Shown in pieces: positions 1-64,000 of a stretch of 64,000 nt of DNA; position 1 is the stretch's first letter; every line of letters begins with the position of its first letter. The stretch spans positions 3,891 to 67,890 of the IMG/VR virus record IMGVR_UViG_3300033143_000663. One strand, 5' to 3'. The notes under the pieces are model-generated. The model had not been told where the DNA came from, did no database searches, and saw only the letters and a program-made list of their open reading frames with translations. The DNA is from a virus. Position numbers and translations under genes: made by a program.

Positions 1-77
1 CCCATACCAATATAGAATGGGTTATTCTCATTTAAGTATGTGTAGACGTAGTATCGTTTATATTCCTGCCAAGCCAT
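1..77 (-). CDS. GIY-YIG family endonuclease, N-terminus (runs off the window edge)
   Basis: Not in the ORF track. ATG at 77 reads MAWQEYKRYYVYTYLNENNPFYIGMG, a YVY...FYIG GIY-YIG signature. A TATAAATA late promoter lies just upstream. Confidence 0.7.
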   Translation of the reverse strand, partial: MAWQEYKRYYVYTYLNENNPFYIGM

Positions 78-95
78 TTATAATTCTCTTTATAC

Positions 96-103
96 TATTT
101 ATA
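96..103 (-). promoter_or_regulatory. T4-type late (gp55-dependent) promoter TATAAATA
   Basis: Plus-strand TATTTATA is TATAAATA on the minus strand, about 18 nt before the GIY-YIG ATG. Confidence 0.7.
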
Positions 104-128
104 TGTTTATATGTTAGGAGTTTGTTTA

Positions 129-2246
129 TTACCCCGTATTGGTTTTAATTCCTTTAGCAATATCATTACCTTCAACCTGTTTTGTGGTTAACTTTTCTAT
201 TGCTATTCTAATTCCATTTAGTTCTCTTTTAAATTGGTCAACTTCAGCACGTTCGCCTGGCATTACTATACCGTCTGCTCTTGCTGCGGCGTCGGCTTGC
301 ATCATTTGTGCTTTTTTAGCTTTAAATGCTTTTTCTAAGTCTGCTCGTCCTGCATTTGGTCTAGCGACTTCCTTAGGACCTGCTGTTACTTCTGCTTGAA
401 CAGCTCGCGCAATTGCTGCCTTAACAGTTGGATCAACATACATGCTAGTTTTGCCGTGTTCTGTTCTTTTTTCAATATCGTTCGCTGCTCTGGCTGCTTT
501 GATTATCTCTCTAATTTTTTTAGCTTGTGATGGCAGCACCATACCGTCGGCTATACCTAAATCGTTTTCGATGTTATGACGACTCGCCATTGATTCGTTT
601 GCAAACATGTCATCGACTATATCTTCAACATCAATTGACAATTTATCAACTTGACGTTGCGCGGCTTTAACGTACTCTTGATCTTCATCATCTACTGCGT
701 TTGCTGTGCGCTCTTTTAAAATTGCAATCGCTCTTTGTAGTTCGTCGCTTTGGCGAGCAACAATGTTGCCTCTTTCACCTTTACCAAGATCGACTCCATA
801 TTTCTCAGCACCTTCTTTGCCTGCTTTGGCAAATTCTGCGTCGGCTTTTCTTTGTGTTGAAGTTTTCACACCTGCTGCTTTAGCAATTAAATCTGTTGCC
901 ATGTTTATTGTTTCTGCAAATGCCTTCATTGCTTCTGTACCTGCACCAGTGGCTAAAAACATTGCATTCATTCTAGCTGTAACTTCTTGTGTGGTCCGCA
1001 TAGTAGCTGTCGCATTTGCGGTTGCTACATCCTTGCCTTCACGTTGAGCTTTTATATTTTCTAAAGCTATTTTTGCTTCTTCTTCAGATATCTCGTGCTT
1101 CCTTGCCATGTTTGATATTTCTGCTTGACTAACAGCAACAGACTGACCTGTTATTTCAGTAACTCGGTTAAATGTCTTTTCGTGTTTCTTTGCAGATCTT
1201 ATTATAGCGTTATTAAATTCTCTAAAACTCATTTCGCCAGATCTAAATCGTTCGCGCATTTGAAGTATATCAGCACCCATACCTTGTATTGCTAATTTCT
1301 TAGCATCCTCCCCAACAAAGGTACCACTTGCCATTATCTGTTTAACGCCTGCTCGCATGCCTGGCTCAAGTGAATTAATTGAGTCCATCATTTTAGTTTT
1401 TGCTTCTTGAGTTAGATTTGGTAATTCATTTAACATTGCACGAAACTGGTCGTCAGCCATCATGCGATCACGTTCTTGTTCAATTTGAGATCTTTGCTTA
1501 CCTGTCAGCTTTGCAATCATGTCAAGTTCAGATCCATATTTTACTGTGGCTTCTCTTAATTGCTCTGCATCCATTTGACGCATATAACCTATCATTCTCT
1601 CACGTTTCTGGAATTTAATTACAGTGTCACTGATTTCTTCTAAGGTGTAACCTAAGTTTCTAAGGCGATCATCTTCACCTTCTTTCATACTCTTTAATAC
1701 ACCCTGGAATATTTGACCACCTGCTCGAGCAGAACCACTCATGTACGCTAAATCTTCTGAGTTCTTAGTTAATAACTTTGCGTATGTTTGCAATGGCATA
1801 CCAGCATCATCTATTGCCTTTGCTAATCCCGACATACCATCTGCGCCGATTTGACCTGCTGTTGATAACTGTTGGAACGCGTCAAATCCTGCTTGTGTTT
1901 GTTGTATTGTAAATGTTGCTAATTCTTGTGCTGCTTCGCCTAGGCCTTCAATCATACCGCCAACTACTGGTATCTTTCCTAGTAGTCCAGTCATTGCACC
2001 TATAACGCCGTTAACTGCACCTGACAATGCATTAAAGTCACCACTTGATGAACTCATTGCTTTAGTTGAGTCTTTGAACCCTTTGGTTACACCTTTAGTT
2101 GCTTTACCAAGTTCAGTGAGGGACTTACCAGTTTTAGTAGTCTCCATCCACTTTTTAGTTTCAATCTCAATACCTGATTCGCCCAGCCTAGTAGCGTTTT
2201 CAAGGTGATCGATAAGACCTTCTAGTACTTCATTAATATCTGCCAT
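129..2246 (-). CDS. Putative tail tape measure protein
   Basis: 705 aa, helical and Ala/Gly/Lys-rich with a GLLGKIPVVGG segment. Late promoter upstream; adjacent to a frameshifting chaperone/hub gene. Confidence 0.6.
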   Translation of the reverse strand: MADINEVLEGLIDHLENATRLGESGIEIETKKWMETTKTGKSLTELGKATKGVTKGFKDSTKAMSSSSGDFNALSGAVNGVIGAMTGLLGKIPVVGGMIEGLGEAAQELATFTIQQTQAGFDAFQQLSTAGQIGADGMSGLAKAIDDAGMPLQTYAKLLTKNSEDLAYMSGSARAGGQIFQGVLKSMKEGEDDRLRNLGYTLEEISDTVIKFQKRERMIGYMRQMDAEQLREATVKYGSELDMIAKLTGKQRSQIEQERDRMMADDQFRAMLNELPNLTQEAKTKMMDSINSLEPGMRAGVKQIMASGTFVGEDAKKLAIQGMGADILQMRERFRSGEMSFREFNNAIIRSAKKHEKTFNRVTEITGQSVAVSQAEISNMARKHEISEEEAKIALENIKAQREGKDVATANATATMRTTQEVTARMNAMFLATGAGTEAMKAFAETINMATDLIAKAAGVKTSTQRKADAEFAKAGKEGAEKYGVDLGKGERGNIVARQSDELQRAIAILKERTANAVDDEDQEYVKAAQRQVDKLSIDVEDIVDDMFANESMASRHNIENDLGIADGMVLPSQAKKIREIIKAARAANDIEKRTEHGKTSMYVDPTVKAAIARAVQAEVTAGPKEVARPNAGRADLEKAFKAKKAQMMQADAAARADGIVMPGERAEVDQFKRELNGIRIAIEKLTTKQVEGNDIAKGIKTNTG

Positions 2247-2258
2247 GTTTTTTTACCG

Positions 2259-2286
2259 TATAAATAGATTAGTACAACTATTTATG
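2259..2286. promoter_or_regulatory. Pair of face-to-face late promoters serving divergent genes
   Basis: TATAAATA on + at 2259-2266 (towards the 2297 gene) and CATAAATA on - at 2279-2286 (towards the tape-measure gene), in a 50-bp gap. Confidence 0.65.
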
Positions 2287-2296
2287 GAAACAAACA

Positions 2297-3139
2297 ATGT
2301 CTGATAATCCTTTATTACAATATTTCAGAAGTCCAGCAATTCATTTAGAATTACCAAGCAAAGGCGAGTACTATGCTAAGGGTAGTCTTATAATGCCTGA
2401 GACTAACGAACTCCCAGTACTACCAATGACTGCATTAGATGAGATTACATACAAAACACCAGATGCATTGTTTAATGGATCAGCTATTGTTGATGTTGTT
2501 AAGAGTTGTATACCAGCTATTGTTGATCCTTGGCAAATGCCAATAACAGATATAACAGCGATATTGTGTGCAATCCGTATTGCAAGCTTCGGACATCAAA
2601 TGGATATTGACACAGTATGTCCAAAGTGTAATAATACTGCTACGTATAGTTTAGATCTAAGAAATATTATTGAAGCAATACAACCACCAGATTATTCCGA
2701 TCCTATGAAAATTGGCGATCTATCATTTTTCTTCAAACCAATGATTTATAAAGATTTAAACGAAAATAATAAATTACAATTTGAAGAAGAGAAGATGTCG
2801 CAGATACTTACTAATTCTGAAATTGATAAGGCACAACAAATTGCAATGTTGTCTGAAGCTTATAAGAAGGTATCTAAATATACTATTGCAACACTAGCTA
2901 AGAATATTAAAACAATTATCACGCCAGACGCATCTGTTGTAAATGAAGAACACATTTTAGAATTCTTACAGAATTGTGAAAATGATGTGTATAAAAAGAT
3001 AAAGAAAGAAATAATTACTCAAAAAATGTCAGAGGCAATAAAGCCATTACATATTAAATGTGAGGAAGAAGAATGTGGTCACGAATATGATCAACCATTT
3101 ACTCTTGACATGACATCTTTTTTCGCGCAAGGCTCTTAA
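2297..3139 (+). CDS. T4 gp26-like baseplate hub assembly / tail chaperone protein
   Basis: LPSKG..Y, PMTALDE, AIRIASFG and CPKC motifs plus a C-terminal C...CGHE..FF ending typical of gp26-like proteins. Confidence 0.7.
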   Translation: MSDNPLLQYFRSPAIHLELPSKGEYYAKGSLIMPETNELPVLPMTALDEITYKTPDALFNGSAIVDVVKSCIPAIVDPWQMPITDITAILCAIRIASFGHQMDIDTVCPKCNNTATYSLDLRNIIEAIQPPDYSDPMKIGDLSFFFKPMIYKDLNENNKLQFEEEKMSQILTNSEIDKAQQIAMLSEAYKKVSKYTIATLAKNIKTIITPDASVVNEEHILEFLQNCENDVYKKIKKEIITQKMSEAIKPLHIKCEEEECGHEYDQPFTLDMTSFFAQGS

Positions 3140-3354
3140 TCCTAACCCCTGAAGAAATTTCCAACTTTGTAGATCAACTCGAAAAAGAATCGGATGCAAT
3201 ACGCAGCGAGTCTCTTAAACTAGCATGGTCTATGCGTGGTGGTGTACAGTACACTGATGTTATGAATATGAGTTTTAACGAACGTGTTATGATTTCAGAA
3301 ATATCTAAAGAAAACCTTGACATTACAAAGAAATCCGGCTTACCCTTCTTCTAA
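3118..3354 (+). CDS. -1 frameshift extension of the gp26-like gene (gp51-like C-terminal part)
   Basis: Slippery T TTT TTC at 3118-3124. The -1 frame is open 3109-3354 (FRARLLILTPEEISNF...LAWSMRGG...KKSGLPFF*), is bounded by TGA at 3106, and has no ATG/GTG/TTG until 3232. Confidence 0.65.
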   Translation, partial: FFRARLLILTPEEISNFVDQLEKESDAIRSESLKLAWSMRGGVQYTDVMNMSFNERVMISEISKENLDITKKSGLPFF

Positions 3355-3389
3355 ACCTAGAAGTTTTAATCAGAATGATGACAATATCC

Positions 3390-4265
3390 TATTGGAGATC
3401 TGCTAACACAGATCTATTCGTCTGTTTCGCTGTCGCTATACAGACTCATGTATGCTTACGCTTAATTAGATTTATTTGTTTAAGAAAGAATAAATTTATT
3501 GTAAGAGCAAAGAGATATATTTGACTAGAACTAAGAGCCATACTCCACCCGCTAAGGGCGGGCCAAAATAAAAAATTAAATTTTTACTTTTGGAGATTTG
3601 TAACTTGACTGTCACGTTTCACCAATGTTATGTAACGTTAAAACCCTTGTTCTATATTTCATTCCATGACTACATAGATCGCAGTAGCTATACCTATAAC
3701 ACCCACACGATAGACAATTATTACTATTAGTAACACGAAGGCGGTCGCCCGCTACCTCCTATGCCCGTCTCTCACAACGGAACTCTCCACCCACCTCGTT
3801 GTGGTCACCAGCAGGTGGAAAGCCGACAGTTGCATTCTTTTTCAAGCAGAGCTGTCATCTTTTAGCCTAAACACTATTTCCCATAATTGATTTCTTTTCA
3901 CAGTCAAACGCATTATATGGTAGGCATATCGCATCGTCATCCGTTGGCACGGGTAGTGACTGTTAACTCCGCTATTGCCCGGAGTATTTAGACTACCTTC
4001 TCACATCAGGAAGGGTTCGTCGGCGCAATAAACCGCCCGCGCTAGGGCTTTCAATAGTGTTTAGGCTAAATCAATAAACTTCCAAAGGGTTCTGTATTAT
4101 CCCACACCGCTCTTGGGTGCATTTGACTGGGTGTCTGTTTGTTGTCCTAGAAGTAACACTCCTTCGCGGAGTTTACCACATTTTAAATGTACACTTTTGG
4201 GCATCGTACATTATTAATGTACGGTCGTTAATAGTGTACAATCAAAGTAAAGTCGGGCTTTACTT
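3390..4265 (-). ncRNA. Putative large (~870 nt) structured non-coding RNA, family not recognised
   Basis: Gene-free region with a perfect 18-bp long-range helix (3861-3878/4053-4070) and many hairpins. GNRA-type loops and most G-U pairs favour the minus strand. TATAAATA promoter at 4277-4270. Confidence 0.65.
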
Positions 4266-4269
4266 GCGA

Positions 4270-4277
4270 TATTTATA
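4270..4277 (-). promoter_or_regulatory. T4-type late promoter TATAAATA pointing into the non-coding region
   Basis: Plus-strand TATTTATA at 4270-4277; no protein gene downstream on the minus strand for about 2 kb. Confidence 0.65.
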
Positions 4278-4306
4278 CGCGCCGCTGACGCCTAATAAAT
4301 AACACT

Positions 4307-4837
4307 ATGCCTTATATAGAGCTTAAAACAAAGGATATTAAGGTCCTTAAAGAAAAACTCCACAAACAGAATAAAAAGATCTGTCCTTTACTTGGCGTAC
4401 CTGTACCCTTAGATAAAACAGCTTTAGATCATATACATAAACTAAAGTCTGAACCTTATGCAGAAGATAAAGGTACTATTCGTAATGCTATCGAATTCCG
4501 TGCTAACGCAATGGAAGGTAAGATAACAAATAACTGGAAGCGATACTTCGGTGCTGATGTATCTAAGCACCCAACCGATCTCCCATCATTCTTACGCAAC
4601 CTAGCTGACTACTTAGAAGCTGGCGCGTACTCTGAGGATGGCGATTACTATATCCACCCTAGTGAGGTACCCAAGGTACCAAAAATTAAAAAATCATCTT
4701 ATAACAAAATGATTAAGCTCTTCAAAGTAAAGTATCCTAAGAAGAAAGTTCCTGCTTATCCAAAATCTAGAAAACTAACAAAACTTATGGATAAACTGTT
4801 TACTGAATTTAGCATAACTGATATCTATTACAGTTAA
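4307..4837 (+). CDS. Endonuclease VII (gp49)-like His-Me finger nuclease with degenerate Zn site
   Basis: CPLL...LDHIH...GTIRNAIEFRANAMEGKI matches the EndoVII DH..G.IR....N..EG pattern; basic C-terminus; AATAAATA just upstream. Confidence 0.7.
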   Translation: MPYIELKTKDIKVLKEKLHKQNKKICPLLGVPVPLDKTALDHIHKLKSEPYAEDKGTIRNAIEFRANAMEGKITNNWKRYFGADVSKHPTDLPSFLRNLADYLEAGAYSEDGDYYIHPSEVPKVPKIKKSSYNKMIKLFKVKYPKKKVPAYPKSRKLTKLMDKLFTEFSITDIYYS

Positions 4838-5839
4838 TCACCATTCTAACGTGTGATCATCATCTGCTAATTTTTCTCTAGTACACTTAGCTGTACATTC
4901 CTGCGATGTAAATAACCGATCACTATACCAATCATCAAGTTTACTAACAGGCTCGTTATATAAGTTAAGAGCATTGCTCGTCCACGATTCGTTGTGTTCA
5001 AATCTATTTGCAACCCAACAACACGGATACAGTTCTCCACGACTATTTAAAAATAATCCTTTGTTACCTATTGTACATATTCCTGCGTTATTAGAAAATA
5101 TTAATTGGTCTTTCCTTAACCGAAAAGTCTCTTTTATACTTTGGCCACAACGAACTTTATTTGTTAAAAATGAAAGCTCACGTTCGTAACGCTCTGATGA
5201 TGATACTAAATCTTTACGTGGTTCTAGTGGATCGTTAGCTGGATAGCTTGAATACTTACTACCAAATTTTGTACTTTTAGTTAATTGAAATAAATCGAAA
5301 TCCATCTCTGTTGCTAACTCTTTCATCTGATCAAGATTATCTTGATTAAACTTAAAAGCAATGGCAGCCCAGACGGTGTATGTTGTATCATTTGCATCAA
5401 TGAAAGCCTCAACACCATCTATAATAGTTTTCCAATTTGAATTAATACGATACATGTTATTAGATGCATCATTAAAACCATCAATGCTCCAGTTAACTTC
5501 ATCGTGTTCATCTAATGCGTATGCTAATTCTCTCCACCAGCACTTAGGTTTATTGCTTCCGTTTGTTATAATAACAATCATAATCTCCGGATTGCATTGT
5601 TTAAACCATTTAATAATATTAATTAGATCCGTGCAATATATAGGGTCGCCATCATTGCCACACAATGTAATTTTTTTAATGTTCTTTACAACGTCAGCGC
5701 CAACATATTCTTTAAAGAAATCTAGTGTTAGTTGTTTATTTAAAAGTGATTCTGGAACTTCAGCCCGCGGGCATCGCGGGCACTTTAACGGACAACGACT
5801 ACTTAATTCTATATGCCAGTGGTCTCTAGCTAAGTTCAT
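4838..5839 (-). CDS. Radical SAM protein with C-terminal twitch/SPASM domain
   Basis: CPLKCPRC (CxxxCxxC), CGNDGDP, TNG, SIDG; C-terminal GELYPCC...CxxxC. Confidence 0.85.
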   Translation of the reverse strand: MNLARDHWHIELSSRCPLKCPRCPRAEVPESLLNKQLTLDFFKEYVGADVVKNIKKITLCGNDGDPIYCTDLINIIKWFKQCNPEIMIVIITNGSNKPKCWWRELAYALDEHDEVNWSIDGFNDASNNMYRINSNWKTIIDGVEAFIDANDTTYTVWAAIAFKFNQDNLDQMKELATEMDFDLFQLTKSTKFGSKYSSYPANDPLEPRKDLVSSSERYERELSFLTNKVRCGQSIKETFRLRKDQLIFSNNAGICTIGNKGLFLNSRGELYPCCWVANRFEHNESWTSNALNLYNEPVSKLDDWYSDRLFTSQECTAKCTREKLADDDHTLEW

Positions 5840-7770
5840 CCAACAGATCCATCATAGCTAGTGAAACCACCTTCTTTAATAACCATCATTGTATTGTTTA
5901 CGCGACTAACTAACTCATCGCGATGACTAACAAGCCACACACTCTTTCCACGCTCACGGGCCATGCCCTTCATAATTTTAATTGCAGCTTCAACCCCATT
6001 GGAGTCTAGGCCGTTGTCAACAAGCTCATCCACAAACAATAAGTTAATATGGTTATATAGGCTTTCCCAAACGTCACGGAAAGCCCAGCTTAATGATAAT
6101 ATAAGTCTGTTGCGTTCACCGCGAGATAAGTTGTCAAAGTCTAAGTCTCGTCCCATGTCTGTAATCTCTACAGTCAAGTCGGACATAAAGCGTACCTGGT
6201 GAGGAAGACCAATTTCATTTAGGTAGTGTGTAAGTCTGTTGTTTAAATAGGCTAAGTTCTGTTCTATAATCTTTTTACGTATGAAGCTGTCTTTACTTGT
6301 TAACAGCTTTAATAAGAACGCTTGATGTTCTTGTAACTCAACAAGTCTATTCATTTCATCATATGAAATGTCTTGGAGTCCTTTGTTTTGCATATCGTGT
6401 ATTTGATCAACATACGGATCTTCGTCCACCATTGCTGTTTCTAATTGTGTAGATAACGTGTCTAGCGTACTCTTGTGTCCGTGCGCCTCATCAACTGTAT
6501 CGTGAAACGTTTCAAGTTTAATTGGTTCAATACGTGCAATAGTTTCTACAACCGGTTGTACTGGCTCTTCTTTAGGTTCAAGTGGAACTCCAAGATCTGC
6601 TAGTTTTAATTTGTATTCTTCTTCATGTTTATTAGCTCGGGTTATATCCTTTTCGATCCTTGCCATATCTTTTTCTTTTGCTGCTTTATTTTCTTCTTGC
6701 TTTTCGTCATGTAGATCTTGTCCACATGCATGACATTTATGATCTGCTAACAAGTCAATATCTGATTGTAGCGACTGACTACGTCTAGTGTAATCAGTTA
6801 TGTCTTTTTCTAAATTAGCAATCCATTTATTTGCATCTGTAATCTCAGCATTGTGTTTGCTTATACCCGCGTTGTGCTTAGTAACTTCGTCTTGATCACT
6901 AACATAGCTAGCCATTGCACCTTCTTGTTCGTCTTGTGCTACCTGTGTTAACCTATACCATTCAGTCTTAGCCGCTTCCCTAGCATTTGTGTTGTCTTTG
7001 TGTTTTTGAATTTCTGCATCAATGTCAACTTCCATTAGCTTTTCAATTTGACCAACATAGTCATTAACAGTTTCATCTTTCTTTAGCTTCCACATACGCT
7101 GCCTGCGCTCAAGCCCGCTAATCTGTTCTTCTATATGCTCGTTAGCTTTAATAACAGCTTCCAGCCTGAACTCTTCTTCTTTAATTTCGTCTTTAGCAAT
7201 TTTGTTAATTGTTTTAAGTGCTTCTGCCTTTTCTGTTAGTACAGTAATGCCAAGCAACTCTTCAATTATATTCTTTTGGTCTACTGTTCGCATTGACAAG
7301 AACGGTGTTGTATATGTGTTTAGTGCAATAGAATGTTTGAACATGTCGTGACTAATGCCAAGCAATCTTGCAATATCTTTTTGCGTTTCTCTCTGCTCGC
7401 CTTGTGCCTCATCATCGTCTTGTTGTTCTACTTTATTCTTATAGAACTTTAATAAATTAGGTTTACGCCCACGCTCAATTCTATATTCAATGTGATCTAT
7501 ATCAAACTCAACACTTACTAGCATGTTCTTTTCGTTTGTTTTATTAATAAGGTTGTTTACTTTAATTTCGGATAGTGCTGCACCATACAATCCATAGCTC
7601 AGGGCATTTATTAGTGTAGTTTTACCTGTACCATTTCTAGATCCATTACTACCAAGATCGAGATTCTCCCCAAGTACTAGTGTTAAGTCATCGCGATTAA
7701 AATCTACAGCTTGTGTAGCATTGCCAATCGACATAAAGTTTTTTACAGTTAGGTTTTTTATTTTTATCAT
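5836..7770 (-). CDS. gp46: Rad50/SbcC-like recombination ATPase (T4 gp46)
   Basis: KNFMSIG, Walker A NGTGKT, coiled coil with CHACGQ zinc hook, LSRGE signature, Walker B LFVDE, SH. Confidence 0.93.
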   Translation of the reverse strand: MIKIKNLTVKNFMSIGNATQAVDFNRDDLTLVLGENLDLGSNGSRNGTGKTTLINALSYGLYGAALSEIKVNNLINKTNEKNMLVSVEFDIDHIEYRIERGRKPNLLKFYKNKVEQQDDDEAQGEQRETQKDIARLLGISHDMFKHSIALNTYTTPFLSMRTVDQKNIIEELLGITVLTEKAEALKTINKIAKDEIKEEEFRLEAVIKANEHIEEQISGLERRQRMWKLKKDETVNDYVGQIEKLMEVDIDAEIQKHKDNTNAREAAKTEWYRLTQVAQDEQEGAMASYVSDQDEVTKHNAGISKHNAEITDANKWIANLEKDITDYTRRSQSLQSDIDLLADHKCHACGQDLHDEKQEENKAAKEKDMARIEKDITRANKHEEEYKLKLADLGVPLEPKEEPVQPVVETIARIEPIKLETFHDTVDEAHGHKSTLDTLSTQLETAMVDEDPYVDQIHDMQNKGLQDISYDEMNRLVELQEHQAFLLKLLTSKDSFIRKKIIEQNLAYLNNRLTHYLNEIGLPHQVRFMSDLTVEITDMGRDLDFDNLSRGERNRLILSLSWAFRDVWESLYNHINLLFVDELVDNGLDSNGVEAAIKIMKGMARERGKSVWLVSHRDELVSRVNNTMMVIKEGGFTSYDGSVG

Positions 7771-8780
7771 AGATTATTGTATATTTCCATCAGCAAACCG
7801 ATTTTGTAAAAATCACTTTCGATTGCTGTAATTTGTTCGCTAATAATAGTATCAACGCTGTTAAATGATACTGTCTCATTATTGTCTTGTTCGAATTCTT
7901 GATCTTTGACTGGTATTAAACTAATCTCCCGGAGATTATATTTGTTAATAAAAGTCTCTTTAATAAAGTTAGCTTCTTCGTAGCTAATATCTATGTCTAA
8001 GTTAACTTTAACATACATGTTGGGTCCAAGTAAAGAGTCAGCATTGTCTAAAAGGTCACTTAGGTTTAATACTTTGTATAAAGGTTGATCAGGCCACGAA
8101 TGAAATGATGGCTTCTTGTCCCACTCAAGTACCATAGCGCCGCGCTGATCATCTCCAGCATCTGCAAAGTTATGTGGGAAACAGTTACCAACATAGGTAA
8201 TGTTTCCGCGCTCCTGGCGCATGTGAAAGTGACCACTGTATACTTGTTCAACGTTAGCCATTTGTTCACTCTTAACTGTGCCGTGATCCGGCATCTCTAC
8301 TAAGGCATTCATTTTAAAATGCGGCAGTTCAAAATGTCCAAACATGTATTTGGCTTTTATCTTTGTTAATTTTTTATAATCGTCTCCAACAAGCCACGGA
8401 ACAATAGCAACATCATCTTGTTTAAACCAGTCATTGCAAATTGTAATGTTAGGCAAGTGCTTTGCCCATTCAATGCCGTGTATGTCGCGTTTATCTCTGT
8501 AGTATAAATCGTGATTCCCTGGAATAAAGTAAAAGTTATCAAACGCATCATTAAGTTTCTCTAAACTCCTTAAACTGTAGTTTAGGGTTTGAAGATTAAT
8601 TGACGACCTGTGGTGGTGCCAATCACCTAGGAACAGGCCAGTTTCACAGTTGTGTTCTTTAGCTGTTTCTATAGCCCAGTCTACAAATGCTTCGCAGTCC
8701 TTATTGTGCTGTTGACTATTTGATTTTAACCCAAAATGTATATCTGTAAATACTATTGCCTTCTTAAATAAATCACTCAA
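7767..8780 (-). CDS. gp47: Mre11/SbcD-like recombination nuclease (T4 gp47)
   Basis: DIHFG, LGDW, GNHD, GH and SGHFH phosphoesterase motifs. Likely TTG start at 8780 overlapping the upstream TGA (ORF track extends to 8816). Confidence 0.92.
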   Translation of the reverse strand: MSDLFKKAIVFTDIHFGLKSNSQQHNKDCEAFVDWAIETAKEHNCETGLFLGDWHHHRSSINLQTLNYSLRSLEKLNDAFDNFYFIPGNHDLYYRDKRDIHGIEWAKHLPNITICNDWFKQDDVAIVPWLVGDDYKKLTKIKAKYMFGHFELPHFKMNALVEMPDHGTVKSEQMANVEQVYSGHFHMRQERGNITYVGNCFPHNFADAGDDQRGAMVLEWDKKPSFHSWPDQPLYKVLNLSDLLDNADSLLGPNMYVKVNLDIDISYEEANFIKETFINKYNLREISLIPVKDQEFEQDNNETVSFNSVDTIISEQITAIESDFYKIGLLMEIYNNL

Positions 8781-9574
8781 TGTATGTAGTCCTGTGCATA
8801 ATACGCATACTCCCATAATTCCTTTGTTGTCTTTGGAAAGTTATCGCCAAAGTCGTTGCACCGTAGTTCTATGTGCTTTTCTCGAAGGAACCACTGAATG
8901 TATGCTTCGTCTATCAGACTACTGTCTAGCGGAAGATCGCAGTCGTTGTGATTAATAAAATCGTTAAGAAATATATTAATGTTTTGATTCTTAATTAAAT
9001 TTTCCTGCTTTGATAACATCTCGTTATGATTTTGCATTATAACGTCCATGCGTTCTGTTAGTGTCAACCCAAGATCTTTTGTGAGATTAATTAACGTTGT
9101 CTTAAAATCATATAACAGATCTCCTAGGTTTATTATTATTCCATTCGCAGGAACATCCATCATTGTGTCTTTTATACCAATAAAGCCTTTATAGCTATAC
9201 TGTTCGCGGTAGCTTAAATCATCAACACCTTCAAATTTAATATTTTTAGAATTGGGTTTTGTCACGTCATTCATTATTAATGCCCAATATTCACAAGGAT
9301 ACTGCATAAAAATAAATTGTTTAACTTTGCTTGCTACATAATGAACGGAATTTGTATTTGCTGGCACTGCGCGGGGTTGATAATCCATAGTATACATTCT
9401 TTGTGATCCAGGAATCATCTCAGAAAACGAAACCCAATCTTTAAAGCATATTTTCAATGCGGCAGATTCATCGCTTGCTGTTTCAATGTTAGTAAAACTA
9501 TCTAATACTCGAGTTAAGTAAGTCCCGTATATATTATACTGGTCGAGTATTGGAATACAATTGCTTATATTCAT
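8777..9574 (-). CDS. Hypothetical protein, paralogue 3 of tandem triplet (sulfotransferase-like fold?)
   Basis: Shares IPI....YG.YL..VL..FT and DEAYIQ..LRE..ELRC.D.GD.FP.T..ELW with its two neighbours. Confidence 0.7.
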   Translation of the reverse strand: MNISNCIPILDQYNIYGTYLTRVLDSFTNIETASDESAALKICFKDWVSFSEMIPGSQRMYTMDYQPRAVPANTNSVHYVASKVKQFIFMQYPCEYWALIMNDVTKPNSKNIKFEGVDDLSYREQYSYKGFIGIKDTMMDVPANGIIINLGDLLYDFKTTLINLTKDLGLTLTERMDVIMQNHNEMLSKQENLIKNQNINIFLNDFINHNDCDLPLDSSLIDEAYIQWFLREKHIELRCNDFGDNFPKTTKELWEYAYYAQDYIH

Positions 9575-10432
9575 TTATTGTCCTATTTTATACGTATATC
9601 GCCACAGTTCATTGACTGTCTTGGGGAAATGATCACCTATGTCGTCGCACCTTAACTCGAGTTGTAATTCTTCGCGAAGGTAATATTGAATATACGCTTC
9701 ATCTATTATACTACACCCATCTAGTAATTTGCAATCATTGTGGTTAACAAAGTTTTTTAAAAAGATATTAATATCTCGAATTTTGACTAAGTGTTTTTGT
9801 TTTGATAGCATGATATTATGATTTTGCATTATAACTTCCATGTCTTCTGTTAACGATATACCAAGTTCTTGTATAAGATTGTTTAGTACCATCTCGAAAT
9901 TATACAGCAAGTCATTTATGTTTATTATAATTGCGTTCTTTGGAATATTTAATATTTTGACCATCTGATCAAATTGAAATAGATTAAAACTGAGTTGTTC
10001 ACGAAATCCAGCAGCCGTAGTACAATTATCAAATTGCGGATATCTGTTTTTGATTTTTGATATAATATTATAGTATCTTAGTAGCCAATTATTTTCTAAT
10101 GTTTGCATTATAATAAATTGATTAACTTCTTTAGATATATTATCAACTGCATTTTGTTCATTGATTAGCTTCTCACGAGAATGATAATGCATTCTGTAGA
10201 ATCGTTGTTCACTTTCTGTTGTTAAAAATTCGAGCCAGTCATCATAATATGATCCAGCAGCACCAACTTGATCGTGTGCGTTTCCAGTTGCTGTAAATGG
10301 AAGATCCTGGTTGTTACGCATTCCGCTGTTGGTAAAGTTATTTAATACCCAAAAGAGATAGGATCCGTATTCGCCCGGACGATATAGTATTGGAATATAA
10401 TCTTTTACGTTCACGGTTATGTGTAACTCCAC
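9575..10432 (-). CDS. Hypothetical protein, paralogue 2 of tandem triplet (sulfotransferase-like fold?)
   Basis: Same motifs plus LPF...GNAH; the true start may be slightly downstream. Confidence 0.7.
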   Translation of the reverse strand: MELHITVNVKDYIPILYRPGEYGSYLFWVLNNFTNSGMRNNQDLPFTATGNAHDQVGAAGSYYDDWLEFLTTESEQRFYRMHYHSREKLINEQNAVDNISKEVNQFIIMQTLENNWLLRYYNIISKIKNRYPQFDNCTTAAGFREQLSFNLFQFDQMVKILNIPKNAIIININDLLYNFEMVLNNLIQELGISLTEDMEVIMQNHNIMLSKQKHLVKIRDINIFLKNFVNHNDCKLLDGCSIIDEAYIQYYLREELQLELRCDDIGDHFPKTVNELWRYTYKIGQ

Positions 10433-11277
10433 AGTTCTTTACTAGTATTGGGGAAATGATCACCTATGTCGTTACATCTTAGTTCTAAATTTAGTTCTTC
10501 ACGTAAATAATATTGAATGTATGCTTCGTCAATTAATGTACAGGCATCTGGTAATTTACAATCGACGTGGTTAACAAAGTCTGAAAGGAACTTCTTGATT
10601 AAGGCATCCTTAGTAATGTTAGATTGTAGTGCCATCATTTTATTATGGTTTTCTAAGATTGTTTCCATTGGTGATGATAGTTCTGTATCTAAGAATGCTA
10701 CAATATTGGATATGACAGTTTCAAATTCATACAGTAAACTATTCAGTTCAATTACTTTAATATTAGGCAGCTCAAGAGCGGTTAATCTTTGTATGTATCC
10801 GTCGTTGAATAATTTATAACTTAGTAATTCACGAATCTCAGAAATTGACGAATTATTATCTAGTGTGTCTAGTTCAAGTGTATCCTTTACACTAGCTATA
10901 AGATCTGGTATATCGTTATACGTTTTATCAATCCAGTTACTAATTGTTAATAACTGCATTGCAGGATCGTACTTTATAGCTATAACTTTATCGACTGCTC
11001 CAGCAACTTCATATATTAATTCGTCGTCAGCTATATTACTACCTGGATCATTGAAATGCAGACAGTAATAAGGATGATCTTCGAAGCACTTCATCTCAGA
11101 CCAGAACGGTGATTGGTCACCGTTACTATATTGATTGTGTGAGTTGCCACTTTTGCCAAACGGAAGTTTGGGGTGACTGTGCAATCCTTTAGTGGTAAAG
11201 TTATTTAATACCCAATACAAATAGTGGCCGTAGTTGCCACCAATGAAAAAAATAGGGACCCGATCCTTTAGGAGCAT
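10417..11277 (-). CDS. Hypothetical protein, paralogue 1 of tandem triplet (sulfotransferase-like fold?)
   Basis: GGNYGHYLYWVLNNFT...LPFGKSGNSH; C-terminal DEAYIQYYLREEL.LELRC. Confidence 0.7.
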   Translation of the reverse strand: MLLKDRVPIFFIGGNYGHYLYWVLNNFTTKGLHSHPKLPFGKSGNSHNQYSNGDQSPFWSEMKCFEDHPYYCLHFNDPGSNIADDELIYEVAGAVDKVIAIKYDPAMQLLTISNWIDKTYNDIPDLIASVKDTLELDTLDNNSSISEIRELLSYKLFNDGYIQRLTALELPNIKVIELNSLLYEFETVISNIVAFLDTELSSPMETILENHNKMMALQSNITKDALIKKFLSDFVNHVDCKLPDACTLIDEAYIQYYLREELNLELRCNDIGDHFPNTSKELWSYT

Positions 11278-11282
11278 CTTAG

Positions 11283-12260
11283 TTACGAATTGCTTGTTTT
11301 CTTTTTGCCCGGCTTGCCAACAGTATAATCGTATGTGGGTTCGTCTTTAGCACCTTCGTTTGCAAACTGTCTAGTCCAACTAGGTGTTAGTCCGTTAGCT
11401 TCTAAGATATCATCACGTATGTTCTGCATCTTTTTCTCAATGTTTAACACACGGGTGAAACTGTTAGTTACTGCGGCAGTGTAGTATGCAAAGGGGTTTT
11501 GTGATTTAAGTTCATTAAATTGTAACCCAATCTGCGATAACTGTAATAATGCTTGTCCTTGCATCTCGTCATTATAAGTATATCCACGCCAGTTACTACG
11601 TGTACCGTAACGTTCGCATAGTTTAATATACATCATTGCTAGGTTACCTGTTGTACGACCGTGATCTTTACTAAACTCACCTGTAGTTACATCGCCTTTC
11701 CAGTGTGATTTACCTACAATATGTAATGCACTAGTATCATCGCCTAATAGACGATAATGGAAAAACGGAGGGAAGTTAACCCGCATAGGTACCAGTTCAA
11801 CGTTTGGATCTGTGACTGATATTTGATCGCCCTCCTCAGATTCTATTAGTTCGTCAAATACAGCGTTTGCTTTAGCCTGCTTTGCTTCTTTAGCAAGTAT
11901 AGCTTTTGATTTCTTCTTCGGTACCAACGGAATGTGTTCTTTAGTCATAACACGAAATACAACATCGCTTAAAGCGACATCGTTTACGTCGGTTGGTATA
12001 TCTAATTTAGAAAGTCTTGTTGCTCGCGCTTGCATTGCTAATTCAAGTACAGGCTTTTCTTTAAAGACAGCGTCAGTTGTTTCGGTTGCCTTTTTAACTT
12101 CAACTAATTGTGTTCCAAAAATAGCTTCTGTTGATTCTACAATGAAGTCCTGTTGATTGTCTTCGATTGGGTCCTCGAAGGAACAATATGATATTTTGCT
12201 TAAATGAATCTCTTTAAGCATATCCTTATTATTTAAATAGTTCTTTTTTCTTTTAGCCAT
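11283..12260 (-). CDS. gp55: Late-transcription sigma factor (T4 gp55-like) with a long insertion
   Basis: NYLNNKD..., NWRGYTYNDEM, KSQNPFAYYT....NSF.R....EKK are gp55 hallmarks. Start MAKRKK at 12260 has a GAGGAG RBS. Confidence 0.85.
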   Translation of the reverse strand: MAKRKKNYLNNKDMLKEIHLSKISYCSFEDPIEDNQQDFIVESTEAIFGTQLVEVKKATETTDAVFKEKPVLELAMQARATRLSKLDIPTDVNDVALSDVVFRVMTKEHIPLVPKKKSKAILAKEAKQAKANAVFDELIESEEGDQISVTDPNVELVPMRVNFPPFFHYRLLGDDTSALHIVGKSHWKGDVTTGEFSKDHGRTTGNLAMMYIKLCERYGTRSNWRGYTYNDEMQGQALLQLSQIGLQFNELKSQNPFAYYTAAVTNSFTRVLNIEKKMQNIRDDILEANGLTPSWTRQFANEGAKDEPTYDYTVGKPGKKKTSNS

Positions 12261-12286
12261 AATCTCCTCGTTACTATAAAGTACAT

Positions 12287-12314
12287 AGTTTAACATATAT
12301 AAGTCTTTTGTCAA
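12287..12314 (-). promoter_or_regulatory. Host sigma70-type promoter for the gp55-gp47-gp46 operon
   Basis: TTGACA (12314-12309), 16-bp spacer, TGn-extended TAAACT (12292-12287). Confidence 0.6.
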
Positions 12315-12348
12315 CCTAAATTTATTATATTGGGTTATATTGAGTATC

Positions 12349-12356
12349 CATAAATA
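12349..12356 (+). promoter_or_regulatory. Late promoter CATAAATA for the baseplate operon
   Basis: ATAAATA core about 25 nt upstream of ATG 12381. Confidence 0.65.
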
Positions 12357-12380
12357 CAACATTAGAATAGGAAGATATTT

Positions 12381-13601
12381 ATGGCATTAACATTCCCGGA
12401 ATTTTCGCATCGAGACCCAGCCAGTGGACTATTAGTAATAGACGGCCAATTCTGGGGGCCGATAACCGGAATAACTCAAGCTGATTTAAACACAGCGGTA
12501 AATGGTGTATTAACTGGTACTCCGTATGAAATTCGTTTGCCAGACCCAGCGTCGGGTATGATACGGGTAATAACGTCAGCTGATGGATACACTTATAAAA
12601 CCACCCTGGAACCACGTGACCCCCCAATACTAACTGAAGATCAATTTGATCCAGAGGATGGCATTGAGCCAGAGGATGGCATTGTATCTGATGATGATCC
12701 AGCAGCCGCAGCAGCCGACGAAGCCGCTGAAGACGAAGATCCATTTAATGAAAACGATGAAGACGATGACGACGGCGAAGAAACTGCCGAAGAGCTGGCT
12801 GAGAGACGAGCAGGAGATGCTGCCGCAGCTCAAGTCGTGGCTAATGCCGAAAACGACTGGCGTGTACGTTTACACCTAGGGTCTAGTGCAAACTACTTGT
12901 ATAAATCCGACAACCCAGGAATATTAAAACCATTGCAAGACACTGATGGCATTATATTCCCATACACACCAACTATCGCCGTACAGTATAATGCAGACTA
13001 CGAAAACTATGATTTAGTTCATAGTAACTATCGAGGCTATTTTTATAAAGGAAGTCAAGTACAGAATATATTGTTAACAGCAACGTTCACAGCAAATGAT
13101 GTAGAAGAAGCAAACTATCTTTTAGCTTCATTACACTTTTTAAGATCGTGTACTAAAATGTTTTATGGTAAAGACACAGCACTAAGAGGAATGCCACCTC
13201 CAATTGTATTTTTAACTGGGCTTGGCGAATTTCAATTTAATAATCATCCATGTGCAATTACAATGATGAACTATAACTTGCCCAACGACGTTGATTACAT
13301 ACCATGCGGTAAGCCACATAATGTACCACAAACGGCAGCACCAAAAGGCACGCCTTCGACCCAATCAGCGCGAGCCAAGTCGGTCGGCCTTCAACCTGGT
13401 ACGGGTAAACAAATACCAAATGCTAATCCTAATCAGTCTGATAAGACTGGCGATAGCATATACAACAAAGCAACCTATGTACCTACTAAGATTGATATTA
13501 ACTTTACAATGATTCCAATACAAACACGTGATCAAGTTAGTAAAGAGTTTAGTCTTGAGGAATATGCAAATGGTGACTTACTTAAGAAGGGGTTCTGGTA
13601 A
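12381..13601 (+). CDS. Baseplate/tail-tube-associated structural protein with acidic linker
   Basis: DWRVRL, GIIFPYTP.I, PPPIVFL.G.G, VPTK.DI tube-initiator-like motifs; first gene of the baseplate operon; contains a short duplicated ccagaggatggcatt (PEDGI x2). Confidence 0.55.
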   Translation: MALTFPEFSHRDPASGLLVIDGQFWGPITGITQADLNTAVNGVLTGTPYEIRLPDPASGMIRVITSADGYTYKTTLEPRDPPILTEDQFDPEDGIEPEDGIVSDDDPAAAAADEAAEDEDPFNENDEDDDDGEETAEELAERRAGDAAAAQVVANAENDWRVRLHLGSSANYLYKSDNPGILKPLQDTDGIIFPYTPTIAVQYNADYENYDLVHSNYRGYFYKGSQVQNILLTATFTANDVEEANYLLASLHFLRSCTKMFYGKDTALRGMPPPIVFLTGLGEFQFNNHPCAITMMNYNLPNDVDYIPCGKPHNVPQTAAPKGTPSTQSARAKSVGLQPGTGKQIPNANPNQSDKTGDSIYNKATYVPTKIDINFTMIPIQTRDQVSKEFSLEEYANGDLLKKGFW

Positions 13602-13903
13602 TGTCAGTACAATATTCAAAGAAAAGTGCATACGGATTAACCGGTACAAGAGATCATTATTTAGATCTTATGGTTAACAGAACAATTCCAAAGCTAGACA
13701 GCGATGCAGAAGTTACAATTACACAAACGTATCACATGCGCCCAGACTTATTAGCATTTGATTTATACGACGATTCAGAACTGTGGTGGGTATTTGCACA
13801 ACGGAATCCAGACCGCTTAAAGAATCCATTAATTGATTTTAGTGTAGGTACTTTAATAAGGGTACCTACCATTGATACCCTGCGAGATGTACTAGGTTTC
13901 TAA
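13601..13903 (+). CDS. Baseplate wedge protein, gp53/LysM-like
   Basis: RPDLLAFDLYDDSELWWVFAQRN...GT.IRVP motif. Confidence 0.8.
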   Translation: MSVQYSKKSAYGLTGTRDHYLDLMVNRTIPKLDSDAEVTITQTYHMRPDLLAFDLYDDSELWWVFAQRNPDRLKNPLIDFSVGTLIRVPTIDTLRDVLGF

Positions 13904-15804
13904 TGACAAAACTAACTGGCCCAATTCCAAACCCTTTCCGTGCGTTTAATAACATGACGTATGGTATTTCGATGTATTTGCAATCACCAGAGAAATACAC
14001 GGAGATGCTAGAGACTGGCAATAAAGATGTTAAAGGTATGGAGTTGTTAGTTCAAAGTGGCGGCATAAGTGATAAAGCTGAAGGCAACTTTGGCGCAAAG
14101 CGTAACGAATTCTTCACTCGCGACTTTTACTTAAACGACATACAGCTACAGAGTTTAATAGCAGGTACAGCAACAGGTGGCCCACACAATAGTTTTGAAC
14201 TAAACTTTACAGTTACTGAACCAATGGGCTTATCGTTCATGGATCGCTTATATAAAGCATCAACCAAATATAATTCAAAATATAAAAACTTTAATCCAAT
14301 CAACCAGATATACTTAATAGTCATACGCTTTTATGGATATGATAAAAATGGCAAACAAGTCCTAAACGGAAAGTTTGACGATGGCTCCGACACTAATTCG
14401 TACATTGAAAAATGGGTGCCTATAATGATTAAATCTATTAAGTTTAGGGTCGAAACGTCAAAGGTAGTTTATGCATGTGAGTGTGTTTGCCCACAAACAC
14501 AAATAGGACAGGGCCAGATTCACGGTACGATACCTTTTAGTGTTGGACTGCAAGGCCAGAAATTATCCGACCTACTAGACGGCACAGAAAAGAAGCCAGT
14601 TAAAGGTATTGTTAACAGTGGTTTAATGGACGCCCTTAATAAGCATCAGCAAAAATTAGTAACAGACAAGAAAATTAAAATAGCAAACAAATATTCAATT
14701 AAGTTTGAAGATGGTATCAAATTAAAAGATGCGAAAGTGGCCGCACCGGGCACAAAAGTAATTCAAAAGAGTGGTACGGCAGGCGGTGCCACAGCAACAG
14801 ACATATCTAAATATTCGTCTGGCAGCGCACAATCGATTAATGGTGTTCAAACTTATGCTACTAATGCAGGTATGAAGATTATGAAATTTATAGACCTAGC
14901 GGTTAGATCTAGTACGTATGTTTCGGATCAGTATAAGAAAGTCAATGAAGAAAATAAGGATGGAACAACTAAGCACAAACCAAAATCAGATCAACCGCTT
15001 AAATGGTATAAGATACGCAACACGATTAAAATAATAGACTTTGACGAAATACGTCAGCAGTGGGCATACGATATTACATATTATGTAACAGCATACGAAG
15101 TTAAAACTGTTGAAACAGTTGACTTTAATAGCGCCGATTGTTTTAAAGTACATAAAGAATATGATTTTTGGTTTACAGGAAAGAACACAGAAGTACTAGA
15201 TTTTAGTCAAGAGTTTAATACATTTTATTATACATCATTTAGTCCTAAACATATAGTTGATCCTTCTAAGGATACTAAAAGACAAAATAACTTAAGGGCG
15301 ATGCTTGCACCACGTGCCAACTCTACAGAATCTAATGCACATAGCGAGAACATGGGTACGGAACAAGGTGCCAACGCTGCTAGTGTATTATATGCTCCAC
15401 AAGATATTGCTAACGTAAAAATAGACATTCTTGGCGACCCTGATTGGTTATCGCAGAGCGAATTATTTTATGCAGCATCTACTACGCCAAGCGATCCAAT
15501 ACTAGCAGACGGGTCAATTAACTACGACATAGCAGAAGTATTTTTTGCAGTAAACTTTAATACAGTAGTTGATTATAATCTTGAAACTGGCCTGGCTGAC
15601 GTAACCGCAAAGAATCTAGGCAGAGATATAACTGCTAATGAAAGTGGTGTATCTCAATATAGTTTTCTTTATAGGGCAAACACGATTACAACACAATTTA
15701 ACGATGGTAAATTTACACAACAAATTTTAGGCACTCTGGTATTCATACCAGAAGAATGTATAACAGGAAAGAAACCTGACGATACTAACAAGGGTAGTTT
15801 ATAA
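13903..15804 (+). CDS. Baseplate hub protein (gp27/VgrG-like)
   Basis: Lies between gp53-like and gp5-like genes; VTEPMG, I.GDP.W and GKFTQ motifs. Confidence 0.55.
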   Translation: MTKLTGPIPNPFRAFNNMTYGISMYLQSPEKYTEMLETGNKDVKGMELLVQSGGISDKAEGNFGAKRNEFFTRDFYLNDIQLQSLIAGTATGGPHNSFELNFTVTEPMGLSFMDRLYKASTKYNSKYKNFNPINQIYLIVIRFYGYDKNGKQVLNGKFDDGSDTNSYIEKWVPIMIKSIKFRVETSKVVYACECVCPQTQIGQGQIHGTIPFSVGLQGQKLSDLLDGTEKKPVKGIVNSGLMDALNKHQQKLVTDKKIKIANKYSIKFEDGIKLKDAKVAAPGTKVIQKSGTAGGATATDISKYSSGSAQSINGVQTYATNAGMKIMKFIDLAVRSSTYVSDQYKKVNEENKDGTTKHKPKSDQPLKWYKIRNTIKIIDFDEIRQQWAYDITYYVTAYEVKTVETVDFNSADCFKVHKEYDFWFTGKNTEVLDFSQEFNTFYYTSFSPKHIVDPSKDTKRQNNLRAMLAPRANSTESNAHSENMGTEQGANAASVLYAPQDIANVKIDILGDPDWLSQSELFYAASTTPSDPILADGSINYDIAEVFFAVNFNTVVDYNLETGLADVTAKNLGRDITANESGVSQYSFLYRANTITTQFNDGKFTQQILGTLVFIPEECITGKKPDDTNKGSL

Positions 15805-17249
15805 TGGCTGAAGAAGATTACATAGGTGGGTCACGAGTAGGTAAGAGCTTCCGACAGGATCGTGGAGGCGTTGTTGGCTATTCAGGTCCGTTTGAAGCAG
15901 AAATTATGTGTACGGTAGATCCTACACATAGTGGACGAATCGAAGTATGGATCAGCGCATTTGGCGATGAAAACTCTAAGCACGAACCATCATCGTGGAC
16001 CACGGCGCGTTACCTTTCACCGTACTACGGTATAACAAATGTTAAAAAAATCGACACCCCATCTCCGCGGTGGGAAGATGGTAATGCTCATTCGTACGGA
16101 CTGTGGGCGACAGTACCAGACACAGGAGTTAAGGTCCTTGTTGTTTTCTCAAATGGTGAACGCGATAAGTGTTATTACATAGGCTTTATTCCAGAACCAC
16201 AAATGAATCAAATGGTTCCAGCTATTGGTGCTAAGGAAGATGTCCACTTTAACGATAACCCCGCTCAAGAAGAAAAGTTTGCTCATGCAGCACGAAAACC
16301 AGTAGTTGAAATGGATAAGCAACGAGCATCGATGGATGACGGCGAGTTCGGCAAAATACCTAAACCAATCCACTCAGTAGTGGCAAGCCAAATGTGGCAG
16401 CAAGGTATTATAATAGATCCGTTTCGCGGCCCTATATCATCAAGTGCTCAGAGAGAAAGCCCAAGTTATGTTTATGGCATCAGCACACCAGGTCGCCCAA
16501 TATATACGGCAGGCATGTTCGACCACGAAGTAAAAGACTTAGTTGAGTCTGGTGCAGTAACAGATACCAGCATAGTAGGTAGACGCGGCGGCCATACATT
16601 TGTTATGGATGACGGCGATGTCAACGGCGACAACAATTTAGTGCGTATTCGTACATCACACGGCCATCAAATTACAATGACAGACGACGGTAGGTCTATA
16701 TACATAGTACATGCTAACGGTAACTCGTGGTGGGAATTAGGTGCTGAAGGCACAATTGATATGTATGCTGCAAATAGTATTAACATGCGAAGCGGCGGTG
16801 AAGTTAATATACATGCTGATACGAATGTTAACATTGATGCGCTTGGAAGTGTTAATTTACACGGCAAGAAAAGAATTGCAATTGAATCCGACGATGCGTT
16901 AGATTTAACTGGATTAAAGAGTTTAACAGCATATAGCAAGACTAAACTTGGCATTAAGAGTGATGGTACAATAGCAACAGACGCAGGCGGTTCAGCATCA
17001 TTCAAGTCAGGTGGTCACACAGAAATTAAAGGATCAACAATTGGATTAAACGATGGTGGCGCTGCATCAGTAACAATACCAACTGCGATACCGCTTGTTA
17101 GTTTCCCAGACGCAACTAAAAACGATATTGAAGGTTGGAAGTTAGTTCCAGATAAGTTTAAGAGTATTGTTACCCGCGCACCAACACACGAACCGTGGGA
17201 TGCACACAACAAAGGAATCTCAGACGTTAAACCGTTTGACAAATCGTAA
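15804..17249 (+). CDS. Baseplate central spike, gp5/VgrG OB-fold protein
   Basis: DP...GRIEVWI, W...P..G.KVLV.F..G, GHTFVMDD, RIRTSHGH, beta-helix repeats, PTHEPW. Confidence 0.8.
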   Translation: MAEEDYIGGSRVGKSFRQDRGGVVGYSGPFEAEIMCTVDPTHSGRIEVWISAFGDENSKHEPSSWTTARYLSPYYGITNVKKIDTPSPRWEDGNAHSYGLWATVPDTGVKVLVVFSNGERDKCYYIGFIPEPQMNQMVPAIGAKEDVHFNDNPAQEEKFAHAARKPVVEMDKQRASMDDGEFGKIPKPIHSVVASQMWQQGIIIDPFRGPISSSAQRESPSYVYGISTPGRPIYTAGMFDHEVKDLVESGAVTDTSIVGRRGGHTFVMDDGDVNGDNNLVRIRTSHGHQITMTDDGRSIYIVHANGNSWWELGAEGTIDMYAANSINMRSGGEVNIHADTNVNIDALGSVNLHGKKRIAIESDDALDLTGLKSLTAYSKTKLGIKSDGTIATDAGGSASFKSGGHTEIKGSTIGLNDGGAASVTIPTAIPLVSFPDATKNDIEGWKLVPDKFKSIVTRAPTHEPWDAHNKGISDVKPFDKS

Positions 17250-17257
17250 GGTGATTT

Positions 17258-18142
17258 ATGACTTGTGAAATTGAAATTAAAGATCTAGTTGCAGAATTAG
17301 CAAAGCCGAGTGTAATTACCCCAGTACTGGGTTTATCATTTGACGAGACTGCTGGCGTATTAACCGGTATACTAAAAAGCGTAGACCAAGCGTCAGATGT
17401 AATTAGTGAAAAAGGTTTAGGCTCGTACGGATTAAGTCTTCAAGATTTACAAAAAACGGGTGTTGTTAAGAAAGGCCTTGGCGCATCAATTGATCCAGCA
17501 GACCTTGCTGCAATTCTGTCTGATCCGTCAGTATTTACAGGTAAACACGGTGTAAATAATGTTGACAATATATTAGCAAACGAAGCTTTGCAACAAGAGC
17601 TGATAAACGAAGTAGTATCAAAGAACATGTGCGACATGCGATCCCAGGGGGTTATAACTGGCCTTGAATCAGTAAGCGAATTGGCTGCCCTTGCTGGCAT
17701 GGCTGCAAAGTTTTCAATATCGGATATTAAAGGTAAACTTGCCGGCACCATATCTGATTTATTAAATTCAGCAATGGACAAGCTGGGCGGGCTGGCTGCA
17801 TTTGGCGCAGTGTTAGCCGTTGCTAAACAAGCAGACATATTAGGTAAATTAAAAGGACTTGGCCGAGCAGTTGTTAGTTTACCAGAACTTGCAGCAGACA
17901 CTATTGACACAGCTGATATTTTCGATAATGTTGATAAACTAATAGGAAGTGTTCGTATTCCTAAGGCGTCTGACATAGCCGCAGGTGTAACAGATTCGTT
18001 ATCTGTATTAGGCGTTGCCGGCATAGGAGCCACAGCACAGAGTCTGTTAGCCGATCTAAGTGATCCAGCAGATGTTTTAAACGCCGTAACGGATGCAACT
18101 AAGAAGTTGCCGTTAGGTCCAGGAGATTATTCATCATGCTAA
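17258..18142 (+). CDS. Hypothetical virion/baseplate-associated protein
   Basis: 294-aa ORF between the gp5-like and gp25-like genes. Confidence 0.6.
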   Translation: MTCEIEIKDLVAELAKPSVITPVLGLSFDETAGVLTGILKSVDQASDVISEKGLGSYGLSLQDLQKTGVVKKGLGASIDPADLAAILSDPSVFTGKHGVNNVDNILANEALQQELINEVVSKNMCDMRSQGVITGLESVSELAALAGMAAKFSISDIKGKLAGTISDLLNSAMDKLGGLAAFGAVLAVAKQADILGKLKGLGRAVVSLPELAADTIDTADIFDNVDKLIGSVRIPKASDIAAGVTDSLSVLGVAGIGATAQSLLADLSDPADVLNAVTDATKKLPLGPGDYSSC

Positions 18143-18510
18143 ATTTTAAAGGTTTTAGCACCATAGACAAAAATAAAAAATTCACAATGACAGATCGTGA
18201 TCTTATTAAGCGCGATTTACTTAATGCGTTATTAATTCGTGCTGGAACATTGCCGGGCCGTCCGGAGGTTGGCACTAGAGTTTGGGATTATCTGTTTGAT
18301 CCAAACGATTCACTAACAACTAATAAGATAGAAAATGAGATACGTCGTATCATAGCTTTAGATTTGCGTATAGATTTACACGATATTGTAATTACAAGCG
18401 CGGTTAACACTATTAGCGTACATGTGTCAGTAAGTCTTTTACCGGCACAGAGTGCAGAAGAATTCTTCATAACCTTCCTACAGGATACACAAACAGCCAC
18501 AATTGCTTAA
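18136..18510 (+). CDS. Baseplate wedge protein gp25-like (GPW/gp25)
   Basis: LIKRDLLN....G....RPEVGT..WDYLFDP...D.RI. Confidence 0.85.
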   Translation: MLNFKGFSTIDKNKKFTMTDRDLIKRDLLNALLIRAGTLPGRPEVGTRVWDYLFDPNDSLTTNKIENEIRRIIALDLRIDLHDIVITSAVNTISVHVSVSLLPAQSAEEFFITFLQDTQTATIA

Positions 18511-18538
18511 CTCTTAAAGTACGCCGTTTATACTTCTC

Positions 18539-18546
18539 CATAAATA
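18539..18546 (+). promoter_or_regulatory. Late promoter CATAAATA
   Basis: ATAAATA core upstream of ATG 18574. Confidence 0.6.
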
Positions 18547-18573
18547 TACGAAACATTTAAAGAGAATTATAAT

Positions 18574-21500
18574 ATGGCAAAGACCTCTAGACAAACGGCA
18601 ATATTCGGAACTGAAGATTGGAAGCGTATATACAAGACTTACGAAGAAGCTGACCTTCAAAGTTATAACTTTGAAACAATTCGTAAGACATTCGTAGATT
18701 ACTTACGTCAACACCATCCAGAAACGTTTAACGATTACACTGAAAGTTCAGAATACATCGCATTGCTTGATTTAATGGCATTTATGGGACAATCATTAGC
18801 ATTCCGCAATGATTTAAACACACGTGAAAACTTCTTAGACACTGCTGAAAGACGCGATAGTGTTAACAATCTTGCTTCGTTAGTTGGATACACTCCAAAA
18901 CGCAACGAAGCCGGCCGCGGATACTTAAAAGTACTAGCTGCTTCAACTACAGAAAACATCACCGACTATAATAGGAACAATCTTGGTAATATTGCTATTC
19001 GCTGGAACGATAAAACAAACGATGATTGGCAGGAACAATTTTCAACTGTTATAAATGCGGCATTAATTGATTCTCAAAAAATTGGACAACCTGGTCGTAC
19101 AGCAAATATTGTTGGTATTAGAACAGACGAATACGAAATTAACATGGTAGATGGCTTCTTGCCAGTCGTACCATTTTCAGCAACGGTTGATGGGTTTGTA
19201 ATGGACTTTGAAATTGTTAATGGAACATCAATCGGCCGTGATAGCATTTACGAGCCAGCACCAAGTGCAAATGCCCAGCTTAACGTATTATACAGAAATG
19301 ATAACCAGGGATTTGCAAGTCCAAACACGGGATACTTTTTCTACTTTAAACAAGGAGCACTCCGCACACAAGATTTTACTTTAAGTGAGCGTATCGCAAA
19401 CAGAACAGTTGATATTGATGTTCCGGGTATTAACAATGATGATGTTTGGTTATTTAAAACTGATACAACTAACAACACCGGCATTGAAGAATGGACGGAA
19501 GTCGGCAACGTATATACTTCGAATAATACACAACTAGCGGTTGATGATCGTAAGTTTTTTAGTGTTACGAGTAGAGTAGACGATCAAGTTACATTTAACT
19601 TTGGCGATGGCGTCTTTAGTGATATACCTGTAGGTGATTTCCGTTCTTACATACGCGAAAGCAACGGCTTAGAATATATTATTAATCCAGAAGAAATTCA
19701 AAATATTGATGTTAACATAAGTTACATTAGCAAAGCCGGACGTGACGAAACACTTACTCTTACTATCGGATTAACACAACCTGTTTCAAATGCAAAAGAG
19801 CAAGAAACAATTGCTGATATCAAGCGTAGAGCGCCAGCGCGTTTTTACACACAAAACAGAATGGTTAATGGCGAAGACTATAATAACTTCCCTTATACAG
19901 CTCACAGTAGCATTACAAAAAGTAAAGCAATTAACAGAACAAACATTGGCGCGAGTCGTTACTTAGACTTAGTCGACCCAACCGGCAAATATTCAAGCAT
20001 TAATGCATACGCTAGTGATGGCTTAATTTATAAAGACACTAATCTAAAATCATTTAACTTTACATTCAATGATAAAAATGATATCGACTCAGTCTTTAGA
20101 AATCAAGTTGAGCCATTATTAGGTGAACGTGCTACAATACAGTTTTACTATGAAAACTTTAACCGTGTTACACTACCGCCAGCTAGTGGAGTTACACGTA
20201 TAAGTTGGCAACAGAACACAACAATAACAAACGAGACGTCTGGGTATTTTAAAAATTCAGAAGGCAATGCACTAGCAATTGGTCCATTTGTTAATGACAA
20301 CAGACAGTACCTGTTGCCGCAGGCTTTAGTTAAATTTGTTGCTCCTGAAGGACAACACTTCGACAAACACAATAGATTGGCGCCAGGCTCAGCATTATCC
20401 GCAGGCGATAAAATTGAAATATGGACTACAATTACAAGTGTTGAAAACGAAGGTACATTTGGCGGCTCAGCAGCGCCGGGTGATGCAGTTGGTCCAGTTA
20501 AATTAACTAATTTTGTTCCGACAGGTGCAGAAGCAGAAGAAATTATACCATTGTTTAATTCAGACTTACCAGTTGCAATTGAACAAGAAATGTTAACACA
20601 AGTAGAATTATTACGTCCGTTTGGAATTGGGTTTGATCATATACTTAATACGTGGTACGTTATTACCGAAGCAAATCTTAATAAGAATGATGGCTTCAGT
20701 CTGTCAAATGCCCAATCAACTGCAAATGCTGAATTGGATGAGAGTTGGATGGTTAGGTTTATTTCAACACCTGCAGGTTATACTGTCTCTGGAAGAGCAT
20801 TGAACTATTTCTTTTCAAGTATAGTTGAAACAAGATTCTTTTATGATAACAGTCAAAAGATATTTGATCCAAGGTCGGGGCAAGTTGTTAATGATTTCAT
20901 TAAAGTGTTAAAAGTAAACAGCAAGCCGGATGGATCAAATAATCCAATGTCCGACGATGTAATTATGGACATCATCGACCAAAGTGTTGAGTCAGATGGG
21001 TACGTAAACGATTACAATGTAGAAATTAGCTTTACAGACTTTGACAATGATGGCATTGCAGACAATCCTGATTACTTTAAGCTAATAGTTGACGAGTCGG
21101 GACTTAATTTAAACAAAAATGTTTACTTCCAGTCAACAGTTGATTTTGACAATTTAGAAAGGTTCTTACCTGTATCATCGGATAGTGTAAACGATGAATA
21201 CGAAACAGAGATTGCTATTTCATTAGTTAAAACAGAACATGTGAATGGTCAAATATTTTATGCAACCGCAGAAGACAAGTTCTTTGAATTGCAAGTTGAA
21301 AACTCGACTATTAGAGAATTAACAGAACGTTTTGACTATGATGCTAAAATTGGTCGTGACAATTTACACTTTCAGTACAGACATAACAGTCCAGAGACTA
21401 GACGCATTAATCCAAGTGTGACAAATATTATTGATGTATATCTTGTAACATCAAATTACTATGAAGCACATTTAAGATACATTCAAGATGTTACTGGTTC

Positions 21501-21984
21501 AATTGCTGAACCAGCAGTACCAACAACAGACGAGTTATCTGTGCAGTACGAAGATTTACAAGAAAGCAAAATGCTTAGTGATAACATGGTTTTAAACAGT
21601 GTTAAGTTTAAGCCATTGTTTGGAGTAAAAGCAGATGCTCAATTGCAGTCTTATATTAAAGTGGTTAAACTAGCTAACACTACAACTAGTGATAGCGAAA
21701 TTAAGAGCAAGGTAATATCAGCTATTAATACATACTTTGATATTGGTAACTGGGACTTTGGTGATACATTTTACTTCTCAGAATTAGCTGCATACTTACA
21801 TTCACAATTAGGTGATGTACTGGGCTCGGTTGTTATTATATCAAAAGACCCAAGTAAGTCTTTTGGTAGTTTATACGAAATTAAATCAGCACCATTTGAA
21901 ATATTTACAAGTGCAGCGACAGTAGATGATGTAACTATAATCGATGCGCTTACAGCAAGTAACTTACAGAACAAGGCAGGTTAA
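18574..21984 (+). CDS. Baseplate wedge protein gp6 / baseplate J-like
   Basis: FNDY.ESS....LLD..A, ENFLDTAERRDSV..LA..VGY.PKR, FGDGVF..IP, ET...IK..AP, RMV..EDY. Confidence 0.88.
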   Translation: MAKTSRQTAIFGTEDWKRIYKTYEEADLQSYNFETIRKTFVDYLRQHHPETFNDYTESSEYIALLDLMAFMGQSLAFRNDLNTRENFLDTAERRDSVNNLASLVGYTPKRNEAGRGYLKVLAASTTENITDYNRNNLGNIAIRWNDKTNDDWQEQFSTVINAALIDSQKIGQPGRTANIVGIRTDEYEINMVDGFLPVVPFSATVDGFVMDFEIVNGTSIGRDSIYEPAPSANAQLNVLYRNDNQGFASPNTGYFFYFKQGALRTQDFTLSERIANRTVDIDVPGINNDDVWLFKTDTTNNTGIEEWTEVGNVYTSNNTQLAVDDRKFFSVTSRVDDQVTFNFGDGVFSDIPVGDFRSYIRESNGLEYIINPEEIQNIDVNISYISKAGRDETLTLTIGLTQPVSNAKEQETIADIKRRAPARFYTQNRMVNGEDYNNFPYTAHSSITKSKAINRTNIGASRYLDLVDPTGKYSSINAYASDGLIYKDTNLKSFNFTFNDKNDIDSVFRNQVEPLLGERATIQFYYENFNRVTLPPASGVTRISWQQNTTITNETSGYFKNSEGNALAIGPFVNDNRQYLLPQALVKFVAPEGQHFDKHNRLAPGSALSAGDKIEIWTTITSVENEGTFGGSAAPGDAVGPVKLTNFVPTGAEAEEIIPLFNSDLPVAIEQEMLTQVELLRPFGIGFDHILNTWYVITEANLNKNDGFSLSNAQSTANAELDESWMVRFISTPAGYTVSGRALNYFFSSIVETRFFYDNSQKIFDPRSGQVVNDFIKVLKVNSKPDGSNNPMSDDVIMDIIDQSVESDGYVNDYNVEISFTDFDNDGIADNPDYFKLIVDESGLNLNKNVYFQSTVDFDNLERFLPVSSDSVNDEYETEIAISLVKTEHVNGQIFYATAEDKFFELQVENSTIRELTERFDYDAKIGRDNLHFQYRHNSPETRRINPSVTNIIDVYLVTSNYYEAHLRYIQDVTGSIAEPAVPTTDELSVQYEDLQESKMLSDNMVLNSVKFKPLFGVKADAQLQSYIKVVKLANTTTSDSEIKSKVISAINTYFDIGNWDFGDTFYFSELAAYLHSQLGDVLGSVVIISKDPSKSFGSLYEIKSAPFEIFTSAATVDDVTIIDALTASNLQNKAG

Positions 21985-21987
21985 TAA

Positions 21988-24900
21988 ATGGCAAGAATTC
22001 GCAGTGTAGATTTTCTACCAGAAATCTTTCAGACACAAACTAACAGAAAGTTTCTAAACTCAACTCTTGATCAATTGATCCAAGAACCAAAGTTAAAACA
22101 AACTCAAGGTTATATTGGCCGAGTGAATGCTCCGGGTAAGTTAGCAACCGACGGTTATATTGACGAACCAACAGATAGAAGAACTAATTATCAGCTTGAA
22201 CCTGGTGTTATATTCAAAGACGAAAACGGTGATATTGTTGACGCTTTAACATACATGGGGCTCTTAGATGGTCTTGCTACTAAAGGTGCTAACGTAGAAA
22301 ATCATGATCGCTTATTCAGTTCAGAAACGTACAGCTGGTCACCATTTATTGAATTTGATAAGTTTGTAAACTATAGTCAATACTTTTGGTTACCTGACGG
22401 TCCAGACAGTGTTAACGTTGCAGCATCTAGCGTTTTATTAACAAACGACTTTGACATTACTGCAAATGCAAACACATTCTCAATTGAAGGATTCAATATT
22501 GAAAATCCTGTAATTACAGTATTACGTGGCGGCTCATATAATTTTAATGTTAATCAATCTGGCAGCCCTTTCTATATTCAAACACACCCGGGCGTTGAAG
22601 GCACTGTGCCGTGGGCAAGTAATATAAGCAGTAGAGAAATCGTTGGAGTTTCAAACAACGGCGATGACGATGGAACAATTCAATTTAATGTTCCTGTTAG
22701 TGATGCACAGAGTTTTTATCATGATTTAGTAGACATAGGTAATGTTGATTTAGCAACAGACCAGCGCATGGATTCAATTGCCGATCAATTACTTGATGAT
22801 GTAAGTGACATTGCCGGCATACAGAATATTGATAACAAGACTATTATTTTCTTAGATGATACACCTGGCGACGCAGTCGACTTAGGTTGGGTCAATGATG
22901 GGTTACCGTTAACTAATCAAGCAGACAGATACCAAATTTTTAGAATTTTTCTCGAAGATGTACTTGGTGACATTTATATTAGATTAATTCCACATCAATC
23001 AATTACTATTTTTGAAAGGTTCACAATATTGTACGGTGATTTATATAGTAACGTAAGTATCTTTAAAGATTCAGATGGATATTTCGAACAAGTGCCACTT
23101 GAAACAGCATCGCTTGATACGTTATATTATCAAGACGCAACTAATCCAAATCGATTTGGCGTTATTAATGTAGTTGATAATGAATCAGCTGCAACACTAG
23201 ATATATCTAGTATAGTTGGTAGACCAACATACACAAGTCCAAATGGTGTAACATTTACTAACGGGTTAAAGGTACAGTTCCGTGGAGAAATAACACCCGC
23301 GGAGTATTCAGATAATGAATACTACGTAGAAGGGGTTGGTACATCTATTCGATTGGTATTAATAGCCGACTTAAAAGTACCAGAAACGTATGCTACGAGT
23401 TTTACAACTCCGTGGGATATAGGTCCATGGGATACAGATGCAGTAGACGGAACTCTAAATGCACCAACTGACTTAGATTACATTACTATTAACAGGTCTA
23501 GCCTAGATAAAAACGCATGGTCTAGAAGCAACAGATGGTTCCATATCGACGTTATTACAGCCACAGCAGAATATAATCAAACTGTAGTAGACCTTGATAA
23601 TGACAACAGAGCATCGCGACCAATTATTGAATTTGATGCAGACTTGCGCTTATTTAATTATGGTACGTACGGCAAGCAACTTATTGATATTATCGACTTT
23701 GTTGTAACTGACGCATTGTCAGATGTTAACGGATCGCTAGGTTATATAGTTGATGGGTACCAGTTAGCCAGCGGCACACGTATTATATTTGCCAACGATT
23801 CAGACCCAACAGTCAGCGACAAAATTTATACAGTTGAATTAATTGACGTTAATGACAACGGAATCGAAACATTAAACTTAGTATTAGCAGAGGATAGTGA
23901 TAGCGAAGAAAATGATATAGTTACAGTACTAAATGGACTTACACAACAAGGCACAGTGTTTACATATAATGGTTCACAGTGGGTCGAGTCACAAGATAAA
24001 GCGTCTGTTAACCAAGCACCATTATTTGATATATTTGATGCTGATGGCATTTCGTTTGGTGATTTTAGTTCTTATCCAAGTACTACTTTTGCAGGCACTA
24101 AATTATTCAGTTATGCTGAAGGTACAGGGTTGAACGATGCGGTACTTGGCTTCCCGCTAAGGTACTTGAACATCGACAATTTAGGCGATATAGTATTTGA
24201 GAACAATCTGTACACAGACACGTTCTTGTATGTATTGGATAACGTGTCTAATGACAATAGCCCAATAAGCGATGGCTTTGCTAGAAAATATTATACTCGT
24301 TACGAATACACAAACGAAATTGGGTGGATTAAATCAATTGAGGATTCGCGTCAAGCCCAGGTATTTGATGCTGTTTATACCGGTGAACCAATAACATTGG
24401 ATATTGTTCCAGTTACTGACTTATTAATTCCGTCAGTAAGGATCACTGCCAATGGTACCTTTGTTGCTCCAGACGAATATACAGTAACTGATAATGTTAT
24501 TACATTCCTTAATACTATTCCAGCAGATGCAGAGTTGCAGATCAAAGCAATTAGCGACGACATAAGCGAAACTGCTTACTATGAGATTCCAACTAATCTA
24601 TCAAGTAATATGTTCAATGAAAATACATCGTTATTAACACTTGGTACGGTTCGTAATCACTATAACAACTTAGCACAAAACATACCAGAAGTTCAAGGCA
24701 TCATTAATGGTGCAAACAATTTACGTGACCTAGGCGACATAAGCAAGTACGGTAACTTTATTATACAACAATCATCACCGGTTGCACTAGCGGCTATGTT
24801 TATGCGATTTAAAGAATACAACTTTTTTAGTTCAGTTACTTTTGCCTCACGCCAATACGAGAAGTTTAAGAACCAGATAATTGATTGGGTTGAGAAGCAC

Positions 24901-27900
24901 GATGTATTTGAAATGTCACCGGGCGAGATACTTGATGCTGCAATTAAAGATATTAACACTAGCAAGAATATCAATAGTGCATTTTATTGGAGTGATATGT
25001 TACCATCGGGATCAGACTACGAAAGTACTGAATATGTGGTAACAGCAATTAGTACAGGAACGTTCACCACTCTTAATACATACGATTTCTTAAATGCCAA
25101 TACTCAAGCATTGTTAGTATACTACAATAATACACTATTAATAAAGGATATTGATTATACTGTGGCAACAGATGGCCCACGTATTACAGTATTACTTGAC
25201 CTTGTCCCAGATGATGTCATAATAATTAATGAATATAGTACAACACTCGGCACGACAGTACCGAGTACACCAACTAAGTTGGGATTGTTTCCAAAATACA
25301 AACCAATGATATTTACAGATGATACCTATGCTACACCTGTTGATGTTGTTCGTGGCCACGACGGTAGTATTGTTGTAGCACACGGCGATATCCGCGACGA
25401 GGTATTACTAGAATTTGAGAAACGTGTTTATAACAACATTAAAGTAAATGACTTGATACCAATCGAACCATCAGATATTATTCCTGGTGCGTTTCGAGAA
25501 ACAGATTATACGGATCAAGAAATTCTTGAGATACTTTCACCTAGCCTATTGTCTTGGTTGGGCTGGAACAGAATTGATTACAAAAAACAAGATTATAATC
25601 AAGCAGAAGAAAAGACATGGAACTATAGTTCTTCAACCGATAAACTAACCAATGCTACAATTACAAAAGGTAACTGGCGCGGAATTTACATTGACTATTA
25701 CGACACAGACGCACCACATGCCCGTCCATGGGAAATGGTTGGCTTAGCCGAGCGCCCTGTGTGGTGGGTACTGCGTTATGGCCCGGGTCCATACACAAGT
25801 GGTAACTTAGTGTTATGGGATGACATGGAAGCTGGATTAATTAAAGAACCAGGCAACGAACGTGTAGTTGAAAAATACAAACGTCCAGGACTAACATCAA
25901 TTTTACCAGTAGACGGTGAAGGCAACTTAGTAATGCCCCTTGCTTCTGTTATAGCAGGTTATTCAGCTTACGATTTTAGGAAGTCATGGAAGGCAAGCGA
26001 TGTTGCACCGGCTGAAGCGGCATGGAGAAAGTCAAGTGCATGGCCATTTGCAATGCAAACGTTATACTCATTGACTAAACCAGCTGAATACTTTGCACAA
26101 ATGTCGGATCGAGACCGTTACGTTTATGATACAACCTCAGAGCAATATCTATATGATGGTCGTAGTAGGATTGATGTACGTAACATTGAATTATTAGATG
26201 AAAATACAGTTAAACATAGCTATATAAACTGGGTAATTGATTACAACAAACACTTTGGATATGAAAGTCTTGATAAACTTAAAATGGATTTATCAAAACT
26301 TGACGTAAACTTATGCCACCACATGGCATCGTTTACAGATAAAAACAATTTAAGAATCTTTACAGATAAGAGTAGTCCAGATAGCACAAATAATAGCTTA
26401 TTATTGCCAGACGAAAGCTACAAATTATTATTGTATAAGAGCCAACCACTTGATGAAATTATATACTCATCAATTATTGTACAGAAGGTATCCGATGGCT
26501 ATGCAGTAACTGGTAACAGTTTTACAGACCCTTATTTCAAAACACAAACTTCAGTTGACACCGGTCTATTTGATAACATTAAGGTTGGCAGGGATGATAA
26601 TACATCTTCATCTGTCAGAGTTCCAAAAGACTTTAAGGACACTGTAGAATATATTCCATATGGTCATGTGTTTACTAGCAAACAAGCGGTTAGCGAATTT
26701 ATTGTAAGTTACAACGAATACTTAATACGCGCAGGATTGAAGTTCAACTTAGTTGACGATTCACAATTAGTTAATTGGACGCAGATGGTACAAGAGTTCT
26801 TGTACTGGGCAGACCAGGGCTGGGCTGTTGGCAGCATAGTTAACCTTAACCCAGCAGCTACTGAATTAGAATTTGAACGCGAGTTGCACATTGTTGATGA
26901 TTTAAATAACTTAGAACTAACTGAGCAACCACTAAACCAAAATAGAGAACCGCTAGATATTAGTGATTACGTAGTTGATCGTATCGACAATAACTTTAAG
27001 ATCAGAATGATTGATGACAACATTATTAGTTACTTAAAATTCAACTTAACTAGTTTCGAACATTTATTGATACTAGACAACACCAGCATATTTAACGATC
27101 TGATTTATGATCCAGTTACAAGTGTTAGACAAGATCGTGTTAAACTTTCTGGCTTCACAACATTTGAATGGAACGGCCAGCTAGATGCACAAGGCTTCTT
27201 ATATAACGAAGACAACGTTCAGTCTTGGGTGCAGGTAAGCACCTATAACAAAGGCGATATTGTTAAGTTTAAGAACTCGTACTGGAGCGCGTCGGAAAAA
27301 GTACAACCGTCGGAAACATTTGACTACGGGCAATGGGTAAAAACAGACTACAGTAGCATCAACAAAGGTCTATTGCCTAACTTGGCAACAAAGTCAGATC
27401 AGATGCTTGATTACTATAATAATAAAACTGCAAACTTAGAAAACGATGTTGATTTAATGGCATTTGGTTTAACTGGTTTCCGTTCTAGAGATTACTTGCG
27501 TTCATTAGACTTAGATGATATTAGTCAAATTAATATCTACAGCGATATGATCGAGAACAAGGGTACAGTTGATAGCTTAAACTTATTTAAAAATGCAGAG
27601 CTAAACAACGAATTGGTTGATTATAATATCTTTGAAAACTGGGCGATCAAACGTGCCAGTTATGGTGCTACTAGTAGCCGCTCGTACATTGAATTACAAC
27701 TTGATGAAGACGTTCTTACAACAAACCCAAGTCTTGTAGAAATTGTTGATTCGTTATCAGACGAGTCACTTAGTGATTTGTTGATTCCAGTTGCTGACAT
27801 TTATAAGCAAAGTGAAAAGAACACAAATAAAAATATATTTCCTATTAGGCATGATACAAACTTAGATACCGCACTACCGACTGCCGGGGCTGTAAATCTA

Positions 27901-30900
27901 GATGACGTGGACCTTGCTGTTTTTGATATAGCAGATATAGATGTTGCCACTGACATTGTTGAAGGTAACTTAATATGGGTAGCGAGAGATACTGAAACTG
28001 ACTGGAACGTATATCGTGCTATTAGATTAGAGCCAACTGTAATTGATGTTAACGATAATCTTGATGGAACGTTAACGGTTGTAACTGATATTCCACACAA
28101 TCTAAACGTTGGTGAGACTATTGTTATTAATGAATTTGATGAATTAGTTGACGGTACTCACAAGGTATTAGATATATCCGATTCGATTAACATTGTAATA
28201 GCAGGCGAACTTGCAAAGAATCAAACGTGTATACTAGATGGCAGCGGAACATTGCTACACTTTTCATCAGCCCGTGTTGGCGTGCCAAGTGATATTGCAG
28301 GTTCTGTTTTTGATAACAACATTCACACATCTGAAACAGTTTGGGTTGGGTCAGAAGGACATCACCCTGTAACATACAAGAAAACAAGACCATTTGCATT
28401 AAGCAACTCGAAGATTAACCCAACTAATTCAACAACAGAGTTTGGACAAAGCATATCACAAGGATACGCAGATGCTGGATTACTAGTAGGAGATCCTGCA
28501 AACGCCAATGGTATTGTACACTTATTCAATAAGGTTGGCGCCAGCGATTATTTTTGGAAACTAACATTAACGCTAAACGGTCATCCAGACGTGTTACGTT
28601 ATGGTAATGATGTAGCATTAATAGAATCATGGGGCGCGATTGCAGCACCAGGCGATGCAACTACTCCGGGTCTTGTTGCAATAGTTAGTAGAAACAAACA
28701 ATTAGATCTAATTCTCGAAACGCAGATACTTGTTAGCCCATCTATATCAGCAGGTGCAGGCGACAGTTTTGGTTCAAGTATTGCAATGAGCAGAGATGAG
28801 AATTGGATACTTGTTGGGGAACCAGATAACAACAAAGTTCACGCATATCAGAAAACAGAATATGAAATACAACAAGTTTCACACATAGCAGATGGTGCAA
28901 CAACAGTATTTAAAATATCAGATGATATTATAGTTGCCACCGCTGATCAAGTCAACGTAACAATCGATGGTACATTATTACCAGATGGTTTACTAGGTGA
29001 TTATACCCTAGTAGGTGACGACATTATATTAGATACATTACCAGATGCAGGTGCCGAGGTTATTATTGTACGAAAGAACTGGGTGACGCACGATGGCGAT
29101 GGAACTACCGGACCATTTTCGGCAGCTAATTTATATGCGCGTAGTGTAATAGATTCTATTGTTGTTAAGATTAACGGAGTAATACAACGTCCGGTAGTTG
29201 ACTATACGTTTGATGGAACTGATGTAACATTTACATCTGTGACACCAGTTGGCACTGATAACATTGCAATCAGTCTAGCAACAACATTTAGATTTGTTAA
29301 TACAATTGATGATAGCATTGATGGTATTACATTATCCGCCAGCGACCAATTTGGCGCTGAGATTGACATAACCGAAAATGGTAGTCATATTGTTATTACT
29401 GCGCCTGGTACTGATACAGATACTGGTAACGCATACATTGTTGATAGGGTTGTTGAGCGTCATGTGATAAGTGATGCAAATGATTTAACATACTCATCTA
29501 TTAGAACGCCAACTGGATCTGCGTTTAATAATACTACACAATTATCTAAGTCAGGATTTAATGCCGCGCCCGACTATAGCATTGTAGGTAACGATTTAAC
29601 ATTGCTTAACGCAGGCACTATTAAAGTTGGTGACTTCTTAGATATTGACACCACTGAGTTTAAATTAATACAAGAGGTCGCAGCAGAGACACCAGCAGTT
29701 GGCGCAACATTCGGTAACGCTGTAACTATTTGTAAATCAAAATGTTCAGTTTACTTTGGCGCTGAAAATGACTTAGATGGTCAGGGCAGCGTTACACGTT
29801 ATATTAATAGTTCACGCATGTTTGGATATATTACAAGCACTACACAAAATCCAATGATACTAGCTGGTAGTTCTATTCGTATAGATAATATTGAAATTCC
29901 ATTATCTGCAACTAGTATAATATTATCAGAAGATATTGTTGCAGGAATAACTTATACTATTGTTACAGCAGGTACAACAGACTTTACATTGCTTGGTGCA
30001 GAAGATAGCAACCCAGGCACAACATTTACATCAAATGGCAATATTGCCGCCGGAACAGGCACTGCTCAGAGTTCATCGACAGAAATTGCAGATGCTATTA
30101 ATGCAGTGACAATTCCAAATGTTACTGCGTCAGCCAAGAACGGCATGGTAACGATTGAATTGATTAACAAACAGATTCAATCACTTGCTAATAAGCTAGA
30201 TGTATTGCCGGGCGAGATTGTATCGTTAGCAGACTTAGGACTAGAATCGTATTACATTGGACAGACTATTACAAGTCCAACAGAAACTACACAAGCACAA
30301 AACTTTGGTAGTTCGTTGCACATTGACTTTAATTTAAATCAATTAATAGTTGGCGCTGTAAATGGCGATGCTATAACTATCGCAACACCAGTTGATCAAG
30401 ATACAACGTTTGATTCGACTGTAATAACAATGGATAATGCATCTAACGTATACGGTAGCGGCATTGTTTATTCATATGATTTATTAAATGATGGCGACGT
30501 ATTTACTGGCGGCAAATTAGCATTCGGACAACAGATTGTTGACAATAATGATATTGCCGCAGGCGACAGCTTTGGCACCGCAGTTAATTTAGTTGATGGT
30601 TTGCTAGTTGTTAGCTCAACTGATCATAATTCAGGCATTGGACGTATTGTTATATTTGGCAATGCAACTAATTCACTTAGCTGGCAAGTACTAAGTGCCC
30701 AGCATGATACAGTCGATGTTGACTTAATTAATTCAATATACATTTACAGTACTGATACAATGAATGTGTCGCGATACTTAGATTATATTGATCCACTCAG
30801 TGGAAAGATACTTGGCGCAGCAAATCAAAATATTGATTTTACTACAGTGTATGATCCAGCAGTGTACGCCGATACAAGCGTAGGACTGCTTTGGGGTAGT

Positions 30901-33900
30901 AATCAAGTTGGTAGAATTTGGTGGGACGTTACGGCTGTTCGTTTCATGGATTATAATATTGGCGATGCGAAGCAAGCCAGCAAATTATGGGGTAAAGTAT
31001 TTAACGGTAGCTCAATCGATGTATATCAATGGATTGAAAGTACTGTTCCACCAGCTGAATATGCTGGCTCTGGAATAGTATTAGATACAACTAAATTTAT
31101 TACAATTTCTAACATTAATAATGCAGGCACAATCAAAAATACTTACTATTATTGGGTTAACGGTGTTGAAACAATTAGTGTTAATTCAGAAAAGACATTA
31201 AGTGCGAGTGCAATTGCATCGTACATTGAATCACCAGCTAGTTCAGGTATATCGTATGCGGCTATTATAGCACCAAACATAATTGGTTTATATAATTGCA
31301 AAGATATTATTCAAAACAATGATACTGTTTTATATGTTGAATATGACAAGATTAAGAATGATAGTAACGTGTTCGTTGAGTACGACTTATTCCGTGAAAA
31401 TCATCCAATTGATTTCTTGTCAGATGGCCTGTATAAGAAGTTACAAGATAGTTTCTGCGGAGTTGACACACTAGGTAATTTGGTTCCTGACGTGGGATTA
31501 AGTTTTGCTGACAGATTCGGCATTGACTTCCGTCCACGTAAGTCAATGTTTGTTGATAAATTTGCAGCATTAACAACTTACATGAAGAAAGTAAACACTA
31601 TACTTAGTCAACATACTATTGCAGAATCACAACCGTATACATTGCTTAACAGCGAAGAACCAACGCCAACCTTAGCGTCAGGCGAGTGGGACCAGAGTGT
31701 TTCTAATAATGAAGAATTGTCATTCCAGGACTTAGCAACCATTCCAGCAGGATTTACTTACCTAGTAGAATCTGACGATACCAGCAATGGCTTGTGGACC
31801 ACATACGAAGTCACTCCAGAAAAAACATTACAATTAAAACGTGTACAAAGTTACGACACCAAGCGTTTCTGGAATCTTGAACACTGGTATGCAGAGGGAT
31901 TTGACCCGTTAACTAAAATAGATTATGTTGTCAATGCGTTTACTGAATTGTCTACATTAAATGGCATCGAAAACAATGCCATTGCAAGGGTAGTTAATAA
32001 CAGCGTTGGTAATTGGGAAATACACCGATACATCGATGGTAATTGGAATAGAGTGGGCCTTGAAAATGGTACTATCCAATTTGAAGAAAGACTGTGGGAT
32101 TATTCAGTTGGTCGTTACGGCTGGGACGTTGAGGTCTTTGACGCACAAAACTTAGATGAAGAACCAGTTATTGAATTGCGTCAGATTATCAAATCAATTA
32201 ACGAAGAATTGCTAATAGATGATTTATCAGTTGAACGTAGCAAGGCACTTATGAGTGTATTCAACTATATATTATCAGAACAACCACATGTTGATTGGTT
32301 ATATAAAACAAGTTTAATTGATGTAACACAACGAGTACGTGGCTTGTCGCAATATGCTGTTTATCAGAAAGATAATCAAGATTACCTAAAGGACTATATT
32401 AAAGAATCTAAACCGTACCACACTAAAGTTAAAGATTTCTTATTAAGTTATGATGGTATTGATTATATTGATGGCCAAGTTACAGACTTTGATTGTCCAT
32501 CAGTATATAGTGCAGATTTCGATCAGTACATTAGTCCTATCTTAGATGATGGAGCAACACTTATTACTGATCCAAGTAACAAGTTAGCCACTGACATAGT
32601 GTGGCAGACAGAACCATGGAAACAATGGTTTGCCAACTATCGGTTAAGCGTGGAAGATGTAGTAATTACTAATCCAGGTACCGGTTACACTGTAGCACCT
32701 ACTATTGTAGTCACAGGCTCAAGTTTACTCCCAGCGGTAATGACCGCAAGGGTAGGCGAAGGTGGTTCGATTGCTGAAATTGTTATTGAAGACCCGGGTA
32801 GCGGATATATAGACACACCGGTTATTACATTTGAAGGCGGTAACGGCGAAGATGCAACGGCATTAGCAGTAATGAATAACAAGCTAGTGCGAACATTCAA
32901 TACCGGAATCAAATACGACAGATATGAATACCAAACAAATATTGTTACGTGGGAAGCAGACACAGCGTATGCAGCCGATCAACTTGTTAAGGTTAATAAT
33001 GCTGTATATAAAATTATAGATGCAGATCCAGCCGCAACATTTAATCCTGCCCTACATGAGTTAATTAACATCGACTCACTTAGCGGCATCGATCGTACAG
33101 CGGGATTTTATGTTGCAGACGTTAATAGTCCAGGCCTAGATTTATCATTGCTTATTAAAGGCATTGCATACCCGGGCGTTGAAGTAGATGGTGTTGGGTT
33201 CGACCAGAATACCGGATTTGACTTATCACCATTTGACACAACGACATTTGATAACTTTGACATCGGTCCAGAGGGATTCCCTACATACAGTGAAACTTTA
33301 ATTGATACTATATATGAGAGTTCATTCCTGGCTACGTACCTCGGTACACGCCCAATTGATATTAATGTAGACGGTGGCGAGTTTATTGACACGTACCATT
33401 CACATGCTCCAGAAGAGTTAGTGCCAGGCGCCATTTTTGATACGCTTGATATTAAGGTGTTTACAGACGATGGTATAACCTTTAGATTATTTAAAGACAT
33501 GCGCGATACAGTTGGAATGTATAAAATGAACAATTCAACAACTAGTTTAGTGCAGGATCTTGCAGACACAGACGATATCATTTATGTCGATGATGCTAGT
33601 GTGCTAGGCGAACCAGATCTAGATATTGCGAAATTTGGTATATTAATGGTTAACGGTGAGCGCATTACATATCGTGAACGCGACTTATTAAACAATACAG
33701 TAAGCGGTTTACGTCGTGGTACAGCGGGCACAGGCATAGCGCCACTTCATGTAGCAACAGACGTGGTATACGATGTGAGTTCTGAGAGTTTTGTACAGTG
33801 GGATTACAATAGAATCTGGTACGCACCAGGCGCAGGCACAGCAAGTGATGGCATTACATTGAACGATCAAACCACAAGCCCAGCACTGTTTATTAAAAGT

Positions 33901-33903
33901 TAG
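21988..33903 (+). CDS. Giant (3971 aa) multidomain baseplate wedge/structural protein (gp7-like position)
   Basis: Follows gp6. FLPEIFQT N-terminus and KPYHTK motif near the C-terminus. Contains FG-GAP-like repeats, CBM5/12-like W....Y..GD.V motifs and ITNPG.GY repeats. Confidence 0.75.
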   Translation: MARIRSVDFLPEIFQTQTNRKFLNSTLDQLIQEPKLKQTQGYIGRVNAPGKLATDGYIDEPTDRRTNYQLEPGVIFKDENGDIVDALTYMGLLDGLATKGANVENHDRLFSSETYSWSPFIEFDKFVNYSQYFWLPDGPDSVNVAASSVLLTNDFDITANANTFSIEGFNIENPVITVLRGGSYNFNVNQSGSPFYIQTHPGVEGTVPWASNISSREIVGVSNNGDDDGTIQFNVPVSDAQSFYHDLVDIGNVDLATDQRMDSIADQLLDDVSDIAGIQNIDNKTIIFLDDTPGDAVDLGWVNDGLPLTNQADRYQIFRIFLEDVLGDIYIRLIPHQSITIFERFTILYGDLYSNVSIFKDSDGYFEQVPLETASLDTLYYQDATNPNRFGVINVVDNESAATLDISSIVGRPTYTSPNGVTFTNGLKVQFRGEITPAEYSDNEYYVEGVGTSIRLVLIADLKVPETYATSFTTPWDIGPWDTDAVDGTLNAPTDLDYITINRSSLDKNAWSRSNRWFHIDVITATAEYNQTVVDLDNDNRASRPIIEFDADLRLFNYGTYGKQLIDIIDFVVTDALSDVNGSLGYIVDGYQLASGTRIIFANDSDPTVSDKIYTVELIDVNDNGIETLNLVLAEDSDSEENDIVTVLNGLTQQGTVFTYNGSQWVESQDKASVNQAPLFDIFDADGISFGDFSSYPSTTFAGTKLFSYAEGTGLNDAVLGFPLRYLNIDNLGDIVFENNLYTDTFLYVLDNVSNDNSPISDGFARKYYTRYEYTNEIGWIKSIEDSRQAQVFDAVYTGEPITLDIVPVTDLLIPSVRITANGTFVAPDEYTVTDNVITFLNTIPADAELQIKAISDDISETAYYEIPTNLSSNMFNENTSLLTLGTVRNHYNNLAQNIPEVQGIINGANNLRDLGDISKYGNFIIQQSSPVALAAMFMRFKEYNFFSSVTFASRQYEKFKNQIIDWVEKHDVFEMSPGEILDAAIKDINTSKNINSAFYWSDMLPSGSDYESTEYVVTAISTGTFTTLNTYDFLNANTQALLVYYNNTLLIKDIDYTVATDGPRITVLLDLVPDDVIIINEYSTTLGTTVPSTPTKLGLFPKYKPMIFTDDTYATPVDVVRGHDGSIVVAHGDIRDEVLLEFEKRVYNNIKVNDLIPIEPSDIIPGAFRETDYTDQEILEILSPSLLSWLGWNRIDYKKQDYNQAEEKTWNYSSSTDKLTNATITKGNWRGIYIDYYDTDAPHARPWEMVGLAERPVWWVLRYGPGPYTSGNLVLWDDMEAGLIKEPGNERVVEKYKRPGLTSILPVDGEGNLVMPLASVIAGYSAYDFRKSWKASDVAPAEAAWRKSSAWPFAMQTLYSLTKPAEYFAQMSDRDRYVYDTTSEQYLYDGRSRIDVRNIELLDENTVKHSYINWVIDYNKHFGYESLDKLKMDLSKLDVNLCHHMASFTDKNNLRIFTDKSSPDSTNNSLLLPDESYKLLLYKSQPLDEIIYSSIIVQKVSDGYAVTGNSFTDPYFKTQTSVDTGLFDNIKVGRDDNTSSSVRVPKDFKDTVEYIPYGHVFTSKQAVSEFIVSYNEYLIRAGLKFNLVDDSQLVNWTQMVQEFLYWADQGWAVGSIVNLNPAATELEFERELHIVDDLNNLELTEQPLNQNREPLDISDYVVDRIDNNFKIRMIDDNIISYLKFNLTSFEHLLILDNTSIFNDLIYDPVTSVRQDRVKLSGFTTFEWNGQLDAQGFLYNEDNVQSWVQVSTYNKGDIVKFKNSYWSASEKVQPSETFDYGQWVKTDYSSINKGLLPNLATKSDQMLDYYNNKTANLENDVDLMAFGLTGFRSRDYLRSLDLDDISQINIYSDMIENKGTVDSLNLFKNAELNNELVDYNIFENWAIKRASYGATSSRSYIELQLDEDVLTTNPSLVEIVDSLSDESLSDLLIPVADIYKQSEKNTNKNIFPIRHDTNLDTALPTAGAVNLDDVDLAVFDIADIDVATDIVEGNLIWVARDTETDWNVYRAIRLEPTVIDVNDNLDGTLTVVTDIPHNLNVGETIVINEFDELVDGTHKVLDISDSINIVIAGELAKNQTCILDGSGTLLHFSSARVGVPSDIAGSVFDNNIHTSETVWVGSEGHHPVTYKKTRPFALSNSKINPTNSTTEFGQSISQGYADAGLLVGDPANANGIVHLFNKVGASDYFWKLTLTLNGHPDVLRYGNDVALIESWGAIAAPGDATTPGLVAIVSRNKQLDLILETQILVSPSISAGAGDSFGSSIAMSRDENWILVGEPDNNKVHAYQKTEYEIQQVSHIADGATTVFKISDDIIVATADQVNVTIDGTLLPDGLLGDYTLVGDDIILDTLPDAGAEVIIVRKNWVTHDGDGTTGPFSAANLYARSVIDSIVVKINGVIQRPVVDYTFDGTDVTFTSVTPVGTDNIAISLATTFRFVNTIDDSIDGITLSASDQFGAEIDITENGSHIVITAPGTDTDTGNAYIVDRVVERHVISDANDLTYSSIRTPTGSAFNNTTQLSKSGFNAAPDYSIVGNDLTLLNAGTIKVGDFLDIDTTEFKLIQEVAAETPAVGATFGNAVTICKSKCSVYFGAENDLDGQGSVTRYINSSRMFGYITSTTQNPMILAGSSIRIDNIEIPLSATSIILSEDIVAGITYTIVTAGTTDFTLLGAEDSNPGTTFTSNGNIAAGTGTAQSSSTEIADAINAVTIPNVTASAKNGMVTIELINKQIQSLANKLDVLPGEIVSLADLGLESYYIGQTITSPTETTQAQNFGSSLHIDFNLNQLIVGAVNGDAITIATPVDQDTTFDSTVITMDNASNVYGSGIVYSYDLLNDGDVFTGGKLAFGQQIVDNNDIAAGDSFGTAVNLVDGLLVVSSTDHNSGIGRIVIFGNATNSLSWQVLSAQHDTVDVDLINSIYIYSTDTMNVSRYLDYIDPLSGKILGAANQNIDFTTVYDPAVYADTSVGLLWGSNQVGRIWWDVTAVRFMDYNIGDAKQASKLWGKVFNGSSIDVYQWIESTVPPAEYAGSGIVLDTTKFITISNINNAGTIKNTYYYWVNGVETISVNSEKTLSASAIASYIESPASSGISYAAIIAPNIIGLYNCKDIIQNNDTVLYVEYDKIKNDSNVFVEYDLFRENHPIDFLSDGLYKKLQDSFCGVDTLGNLVPDVGLSFADRFGIDFRPRKSMFVDKFAALTTYMKKVNTILSQHTIAESQPYTLLNSEEPTPTLASGEWDQSVSNNEELSFQDLATIPAGFTYLVESDDTSNGLWTTYEVTPEKTLQLKRVQSYDTKRFWNLEHWYAEGFDPLTKIDYVVNAFTELSTLNGIENNAIARVVNNSVGNWEIHRYIDGNWNRVGLENGTIQFEERLWDYSVGRYGWDVEVFDAQNLDEEPVIELRQIIKSINEELLIDDLSVERSKALMSVFNYILSEQPHVDWLYKTSLIDVTQRVRGLSQYAVYQKDNQDYLKDYIKESKPYHTKVKDFLLSYDGIDYIDGQVTDFDCPSVYSADFDQYISPILDDGATLITDPSNKLATDIVWQTEPWKQWFANYRLSVEDVVITNPGTGYTVAPTIVVTGSSLLPAVMTARVGEGGSIAEIVIEDPGSGYIDTPVITFEGGNGEDATALAVMNNKLVRTFNTGIKYDRYEYQTNIVTWEADTAYAADQLVKVNNAVYKIIDADPAATFNPALHELINIDSLSGIDRTAGFYVADVNSPGLDLSLLIKGIAYPGVEVDGVGFDQNTGFDLSPFDTTTFDNFDIGPEGFPTYSETLIDTIYESSFLATYLGTRPIDINVDGGEFIDTYHSHAPEELVPGAIFDTLDIKVFTDDGITFRLFKDMRDTVGMYKMNNSTTSLVQDLADTDDIIYVDDASVLGEPDLDIAKFGILMVNGERITYRERDLLNNTVSGLRRGTAGTGIAPLHVATDVVYDVSSESFVQWDYNRIWYAPGAGTASDGITLNDQTTSPALFIKS

Positions 33904-33934
33904 TGGTTTTTAAAGTAGGTAAATAATAGCTATT

Positions 33935-34063
33935 ATGAAGGATAACGAACAAGAAAACAAAGATAATAAGTCAGACGAAAGCGGTCAGATTTTAATCGAT
34001 GAACATATTAAGATATCAGATCCGGATTCCGGCGAAGTAATCGTAGATAAGAGAGAAACATAA
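33935..34063 (+). CDS. 42-aa small virion-associated protein (not in ORF track)
   Basis: MKDNEQ...ILIDEHIKISDPDSGEVIVDKRET*; TAATG overlap with the next gene; resembles that gene's N-terminus; GTAAATA upstream. Confidence 0.7.
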   Translation: MKDNEQENKDNKSDESGQILIDEHIKISDPDSGEVIVDKRET

Positions 34064-34665
34064 TGTTAAATGGTAATCTAAAAATAACAGGTCATATTAA
34101 AGTGTTTGATCCAATCACTGGAGAAGTGTTTGAAGATAAAACAAACGCAATTCATTATGAAAACTTTAGTGAATCACTAGCACAATCTCTAGCTAATAAA
34201 GACATAGGCCAGATTTATCAAATGTCATTTGGTAACGGTGGAACTAGTGTTAATCCAACAGGCGTTATTACATATTTGCCTGCTAACTCAACCGGCCAAA
34301 ACGCAGATCTATATAATGAAACATATTTAAAAGTAGTTGATGATAATTCAACTGCTAATACCGACACACTAAGAAACAACCTTGTAGTCTTGCACACAAG
34401 CGGCAAGGTTTATACTGATATTTTAGTCAGTTGTTTACTTGATTACGGTGAACCGAGCGGGCAACAAGCCTTTGATAATAGCACAGACCTAGACGGAGAT
34501 TTTGTATTCGACGAACTTGGATTAAAATCATGGTACGGTAGTGCAGAAGAATTGAAGCTTATCACACATGTGGTATTCCACCCAATCCAAAAGTCATTAA
34601 ACCGTCAGATACAAATAGATTATACAGTTCGCATCCAAACGCTGACGAACTTGTCAACAACCTAA
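34063..34665 (+). CDS. Baseplate/tail-fibre attachment protein
   Basis: FGNGG, FDELGL, THVVFHP.QKSLNR.I.I.Y motifs of fibre-base proteins; tail context. Confidence 0.6.
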   Translation: MLNGNLKITGHIKVFDPITGEVFEDKTNAIHYENFSESLAQSLANKDIGQIYQMSFGNGGTSVNPTGVITYLPANSTGQNADLYNETYLKVVDDNSTANTDTLRNNLVVLHTSGKVYTDILVSCLLDYGEPSGQQAFDNSTDLDGDFVFDELGLKSWYGSAEELKLITHVVFHPIQKSLNRQIQIDYTVRIQTLTNLSTT

Positions 34666-34685
34666 TGGAATAACCGGAGCACTCG

Positions 34686-36623
34686 ATGGCCTACATAATT
34701 AACAAAACAGACGGTTCTATTTTTGCAAATATAGCCGACGGAACACTTAATACTGATAGTAGTGTATCGCTCCCAGGTAGGAACTATACTGGTTACGGCG
34801 AACTCCACGCAGAAAATTTCATAAGATTACTAGAGAGTGGTTCAAATTTATCAGCCCCATCTAATCCACTTAGTGGCCAGTTGTGGTATGATAAAACTGT
34901 AGATACACTTAAAGTTTACAATGGCACAGCATTTCGGGTGTTGGGTGTTACAACATCTGGATCACCTCCATCAACTCTAATTGCAGGTGATCTATGGTTT
35001 GACACGCTCAACTCACAGTTAAATGTATACAACGGCACCGACTTTACATTAATTGGTCCAGATTATTCATCGCTTACTGGAGTGTCCGGCGCAATAGTTG
35101 AAACGGTATCGGACGGTGCTACAGATCACATTGTGACTAAACTTTATGTTGCGGGCGATTTAGTAGGAATCGTTAGCAAACAAGCTGAATTTACTCCGAA
35201 TCCGGTGGTACCAGGATTTACAACAATTAAACCAGGTATACAATTATCTACCTCTGTCAATGGACAGACACCAGTATTTGAAGGCACCTCCACCAATGCA
35301 GAACTACTCAATGGTGTTGATAATACCGCCTTTTTAAGCTCTAGTGCAAATGACACGACTACTGGTTCATTAGGTATTATTAACGATCTTGGATTAACAA
35401 TTGGCGCTGATAGCGATGGTCGATTTACCGTTAGTGGTGATAATGTTACACTTAGCAATGCCACCGTTGACGGTGACTTAATTATTCAAGTCAATGATGG
35501 CGGTGTTGATACCCCAGTTATTACATGTGACGGCGCAACAGCCCGCGCACAAGTTGACGCACCTCTAAGCGGATCTGATATTGTTAATAGAGATTACTTA
35601 GATTTAACATTATCTAGTACGTTAGTAAGTGATTTAACATTTGCTATTCCATCACCGGTTGCAGATTCAAAAGGTATTGTTTGGACTGGTAATACCGACT
35701 ATGCTAAGATCTTTGTTGAATCTTATGGCGGTCCGGACAGCTCTCGACTTGTTCTTGAAATAGGTGACAACGCCACCGATTATATTTCATTCAAATCAAA
35801 TGCTACAGAGATATTAAAAGTTGCTAGTACAGGCATAGACTGTATTACAAACGATATAACAAATGTTGGTCAGATCGATGTAGTTACAATAGTCCTACCA
35901 AACGCCGCAGCCATATCAGAGGATACAATAATACTGGATGGCACGACAATTAATGATCCTGTAACTATTAAAAATAATGATCTTATTAATATAAGATTAG
36001 AATCATTACTATCTCCTGCAAGTAAAGAGATTGGATTTGATGTCGGCGGCACTGGCGAAGCTGGCAAGTTTATAGATGGCGACGGCGATGGAAATCGTCT
36101 AGACATGTTAGGTAACAAAATAACAAACGTTGCAGACCCAGTCGACCTTCAGGATGCAGCAACACAACAATATGTGTTGGGTGTTGCTACTATATCAGCA
36201 CCAACTGGAACTATTGTGCCCTTTGCGGGTAGTGTAGCGCCGACGGGTTGGTTGGTTTGTAACGGAGTATCACTTCCGAAAGCAGGCCTATACAATCCCC
36301 TGTTCCTTGTAATAGGTATTACATACGGTGATGCTGGTAGTGCATATAATATTCCAGATCTGCGGGGCAACTTTGTTCGTGGGTTTGATGATGGTGCCGG
36401 AGTTGATTATGCGCGAGTATTTGGTTCACTCCAACTAGATGAATTTAAAAGTCACTCACATTTAAACTACAGACTGGGATGGAATGAGAATGCTGACAAT
36501 GGTGGAAGCCAAGGAAATTACTTAAAGCATAATTACGGCACTCAAGATTCTCCAACATCGGACACTGGCGGTGATGAAACTCGCCCGCGTAACGTTGCCA
36601 TGCACTACATAATTAAATATTAA
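34686..36623 (+). CDS. Tail fibre protein with C-terminal tail-collar domain
   Basis: GQLWYD/GDLWFD repeats; PTGTIVPFAG..AP.GWL.CNG...PDLRG.F.RG.D; ETRPRNVAMHYIIKY. Confidence 0.85.
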   Translation: MAYIINKTDGSIFANIADGTLNTDSSVSLPGRNYTGYGELHAENFIRLLESGSNLSAPSNPLSGQLWYDKTVDTLKVYNGTAFRVLGVTTSGSPPSTLIAGDLWFDTLNSQLNVYNGTDFTLIGPDYSSLTGVSGAIVETVSDGATDHIVTKLYVAGDLVGIVSKQAEFTPNPVVPGFTTIKPGIQLSTSVNGQTPVFEGTSTNAELLNGVDNTAFLSSSANDTTTGSLGIINDLGLTIGADSDGRFTVSGDNVTLSNATVDGDLIIQVNDGGVDTPVITCDGATARAQVDAPLSGSDIVNRDYLDLTLSSTLVSDLTFAIPSPVADSKGIVWTGNTDYAKIFVESYGGPDSSRLVLEIGDNATDYISFKSNATEILKVASTGIDCITNDITNVGQIDVVTIVLPNAAAISEDTIILDGTTINDPVTIKNNDLINIRLESLLSPASKEIGFDVGGTGEAGKFIDGDGDGNRLDMLGNKITNVADPVDLQDAATQQYVLGVATISAPTGTIVPFAGSVAPTGWLVCNGVSLPKAGLYNPLFLVIGITYGDAGSAYNIPDLRGNFVRGFDDGAGVDYARVFGSLQLDEFKSHSHLNYRLGWNENADNGGSQGNYLKHNYGTQDSPTSDTGGDETRPRNVAMHYIIKY

Positions 36624-38256
36624 AGGAAGGATATTATGTTAATATATCACTATACACGAGATTATCTTATATTCTTAGGATCGGAAGAAGGAACCGACTC
36701 CCCACTTGAACCAGGAGTAACGTTAGTTCCATCATATGCGACACTAATTGTTCCGCCTGCTATTAATGCAAATGAGGCAGCGGTTTTTGACGAAGACACA
36801 GATACCTGGAGTGTACAGCCAAATTTTATAGGACAGGTAGGTTACGATAAGGTAACTAGAGACCGAGTAGTTATAACAGACCTCGGTGTTTTTCCTTCTA
36901 ATGTAACATTAGAGGTTCCTCAAACAGAACTTGATGAATGGAATGCCACAAGTTCTTTATGGGAAACTTCTTTAGTAGAATCCCAGAAGGATAGTAAATT
37001 TAAAATAGATGGCACGGCAGAAGCTGCCCGTTTGCGATACATCACCAGAGGCGCAGGCCAAGCAATGATATACCAAGAAAAAGCATCACAGTCTGAAGCT
37101 TTTATACTAGCTGGATATCCAGCTGATCTTACTGGTTATTCATTGATTCAAGCAGAGGTAAACGCAACAGGAAAAACTGCAACTCAAGCCGCAGACGATA
37201 TTATCGTTCAGCGTGATAGTTGGCTCACGCTAGGAGCACAAATTGAAGAGATACGACTAGCTGGAAAAATAGCTGTAGACGCCGCGGTTGATGTAGCGGG
37301 TGTCACGTCAACTCAGAATAATACAATGGCATTACTTGATGCTATTTAAAGTGATAAATAACGGTAACAACGGAGCATTTGATGGCTTATATAATTAACA
37401 AAACAGACGGTTCTATTTTTGCAACCGTAACCGACGGAACAATCAATACTGACAGTAGTATTACTTTAGTTGGTAAAAACTACGCAGGGTACGGCGAATT
37501 CTTAGGTGAAAACTTTTTAAGAATGCTAGAGAGTGGTGCGAATCCAACTGCACCAACTAACCCATTAAACGGTCAGTTATGGTATGATTCGGCTGTAGGC
37601 TTACTTAAAGTTTACAATGGAACAACATTTAAAAACCTAGGTTCAGCTGCCGCGCAAGCATCAGCACCAACGTCGAACATAACAGGCGATTTATGGTTTG
37701 ATACACTTAACTCACAGTTAAACGCATATGATGGTAGTGCCTTTATATTAATCGGACCAGCATTTACAGCAGGCACAGGAACATCGGGTTCAATTGTTGA
37801 AACTATAACAGATAGTCTTGCAGTTGATCACGTTGTAATTAAACTTTTTGTAAATGATGAAACTGTAGCTATTGTTAGCAAGGATGCAACATTTACACCA
37901 GCTACACCAATAACAGGATTTGCATCAACTATCAGCCCTGGCATACAGTTAGCTGAGACGATAGCAGGACAGGAACCTAAGTTTGTAGGCGATGCCACAA
38001 ACGCACAATTACTTGAAGAAATTCCAGCATCCGGCTTTTTACGTGCTACTGAAAATGACACTACTACTGGTTCGTTAGGTATTATTAACAATACTGGATT
38101 AACAGTAGGTGCAAACGGCGATGCAAAAATTACAGTCGCTGGCGATGATGTTACACTTAGCAATATTACACTTGATGGAGATTTAATTATTCAAGTCAAT
38201 GATGGCGGTGTTGATACACCAGTTATTACATGTGACGGCGCATCAGCCCGCGCACA
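35478..38256 (+). repeat. 74-bp near-identical direct repeat shared by the two fibre genes (35478-35551 and 38183-38256)
   Basis: 72/74 identity by manual alignment; the first ~43 nt of both genes are also nearly identical. Confidence 0.85.
36636..37349 (+). CDS. Tail fibre assembly chaperone
   Basis: IYHY...SPLEPG..LVP..AT...PP N-terminus (Tfa-like); directly follows the fibre gene. Confidence 0.7.
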   Translation: MLIYHYTRDYLIFLGSEEGTDSPLEPGVTLVPSYATLIVPPAINANEAAVFDEDTDTWSVQPNFIGQVGYDKVTRDRVVITDLGVFPSNVTLEVPQTELDEWNATSSLWETSLVESQKDSKFKIDGTAEAARLRYITRGAGQAMIYQEKASQSEAFILAGYPADLTGYSLIQAEVNATGKTATQAADDIIVQRDSWLTLGAQIEEIRLAGKIAVDAAVDVAGVTSTQNNTMALLDAI

Positions 38257-38833
38257 GGTAGCAACACCATTGGTATCTTCAGACATTGCAAACAAAGATT
38301 ATGTTGATTCAATAACAAACGGAACGACAGATGTGACAGGCGTTATTAATCCAGCAGCAGACGCAACAACCGATTTTGGAACAGCACTAAAACGTTTTGA
38401 TACTGTACATGCTGTTACATTTAGTGGACAAGCAACCACAGCTCAGTACGCCGATTTGGCAGAACGCTTCCATGCAGATGCACAATACGCACCTGGTACA
38501 GTAGTATGTTTAGGTGGTGCAGAAGAAATTACAAAAGCGGCAAGCGATTTGTCAGATGATGTATTTGGCGTCATAAGTACTAACGCTGCATTTTTAATGA
38601 ATGCAGATGCAGGTGATAACGAAACACACCCAGCAGTTGCAATGAGCGGAAGGGTACCAGTTCGAGTAATTGGTAAAATTATTAGAGGTGAAAGACTAGT
38701 TTCAGCAGGCAATGGCCTGGCTAGGGCAGCATTACCGTCTGAGATGACTTCATTTAATGTAATTGGTAGAGCATTAGAAGATAAAACAACAGAAACAGAA
38801 GGCGTTATTGAAGCTTTCGTAACTGTAAACTAA
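37382..38833 (+). CDS. Tail fibre/spike protein paralogous to 34686, with chaperone-like C-terminus
   Basis: N-terminal ~310 aa homologous to the 34686 product. C-terminal YADLAE...GVIST..A..MN...VA..GRVPVRV resembles intramolecular chaperone domains. GATAAATA promoter at 37353. Confidence 0.75.
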   Translation: MAYIINKTDGSIFATVTDGTINTDSSITLVGKNYAGYGEFLGENFLRMLESGANPTAPTNPLNGQLWYDSAVGLLKVYNGTTFKNLGSAAAQASAPTSNITGDLWFDTLNSQLNAYDGSAFILIGPAFTAGTGTSGSIVETITDSLAVDHVVIKLFVNDETVAIVSKDATFTPATPITGFASTISPGIQLAETIAGQEPKFVGDATNAQLLEEIPASGFLRATENDTTTGSLGIINNTGLTVGANGDAKITVAGDDVTLSNITLDGDLIIQVNDGGVDTPVITCDGASARAQVATPLVSSDIANKDYVDSITNGTTDVTGVINPAADATTDFGTALKRFDTVHAVTFSGQATTAQYADLAERFHADAQYAPGTVVCLGGAEEITKAASDLSDDVFGVISTNAAFLMNADAGDNETHPAVAMSGRVPVRVIGKIIRGERLVSAGNGLARAALPSEMTSFNVIGRALEDKTTETEGVIEAFVTVN

Positions 38834-38859
38834 AATTATAAAAATAGGAACTTAATTTC

Positions 38860-40332
38860 ATGGCTTATACGATAGGCGACACCATCTTAGATGACGAATA
38901 TAATCTTTTTGCGACAGGTAATGGCGACGGAACATTTAATAATACAAACAACAACGTTAACACAGTAGGCGGCCCGGGAGCAAATGACAGGGGTTATGGA
39001 CAATCTATATTGTCAGCTGTAACTGCCGGAACAACAATTTCTGCAACACAGTGGGCAACACTGCTTAACACCATTACAAATTATAAAAATCATCAGGGTT
39101 CAACTATTACTGCAATAACTAATCCAGTTGCCACTGATCCTATTGCAGTGCTATCAGCACTAGCAGGCAACATTTCTACTATTACAACAAACAGAGCAGA
39201 CGCCGCAGCAAGTGGTACAGCCATTACAGCAGGTGGCGCAGTAAGTAGAACATCACAATGGAACAATTTAGTTTCGATGCCTATGACAGTTACATTTGCA
39301 AGTGCAGCGCATTTACGTTACTTCTTTAATGCAGGCGGGAGGTTAACCATTGCATTTTCACGTAGTGGCGGAACAAGTAACTCGAAGAATACAGGTTGGA
39401 CAGCATTGTGTACCGCATGTGGAACAATTAATGTTACTGGAATCGGCGCATCTAAAACTATCGCCGCAGTAGCATACACAGGCACTACAAAGATTGGCGG
39501 CAGTGGTTCAACTAGTGTACTACTAACAGGAACAGGCGCACACGATTATACAGGTGCATTAACTGAAGTGTTCAAACAATTTGATTCAACAGCCAATTAT
39601 ACTTCAAACTCTATTTCAGTAAGAGGAAAAGTTAATACAGCAGTAATTACGTTAACTGTAGAATTTCAAGATGATTCTAATACTGATTTAGATGAATATG
39701 TTGATGGAACATTAACAACAACGGTTACAGCAGTGCCACCGAGCACTACGTACCTTTCTAATTCATGGGGTACACCGACACTAGGTGGATCAGAATCAGC
39801 AACGATAAATCCAACGGTTGTAGCAGGCGTATTTGTTACCGGCGTTACTTATACTATTGTTACAGCAGGTACAACAGACTTTACATTAATTGGTGCAGCA
39901 GATAGCAGTCCAGGTACACACTTTGTAGCAACAGGCGCAGGCTCAGGCACAGGTACCGCAGTTCCAACAGCAGAATTAGTACGTGACGCAATCGACTTAA
40001 ATGTTGGAATAACGTATGAGGTTGTTACAGTTGGTACATCCGACTTTACATTAGTTGGTGCATCATCAAACGCAGTCGGTCAGACGTTTACACCAACTGG
40101 CAATTTACAAAACGCTGGCTCCTTTGCAATTGGTAGAGAATACGTAGTCTTCAGCGACGGTACTACTGATTATTCATTAATTGGTGGATCAGCTGTGCCA
40201 TCCGGTGGCGCGTTAGTTGCTGGTCATACATGGGTCGGCTCGTACTTTGTCGCTACTGGTCTTGGATCGGGCACAGGCCAAGCAACAGAAACAGGTTCAA
40301 TAGCTGGTACAGGTACTGCAAAAGTAGTCTAA
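38860..40332 (+). CDS. Thr/Gly-rich virion structural protein with three C-terminal repeat modules
   Basis: GYGQ and RYFFNAGG motifs; three G..Y.(I/V)...GT.D(F/Y).L.G modules. Confidence 0.65.
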   Translation: MAYTIGDTILDDEYNLFATGNGDGTFNNTNNNVNTVGGPGANDRGYGQSILSAVTAGTTISATQWATLLNTITNYKNHQGSTITAITNPVATDPIAVLSALAGNISTITTNRADAAASGTAITAGGAVSRTSQWNNLVSMPMTVTFASAAHLRYFFNAGGRLTIAFSRSGGTSNSKNTGWTALCTACGTINVTGIGASKTIAAVAYTGTTKIGGSGSTSVLLTGTGAHDYTGALTEVFKQFDSTANYTSNSISVRGKVNTAVITLTVEFQDDSNTDLDEYVDGTLTTTVTAVPPSTTYLSNSWGTPTLGGSESATINPTVVAGVFVTGVTYTIVTAGTTDFTLIGAADSSPGTHFVATGAGSGTGTAVPTAELVRDAIDLNVGITYEVVTVGTSDFTLVGASSNAVGQTFTPTGNLQNAGSFAIGREYVVFSDGTTDYSLIGGSAVPSGGALVAGHTWVGSYFVATGLGSGTGQATETGSIAGTGTAKVV

Positions 40333-40356
40333 GTTTAATATTCGGTAAACTATTCT

Positions 40357-40385
40357 TTTACTTCATGACATAATTCTGTTATACT
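40357..40385 (+). promoter_or_regulatory. Sigma70-type promoter at the head of the modification island
   Basis: TTTACT, 17-bp spacer, TGn-extended TATACT; GAGG RBS before ATG 40407. Confidence 0.55.
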
Positions 40386-40406
40386 ATCAGGTATAGAGGT
40401 TATGTC

Positions 40407-40718
40407 ATGAACAATCCCAAAACACAAATAAAGCATCATTTCGATCATGATGCTGCCAAGCAAATTCTTAAAGAAAAGTACGAAGCCAAAATGCTCTTTG
40501 CAGCATTTGACGGCTTATGGAAAGCTGGCCCTGAATTACTAACAACTTTGTATATTTGGGACGGCAAACCAACAAGTACCACTATTGTATTAATAGACGA
40601 GTACGGAAATCCTTGTAAGGTAAATGTGTTTGAACTTTTCGATCTAGCTAACGAACGTTGGCAAGAACAAATGAATGCTTGGCATCAAGAATTTGAAGTG
40701 TTGCAAACTAAACGATAA
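40407..40718 (+). CDS. Hypothetical protein
   Basis: ORF with RBS; TAATG coupling to the next gene. Confidence 0.7.
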   Translation: MNNPKTQIKHHFDHDAAKQILKEKYEAKMLFAAFDGLWKAGPELLTTLYIWDGKPTSTTIVLIDEYGNPCKVNVFELFDLANERWQEQMNAWHQEFEVLQTKR

Positions 40719-40918
40719 TGGCATTAGGTCCTAGAGCATGTTTGGAATGTCGGGTGCTGGCGATATTTGATCGCATTGTATCATATGGCACCTCTTGCTG
40801 GCACTGTCCTATATGTAAATCAAGAACAAAAGATCATATTTTACCCACTGCGGAAATAGCTAAAGAGTTTAAGGATAATTTAAAATTTTATAAATTTGTA
40901 GAAGGTAACGATGAATAA
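40718..40918 (+). CDS. Small Zn-ribbon protein
   Basis: CLEC...CPIC; overlaps both neighbours. Confidence 0.6.
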   Translation: MALGPRACLECRVLAIFDRIVSYGTSCWHCPICKSRTKDHILPTAEIAKEFKDNLKFYKFVEGNDE

Positions 40919-41723
40919 AGGTGTTTTAATATTTGCTTTCAATAACACTAAACTAGATTACTTTAAACAGGCAGTCTGGGTAGCAGACAGAGTTGACAAA
41001 TTTTTAGGATTGCCGACAACTATTATTACAGACGATAACAGTTATAAAGAAACTCGCCATAATACAATATGCATAGAAGCTGAGATTATGAGTAAGCGTA
41101 ACTTTGACGTGTCACAAGACGATCAAGTTGATCACTGGTACAACGCCAACAGGTTTCAAGCCTATAACTTGTCGCCATACAATGAAACAATAGTAATAGA
41201 TAGTGATTATATTGTTAACAGTGAACAACTAAATTTACTTTTTAGTTCACCACATGATTTCTTATGTCACAGAGACGTGTATGATGTTGCAGCTAAAAAT
41301 AGTCTAGTAGAACACCAAACGTTTGGATCTACTAAAATGCCGCACTACTGGGCTACTGTATTGTTCTTTCGTAAATCTGAATTTGCTGAACAGATGTTCG
41401 AAACAATTACAATGATAAAAGAAAACTATAAATTCTATAGTAAATTGTATAAGTTTAATCCTAATCCGTTTCGTAATGACTTTGCAGTTAGTATAGCGAT
41501 GTCAATTATGTACGGACATAGAATAAATTCAATTCCAACAATACCTTGGAAACTGCCAACTGCGGTTACAGATATAACAACAACACAAATTAACGATACG
41601 ACGTTTAAGCTATTATATAATAAGCGTTATAGGAATAAAGTTCGCACAATGAGCACAATAATTAAAGATCATGATTTTCATTGTTTTAATAAAGTAGCAT
41701 TGGAACAGATGATAAATGATTGA
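40911..41723 (+). CDS. GT-A fold glycosyltransferase-like protein
   Basis: LSPYNETIVIDSDY (DxD), WATVLFFRK, FRNDFA. Confidence 0.7.
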   Translation: MNKGVLIFAFNNTKLDYFKQAVWVADRVDKFLGLPTTIITDDNSYKETRHNTICIEAEIMSKRNFDVSQDDQVDHWYNANRFQAYNLSPYNETIVIDSDYIVNSEQLNLLFSSPHDFLCHRDVYDVAAKNSLVEHQTFGSTKMPHYWATVLFFRKSEFAEQMFETITMIKENYKFYSKLYKFNPNPFRNDFAVSIAMSIMYGHRINSIPTIPWKLPTAVTDITTTQINDTTFKLLYNKRYRNKVRTMSTIIKDHDFHCFNKVALEQMIND

Positions 41724-42525
41724 AGCAGAAAGAGGATATTTAATAGTTGCACAAAATACATCTGACGTAGATTATATCGATTGTGCTAGGGCCTGTGCGC
41801 GTAGTATTAAACTACACACACCAACCGCAAAAATAGCAATACTATCAGACAAAAAGTACAACCTCAACGAATTTGATTACCATATTGTTTTTCCATATAC
41901 AACTGACCCAGATAATCCGTTTTCAAATGATTGGCAAGTATATCATGCAAGTCCGTTCAGACAAACTATTAAAATAGAAGCGGATATGATAGTTCCACAT
42001 TGTATAGAACATTGGTGGTTAATGTTAGAAAAGAAAGATGTTGTATTAACAACCGGAGCACGAAACTACCACAACGAGTTAACACAACAAAGACATTATA
42101 GAAAAATATTTGATGCTAATAACTTACCAGACGTATATAATGCTATAACGTATTGGAGAGTCAGTAAACCTGCATCGGATTTTTTTGCAATGGTAAAACA
42201 ATTATTTGATAATTGGGAAGATGTGCAAACACAACTTAAATTAGGTAAAACAGATCATGGCACAACAGATCTAGTTTATGCTATCGCAGCAAGAGCATTT
42301 GGAGTTGAAAATGTTACGTTGCCAGGAACGAGTTATCCTTCATTGATACACATGAAAGGTAGAATAAATGATTGTGCGGGCGAAGATTGGACAAAAGAAT
42401 TGGTATGGGAGTTAGCTGGCGCTAACATACGTATCAATACTCTTGATCAACAGTATCCATTTCATTACTGTATAAAAGAATTTAGCAAGGTTTTAAACGA
42501 ATATTATGACACTTACTCCCTTTGA
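41716..42525 (+). CDS. GT-A fold glycosyltransferase-like protein (paralogue of 40911)
   Basis: SPFRQTIKIEADM (ExD variant), TTDLVYAIA, HMKG, PFHY. Confidence 0.65.
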   Translation: MIEAERGYLIVAQNTSDVDYIDCARACARSIKLHTPTAKIAILSDKKYNLNEFDYHIVFPYTTDPDNPFSNDWQVYHASPFRQTIKIEADMIVPHCIEHWWLMLEKKDVVLTTGARNYHNELTQQRHYRKIFDANNLPDVYNAITYWRVSKPASDFFAMVKQLFDNWEDVQTQLKLGKTDHGTTDLVYAIAARAFGVENVTLPGTSYPSLIHMKGRINDCAGEDWTKELVWELAGANIRINTLDQQYPFHYCIKEFSKVLNEYYDTYSL

Positions 42526-42832
42526 AGAAGCACTAAAATTAACAGATAACGTCGCACCGGTTGAACTTGAATTTAGACTGTACTACGACACTGAAACAAA
42601 TCTTCCATTATTTTATTCAATGGAAGAACAGCAAGGTGACTATATAAATATATCCAAGGAAGAATTTGCCGAATGTAGGTACGATATTATTATTAAAGAT
42701 AGCAAGATATGTAAAGTTACACACTTGTCGATTGGTAAATTGGTGCCTACGCACTTTGGATACGGCACAACAAAAGATGATATTACTATTGTGGGTAACG
42801 AACAGAATTGGAATATGAAAACATATGATTGA
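42506..42832 (+). CDS. Hypothetical protein
   Basis: Overlapping ORF within the operon. Confidence 0.65.
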   Translation: MTLTPFEEALKLTDNVAPVELEFRLYYDTETNLPLFYSMEEQQGDYINISKEEFAECRYDIIIKDSKICKVTHLSIGKLVPTHFGYGTTKDDITIVGNEQNWNMKTYD

Positions 42833-43748
42833 TTCAATAGACATAGCAGACTTAGACGTAGTTTATCTAAGTTACGATGAACCACAGAAAGAAGAGTTCT
42901 GGGTTAGGATTAAAAATATGGTTCCGTGGGCCGTTAGAGTAGACGGTGTTAAGGGTAGCGATGCAGCGCATAAAGCCGCCGCAGACGCAAGTGAAACAGA
43001 TAGATTTATTTTGATTGATGGTGACAACTTGCCCGACTTGGACTTCTTTAACTTAACACTTGATTTTAAAGATGCAGATTATGAAAAGGCTGTATTCCGT
43101 TGGAGAGCACGTAACCACATCAATGGGTTGATGTACGGCAATGGTGGTATTAGTTGTTGGACTAAAGACTTTATATATAATATGAAAACACACGAAGCAA
43201 GTGTAGGTAGTGATGACACCGATGTGGAGTTTTGTTTTGATCCATTGTATTGGGCGATGCATGATTGTTATAGTACGACATATCCAAATGGTAGCAAGTT
43301 CCATGCATGGCGCGCAGGGTTTAGAGAAGGCGTTAAGATGTGCTTGAACCAGGGTAAGAAACCTACAATCGGAGAGTTTAAAGATAGCGTACATAAACGT
43401 AACATGGCCCATTTAAGTATTTGGCATAACATAGGTAGTGATGAGGAATACGGCTCATGGGCAATTCTTGGTGCGCGTATGGGTACACATATGACAATGT
43501 TAACAGACTGGAATTATAAAGAAGTACAGTGGTTCGACAACCTGGCAGAAATTTACAAGCAGGTGCATGATGTACCAGCACAAATTCAAGCATTAGGTGT
43601 AGAGCTCGAAACACAATTAGATTTACCTATGCTGTCACCTAGTGCTGAGCATAGCAAGTTCTTTAAAGATCACTATCGTTCTAATTGGCACAATAAAGGT
43701 GTAATGGTACGTGAAATTGATGTAATACGTAACCTAGAAGGTTGGTAA
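42825..43748 (+). CDS. Glycosyltransferase-like protein (GT2-like)
   Basis: LSYDEP, VDGVKGSDAAH, FILIDGDN (DxD), NGLMYGNGG, AWRAGFREGVKM. Confidence 0.7.
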   Translation: MIDSIDIADLDVVYLSYDEPQKEEFWVRIKNMVPWAVRVDGVKGSDAAHKAAADASETDRFILIDGDNLPDLDFFNLTLDFKDADYEKAVFRWRARNHINGLMYGNGGISCWTKDFIYNMKTHEASVGSDDTDVEFCFDPLYWAMHDCYSTTYPNGSKFHAWRAGFREGVKMCLNQGKKPTIGEFKDSVHKRNMAHLSIWHNIGSDEEYGSWAILGARMGTHMTMLTDWNYKEVQWFDNLAEIYKQVHDVPAQIQALGVELETQLDLPMLSPSAEHSKFFKDHYRSNWHNKGVMVREIDVIRNLEGW

Positions 43749-45121
43749 TGAGTAAGAGTAAGTTTTTGTCTGACGCAGAAAAGATGAAGGAGAAACTAGA
43801 CTCTGTTAGTCCTTCGATGTGTCTTGCAAAATGGAAACAGGTGTCCTTGCATTTGACTACAGGGTTGAATAACTCGTGCTACCATCCACCATTACATACA
43901 ATAGATGTCGCCGCAATTAAAAAAGACCCAAGTGCATTACATAACACAGAGTTAAAGAACAACATACGTAAGCAAATGATAGAAGGTATTCGTCCAGCAG
44001 AGTGTAGCTATTGTTGGGCAATGGAAGATAATGGAAAGCTGAGTGATCGTCACTACAGAAGTGGCGAACCGTGGGCAGCAAAAGACTTTGACGCTATAGT
44101 TGCAAACCCATATGCCGATGTTAACCCTTCATATGTGGAGGTTAACTTTAACCATGCATGTAACTTGGCGTGTTCTTATTGCTCCCCTCAGTTTTCCACT
44201 ACTTGGATGAAGGAAGTTAAGAAGCACGGTGCGTACCCTACAGCACAACCACACAACGATCCTGCGTACTTTACTAGCATCAGACGCCCAATACCTAACC
44301 GCGAAGATAATCCATACGTTGATGCATTTTGGGAGTGGTGGCCAGAACTATATAAAGAACTTGTACATTTTAGAATGACAGGTGGCGAACCACTTATGGA
44401 TAAGAATACATACAAGGTATTTGATTATGTATTAGCAAACCCAAAGCCCGATTTGCATTTAAATGTAACAAGTAATTTGTCTGTAGACCAAAAACTATGG
44501 GACAAGTACATGGGCTATGTTAAGCAATTAACAACAGGTAAGATCGAACACTTTATGCAGTACGTAAGTGTTGACACTTGGGGCGAACAAGCTGAGTACA
44601 TACGCCACGGATTAGACTTCAATTTGCTTCTTGAACGTGTAGAGGAATTTCTAACAGAGATACCTAGTTACAGTAGCATCACGTTTATTATTACAATGAA
44701 CAATCTATCCATACATAACCTCAGACAGTTAATGATGAACATATTACACTTGAGAAGAAAGTATAGTAAGGACTTCCAGCGTGTCTGGTTTGATACTCCT
44801 GTGCTACGTACACCAGAATGGCAGAGTATGCAAATACTTCCAGAGCACTTTGTTAGTAGGTTAGAAGATGCGAAACAATACATGCTAGACAACATGGAAA
44901 CAGAAGACAATCGTTTCCACGGGTTTAAAGACTATGAAGTACAGCGCATGGACAGAGACATTGCGTGGATGAAACAAGGAACAGACAACCTAGAACAAAA
45001 GAAGGCAGACTTCTATCGCTTCTTTAACGAAGCGGACAGACGTCACAATACAAACTTTTTATTAACGTTCCCTGAGCTAACTGCATTTTGGAACGAGTGC
45101 AAATATTATGCAAACAAATAA
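43748..45121 (+). CDS. Radical SAM protein with N-terminal twitch/SPASM-like domain
   Basis: CLAKW...SCYH...ECSYCW, then CNLACSYC, GGEP, SVD. Confidence 0.9.
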   Translation: MSKSKFLSDAEKMKEKLDSVSPSMCLAKWKQVSLHLTTGLNNSCYHPPLHTIDVAAIKKDPSALHNTELKNNIRKQMIEGIRPAECSYCWAMEDNGKLSDRHYRSGEPWAAKDFDAIVANPYADVNPSYVEVNFNHACNLACSYCSPQFSTTWMKEVKKHGAYPTAQPHNDPAYFTSIRRPIPNREDNPYVDAFWEWWPELYKELVHFRMTGGEPLMDKNTYKVFDYVLANPKPDLHLNVTSNLSVDQKLWDKYMGYVKQLTTGKIEHFMQYVSVDTWGEQAEYIRHGLDFNLLLERVEEFLTEIPSYSSITFIITMNNLSIHNLRQLMMNILHLRRKYSKDFQRVWFDTPVLRTPEWQSMQILPEHFVSRLEDAKQYMLDNMETEDNRFHGFKDYEVQRMDRDIAWMKQGTDNLEQKKADFYRFFNEADRRHNTNFLLTFPELTAFWNECKYYANK

Positions 45122-45407
45122 ACTCAAGGTATTTAAAATTTTAAAAGGGGAAAAGATTGTCATTCGGCGTCGATTTCCGAATTTTGTTTGCGACGGCCGA
45201 CCGTTAGGGCCAGAACCTGAATTGTATCTACATTCAATAATAATTGAAGAAGACTTTTATACGTTAGATTGGGTAAAGGAAATTATGTCTGACCCGAATT
45301 TTAAAAGTTGGTTTGTTGAGGCGGAAAAAATATGTGCCCGGTATGGAACTGACACAGCTTGGCATGCGGTGGTTGAAGAAGGAGAAATATCTTTTGCTAA
45401 CAGATAA
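45108..45407 (+). CDS. Hypothetical protein
   Basis: Short ORF overlapping both flanking radical SAM genes. Confidence 0.5.
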   Translation: MQTNKLKVFKILKGEKIVIRRRFPNFVCDGRPLGPEPELYLHSIIIEEDFYTLDWVKEIMSDPNFKSWFVEAEKICARYGTDTAWHAVVEEGEISFANR

Positions 45408-46572
45408 GAACAAAGATACATTCTGCCCAGGACACTGGGACGATATTCATTTTGCTCCGTCACAAGGATATATGTACGGTTGTTGCAAAGCGGTACCAAT
45501 CCCAATAGAAGATACACGCGAAACTGATCAACGTATACACGACTCTCTAAATGGTATTAGAAACCCAGCCTGCGAGTACTGCTGGAAAACAGAAGATGCA
45601 GGCAACGAAAGCTATCGACATTACAAAATTAAGTTATGGAATAAAACAAAAAGTTGCCGCATGTTAAATTTAGTACTTGGTAATCTGTGTAATCTCCAAT
45701 GTACGTATTGCAACGAAAAATATAGTTCAAAGTGGCAAACGGATAAAAAACGCAACGGTGAAATCAAACTGCATTTTGATAGAAATGTATATTACGGCGG
45801 CGAATCAATCGACAACAAGGAGTCACAGGAATATATTGACTTCTTTAATAGCATTACACCCGCACCAAAAGTATTCTCAGTGTCGGGCGGAGAGCCATTA
45901 ATGGGAAATATTTTTAATGATATTTTAACACAATGCGATCTAACTGATGTAGAGACCATACGTGTTTCTACAAACTTAAACTACCCAAACCGAGTTGTAG
46001 TTAAAAAGCTATTAGAATTTGAGAATACACATAAGGTAATTTTCAATGTAAGTTTAGATACAATAGACTCCGAAATGCAGGAATATATACGTTTTGGATT
46101 TTCATGGAAGAAGTTCAAAAATAATTTAGATTTTCTCTTAAATGAAACATCAGTGTGTATAAATTTTAATTCACTTTTTACAGCACAAACAGTATTTGGT
46201 ATTTACAACATGTACGAATTCGTGTATAATTTAAAGATGGCATATCCTGACAGGATTAATTGGTTTATATCAACATGTACAACACCATCAATACATACCT
46301 TTGACACGTTAGTTGATTCGGATAAAGCGAAGGCATTAGCATTCGCGCAAGCGGCGCAATCGAAAATATCCGGTCAACAAGTCGCAGACCAAATGTCAAT
46401 TGTGAACAAAACATATATGGAATTGATACAAATTAATAAATTGGTTGCGGCATTAGAGCAAGCGACATTCAATGAAGAATTACTAAAGGATCAGCAAAGT
46501 TTCTTTAGACAGTTCAATGAGAGACAGGAAATTCAATTACCTAAAAAACTAAAGTTTTTAATTGGAGAGTAA
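45394..46572 (+). CDS. Radical SAM protein with N-terminal twitch domain
   Basis: FCPGHW...GCC...CEYCW, CNLQCTYC, GGEP. Likely TTG start at 45394 after GGAG. Confidence 0.85.
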   Translation: MLTDKNKDTFCPGHWDDIHFAPSQGYMYGCCKAVPIPIEDTRETDQRIHDSLNGIRNPACEYCWKTEDAGNESYRHYKIKLWNKTKSCRMLNLVLGNLCNLQCTYCNEKYSSKWQTDKKRNGEIKLHFDRNVYYGGESIDNKESQEYIDFFNSITPAPKVFSVSGGEPLMGNIFNDILTQCDLTDVETIRVSTNLNYPNRVVVKKLLEFENTHKVIFNVSLDTIDSEMQEYIRFGFSWKKFKNNLDFLLNETSVCINFNSLFTAQTVFGIYNMYEFVYNLKMAYPDRINWFISTCTTPSIHTFDTLVDSDKAKALAFAQAAQSKISGQQVADQMSIVNKTYMELIQINKLVAALEQATFNEELLKDQQSFFRQFNERQEIQLPKKLKFLIGE

Positions 46573-46573
46573 A

Positions 46574-47941
46574 ATGAGTTTAAGAAAACCGGGCAGAGAA
46601 AAAGATGAAGAAGTGCTAGACTTTATTAACTCGTTTAGTCCTTCGATGTGTTTGGCTAAATGGTACAATGCTACTATATGGCTTGGCAGTGGTCAAACAA
46701 CGAGCTGCCATCATCCGCCAGCACACCAAATCGATCTCAAAGAACTTGAAAGCAACCCAAGAGCCTTACACAATACACGCGAGAAGAAAACAGATCGTAT
46801 GCAAATGCAAGATGGCCGTCGTCCACCGGGTTGTGAGTACTGCTGGAAGATTGAAGATATGGAACGTGGTGCTATTAGCGACCGTGTTTATAAGTCTGTA
46901 ATATATGACGATAAAGATGTTAACCTTGTTTCAATGCTTGATCCACGCTCGGATGTTAATCTTAAAACTCTTGAGATTGCCTTTGACCGTACATGTAACT
47001 TTGCTTGTTCGTATTGTAACCCAGCGTTTAGCACCGAATGGGTCAAGGACATAAAGAAGTTTGGCCCGTATCGCTTATTACAAAGTGATGGTCGCAATCA
47101 CTTCACGCACACACATGATTCAGCAGAGCCGTATGGCCCAAAAGAAGAAAACCCGTATGTAGAAGCGTTCTTTAAATGGTGGGACTCGGATTTAAAATAT
47201 ACGTTACAAGAGTTACGACTGACTGGCGGCGAACCTTTAATGTCTGGGCACACCTGGCGCTTGTTTGATAAGTTTATAGAAGATAAACCCGACATGCAGT
47301 TTGCCTTAAATAGTAATCTGTGTGCTAAGGATAAACTAATTGATAAGTTGGTTGAAACAACACATTCAATTTCAAACTTCCAGTTATACACAAGCAATGA
47401 AGCCATAGGCGATCAAGCAGAGTACATACGCGACGGGCTTGATTGGTTACAATGGAAACTAAATGTACACAAGATTCTTAAGGAAGGAAGTGTTCAAGGT
47501 TTTCATATGATGTGTACTATTAATGCATTGTGTTTAGAGTCGTTACCACAGTTCTTAGATATGATGTTGGAAATGAAAACAGCGTACGGTGGCCAGAACT
47601 TTCCAACGTTTTCATTAAACATCTTAAGGTTCCCATCGTTCCAGAGTCCACTAGTATTACCGGACGACTTACGAACAGAATTTAAAGATGAATTGCAGTG
47701 GTGGTTAGATACCAATGGCACTAATCCATTGTTGCATGAAATGGAAATTAATCAAGTACAGCGGTTAATTGATTACCTTGATGTTGTTAAAACACCACAC
47801 GATGGTACGTTTGACTTGCCTGCATTGCGTAACGATTTTTACATGTTTTATCAACAGTATGACTCGCGCCGTAGCAAGTGTCTTAGCTTGACCTTTCCTA
47901 GGATAGGAGAATGGTATGATGGTCTCGGACAGAAGATCTAG
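46574..47941 (+). CDS. Radical SAM protein with N-terminal twitch domain (close paralogue of 43748)
   Basis: SPSMCLAKW...SCHHP...CEYCW, CNFACSYC, GGEP. Confidence 0.9.
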   Translation: MSLRKPGREKDEEVLDFINSFSPSMCLAKWYNATIWLGSGQTTSCHHPPAHQIDLKELESNPRALHNTREKKTDRMQMQDGRRPPGCEYCWKIEDMERGAISDRVYKSVIYDDKDVNLVSMLDPRSDVNLKTLEIAFDRTCNFACSYCNPAFSTEWVKDIKKFGPYRLLQSDGRNHFTHTHDSAEPYGPKEENPYVEAFFKWWDSDLKYTLQELRLTGGEPLMSGHTWRLFDKFIEDKPDMQFALNSNLCAKDKLIDKLVETTHSISNFQLYTSNEAIGDQAEYIRDGLDWLQWKLNVHKILKEGSVQGFHMMCTINALCLESLPQFLDMMLEMKTAYGGQNFPTFSLNILRFPSFQSPLVLPDDLRTEFKDELQWWLDTNGTNPLLHEMEINQVQRLIDYLDVVKTPHDGTFDLPALRNDFYMFYQQYDSRRSKCLSLTFPRIGEWYDGLGQKI

Positions 47942-47951
47942 GGGTTCTAAA

Positions 47952-48188
47952 GTGGAGAAATTGCCAGACGGCCCGATCAACTGGAACCGACGGTTTATAC
48001 GAACACTCAAAGTGAACGGAAAGCAAACATATATAATTTCGGACTATAAGTTCTGGTCAAACAATCAAGTTGAACTTGAAAATTGGCTTATAGCTAATAC
48101 TGAGGATGGTCTAGATACGCAAGAAGGAATGACACTAAATTTTTGCAGCGAGCAAGAAGAATTAATGTTTAAGTTAAGATGGGAATAA
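47952..48188 (+). CDS. Small protein of the 'F....(D/E)...FKL' paralogue family
   Basis: WL..NT...G...F.SEQEELMFKLRW; probable GTG start. Confidence 0.6.
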   Translation: MEKLPDGPINWNRRFIRTLKVNGKQTYIISDYKFWSNNQVELENWLIANTEDGLDTQEGMTLNFCSEQEELMFKLRWE

Positions 48189-48189
48189 C

Positions 48190-49473
48190 ATGAGTTACGA
48201 TTATAATAGCTGGCATCCAGTAGGGATTAATCCAGAAGAATTAGACGAGTACGAAACGGAGTTACTACGTGATAGTAAAACGTTTTGTATCTATCCGTGG
48301 ATCCATTTACATGCATATCCAACAGGCGAAACGTATCCTTGTTGTCATGCAGACATGCAGCAACCTGTAGGTAGTACACGTAAAGATGCAATGAAAGATA
48401 TTTGGAACAGCAATGGCATGAAACAGATACGTAAGAACATGCTCGAGGGTAAAGCATGTAGCGAGTGTGTAGGATGTTATGAACAAGAAGAAGCAGGTTT
48501 CTTTAGTGGACGTAAGAGTGCTAATAAGCATCACGGACATCAAATTAATCTAGTAGAAGAAACACAAGCAGACGGCCACCTAGACAAATTTCAAATGTCT
48601 TACTGGGACGTGAGGTTCAGTAATTTATGTAACCTTAGTTGTCGCAGTTGTGGTCATATTTTCAGCAGTAGTTGGTATAAAGACCAAGTAGCGTTAGCCG
48701 GCGCCCAGTGGGGAGCAGACAATAGTGCTTTGCAGATTGCAGGCCGCAACAAAACAGATATGTTTGAACAGCTCATGGAACATATTGACTACGTTGAACA
48801 AATATACTTTGCAGGCGGTGAACCCTTAACCATGGAAGAACATTATCTGATTCTCGATGAACTGGAACGCAGAAAATTGTTCCATGTTCGCTTGATATAC
48901 AACACTAACTTCACACAGATTAAACTTAAAGACAGAGAAGTCTTTGATTACTGGAAAAAGTTTGATAGTGTTAGTGTTGGAGCGAGTTTAGATGCAATGG
49001 GGCGCCGCGCAGAGTATATACGTAAGGGTACGAAATGGGACGTTGTGGAAGAAAACAGACGCAAGATGCTAGAAGTCTGTCCTGATGTGGACTTTTATAT
49101 AAGTCCAACGTTAAGCATAATGAATGCTTTGCACATTACGGATTTCCACAAGGATTGGGTAGAGAAGGGTTTCTTAAAACCACAGGACCTAAACATCAAT
49201 ATTTTGCAAGACCCGCTAGAGTTTAGAATTGATATTGCTCCACCTAGGTACAAAGAACGTATACGAGAGCTATTTGAAAAGCATATTAAATGGCTCAAAG
49301 GTAAGGATGATTTAAATCGTGCTACTACAGGATTCGAAAGTGCCTTAACGTTTTTAGATGCAACAGACAACACACATTTAATACCTGCGTTCTGGGATAA
49401 GATAAACACTATGGATAGAATTCGCAATGAAACATGGCATGACTATATCATTGAGGTTCACGATATTAAATGA
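48190..49473 (+). CDS. Radical SAM protein with N-terminal SPASM/twitch domain
   Basis: FCIYPW...GETYPCC...IWN...CVGC, CNLSCRSC, GGEP. Confidence 0.9.
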   Translation: MSYDYNSWHPVGINPEELDEYETELLRDSKTFCIYPWIHLHAYPTGETYPCCHADMQQPVGSTRKDAMKDIWNSNGMKQIRKNMLEGKACSECVGCYEQEEAGFFSGRKSANKHHGHQINLVEETQADGHLDKFQMSYWDVRFSNLCNLSCRSCGHIFSSSWYKDQVALAGAQWGADNSALQIAGRNKTDMFEQLMEHIDYVEQIYFAGGEPLTMEEHYLILDELERRKLFHVRLIYNTNFTQIKLKDREVFDYWKKFDSVSVGASLDAMGRRAEYIRKGTKWDVVEENRRKMLEVCPDVDFYISPTLSIMNALHITDFHKDWVEKGFLKPQDLNINILQDPLEFRIDIAPPRYKERIRELFEKHIKWLKGKDDLNRATTGFESALTFLDATDNTHLIPAFWDKINTMDRIRNETWHDYIIEVHDIK

Positions 49474-50666
49474 ACCTACCTAACAAAACGTTCTGCGTAT
49501 TACCGTGGATCAGTTTAGAAGCAAGCCCAATTGGTACTGTGCGCCCTTGTTGTTTAGCAGATGATGAAATAGTCAACGACGAAGGCGAGAAGTACGACCT
49601 TAATAAAGACAGCCTCCTTGCAATACAAGATTGTACACACATGGAAAAATTGCGTGAGCAATTCCTTAGAGGCGACCGTCCAGCAACGTGCCGTAGGTGT
49701 TGGGCCGAAGAAGATGTCGGGCGTACTAGTAAGCGGATGAATACAATAGCCCGTCTTGAACACGTCTTAAAAGATACAGCCGACTGGAATAAGTCCGCTA
49801 AGAACTTACAGTTTATAGACTTTAAGCTAGGCAATATTTGTAATCTAAAATGTCGTATATGTGGTAGTTGGAGTTCAAGTACATTTGCCGGCGAAGAAAT
49901 AAAGTTTGCACAAGACGATGACAGTTTCCATAGGGATATGAACCGCAAAGGAATGTGGCCGCGCAAGGCCAAGTCATTCTGGGATGAGCTCGAATTCGCA
50001 GCATCAGATTTACGCTATTTAGAGTTTACCGGCGGTGAGCCGTTTATGATAAAAGAGCACTTTGAGTTTCTAGATAGATTAATCCAAAAGGGTCTAGCTA
50101 AACAAATCGAAATACATTATAACACAAATGGTACACACTGGCCCGAAAAGTACGTGCATCTTTGGAAAGAATTCAAGCATGTAGAATTTGCATTTAGTAT
50201 CGATAACATTGGTAAGCGGTTCGAGTACGAACGTACCAATGCAAATTGGGATGAAGTAAACGAAAATATTTGGAAGTTTATTAAGTGGCGTTCGGGTCAA
50301 TTGAATACATCTCTCCAGCTATGTACTACTATTAATATCTATAATGTGTTATACTTAGAGGATATCTACAATTGGGAGTACTTCGATAAGTTCGATTTTG
50401 TATTTTGGAATATGTTACACGATGCACCGGAAAATTGTATTAAGTCGTTGCCGGAACATGCAAAAGCCGCAGTAAGAGAAAAGTTATTACTAGCTCATGT
50501 AGATGATAAAACATTAGAAGAATTTAAAAATGTTGTTAGTTTTATGGACTCAGGTAAGGGTGTTGACCCGTTGCCTAATATTACTAAGCTAGACAACCGC
50601 CGCGGAGTGTCTTTAAAAGATACTCATCCAGAACTATATAAATTATTATATGAAGAAGCCAGATAA
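49470..50666 (+). CDS. Radical SAM protein with N-terminal SPASM/twitch domain
   Basis: FCVLPW...RPCC...CRRCW, CNLKCRIC, GGEP, TNG, SID. Confidence 0.9.
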   Translation: MNLPNKTFCVLPWISLEASPIGTVRPCCLADDEIVNDEGEKYDLNKDSLLAIQDCTHMEKLREQFLRGDRPATCRRCWAEEDVGRTSKRMNTIARLEHVLKDTADWNKSAKNLQFIDFKLGNICNLKCRICGSWSSSTFAGEEIKFAQDDDSFHRDMNRKGMWPRKAKSFWDELEFAASDLRYLEFTGGEPFMIKEHFEFLDRLIQKGLAKQIEIHYNTNGTHWPEKYVHLWKEFKHVEFAFSIDNIGKRFEYERTNANWDEVNENIWKFIKWRSGQLNTSLQLCTTINIYNVLYLEDIYNWEYFDKFDFVFWNMLHDAPENCIKSLPEHAKAAVREKLLLAHVDDKTLEEFKNVVSFMDSGKGVDPLPNITKLDNRRGVSLKDTHPELYKLLYEEAR

Positions 50667-51959
50667 CAAACCAGATACATTGTGCCTTGCACCGTGGATT
50701 CATACATATCTAAGTCCACAGACTGAACGTAGAATGTGTTGCGCTTCACGCGAACCAGCACAAAACTTTAAACAGTACATAGATACACACACAGGTGACG
50801 GCCTGTATAATCCCTTAACACTAGAAGAACACTGGAACAGTGAACACATGAAGTCTGTGCGTAAGCGTATGATGGCAGGCGAAGAATTAAGTGAATGCGA
50901 TGTATGCAATAACAAGTTACTAAACACAGACGTTTACCGTAGTTACTTTTGGAATATGTTCAAACAACATTACGATAACATTTGGGATCACACAGATGAT
51001 GATGGCCATACATACATGAACCCAGTAAGCTGGGACTATCGGTTCAGTAATTTGTGTAACTTCAAGTGCCGTATGTGCGGCGGTATGCTATCGTCTAGCT
51101 GGGAAAGCGAAGAACGCAAGCACGACATGATTGATTGGACTAACCCAGCTAATAACTGGATGCAAAAAGATGTCCGCGGGCAAATAAGTAAATTTCAAGA
51201 TACACAAGTTGAAAAAGAATTTAGTGATGCGGTCGAAGAGAACCGCATTGAAGAAGTGTATTGGGTAGGTGGTGAACCACTAATGTTTGAACAGCATTGG
51301 AAGTACATGAAGCGAATCATCGATCTTGGCAATGGTCATATGGTGTATGCACGTTACAATACAAACTTATCACAAATAGAATACAAAGGTACACATCTTT
51401 ACAAAGATATCTTGCCGCATATACGCGATTGGCAGATATGTGCAAGTATTGACGGTACTGGCGAAGTTGGAGAATATATAAGGACAGGCCTAAAGTGGCA
51501 CACGTTCTTAGATAACTTTAAACAAGGATTAGCAATAGCCAATAACCCCCGCCAGATGCGTCTTGATTTTACCCTGACATTACCAGGGCTTTTTGAGCTG
51601 AAAAACATGTTTAACCTTAGTAAGTCGTTAAATACTACGTTACTTGCTAAAGTTACATTTGCATTCGGTCCAAACATTTTAATGTCGCCTTTAGCATTAG
51701 AATAGTAAACGACTTTTTAGAGTATGCGAATAAGGAAGGATATGACCAAAACCAGCAGCCGCTAGTTGATGTTATGACCAATATTTTAAGCAGGCCTACA
51801 TTCGAAGAAGAATGGCCAAGCGACTACGAGCAAGGAGCAATTGACGGGAAAGCCCGTATACTAAAGGTTGAGAATGTTCGCCTTGCTTCATGTACGCTGG
51901 AAGATATTTTACAATCAGAGGATGCAGAAGCATATGAGTGGTACAAAGCAATATCTTGA
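50650..51959 (+). pseudogene. Radical SAM (N-terminal twitch) gene split by a frameshift near 51700
   Basis: CNFKCRMC core in 50650-51705, ending SPLALE*. The -1 frame continues RIVNDFLEY...MTNILSRPTFEEEWP to 51959. Confidence 0.6.
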
Positions 51960-53022
51960 CACGATAGAACTGATGTTAAAAAATAAAAACACTGGTGACT
52001 TACTGTCAGTTTATATTAACGTCTTTGACGATTCATTGAGTAAGAAATGGTTCGCCGCACTTAACGATATTCTTAATAAGAAGTTGCACCTTGAAAAGAA
52101 TTACCACTTTTTTGGTATTCCTGAGTACAAACGCAACGGTCAATACTTAACGGCGAAAATGAATGAATCTATCGAAGCTATTAACAAAGCTGAACTCGGC
52201 TATCAAATCGACGATTTCTTTAGTCTTTCTAATACTCTTCAAGACATTGATGGGCCTGTTGGTGATGACCATCCTGGTAGGAAACTTATTCATGAAAAAA
52301 TGAATATGCTGCATCGTTACTTTGAAGACCTCCAAGGTACAAGCGGACACATGTCTGAATACTACAATAAAGCGGATTCCGAAACACGTTGGCATATACG
52401 TCAACTTAACTTATTGTGTCACGAGTATGAATCGTGGGCGTTAAGCTGGCGCCGTGAATCGTACTGTCGAGAGTGGATGCGACCAAGTGAATTATTTTGT
52501 TTTTTACATGCACCGCGGTTTGAACTGACAGAAGAAGACTACGAGAGCTTCGGCATTGAAACAATTGCACGACCACTTGGTGGTGTGTTTGTTGGTGTTA
52601 ACAAAGCAGTTGGCAAACATCATTGGGAAGTGTTTAAAGATGAAGGCGGCGATAGTAGGATAGACGAGTTAACAACATCTGCAATGCGATCACAAACAGA
52701 AGCCGCAGGAGATTTTGATATTGAATGGGCAAACGACCCAGGACAATTTGATTGGATGCAGAAAGATCTAAGAGACTTCGAACAGTGGCTAATTGTTAAC
52801 GGATTTGATCCAGATGATAAATCACTTACAATTGGTCATCCGCAAGTAGCAGAAGTAGACCTGGAAAGAACATTTAATTCCACTGATTATAAAGTAGTAT
52901 GGGATAAATTATTCAATCATCTTGACGTGCATAGCATAAAAACAAAAGACAATTATGTAGAATATGCATATCACTGGGATGATCCAGACTATAAAGAACA
53001 ACAAATTAAGGTGTTGGGTTAA
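51934..53022 (+). CDS. Hypothetical protein in the modification island
   Basis: ~360-aa ORF with His/Glu motifs (LHRYFEDLQG, CHEYE, GKHHWEVF); likely start MSGTK. Confidence 0.7.
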   Translation: MSGTKQYLDTIELMLKNKNTGDLLSVYINVFDDSLSKKWFAALNDILNKKLHLEKNYHFFGIPEYKRNGQYLTAKMNESIEAINKAELGYQIDDFFSLSNTLQDIDGPVGDDHPGRKLIHEKMNMLHRYFEDLQGTSGHMSEYYNKADSETRWHIRQLNLLCHEYESWALSWRRESYCREWMRPSELFCFLHAPRFELTEEDYESFGIETIARPLGGVFVGVNKAVGKHHWEVFKDEGGDSRIDELTTSAMRSQTEAAGDFDIEWANDPGQFDWMQKDLRDFEQWLIVNGFDPDDKSLTIGHPQVAEVDLERTFNSTDYKVVWDKLFNHLDVHSIKTKDNYVEYAYHWDDPDYKEQQIKVLG

Positions 53023-53126
53023 TGATTAAATGGTTAAAAAGAAAATGGTGCGATTGGCAGTTACATCGCCGTTATAAGAAGAAACTTAAAGAGCTAAAGA
53101 AGCGTGATCCTTTTATATACAAATGA
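53022..53126 (+). CDS. 34-aa basic micro-protein ending KRDPFIYK (not in ORF track)
   Basis: MIKWLKRKWCDWQLHRRYKKKLKELKKRDPFIYK*; TAATG and ATGA overlaps on both sides. Confidence 0.7.
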   Translation: MIKWLKRKWCDWQLHRRYKKKLKELKKRDPFIYK

Positions 53127-53308
53127 GTGAGTTTATCAATAACGATCCCTGTAAGCGAGTCTGTGTTACCGATAAGGAAACTGGGCTTTGCTATGGGTGT
53201 AAGCGGTCAGTGGACGAGATAAGAAACTGGAATTTATATTCAGACGAAATGCGTAAAAGCATTCTAATGGACATTGAGGACAGAGATCCTTCTAATGAGA
53301 CAAAATAA
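53123..53308 (+). CDS. DUF1289-like small Cys-rich (putative Fe-S) protein
   Basis: PCKRVC......LCYGCKRSVDEIRNW. Confidence 0.75.
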   Translation: MSEFINNDPCKRVCVTDKETGLCYGCKRSVDEIRNWNLYSDEMRKSILMDIEDRDPSNETK

Positions 53309-54812
53309 TATACTAGGTATTAGTGCTGGCTTCCATGACGCGGCAGCTACCGTAATCGATGGCGACAATGGTAAGATATTGTTTGCCAGTCATAGCGAGC
53401 GTTACAGTAAGAAAAAGCACGACAAAGAATTAAGTCCGTTATTAGTAGACGAAGCGTTACTACATGGTACAATTAGTACAGTGGCGTATTATGAGAATCA
53501 CTGGTTAAAGAAAGCCAGACAGATCTTCGCAGGACAGAAGATTGATAACTGGCGTTGGTCATTGCGCGAAGAACTTAATCGTCATCTTCCTAATCGTCAT
53601 TTATTCCTTGACAGCGTTGAGCTAAAAGGCTACGGCCATCACAAATCACACGCCGCTGCCGGATTCCAAACTAGTCCTTATGACGAAGCGACCGTAGTTG
53701 TTATTGATGCCATTGGTGAGTTTGATACTATTACTATTTGGAACGCCAGGTACGATAATAAAGGCAGAGCACAATATAAACTACGTTACCGCCAGATGTA
53801 TCCAAACAGCATCGGCTTATTCTACAGTGCAATTACAAACAACGTAGGTTTACGTCCACTAGACGAAGAATATGTTTTAATGGGCATGGCCGCATACGGC
53901 GACGCATCAAAAACAGTAACTAAAATTAAGCATAAACTAGTGCGATCTATCGACCCTATTAGATTTAAAGAGAACTTGCATATTGGGTTTCATGATAGTT
54001 TTTGTAAGCGTGGCATTAACAAGTTTGACGTTGCCGCAGGAGCACAATCAATACTAGAAGAAATGATCGACAGTGTAATGCAAAAATCTAAGAAGTATGA
54101 TCGTTCTAATAATTTAGTATTCATGGGCGGCGTAGCATTAAATTGTTCTGCTAATAGAAACCTTGGCAAGTACTACGAAAACATTTGGATCATGCCCAAC
54201 CCCGGTGATGCTGGTAGTAGCTTAGGTGCTGCGGCATTAGCGTATGGTAAGAAATTACAATGGAATAATGCATTCCTTGGGTACAATATTGCAGGACCTT
54301 ATCCTGTTGATAAAGTTATTGCAACTTTACTAGAAGAAAAGATTGCTGGTGTTGCTAATGGAAAGGCTGAGTTCGGACCACGCGCATTAGGCAATCGTTC
54401 TTTGCTTGCTGATCCACGTGGTGCTGACATTAAAGATAAAATAAACGAAATTAAACGTAGACAAAAGTTTCGTCCGTTTGCTCCAATGATACTTGCAGAA
54501 TATGTTGATGAGTATTTTATCATACCAGACGGCTTTAACGAAAGTGATTACATGCAAGTTACAGCAAAGTGTAGTAAACCTAAAGAGTTCCCTGCGATAA
54601 TACATGAAGATGGTACAAGTAGAGTCCAGACAGTACAAGACGATGGTACTGGTATACGGAAACTTCTTGAAGCATGGTACAACGAAACCGGTTGTCCTAT
54701 ACTACTTAACACATCATTAAACATACGCGGTGAACCCGTTGTAAATGATGTAGCAGATGCAAAGCGATTTGAAGAAGAGTACGGTGTAAAAGTATTTACA
54801 TCCGTATTATAA
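53295..54812 (+). CDS. O-carbamoyltransferase (NodU/CmcH/TobZ family)
   Basis: ILGISAGFHDAAA, ERYS..KHD, HH.SHAA, DAIGE, MGMAAYG, GGVALNC.AN, PGDAG, EFGPRALGNRS, FRPFAP, LNTSLN. Confidence 0.93.
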   Translation: MRQNNILGISAGFHDAAATVIDGDNGKILFASHSERYSKKKHDKELSPLLVDEALLHGTISTVAYYENHWLKKARQIFAGQKIDNWRWSLREELNRHLPNRHLFLDSVELKGYGHHKSHAAAGFQTSPYDEATVVVIDAIGEFDTITIWNARYDNKGRAQYKLRYRQMYPNSIGLFYSAITNNVGLRPLDEEYVLMGMAAYGDASKTVTKIKHKLVRSIDPIRFKENLHIGFHDSFCKRGINKFDVAAGAQSILEEMIDSVMQKSKKYDRSNNLVFMGGVALNCSANRNLGKYYENIWIMPNPGDAGSSLGAAALAYGKKLQWNNAFLGYNIAGPYPVDKVIATLLEEKIAGVANGKAEFGPRALGNRSLLADPRGADIKDKINEIKRRQKFRPFAPMILAEYVDEYFIIPDGFNESDYMQVTAKCSKPKEFPAIIHEDGTSRVQTVQDDGTGIRKLLEAWYNETGCPILLNTSLNIRGEPVVNDVADAKRFEEEYGVKVFTSVL

Positions 54813-54825
54813 ATTAGGACTTACA

Positions 54826-55488
54826 ATGATTATAATCTCAGGATGCAGTTTTTTAGCAAGTAAAGGCGGAGCAATTGAAACTCGCTTTGCAGACTATGAT
54901 ATTAAAAATTATGCCTCTAGAGGAGCAGGTAATGATTATATATCTGCTAGTATAGTAGATGCAGTTCAAAACGCAACTCAGAAAATAGATTATGCTTTTG
55001 TGTTATGGTCTGGGATAATGCGTTATGATATACCAATAGGTTCGAATATCATTTCCTTACTAGGATCTGATTATAGCTTTAAGGCGCCAGTGGGCAATAG
55101 CCATTATATACATTCCGGGGGAATCTACGGCTCATGGTCTAGGTTAGCAAAATCTCCTTATACTGAATTTGTTGAAATGTTTTATCACGAGCCTAATAGA
55201 GCATTCTACACAGACCGTACAGTTAATAACATGTTTATAGCAAAATGTGTATTGGAGAGTCATAACATACCGTATGATTTTGGATTTATATATGATCCAC
55301 ATGCACCTGATGGCAAACAAGAATTGAGTTTAGGCCAGGCTGCATACGATATATCAGAGCATTATAATATAAAATCCGCACCGATGGAATTCTGTATTGA
55401 ACACGACATGTTGAGAACCGATAGCTATCATCCTTCTCCCGAGGGACTTCTCGCATGGCTAAATTCAATTAAGCTAAAGATTGATTAA
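54826..55488 (+). CDS. SGNH/GDSL-like hydrolase or acyltransferase
   Basis: N-terminal GCSF, N.A..GAGN block, C-terminal DSYHP. Confidence 0.6.
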   Translation: MIIISGCSFLASKGGAIETRFADYDIKNYASRGAGNDYISASIVDAVQNATQKIDYAFVLWSGIMRYDIPIGSNIISLLGSDYSFKAPVGNSHYIHSGGIYGSWSRLAKSPYTEFVEMFYHEPNRAFYTDRTVNNMFIAKCVLESHNIPYDFGFIYDPHAPDGKQELSLGQAAYDISEHYNIKSAPMEFCIEHDMLRTDSYHPSPEGLLAWLNSIKLKID

Positions 55489-55490
55489 GC

Positions 55491-57110
55491 ATGTTTGATA
55501 TATTTTACATTTCAAATCCACCCGCAGAGTTTCCCCAGGCCGTACAGGTTAAGAATAGGGCAGAGGCACGTGAGAAGTCACGTACTCGTTTCTGTTGGAT
55601 ACTAGACGGATACAATAGCTATTACGACTTTGATTTATTATGGGAGCCAGTTCCTTGGGAAGCAGAGCAAGTGCATGTATGGGCAAGCCATCATCAAGCA
55701 TACGGCGGCACAGAACTTATACCTAAGAACTCCAACGGCGATGTTAATTATCATGACAAAGAAGTAATTCGAATTGAATTCCCAAAGATTGTATACCTGG
55801 AACACGGGAATGGTAAAACGTTTTGTTCTTTAGGAGTAGGATATTCATTACAGAAATCTAGATTCATTAACGACTATCTAGGAACATTAAAACGCATAGT
55901 AACTAAACATAGTCATCATGATCATCTTTGGATAACCAGTTCGGTTTGTGATTATTCTGTTTTTGATTTTACTTGGCATCCGAGTGAGTCTCAATTAGAA
56001 ATGATGCATGTCTTTCCAACTAACGAACAAAAGTTTGGTGATACGTTTTATATTAACGTGCAAGACTTTCTGAAACAAGTAGATGGATTAGAACTACTGG
56101 AATGGTATGATACTATATGCTTCCAGGATATTTCAGTACCTAGCACTCCGCTTCCTGTTATATTACACAAGTGTGATTCTCAAGCGGATGCAGTTAAAGA
56201 ACATATATTTAGAAGTGTAGCTGATGGATTGTTTACCGCCCCTTATGCATTATTTACTAAGCATCCCGTTAGCCATACCTTTGTACCAACTCCAAACTTG
56301 TGGCGCCTAGAAAAAAGAACAGTAATGCCATTGTCTAATAGTGGCGATCCATGTCTTATACCTAAAGATGCGATACCATATATCAAAAATGAAATGTACG
56401 ACTATCCGTATATTGACAAACAGTTTCGAAACCAATATGGTGATGAACCATTGGATATTGTGTTTATGAGCAACGGCGAAGAGTGTGCAGAGGATAATTA
56501 TAATCACTTATGTGATGCAGCCAAAGGCAGGACTGTTCATTGGGTTAAGGACGTTGAAGGACGTATTAACTCCGCTAGAGCCGCCGCTAAAATGTCACAA
56601 ACAGATTGGTTCTTTTCTATTAATGCTAAACTTAAAGTCAATACACAATTTAGTTGGGACTGGCAACCGGATAGGTTACAGAAGCCTAAACATTATATTT
56701 TTCATGCATACAATCCATATACAGATGATACGTATGGACACATGGCCGCTATTGCATGGAATAAGGATCTGGTTAATACCGATACCGAATGGGGACTGGA
56801 CTTTACAATGAGTCACGATCACGAAGTTGTACCAATTCTCTCAGGCACCGCAATATATGGTCCGAAAGAGTGGGACCTATGGCGAACATCATTTCGCGAG
56901 GTATTAAAATTGCTTGCCGCAAGTCGAGATATAAACGCATCTGATCGTTGTCAGAAGTGGCTTGATTCTGATGATGAGTGGACGCAAAAGGGCGCGTACG
57001 ATGCACAATATTTTTATAACGAGGTGCACGGTGATTACGAGAAGCTAGAACTTAGTTTCGAATGGGATTGGCTAGCCAAATACTATTATATGAAGTATAT
57101 TACCTACTAA
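55491..57110 (+). CDS. Multi-repeat glycosyltransferase-like protein
   Basis: Three repeats (F...W.P......H.(W/F)); the last resembles the 42825 protein (LDIVFMSNGE, WRTSFREVLKL). Confidence 0.6.
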   Translation: MFDIFYISNPPAEFPQAVQVKNRAEAREKSRTRFCWILDGYNSYYDFDLLWEPVPWEAEQVHVWASHHQAYGGTELIPKNSNGDVNYHDKEVIRIEFPKIVYLEHGNGKTFCSLGVGYSLQKSRFINDYLGTLKRIVTKHSHHDHLWITSSVCDYSVFDFTWHPSESQLEMMHVFPTNEQKFGDTFYINVQDFLKQVDGLELLEWYDTICFQDISVPSTPLPVILHKCDSQADAVKEHIFRSVADGLFTAPYALFTKHPVSHTFVPTPNLWRLEKRTVMPLSNSGDPCLIPKDAIPYIKNEMYDYPYIDKQFRNQYGDEPLDIVFMSNGEECAEDNYNHLCDAAKGRTVHWVKDVEGRINSARAAAKMSQTDWFFSINAKLKVNTQFSWDWQPDRLQKPKHYIFHAYNPYTDDTYGHMAAIAWNKDLVNTDTEWGLDFTMSHDHEVVPILSGTAIYGPKEWDLWRTSFREVLKLLAASRDINASDRCQKWLDSDDEWTQKGAYDAQYFYNEVHGDYEKLELSFEWDWLAKYYYMKYITY

Positions 57111-57211
57111 TCAGCGGTATTGACGCACATCTGCAGATTACATGCAAATTATTTTCCACTATTCCTAGCAAATTCAAGCACTTAACGGTCTAAGTGAACT
57201 CCTAGCACCCA

Positions 57212-57249
57212 TAAAAACGCCCTTGTAAATCAACGACTTACAAAGGCGT
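57212..57249 (-). terminator. Intrinsic terminator downstream of thyA
   Basis: Minus strand acgcctttgtaagtc-gtt-gatttacaagggcgt followed by a T run, between convergent operons. Confidence 0.7.
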
Positions 57250-57272
57250 GGTGTATTTACTGGGTTATTTGC

Positions 57273-58160
57273 TTATACAGCCATTGGAGCCTTAATAGCT
57301 TCGTGACATTCATAATTAAGTAACTCAAAGTCTTCCATAACAAATCCATCAATGTCTTTAACAAGCGGATTCATTTTTAATGTTGGTAATGCAAATGGTA
57401 GTCTAGTAATCTGTTCTGCTACTGCATCAAAATGATTGTTATAGATATGTGCATCACCTAACGTATGAATAAATGTTCCTGCTTCCAGTCCACATACCTG
57501 TGCCATCATATGTGTTAACAATGCATAGCTGGCAATGTTAAATGGAACGCCAAGAAACATATCGCAGCTACGTTGATACATCTGGCAGTCAAGTTTACCA
57601 TCTGACGTTACGTTAAACTGTGCAAGTAAGTGACATGGTGGGAGAGCCATATCATCTAGCTCTCCAGGATTCCATGCAGTTAATAAATGTCTACGACCAA
57701 ACGGATCATTTGTGATACCATCTACGAGGTTTTGTATCTGATCTGTTTCAACATAATTACCTACAAGCAATCCATCTTCAGCGTGGCTCAATTCTTTAAA
57801 CGAACGCCAATGGCGCCATTGCACACCATACACACGACCTAGGTCGCCTGGAAACTTTGCTTTGTGTTTCCAGTAACCTGCTTCTGCATTAGCAGTCCAA
57901 ATTGTTTTCTTATCTGCGTCATCTGTGCCGTGACGTATCTCGCATAGCCTGCGCTCGTCACCGCTACCTTCTAGCATCCATAATAGTTCACTAACGACGG
58001 CCTTCCATGCTAACTTTTTAGTTGTCATTGCAGGGAAACCATCTTGTAAGTTATAGCGAGTTTGTACTCCAAAGACACCACGTGTACCTACGCCTGTCCT
58101 GTCGCCTCTGTCATCGCCGTCTTTTAAAATATGTGATAGTGTATTGATATATGATTGCAT
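57273..58160 (-). CDS. thyA: Thymidylate synthase
   Basis: DRTGVGT, ELLW, YGVQWR, RR....WNP, ALPPCH, YQRSCDMFLGVPFNIASY, DAHIY.NH. Confidence 0.97.
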   Translation of the reverse strand: MQSYINTLSHILKDGDDRGDRTGVGTRGVFGVQTRYNLQDGFPAMTTKKLAWKAVVSELLWMLEGSGDERRLCEIRHGTDDADKKTIWTANAEAGYWKHKAKFPGDLGRVYGVQWRHWRSFKELSHAEDGLLVGNYVETDQIQNLVDGITNDPFGRRHLLTAWNPGELDDMALPPCHLLAQFNVTSDGKLDCQMYQRSCDMFLGVPFNIASYALLTHMMAQVCGLEAGTFIHTLGDAHIYNNHFDAVAEQITRLPFALPTLKMNPLVKDIDGFVMEDFELLNYECHEAIKAPMAV

Positions 58161-58645
58161 TATTTTCTCTTCCAGATTTCGTAGTTATGTGTTACACACA
58201 TCTGTGAACGTGTTAGTGTAAAGTCTTTTTCGAGACGCTCAAGATCTATATGTGTATCACATTCGTATTCATTGCGTAAGTGTGATAAGTGTAGTTCGTT
58301 GATGTAATCCCAGGCAGATGTAACTAACCCTGCTCCACCTATTATCCACGTTTTATCTCGATCGGTAAGTTCATTAGCGAGCCAGCCTTCTAAATCCCAA
58401 ATTTGCCCAACACTCATTAAGCTAGTATCAAATACCGGCTCCTTTGAATGAGATACAATGATGTTCTGTCTGTTTGGTAATGGTTTAGGCATCCCGGTTG
58501 ATTCCCAAGTGCCGCGCCCCATTACAACGGTTTGTCCTGTGGTGAGTTCTTTAAACCTGGCAAGATCCTTCGATTGCTTAGGCCACGGCATTGATCCTTC
58601 AAATCCAATGCCGCCATTCTTCTCACATGCTAGAATAGCTTTCAT
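58160..58645 (-). CDS. folA: Dihydrofolate reductase
   Basis: GIG..G.MPW....DL.RFK.LT....VVMGR.TW, PLPNRQNI, IIGG. Confidence 0.95.
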   Translation of the reverse strand: MKAILACEKNGGIGFEGSMPWPKQSKDLARFKELTTGQTVVMGRGTWESTGMPKPLPNRQNIIVSHSKEPVFDTSLMSVGQIWDLEGWLANELTDRDKTWIIGGAGLVTSAWDYINELHLSHLRNEYECDTHIDLERLEKDFTLTRSQMCVTHNYEIWKRK

Positions 58646-58968
58646 TTAGTTCCTTCGAGTAAAGTATTAGTCTGTTGTTGTACTACTTCAGCGACATGTT
58701 CGACGTCTAAGTAAAAGTGTACGGTTTTAATATTATTGTGATGTTCGCTAAACACTTGTTCTACTATTTCGTCAAGTCCTTCATCATCCCAACCATTGCC
58801 ACGAAGTCGATGAATGTTAATATCCTGTGCATCTTCATTCTCAACCGGAGTGTGGAACACAATATTAATATTACGAACAAACTGTATTGGAATGTCCGTT
58901 TTATCGACTGTGTCTATCAATGTTTCCCAACTATCTAATCTTTCCTCGTCGCTTAGTACGAGTTTCAT
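58642..58968 (-). CDS. Hypothetical protein
   Basis: Acidic ORF coupled to DHFR. Confidence 0.7.
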   Translation of the reverse strand: MKLVLSDEERLDSWETLIDTVDKTDIPIQFVRNINIVFHTPVENEDAQDINIHRLRGNGWDDEGLDEIVEQVFSEHHNNIKTVHFYLDVEHVAEVVQQQTNTLLEGTK

Positions 58969-58980
58969 TGAATAGTCTAA

Positions 58981-59637
58981 TTACGACTTTTTAGTAGTTG
59001 CTTTCTTCTTAGCAACTTTTTTCTTGGCTGTCTTCTTCGCAGTCCATTTTGCCTTTGGCTTCAATTCAGGATTTAATTTGATAGCTTCTTTCTTTAGACG
59101 TTTGCTTTCAGCAACTAAAGATGCACCTTCGGCAGCCAGCTGAGCTGACTGGTCAAGCATCTGTGTACCAAGTGTAGCATCATCGATTACATCATCGCTG
59201 GCTTGTGCTTTAACACGATTAGCAACAGGATCAATTAACCCTGCGTTGGCATCTAAATCTGCCATCTTATCAGCTGCGTCTCCGCCTGCTTCCATACCAT
59301 CAAAGATTTCGTTAAGTTCATCTAAACGTACATGTGATGTAGCATTAGGTGTAACAATAATCTGGTTGGTATTAACCTTTTTAATCATCCCTTCTTTGTG
59401 TAAAGTCTGTAACATAGGACGACCGTCTGCAAGTAAACTTCTAAACATTGCATCAGATAATTCAGTTGCGTCTTGTCCAATCTCACCTTCAATAACTTTC
59501 ATTATTGAATCATGGAATGCCCTTGGCAATGTATCAGGATAGATAACCAATGCCATGTGCTCTTCACCCGGAACTGTGCGATATACGACAGCAACCTTAC
59601 GATCCCCGTGTTTACCTATGTGTTTCATAAACGCCAT
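58981..59637 (-). CDS. Hypothetical protein with Lys/Ala-rich (histone H1-like) tail
   Basis: C-terminus KPKAKWTAKKTAKKKVAKKKATTKKS. Confidence 0.75.
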   Translation of the reverse strand: MAFMKHIGKHGDRKVAVVYRTVPGEEHMALVIYPDTLPRAFHDSIMKVIEGEIGQDATELSDAMFRSLLADGRPMLQTLHKEGMIKKVNTNQIIVTPNATSHVRLDELNEIFDGMEAGGDAADKMADLDANAGLIDPVANRVKAQASDDVIDDATLGTQMLDQSAQLAAEGASLVAESKRLKKEAIKLNPELKPKAKWTAKKTAKKKVAKKKATTKKS

Positions 59638-59639
59638 AA

Positions 59640-59993
59640 TTATTCGTCTCCACTGACTTCAGCTGTTTCTTCTGTTGTTTCTTCGGCTGTGTCATCTTTT
59701 GCTTCTGTGTTTGTTGGTGTAATTGCATTAATAAAGTTAGATAACTTTGTGTAAGTGGCACCAACTACAGCGAATTCATTAGTTTTGAACGCACCGCGTT
59801 GACTTGCAATATCTATAATATTACGTAGATTCGCAAGGTCTTGTACTGTTAACGCTGCTGGAACTGTTTCAGTTACCTCGGTAACTTCTTCCCCAGCTTC
59901 GTCTGTAACGACTTCGTCTGTAACGACTTCGTTTGTAACGACTTCTTCTGTTTCTTCAACAGTAGCTTCGTCTTTATTTGTGTCATCGATCAT
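59640..59993 (-). CDS. Hypothetical acidic protein
   Basis: Core LTVQDL....IIDIASQRGAFK..E...VG..Y.KL..F flanked by acidic tails; GAGG RBS. Confidence 0.75.
   Translation of the reverse strand: MIDDTNKDEATVEETEEVVTNEVVTDEVVTDEAGEEVTEVTETVPAALTVQDLANLRNIIDIASQRGAFKTNEFAVVGATYTKLSNFINAITPTNTEAKDDTAEETTEETAEVSGDE
59897..59945. repeat. 15-bp tandem repeat x3 (EVVT[N/D] coding)
   Basis: cttcgtctgtaacga x2 + cttcgtttgtaacga + cttc. Confidence 0.8.
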
Positions 59994-60072
59994 TTAATTT
60001 TCCTCGTAGTATAAATTTGATTCTACAGTATTTAACCACCGAGAATGAACCGAGGATTTTTTAATAACCGAT

Positions 60073-60348
60073 TTATCGGAAGAACATGGTGTACATGGTG
60101 GCTTCAGCTGGATTCTCAAAGCCGATTTGATACTCTTCGTTAACCATTGCCCAAGAATGTTGTGGCTTTTCGGTATCTATAATTACTTCAATACCAAAAC
60201 GTCCAACAGTATTCTGTTCAATCCAACTTAGCACATGAGCTCTTTCATGGTTGTGCCTAAACTTAACTCGTACAAAATGTTCTGGAATGTACGATAAGAA
60301 TTTAGTATTGTACCAATCCATTGGATTGATTTCTTTAGGTGAACTCAT
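60073..60348 (-). CDS. Small paralogue-family protein
   Basis: WIEQNTVGRF...IGFENPAEATMY. Confidence 0.7.
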   Translation of the reverse strand: MSSPKEINPMDWYNTKFLSYIPEHFVRVKFRHNHERAHVLSWIEQNTVGRFGIEVIIDTEKPQHSWAMVNEEYQIGFENPAEATMYTMFFR

Positions 60349-60368
60349 GTTAGATCTTTATCCTTCTG

Positions 60369-60611
60369 TTAACTTAGTTTAGCATACCCCATCTTAAAAA
60401 TCAATGCATCTTTGTCCGATTCGAACCACACGGATTTAATAAGAATCATGTACGCACCTTCGCAGTGCTGATCAATCCAGCTTGATATATTACTTAATTT
60501 CATCCTGAATACTCTATCTTCTAAGGATCCGCGCGGTTGGAGATCGTCTGGTAAAGTAATACTGTACACAGACTCATAGAAATCCGCAGGGTCGTATGAT
60601 CTAGTTGCCAT
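60369..60611 (-). CDS. Small paralogue-family protein
   Basis: WIDQHCEGAY...WFESDKDALIFKMGY; likely start MATRS. Confidence 0.7.
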   Translation of the reverse strand: MATRSYDPADFYESVYSITLPDDLQPRGSLEDRVFRMKLSNISSWIDQHCEGAYMILIKSVWFESDKDALIFKMGYAKLS

Positions 60612-60819
60612 TGTCTTTCTTACGTAGTCTGTTAACAAGTAGGCTCAGCAGGTGTTGTCCGAGCATGAGTACAGCAACTGAACCTACTAGGTATGCCGGC
60701 ATCCATATAGCAAACGGTACAGGCATTTCCAATGCTAACTTCTCAAACCACATGGCGTTCACTACGAGGAAACCGATGCTCCATACAAGTACAGGAAAAT
60801 TAACTTTGTTAAGTTTCAT
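60601..60819 (-). CDS. Small membrane protein (2 TM)
   Basis: Two hydrophobic stretches; overlaps neighbours. Confidence 0.65.
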   Translation of the reverse strand: MKLNKVNFPVLVWSIGFLVVNAMWFEKLALEMPVPFAIWMPAYLVGSVAVLMLGQHLLSLLVNRLRKKDNGN

Positions 60820-61057
60820 CTTTGTATCCTAATTTAAACATTACATAATCCATCTCATCCTCGAACGCAACTCGATTTGCCACTAAATGAAATTGCCCGG
60901 TGGTGTATGTTTCTATCCATACCATCATCTTAGTTGTGTTAGCTTCTGGATTGTTAAAATAATAATAGTGCCAGTCTAATGTTTTGTACCCATCAATACA
61001 TCTCCGCGATCTAAGATTCCGTACAGTATCTAGAATTGGTATTAACTTAGTTGTCAC
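60809..61057 (-). CDS. Small paralogue-family protein
   Basis: WIETYTTGQF...AFEDEMDYVMFKLGY. Confidence 0.7.
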   Translation of the reverse strand: MTTKLIPILDTVRNLRSRRCIDGYKTLDWHYYYFNNPEANTTKMMVWIETYTTGQFHLVANRVAFEDEMDYVMFKLGYKDET

Positions 61058-61775
61058 CTAACAGTTTCTCAATATCGGTATCTCGTTCTACAGACAGCCG
61101 CGGAATGCTATTACGATTACCACTATACCGTCCTTTGTTTGATGTTAAGAAGTATTCAAACTTTGCAACATACCCGGCATTAATTCCTGCATCGTTGTAG
61201 TGTCCAAATGGCCAAGCAATAACAGGTGACAGCTTGCCAAGGTGCTTCTTGTATGTACGCTGGAAGTTTAAAAAATCTTTTTCCATTTCTGATTGCGTTG
61301 AACTTGTAATACCTCCCATTCGGAAGTGATGTAGATTGTTTGTATGGCTACCAAATGCTACTAAGCCTGTATCGTCTAGCATCTTAATGTCATCCCAGGA
61401 CAATGCTTTCTTATTGGTAATGTCAGGAATAACGCTGCCGACCCATGCGCCAATAAGGTTAATGGTTACATGATATTCAAGCTTCTTTAAAATAGGCAAT
61501 GCATAGTTAATAAAAGAATAGTAACCATCATCAAATGTTATTACAATATCTCCGGGTTGTGCATCGTCTATCTCGGTAAGTGGAATCGCTTTGTAGCCCC
61601 GGTCCTTTAACCATAACATCTGTAACCCGAACTTTAATGGCGTAACTGCATACTGGTCGTTTGGGTTGTTATTGATGTCGTGATACATTAATACAGGCAC
61701 TTTGTAATTGTACTCTGCTAATGCATAAGTAGGGAATACAATAAATGCGATTAGTAATAAGTTTTTAAGTTTCAT
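61047..61775 (-). CDS. Polysaccharide deacetylase (CE4/NodB domain) with signal peptide
   Basis: MKLKNLLLIAFIVFPTYALA signal; PVLMYH, ITFDDGY, GSHTNNLH, AWPFG, IPR. Confidence 0.88.
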   Translation of the reverse strand: MKLKNLLLIAFIVFPTYALAEYNYKVPVLMYHDINNNPNDQYAVTPLKFGLQMLWLKDRGYKAIPLTEIDDAQPGDIVITFDDGYYSFINYALPILKKLEYHVTINLIGAWVGSVIPDITNKKALSWDDIKMLDDTGLVAFGSHTNNLHHFRMGGITSSTQSEMEKDFLNFQRTYKKHLGKLSPVIAWPFGHYNDAGINAGYVAKFEYFLTSNKGRYSGNRNSIPRLSVERDTDIEKLLGDN

Positions 61776-62044
61776 GCTTTCCATCCTAATTGAAACATTG
61801 TTAGTTCTCTTGGATCAACGAAGCCTATGTAACTGCCCGCCATATAAAACTCGCCTACAGAATGTTCATCAACCCATTTTAATATCTTGTAACGATTGTT
61901 ATCGTTTGCATGTTCATATCTTACCATATGCAATCTGCTACCATCCGATCCAGCGTTAGTAGGCCACGTGATCCTACGACGCCCAAGCCTCGCTATCGTC
62001 TTGCTAGACAGACTATCTTCATTTAAATTTGTTTTCTGCATCAT
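61772..62044 (-). CDS. Small paralogue-family protein
   Basis: WVDEHSVGEFY...GFVDPRELTMFQLGW. Confidence 0.7.
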   Translation of the reverse strand: MMQKTNLNEDSLSSKTIARLGRRRITWPTNAGSDGSRLHMVRYEHANDNNRYKILKWVDEHSVGEFYMAGSYIGFVDPRELTMFQLGWKA

Positions 62045-62258
62045 TTAATTTATACATCATTGCGTCTTGGGCTTCTAAGAAATATAATACGTTAGCACCT
62101 AAATAGAATTCGCCTGTAGTGTAAAGAACAAGCCAATCTTTTATTTTCTTTTTCTTCATGTAGTCACGCGGCACTTCGAACAGGTGGCCTCTTTGCCTTG
62201 CGACAACCGGGTGTAATAATCTACGCTCTCGGAATCTTTCTAGTAGTTTATCGTCCAT
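62019..62258 (-). CDS. Small paralogue-family protein
   Basis: WLVLYTTGEFY...YFLEAQDAMMYKL. Confidence 0.7.
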   Translation of the reverse strand: MDDKLLERFRERRLLHPVVARQRGHLFEVPRDYMKKKKIKDWLVLYTTGEFYLGANVLYFLEAQDAMMYKLNDAENKFK

Positions 62259-62481
62259 AATTTGTGCTTAACTTAAAAAACATTACATCTTCTTGTCTTT
62301 GAAATCTAAGTGTGTTCCCAGCTATCTGCCATCCACCAACAAGTCCGTCTTTGTGCTTGTTTATCCATTCTCGAATAGTAAACATACCAGTTGGACCTTC
62401 CATTGATACTTTATGCCAGAGATCAGTATTAATTGTGGCTGTGGTACTAGTGGTATAACGGTAGGCGGTTATCTCAGCCAT
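62248..62481 (-). CDS. Small paralogue-family protein
   Basis: WINKH...GGW...RFQRQEDVMFFKL; likely start MAEIT. Confidence 0.65.
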   Translation of the reverse strand: MAEITAYRYTTSTTATINTDLWHKVSMEGPTGMFTIREWINKHKDGLVGGWQIAGNTLRFQRQEDVMFFKLSTNYGR

Positions 62482-62559
62482 TGTGCCATGGTAGCAAGTA
62501 ATGATAATCGCCGTAAGCGGCGATAGCAAAATAAAGAAATATTAAGATGTAAAGTATTT

Positions 62560-62796
62560 TCATTGTGCTTTGCTCAGTACAGCCGCGAGTACGAATCCCA
62601 TTACACAGAACATCATTATTTTAATTGACAACATTTGAATCCAAACTAATCCTTCTCTGTGAAGTAATAAGTCCGGCGTTCCAGCACCTTCCTGGATCCT
62701 TGTTGTAACATATTTGATTAATTGTTTAGCCTTAAGGAATGTCATATATGCAATGAGCCCTGTCAGGATAATCGTAACTATAATAAAATAAATCAT
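62560..62796 (-). CDS. Small membrane protein (2 TM)
   Basis: Hydrophobic N- and C-terminal helices. Confidence 0.65.
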   Translation of the reverse strand: MIYFIIVTIILTGLIAYMTFLKAKQLIKYVTTRIQEGAGTPDLLLHREGLVWIQMLSIKIMMFCVMGFVLAAVLSKAQ

Positions 62797-63038
62797 TGTG
62801 GGTATGCCATTTTATACATGAGTGCGTCCTGTGCATCTTCAAATGCAATATATTTTTTACCAGCTGCAAATCTACCACTGGTAGTTCTGTCTAGATAACG
62901 TAAGAGTTTAATGCGTACACGATTGCCCCTGCGCTTAAAGTATGTCCAGCTTGGCCTAATCTCACGACCATTAACCATACGCAACATCAAGCGAGTCCGC
63001 TCTTTCCGAATCAGCACTTGTTCTTCTGCATAAGTCAT
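62793..63038 (-). CDS. Small paralogue-family protein
   Basis: YLDRTTSGRF...AFEDAQDALMYKMAY. Confidence 0.7.
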   Translation of the reverse strand: MTYAEEQVLIRKERTRLMLRMVNGREIRPSWTYFKRRGNRVRIKLLRYLDRTTSGRFAAGKKYIAFEDAQDALMYKMAYPQ

Positions 63039-63217
63039 TTTGGTTTCTTTGTCATTGCCTGACCGTATTCGGTCTCAGTAAATATTAATAATTCTGTCGA
63101 GGCAGTCATTGTCATCGCACCAAGTGGTTCCCAACCCATTTGCATATATCTATTAACTCGATCCTGCAAATCATATTCGCTGCGAGCAGTTATAACTTTG
63201 TATGTATCCTCAGGCAA
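63035..63217 (-). CDS. DUF1737-like small protein
   Basis: YKVIT......L...VN.....GWEPLG...YGQAM; probable TTG start at 63217. Confidence 0.6.
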   Translation of the reverse strand: MPEDTYKVITARSEYDLQDRVNRYMQMGWEPLGAMTMTASTELLIFTETEYGQAMTKKPK

Positions 63218-63404
63218 ACTGGCCTTCCTCAACTTCTTTGTGTACGACAATGCTGGCTTTCTTTGCTTTGGGGTCTTCGTTGTACATCTTGATGTACTCA
63301 TCAATGGTTTTGTCCACGCCATAAATCTGCTCCACGATTGCAATGAACTCATGTTCTTTGAGTGTGTTGTTAATAATGCCGTTTGTTCTTACAGTAATAT
63401 TCAT
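63210..63404 (-). CDS. Hypothetical protein
   Basis: Coupled small ORF. Confidence 0.55.
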   Translation of the reverse strand: MNITVRTNGIINNTLKEHEFIAIVEQIYGVDKTIDEYIKMYNEDPKAKKASIVVHKEVEEGQFA

Positions 63405-63643
63405 TGTATTTTCCTATCTTTATAAAGAGTGCCTTTCTCATTAATTTCGTAGTACTTTGAGAACCAACCATCATTCCAATCTTCTAATTTAGTAAAATTC
63501 TCTTCCTCTGCTAAATGCAAGCAACAAATCTTATTATCCCAATGATGTGGTATCATTTCTAGTAACTTAGGATCAGCATGTGGACGGGTAAGACCGTCTA
63601 TACATGCCTGTTCGCCTAATTTAAATGCTACTCTTGGCATCAT
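63401..63643 (-). CDS. Hypothetical protein
   Basis: Coupled small ORF. Confidence 0.55.
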   Translation of the reverse strand: MMPRVAFKLGEQACIDGLTRPHADPKLLEMIPHHWDNKICCLHLAEEENFTKLEDWNDGWFSKYYEINEKGTLYKDRKIQ

Positions 63644-63866
63644 TCTTCTTCTTGGCTAAGAATTTCTGATAACGTTCCTTTACTGTAGATCCTACCATTG
63701 GGTGGAATACAGTGCTGGACTCAGGGTGTGCAACTGGTTCACCGTGATAATGTGGGTTAGGCCAGTGAACATCACCAATCATTATCCACGCTTCCTTAAG
63801 ATGGTCCTGACCTAACTCTTCGGCCAAGGAATACATTTTATTCATTAATTCAGCGTATGCTAACAT
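63621..63866 (-). CDS. Hypothetical protein
   Basis: AWI......W.PNPHY.G.P..HPE motif seen in small phage proteins. Confidence 0.6.
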   Translation of the reverse strand: MLAYAELMNKMYSLAEELGQDHLKEAWIMIGDVHWPNPHYHGEPVAHPESSTVFHPMVGSTVKERYQKFLAKKKNDAKSSI

Positions 63867-64000
63867 AATGATTTGTCCTTTCTTGAAGATGTAATTTTAA
63901 CGTTGGATAATTTGTTAGCATATTGAACACCACATAAGTTTCGTTCGGAACAGCGCCAATCGCCATTTTTATCTTGGACAGCTTTAATGTCATAGCTGGG
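63860..64000 (-). CDS. Hypothetical protein, C-terminal part (truncated by the window)
   Basis: Open frame PSYDIKAV...KDKSLC* ending in TAG at 63860. Confidence 0.45.
   Translation of the reverse strand, partial: PSYDIKAVQDKNGDWRCSERNLCGVQYANKLSNVKITSSRKDKSLC

What the first reader, a model, noticed from the sequence alone, without database searches (positions are those of the whole stretch)
3390..4277. Candidate ~870-nt, late-promoter-driven, highly structured phage ncRNA of unrecognised class
Seen: this is the only large gene-free interval in an otherwise tightly packed 64 kb. A consensus TATAAATA (minus, 4277-4270) points into it, and a hairpin starts at the expected TSS (4245-4252/4258-4265). 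A perfect 18-bp helix (TTTAGCCTAAACACTATT 3861-3878 / 4053-4070) closes a ~175-nt multibranch domain. That domain holds inner stems ACAGTCA 3900-3906/TGACTGT 3957-3963, ACTCCG/CGGAGT, CCTTC/GAAGG and GCCC/GGGC, plus a possible pseudoknot (3881-3887 with 3912-3920). Further nested stems sit at 4188-4240, 4158-4172, 3782-3823, 3765-3780 and 3737-3758. On the minus strand the loops read GCGA, GAAA and GCGAA (GNRA-type), and most mismatches become G-U pairs (e.g. GCUUUCCAC/GUGGAGAGU), as expected for selection on RNA rather than DNA. Established: phages carry large ornate ncRNAs such as GOLLD and ROOL. Inference: this is a functional large RNA that I cannot assign to a known family.
Basis: partly seen in the sequence, partly recalled or inferred. 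Interest (0 to 1): 0.88.

Follow-up and report, generated by a model that had tools for sequence, protein, structure and literature searches.

The report
Large folded RNA gene of giant phages
The gene-free gap holds a real, roughly 850-base folded non-coding RNA of an uncultured giant T4-like phage; one of its domains is already catalogued as the "Polynucleobacter-1" motif, the rest is not, and its job is still unknown.

Summary
Window 3355-4306 has no credible ORF, and its minus strand folds far better than shuffles (z -6.4; plus strand -3.7).

This is a real structured RNA gene read from the minus strand. Six full-length homologues give 127 predicted pairs, 44 with compensatory changes. G-U pairs outnumber A-C pairs 99:11.

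A 155-nt core (3712-3866) recurs in 45 of 78 further gp26 loci, always opposite to gp26. It occurs once in each of 5 records searched. In 48 distinct sequences, 25 of 32 pairs covary, and no shuffle of 500 reaches this.

It is not wholly unrecognised. The domain inside the 18-bp helix (3906-4047) is a divergent homologue of Rfam RF01718 (Polynucleobacter-1). The window scores 22.3 bits, below the 37-bit cut-off. Three alignable relatives score 38.5-39.2.

The core and the remaining domains match no Rfam family. TATAAATA is kept in 5 of 5 nearest relatives but is absent in the wider family, where the RNA follows a small nuclease gene.

Function is unknown and no expression data were available. 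Earlier agents of this scan found the same family on other genomes.

The parts
4270..4277 (-). TATAAATA, T4-late-type promoter-like box pointing into the gap; start of transcription inferred near 4264
   Evidence: 4 copies in 64 kb against 9.2 expected; kept 327-411 nt upstream of the core in 5 of 5 nearest relatives (window, L002/L006, L017, L007, L024). It is absent in L060 and all other loci scanned.
4188..4265 (-). two 5' hairpins (4245-4265 and 4188-4240), specific to this phage
   Evidence: Present in the sequence and in the MFE fold. Deleted in L006 and replaced by other sequence in L017 and L007.
4071..4172 (-). conserved 5' region with the CUCC-GCGAA-GGAG hairpin (4158-4172) and a CACC/GGUG hairpin (about 4098-4117)
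   Evidence: Alignment A2. L017 has compensatory CAUC/GAUG and GCGG/CCGC versions of the two stems.
3861..4070 (-). domain closed by the 18-bp helix (4053-4070 with 3861-3878)
   Evidence: helix 2: 18 pairs, 6 with changes on both sides, 98.1% of cells paired. L060 and L024 carry compensated versions.
3906..4047 (-). divergent Polynucleobacter-1 (Rfam RF01718) domain
   Evidence: 22.3 bits, E 0.021, model 1-141 (cut-off 37). Homologous places in relatives score 17.3-38.7, and 39.2 and 38.5.
3712..3866 (-). family-wide core domain (model R1: helices H1, H2, H4, H5 plus conserved unpaired blocks); not in Rfam
   Evidence: window 95.9 bits; 93.1% of cells paired against 73.8% in shuffles, 25 of 32 pairs compensated, 0 of 500 shuffles as good; no Rfam hit here at E up to 10.
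3605..3610 (-). twin box 1 (AGUCAA)
   Evidence: The same word recurs at 3521-3526. Relatives carry other words, again twice, at the same two places.
3545..3564 (-). conserved hairpin GGCCCGCC-CUUA-GCGGGUGG between the twin boxes
   Evidence: helix 17: 6 pairs, 91.7% of cells paired.
3521..3526 (-). twin box 2 (AGUCAA)
3396..3445 (-). two 3' hairpins (3420-3445 and 3396-3415), kept across the whole family; the 3' end of the RNA is not mapped
   Evidence: helix 19; the last two helices of the distant-clade alignment, many compensated pairs. The scan for terminator-like sites in 3200-4400 found none here.

Best explanation
Window 3355-4306 carries, on the minus strand, the gene for a stand-alone structured non-coding RNA of about 850 nt. 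It is an expanded, divergent member of an RNA family that T4-like jumbo phages keep once per genome. The family sits at the point where the baseplate-hub (gp26) gene block meets the nuclease/gp46/gp47 block.

Shown: the fold is conserved through compensatory changes, the strand is the minus strand, and the RNA is modular. The modules are a family-wide 155-nt core, 3' hairpins with twin boxes, and in some clades a Polynucleobacter-1-type domain directly 5' of the core. In this clade an 18-bp helix closes that domain.

Inferred: in this phage the RNA is made late in infection from its own TATAAATA promoter, with a start near 4264.

Inferred and weakest: it acts in trans as a folded scaffold that binds a protein or assembles with itself, not as a leader, terminator or primer. 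Within a real RNA gene I put roughly 55% on the trans-acting scaffold reading. The many invariant unpaired blocks in the core would then be contact surfaces. The twin boxes would be a rapidly changing specificity or pairing element.
For: Homologues: L006/L002 (78% identity over window 3394-4181), L017 and L007. Profile searches then added L060, L024, L061, L038 and many more, all on the strand opposite to gp26.

Full length, 6 sequences, MAFFT alignment not fitted to a structure: 127 pairs, 44 with changes on both sides against 18.2 in shuffles. Covariation score is 0.366 against at most 0.129 when partners are slid. None of 500 shuffles reaches the observed value.

Core, 48 distinct sequences: 93.1% of cells paired, 25 of 32 pairs compensated, score 0.458 against at most 0.101 when slid, 0 of 500 shuffles as good.

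Strand: G-U to A-C cells are 266:17 in the core and 99:11 at full length.

Spread: the core is in 45 of 78 gp26 loci within a 3-kb flank. In 4 of 5 records whose locus gave no hit, it lies just beyond that flank. It is single copy in 5 of 5 records, including 3 genomes at least 98% complete.

No coding capacity. RF01718 link. Promoter.
Against: No expression data: no RNA run was listed that holds the stretch, so the transcript, its ends and its timing are all inferred.

The consensus structure was predicted from the same alignment it was scored on. The core alignment is fitted to the model. Both lean towards the structure.

In most of the family there is no TATAAATA. There the RNA starts right after a nuclease gene on the same strand. 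That fits a 3'-UTR element as well as a separate RNA.

The scan found no terminator-like site at the 3' end of the conserved region. Two syntenic relatives, L008 and L011, have no detectable core anywhere in their records. Nothing here tests a trans-acting role.
Confidence: 0.8

Rival explanations
1. It is a cis-acting part of a messenger. It would be a structured 3' untranslated region at the end of the nuclease/gp46/gp47 transcription unit. There it would protect the mRNA from 3' exonucleases, stop transcription that converges on the gp26 block, or autoregulate the nuclease.
For: In the wider family the RNA begins about 100 nt after the stop codon of a small nuclease gene on the same strand, with no late-type box between them. 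The RNA always lies where two gene blocks converge. The 2010 paper's table lists Polynucleobacter-1 as a likely cis-regulatory candidate.
Against: In the window the nuclease gene is on the other strand, so the RNA is in no gene's untranslated region. It has its own conserved TATAAATA instead. The nuclease next door belongs to three unrelated folds. That argues against specific autoregulation. A 155-nt multi-helix core with invariant unpaired blocks is far more than a terminator or stabiliser needs.
Confidence: 0.12
2. It is a replication or recombination RNA. It would be a structured pre-primer, or an R-loop-forming origin transcript in the manner of ColE1 RNA II or the T4 origin transcripts (both recalled). 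It would work with the neighbouring resolvase, gp46/gp47 and, in Phosso, RNase HI.
For: It is constantly next to recombination genes. In Phosso an RNase HI gene borders the equivalent gap. The RNA is G-rich over the core: plus-strand GC skew is -0.38 to -0.29 at 3601-3900.
Against: A late promoter fits origin firing poorly, because in T4 this is an early or middle event (recalled). R-loop primers need no covarying multi-helix core. Nothing here tests it. An earlier scan note on a relative (e1-5370389) says it 'does not look like a replication primer', which I did not check.
Confidence: 0.04
3. The signal is in the DNA, not the RNA. It would be a cluster of inverted repeats serving as a protein-binding, packaging or cruciform site, or a remnant of a mobile intron or homing element linked to the nuclease.
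For: Both strands fold better than shuffles. Homing-type nucleases (SegE-type GIY-YIG) sit beside it in many relatives. The pre-box plus box 2 stretch is a near-palindrome in the distant clade.
Against: G-U pairs outnumber A-C pairs 266:17 and 99:11, so pairing is kept on one strand only. No group I or II intron model scores at E up to 10. No host gene is interrupted. The element is single copy and fixed in position.
Confidence: 0.04

Closest known systems
Polynucleobacter-1 RNA motif (Rfam RF01718; Weinberg et al. 2010, PMC2864571. I saw only the search listing and the one table row)
   Same: Window 3906-4047 (minus) matches the whole 141-position model. Homologous places in 5 of 5 relatives tested also match. 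One of those, plus two further relatives, score above the 37-bit cut-off. The hairpins of the model are kept with compensatory changes (helices 3-9).
   Different: The window copy scores 22.3 bits, below the cut-off. The catalogued motif is 141 nt. Here it is one domain of an ~850-nt RNA, wrapped in an 18-bp helix and followed by a more widely conserved 155-nt core that Rfam lacks. Two complete genomes of the family have the core but no RF01718 match. The table lists the motif as a possible cis-regulatory element of Burkholderiales and fresh water. Here it lies in phage DNA with no gene downstream.
GOLLD and ROOL, large ornate RNAs often found in phages and prophages (PMC12286853; abstract seen in the listings)
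   Same: A large, multi-domain, phage-borne non-coding RNA with extensive covariation and no known function.
   Different: No sequence or structure match to any Rfam model at E up to 10 in 3200-4450 apart from RF01718. This RNA is not next to tRNA genes: there are no tRNAs in the window. Self-assembly is untested here.
ColE1 RNA II type replication pre-primer (recalled, not tested)
   Same: A structured RNA several hundred nt long, with its own promoter, next to replication and recombination functions.
   Different: No homology was tested or seen. The promoter is of the late type. No origin features were examined.

Membership tests
Rfam RF01718 Polynucleobacter-1 | score at or above the curated gathering cut-off (37 bits) | tested here: not met
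   The window scores 22.3 bits, E 0.021. There is no hit in gathering mode.
Rfam RF01718 Polynucleobacter-1 | end-to-end match to the model at a place homologous to sequences that do pass the cut-off | tested here: met
   Model positions 1-141 are matched in the window. The L060 record scores 38.7, L038 39.2 and L061 38.5 bits. These RNAs align with the window's over most of their length.
Rfam RF01718 Polynucleobacter-1 | model helices kept by compensatory change | tested here: met
   helices 3-9: 41 pairs, 14 with changes on both sides. Six of the seven helices have 90-100% of cells paired. The 3-pair helix 4 has 72.2%.
Rfam RF01718 Polynucleobacter-1 | position in the 5' untranslated region of a conserved gene (recalled description; the paper's table says only 'cis-regulatory: y') | tested here: not met
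   There is no ORF downstream on the minus strand before the convergent gp26 frame. In relatives the domain is followed by the core RNA, not by a gene.
Jumbo-phage core RNA family defined here (model R1) | match to the 150-position, 32-pair core model | tested here: met
   The window scores 95.9 bits, E 3.6e-21. The window was one of the 33 seed sequences, so this match is by construction. Non-seed hits score 21.7-49.5 bits. L112-L116 score 159-166 bits.
Jumbo-phage core RNA family defined here (model R1) | single copy, downstream of the gp26 block, on the opposite strand | tested here: met
   One hit per record in 5 of 5 records. 51 of 52 hits are on the strand opposite to gp26.
GOLLD, ROOL, HEARO, OLE, group I and II introns, RNase P, tmRNA, 6S | match to the family's covariance model or detector | tested here: not met
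   No such family at E up to 10 in 3200-4450. None at gathering level in the whole window. ARAGORN finds no tRNA or tmRNA.

The most novel reading that the evidence does not exclude
The RNA is a programmable or self-assembling machine. The two short boxes that flank the conserved hairpin change between phages but stay identical within each RNA. They would be specificity elements. One possibility is that they pair in cis or in trans to build RNA-only dimers or cages, since the stretch before box 2 plus box 2 is a near-palindrome in the distant clade. Another is that they read a phage-specific nucleic-acid target for the nuclease encoded next door. Either would be a new functional class of phage RNA.
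Probability: 0.12. Interest if true: 0.9.

Novelty: new variant of a known kind. Interest (0 to 1): 0.64.

Why it matters
Large, intricately folded RNAs without a known job are rare, and past examples have led to new biochemistry.

This one is kept once per genome at a fixed place in an abundant group of uncultured giant phages. It shows that a motif catalogued since 2010 as a doubtful 141-nt element is one optional domain of a much larger RNA. It also comes with a clear covariation-backed model and an odd twin-box feature that can be tested by mutation.

The weak point is that no cultured phage certainly carries it. PA5oct is only a candidate. Escherichia phage PBECO4 has an unannotated gap at the same place, but no homology could be detected there.

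Tried and rejected
Known RNA families. Rfam at gathering level on the window, and on L008 and L011, gave nothing. In E-value mode on 3200-4450 only RF01718 was notable. The other five hits (RT-14, PyrC leader, snoR104, mir-5014, Histone3) had E 1.7-6.9 and I treat them as chance. From memory I noticed two 9-10-nt coincidences with bacterial RNase P RNA. I dropped this because no RNase P model scored and the stretches are not conserved in L007, L060 or L024.

DNA similarity to deposited phages: no match.

Exact-pattern scans found only four other records. Three hits (L015, L016, L019) were chance matches inside coding sequence.

Expression: no RNA holder was listed. Nine DNA or unknown runs hold only 4-9% of the sampled words. 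I did not lay any reads.

Cultured phages. RF01718 is absent from Atu_ph07, Phosso, PA5oct and PBECO4. R1 and the wider R2 gave only PA5oct at 20.1 and 18.8 bits, beside a noise hit of 17.2 bits, so this is unproven. The PA5oct paper lists four ncRNAs, none at that place (passages read). I could not open its supplements, which might show coverage there.

L008 and L011 have the same gene order, but neither a profile nor a model finds the RNA. The L008 gap folds at z -1.55 only.

I looked for a covarying partner of the twin boxes and found none in the near clade. A repeated 6-mer in the window alone is not significant: 500 of 500 shuffles have one.

Literature. 'Polynucleobacter-1' occurs in one paper of the library. 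Four other searches listed no paper whose title or abstract describes this RNA. I read none of those papers.

Full report
WHAT IS THERE

The window is part of a 67.9-kb viral record that CheckV rates 19% complete. It belongs to a T4-like jumbo phage. Around the finding lie:
- a virion protein gene (129-2246, minus strand);
- the baseplate-hub gene gp26 (2297-3139, plus; PF12322);
- an endonuclease VII gene (4307-4837, plus);
- a radical SAM gene (4838-5839, minus);
- gp46 (5836-7770, minus).

gp26 runs on by a -1 shift at T_TTT_TTC (3118-3124) into a frame that ends at 3354. The true gap is therefore 3355-4306. Its longest stop-to-stop frame (64 aa) is no longer than shuffles give (82 +/- 19 aa).

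The minus strand folds at -283.1 kcal/mol (z -6.42) and the plus strand at -252.7 (z -3.70).

HOMOLOGUES

There is no DNA match among deposited phages. Protein-anchored and pattern scans of viral contigs found four close relatives of the gap:
- L006/L002 (L005 is identical to it over 366 nt);
- L017;
- L007.

I then aligned 21 gp26 proteins and fetched 80 gp26 loci. Profile searches found the RNA downstream of gp26, on the opposite strand, in many of them. L060 and L024 are full-length intermediates.

IS IT A STRUCTURED RNA, AND ON WHICH STRAND

Six full-length sequences were aligned by MAFFT, with no structure imposed.
- RNAalifold predicts 127 pairs.
- 44 pairs have changes on both sides, against 18.2 +/- 3.0 when partners are shuffled.
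- 92.2% of cells pair, against 84.8% in shuffles.
- The covariation score is 0.366, against at most 0.129 when partners are slid by 1-3 columns.
- None of 500 shuffles reaches the observed value on any measure.

One caveat applies here: the structure was predicted from the same alignment.

It is almost invariant among the four closest sequences but compensated in L060 and L024.

G-U cells outnumber A-C cells 99:11 at full length and 266:17 in the core. Pairing is therefore kept on the minus strand only. This points to RNA, not DNA.

THE FAMILY-WIDE CORE

The most widely conserved piece is window 3712-3866. I aligned 33 distinct copies, wrote four helices by hand, and built model R1.

On 92 sources R1 found 52 matches at E up to 1, and 51 of them lie on the strand opposite to gp26. 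Of the 78 gp26 loci L023-L100, 45 have a hit at E of 0.01 or less.

On the 48 distinct sequences:
- 93.1% of cells pair, against 73.8% in shuffles;
- 25 of 32 pairs are compensated;
- the score is 0.458, against at most 0.101 when slid;
- 0 of 500 shuffles reach it.

This alignment is fitted to the model, which favours the structure.

Five loci without a hit were followed into their whole records. Four had the core just outside the 3-kb flank. In the fifth, gp26 lies at the contig end.

The core occurs exactly once in each of five records, three of them at least 98% complete genomes of 340-347 kb. No Rfam family matches it.

THE KNOWN PART

In E-value mode the only notable Rfam hit in the gap is RF01718, Polynucleobacter-1. 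It lies at 3906-4047 (minus), scores 22.3 bits with E 0.021, covers the full model, and is below the 37-bit cut-off.

The same model hits the homologous place in 5 of 5 relatives (17.3-38.7 bits). L060 is above the cut-off. The records of L038 (39.2 bits) and L061 (38.5 bits) also pass. In L038 the hit maps to locus 5866-6005 by my own coordinate arithmetic, directly 5' of the core at 5673-5817.

Two complete genomes of the majority clade have the core but no RF01718 match.

The catalogued motif is therefore an optional domain of a larger RNA. In the window it is the domain wrapped by the 18-bp helix. The only paper in the library that names the motif is Weinberg et al. 2010. Its table lists it as Burkholderiales and fresh water/estuary, RNA 'y', cis-regulatory 'y'. 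Its supplements were not available.

ARCHITECTURE ACROSS THE FAMILY

In the majority clade the RNA is about 430 nt long and sits in a ~400-nt gap. Fourteen sequences give 86 predicted pairs, 32 of them compensated. That form holds 5' hairpins, the core, a conserved hairpin and two 3' hairpins.

The window's form adds the RF01718 domain with its 18-bp helix, a conserved 5' region, and phage-specific 5' hairpins.

TRANSCRIPTION

TATAAATA is under-represented in the window: 4 copies against 9.2 expected. Its copies lie:
- 31 nt before the gp26 start;
- downstream of the 129-2246 gene, on that gene's strand;
- upstream of this RNA;
- once inside a coding region.

The box is kept 327-411 nt upstream of the core in 5 of 5 nearest relatives. 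This holds even in L017, where the neighbouring gene differs. It also precedes gp26 in L021, L022, L060 and L075. An own late promoter is thus a fair inference for this clade.

In L060 and in all 34 other loci scanned there is no such box within the upstream stretch examined. That stretch was up to 700 nt, and shorter in several loci that end sooner. There the RNA follows a nuclease gene on the same strand.

The scan found no terminator-like site at the 3' end of the conserved region. No RNA run was listed that holds the stretch. Ends and timing remain inferred.

NEIGHBOURS

The gene upstream of the RNA is always a small nuclease, but its fold differs:
- endonuclease VII in the window, L006, L007 and PBECO4;
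- SegE-type GIY-YIG in L055 and L060, fused into a 409-aa protein in L017;
- PDDEXK_15/RusA-like in L070, L038 and L061.

I read this as a conserved resolvase or nuclease slot filled by unrelated enzymes. That argues against a specific RNA-protein pair but does not exclude one.

TWIN BOXES

This lead came from earlier scan notes, and I tested it here. In the 14-sequence alignment, columns 330-336 equal columns 388-394 in 13 of 14 sequences, in five different versions.

In the near clade the two places flanking the conserved hairpin carry:
- AGUCAA twice in the window (3605-3610 and 3521-3526);
- AGGUCAA twice in L006;
- GUUCGA twice in L007;
- GGUGAA twice in L060;
- only AGCCA twice in L017;
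- nothing clear in L024.

A repeated 6-mer alone means nothing, since 500 of 500 shuffles have one. The signal is the shared position and the joint change.

In the distant clade, box 1 can pair with the 7 nt before box 2 in 12 of 14 sequences. That makes this stretch plus box 2 a near-palindrome. I found no covarying partner in the near clade. The feature is unexplained.

CULTURED RELATIVES

The nearest isolates by gp26 are Phosso (34%), Atu_ph07 (32%), PA5oct (28.5%) and the PBECO4/121Q group (27%).

PBECO4 has the same gene order, with an unannotated 836-nt gap. That gap's minus strand folds at z -4.06 and holds a hairpin followed by a run of U. Neither RF01718, R1 nor R2 finds anything there.

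PA5oct gives a syntenic hit on the expected strand at 18.8-20.1 bits. This is record 76333-76518, plus strand, by my own conversion of locus coordinates. The hit has the family's signature unpaired blocks. A 17.2-bit noise hit nearby shows it is not secure.

VERDICT

This is a real RNA gene and an expanded, divergent member of a jumbo-phage RNA family. Only one domain of that family is catalogued. The function is unknown.

My leading reading is a trans-acting folded scaffold made late in infection. The main rival is a cis-acting 3' element.

Earlier agents of this scan reached the same family assignment on other genomes. I arrived at it independently before reading their notes.

Noticed in passing
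window 3106-3354: gp26 ends with a correctly phased -1 slippery heptamer (T_TTT_TTC, 3118-3124) that opens an 81-codon frame up to 3354. PBECO4 and Phosso annotate a separate small CDS at the same place (L110 4337-4546, L108 4334-4564).
   Followed up: partly
L110 4547-5382 (Escherichia phage PBECO4, NC_027364): There is an unannotated 836-nt gap between the gp26 extension and endonuclease VII, the same gene order as the window. Its minus strand folds at z -4.06 and holds a hairpin followed by a U run. No homology to this RNA family could be detected.
   Followed up: partly
L109 5687-5872 (Pseudomonas phage PA5oct, NC_071039 about 76333-76518, plus strand): A candidate diverged core at the syntenic place and strand (18.8-20.1 bits) overlaps a 39-codon annotated CDS (gp338). 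It is not among the four ncRNAs of the PA5oct paper.
   Followed up: partly
L112 and L113 (two contigs of a MAG titled Haliscomenobacter sp.): Both contigs (148 and 183 kb) carry gp26 and a 163-166-bit core RNA, and L113 also carries gp46. They are 77% identical to each other over 2.2 kb. They are therefore phage contigs binned with a Bacteroidota genome, which is at most a weak host hint.
   Followed up: partly
window 4307-4837; L055 5756-6184; L060 4846-5280; L017 5134-6363; L070 5792-6298; L038 6034-6555: The gene slot upstream of the RNA is filled by nucleases of three unrelated folds in different clades: endonuclease VII, SegE-type GIY-YIG and PDDEXK_15/RusA-like.
   Followed up: partly
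L008 3159-4000 and L011 2660-4000: These two relatives have the same gp26-gap-endonuclease VII order (endonuclease VII 80-83% identical). They have no detectable core anywhere in their records. The L008 gap keeps a few short motifs by eye but folds at z -1.55 only.
   Followed up: partly
window 96-103, 2259-2266, 4270-4277, 42643-42650: TATAAATA is under-represented (4 copies against 9.2 expected). In the distant clade gp26 is instead preceded by a conserved AACTATATTTA-like word just before the ribosome-binding site.
   Followed up: partly
window 60349-61046: This is a second stretch of about 700 nt without an ORF of 90 aa or more. I did not examine it.
   Followed up: no
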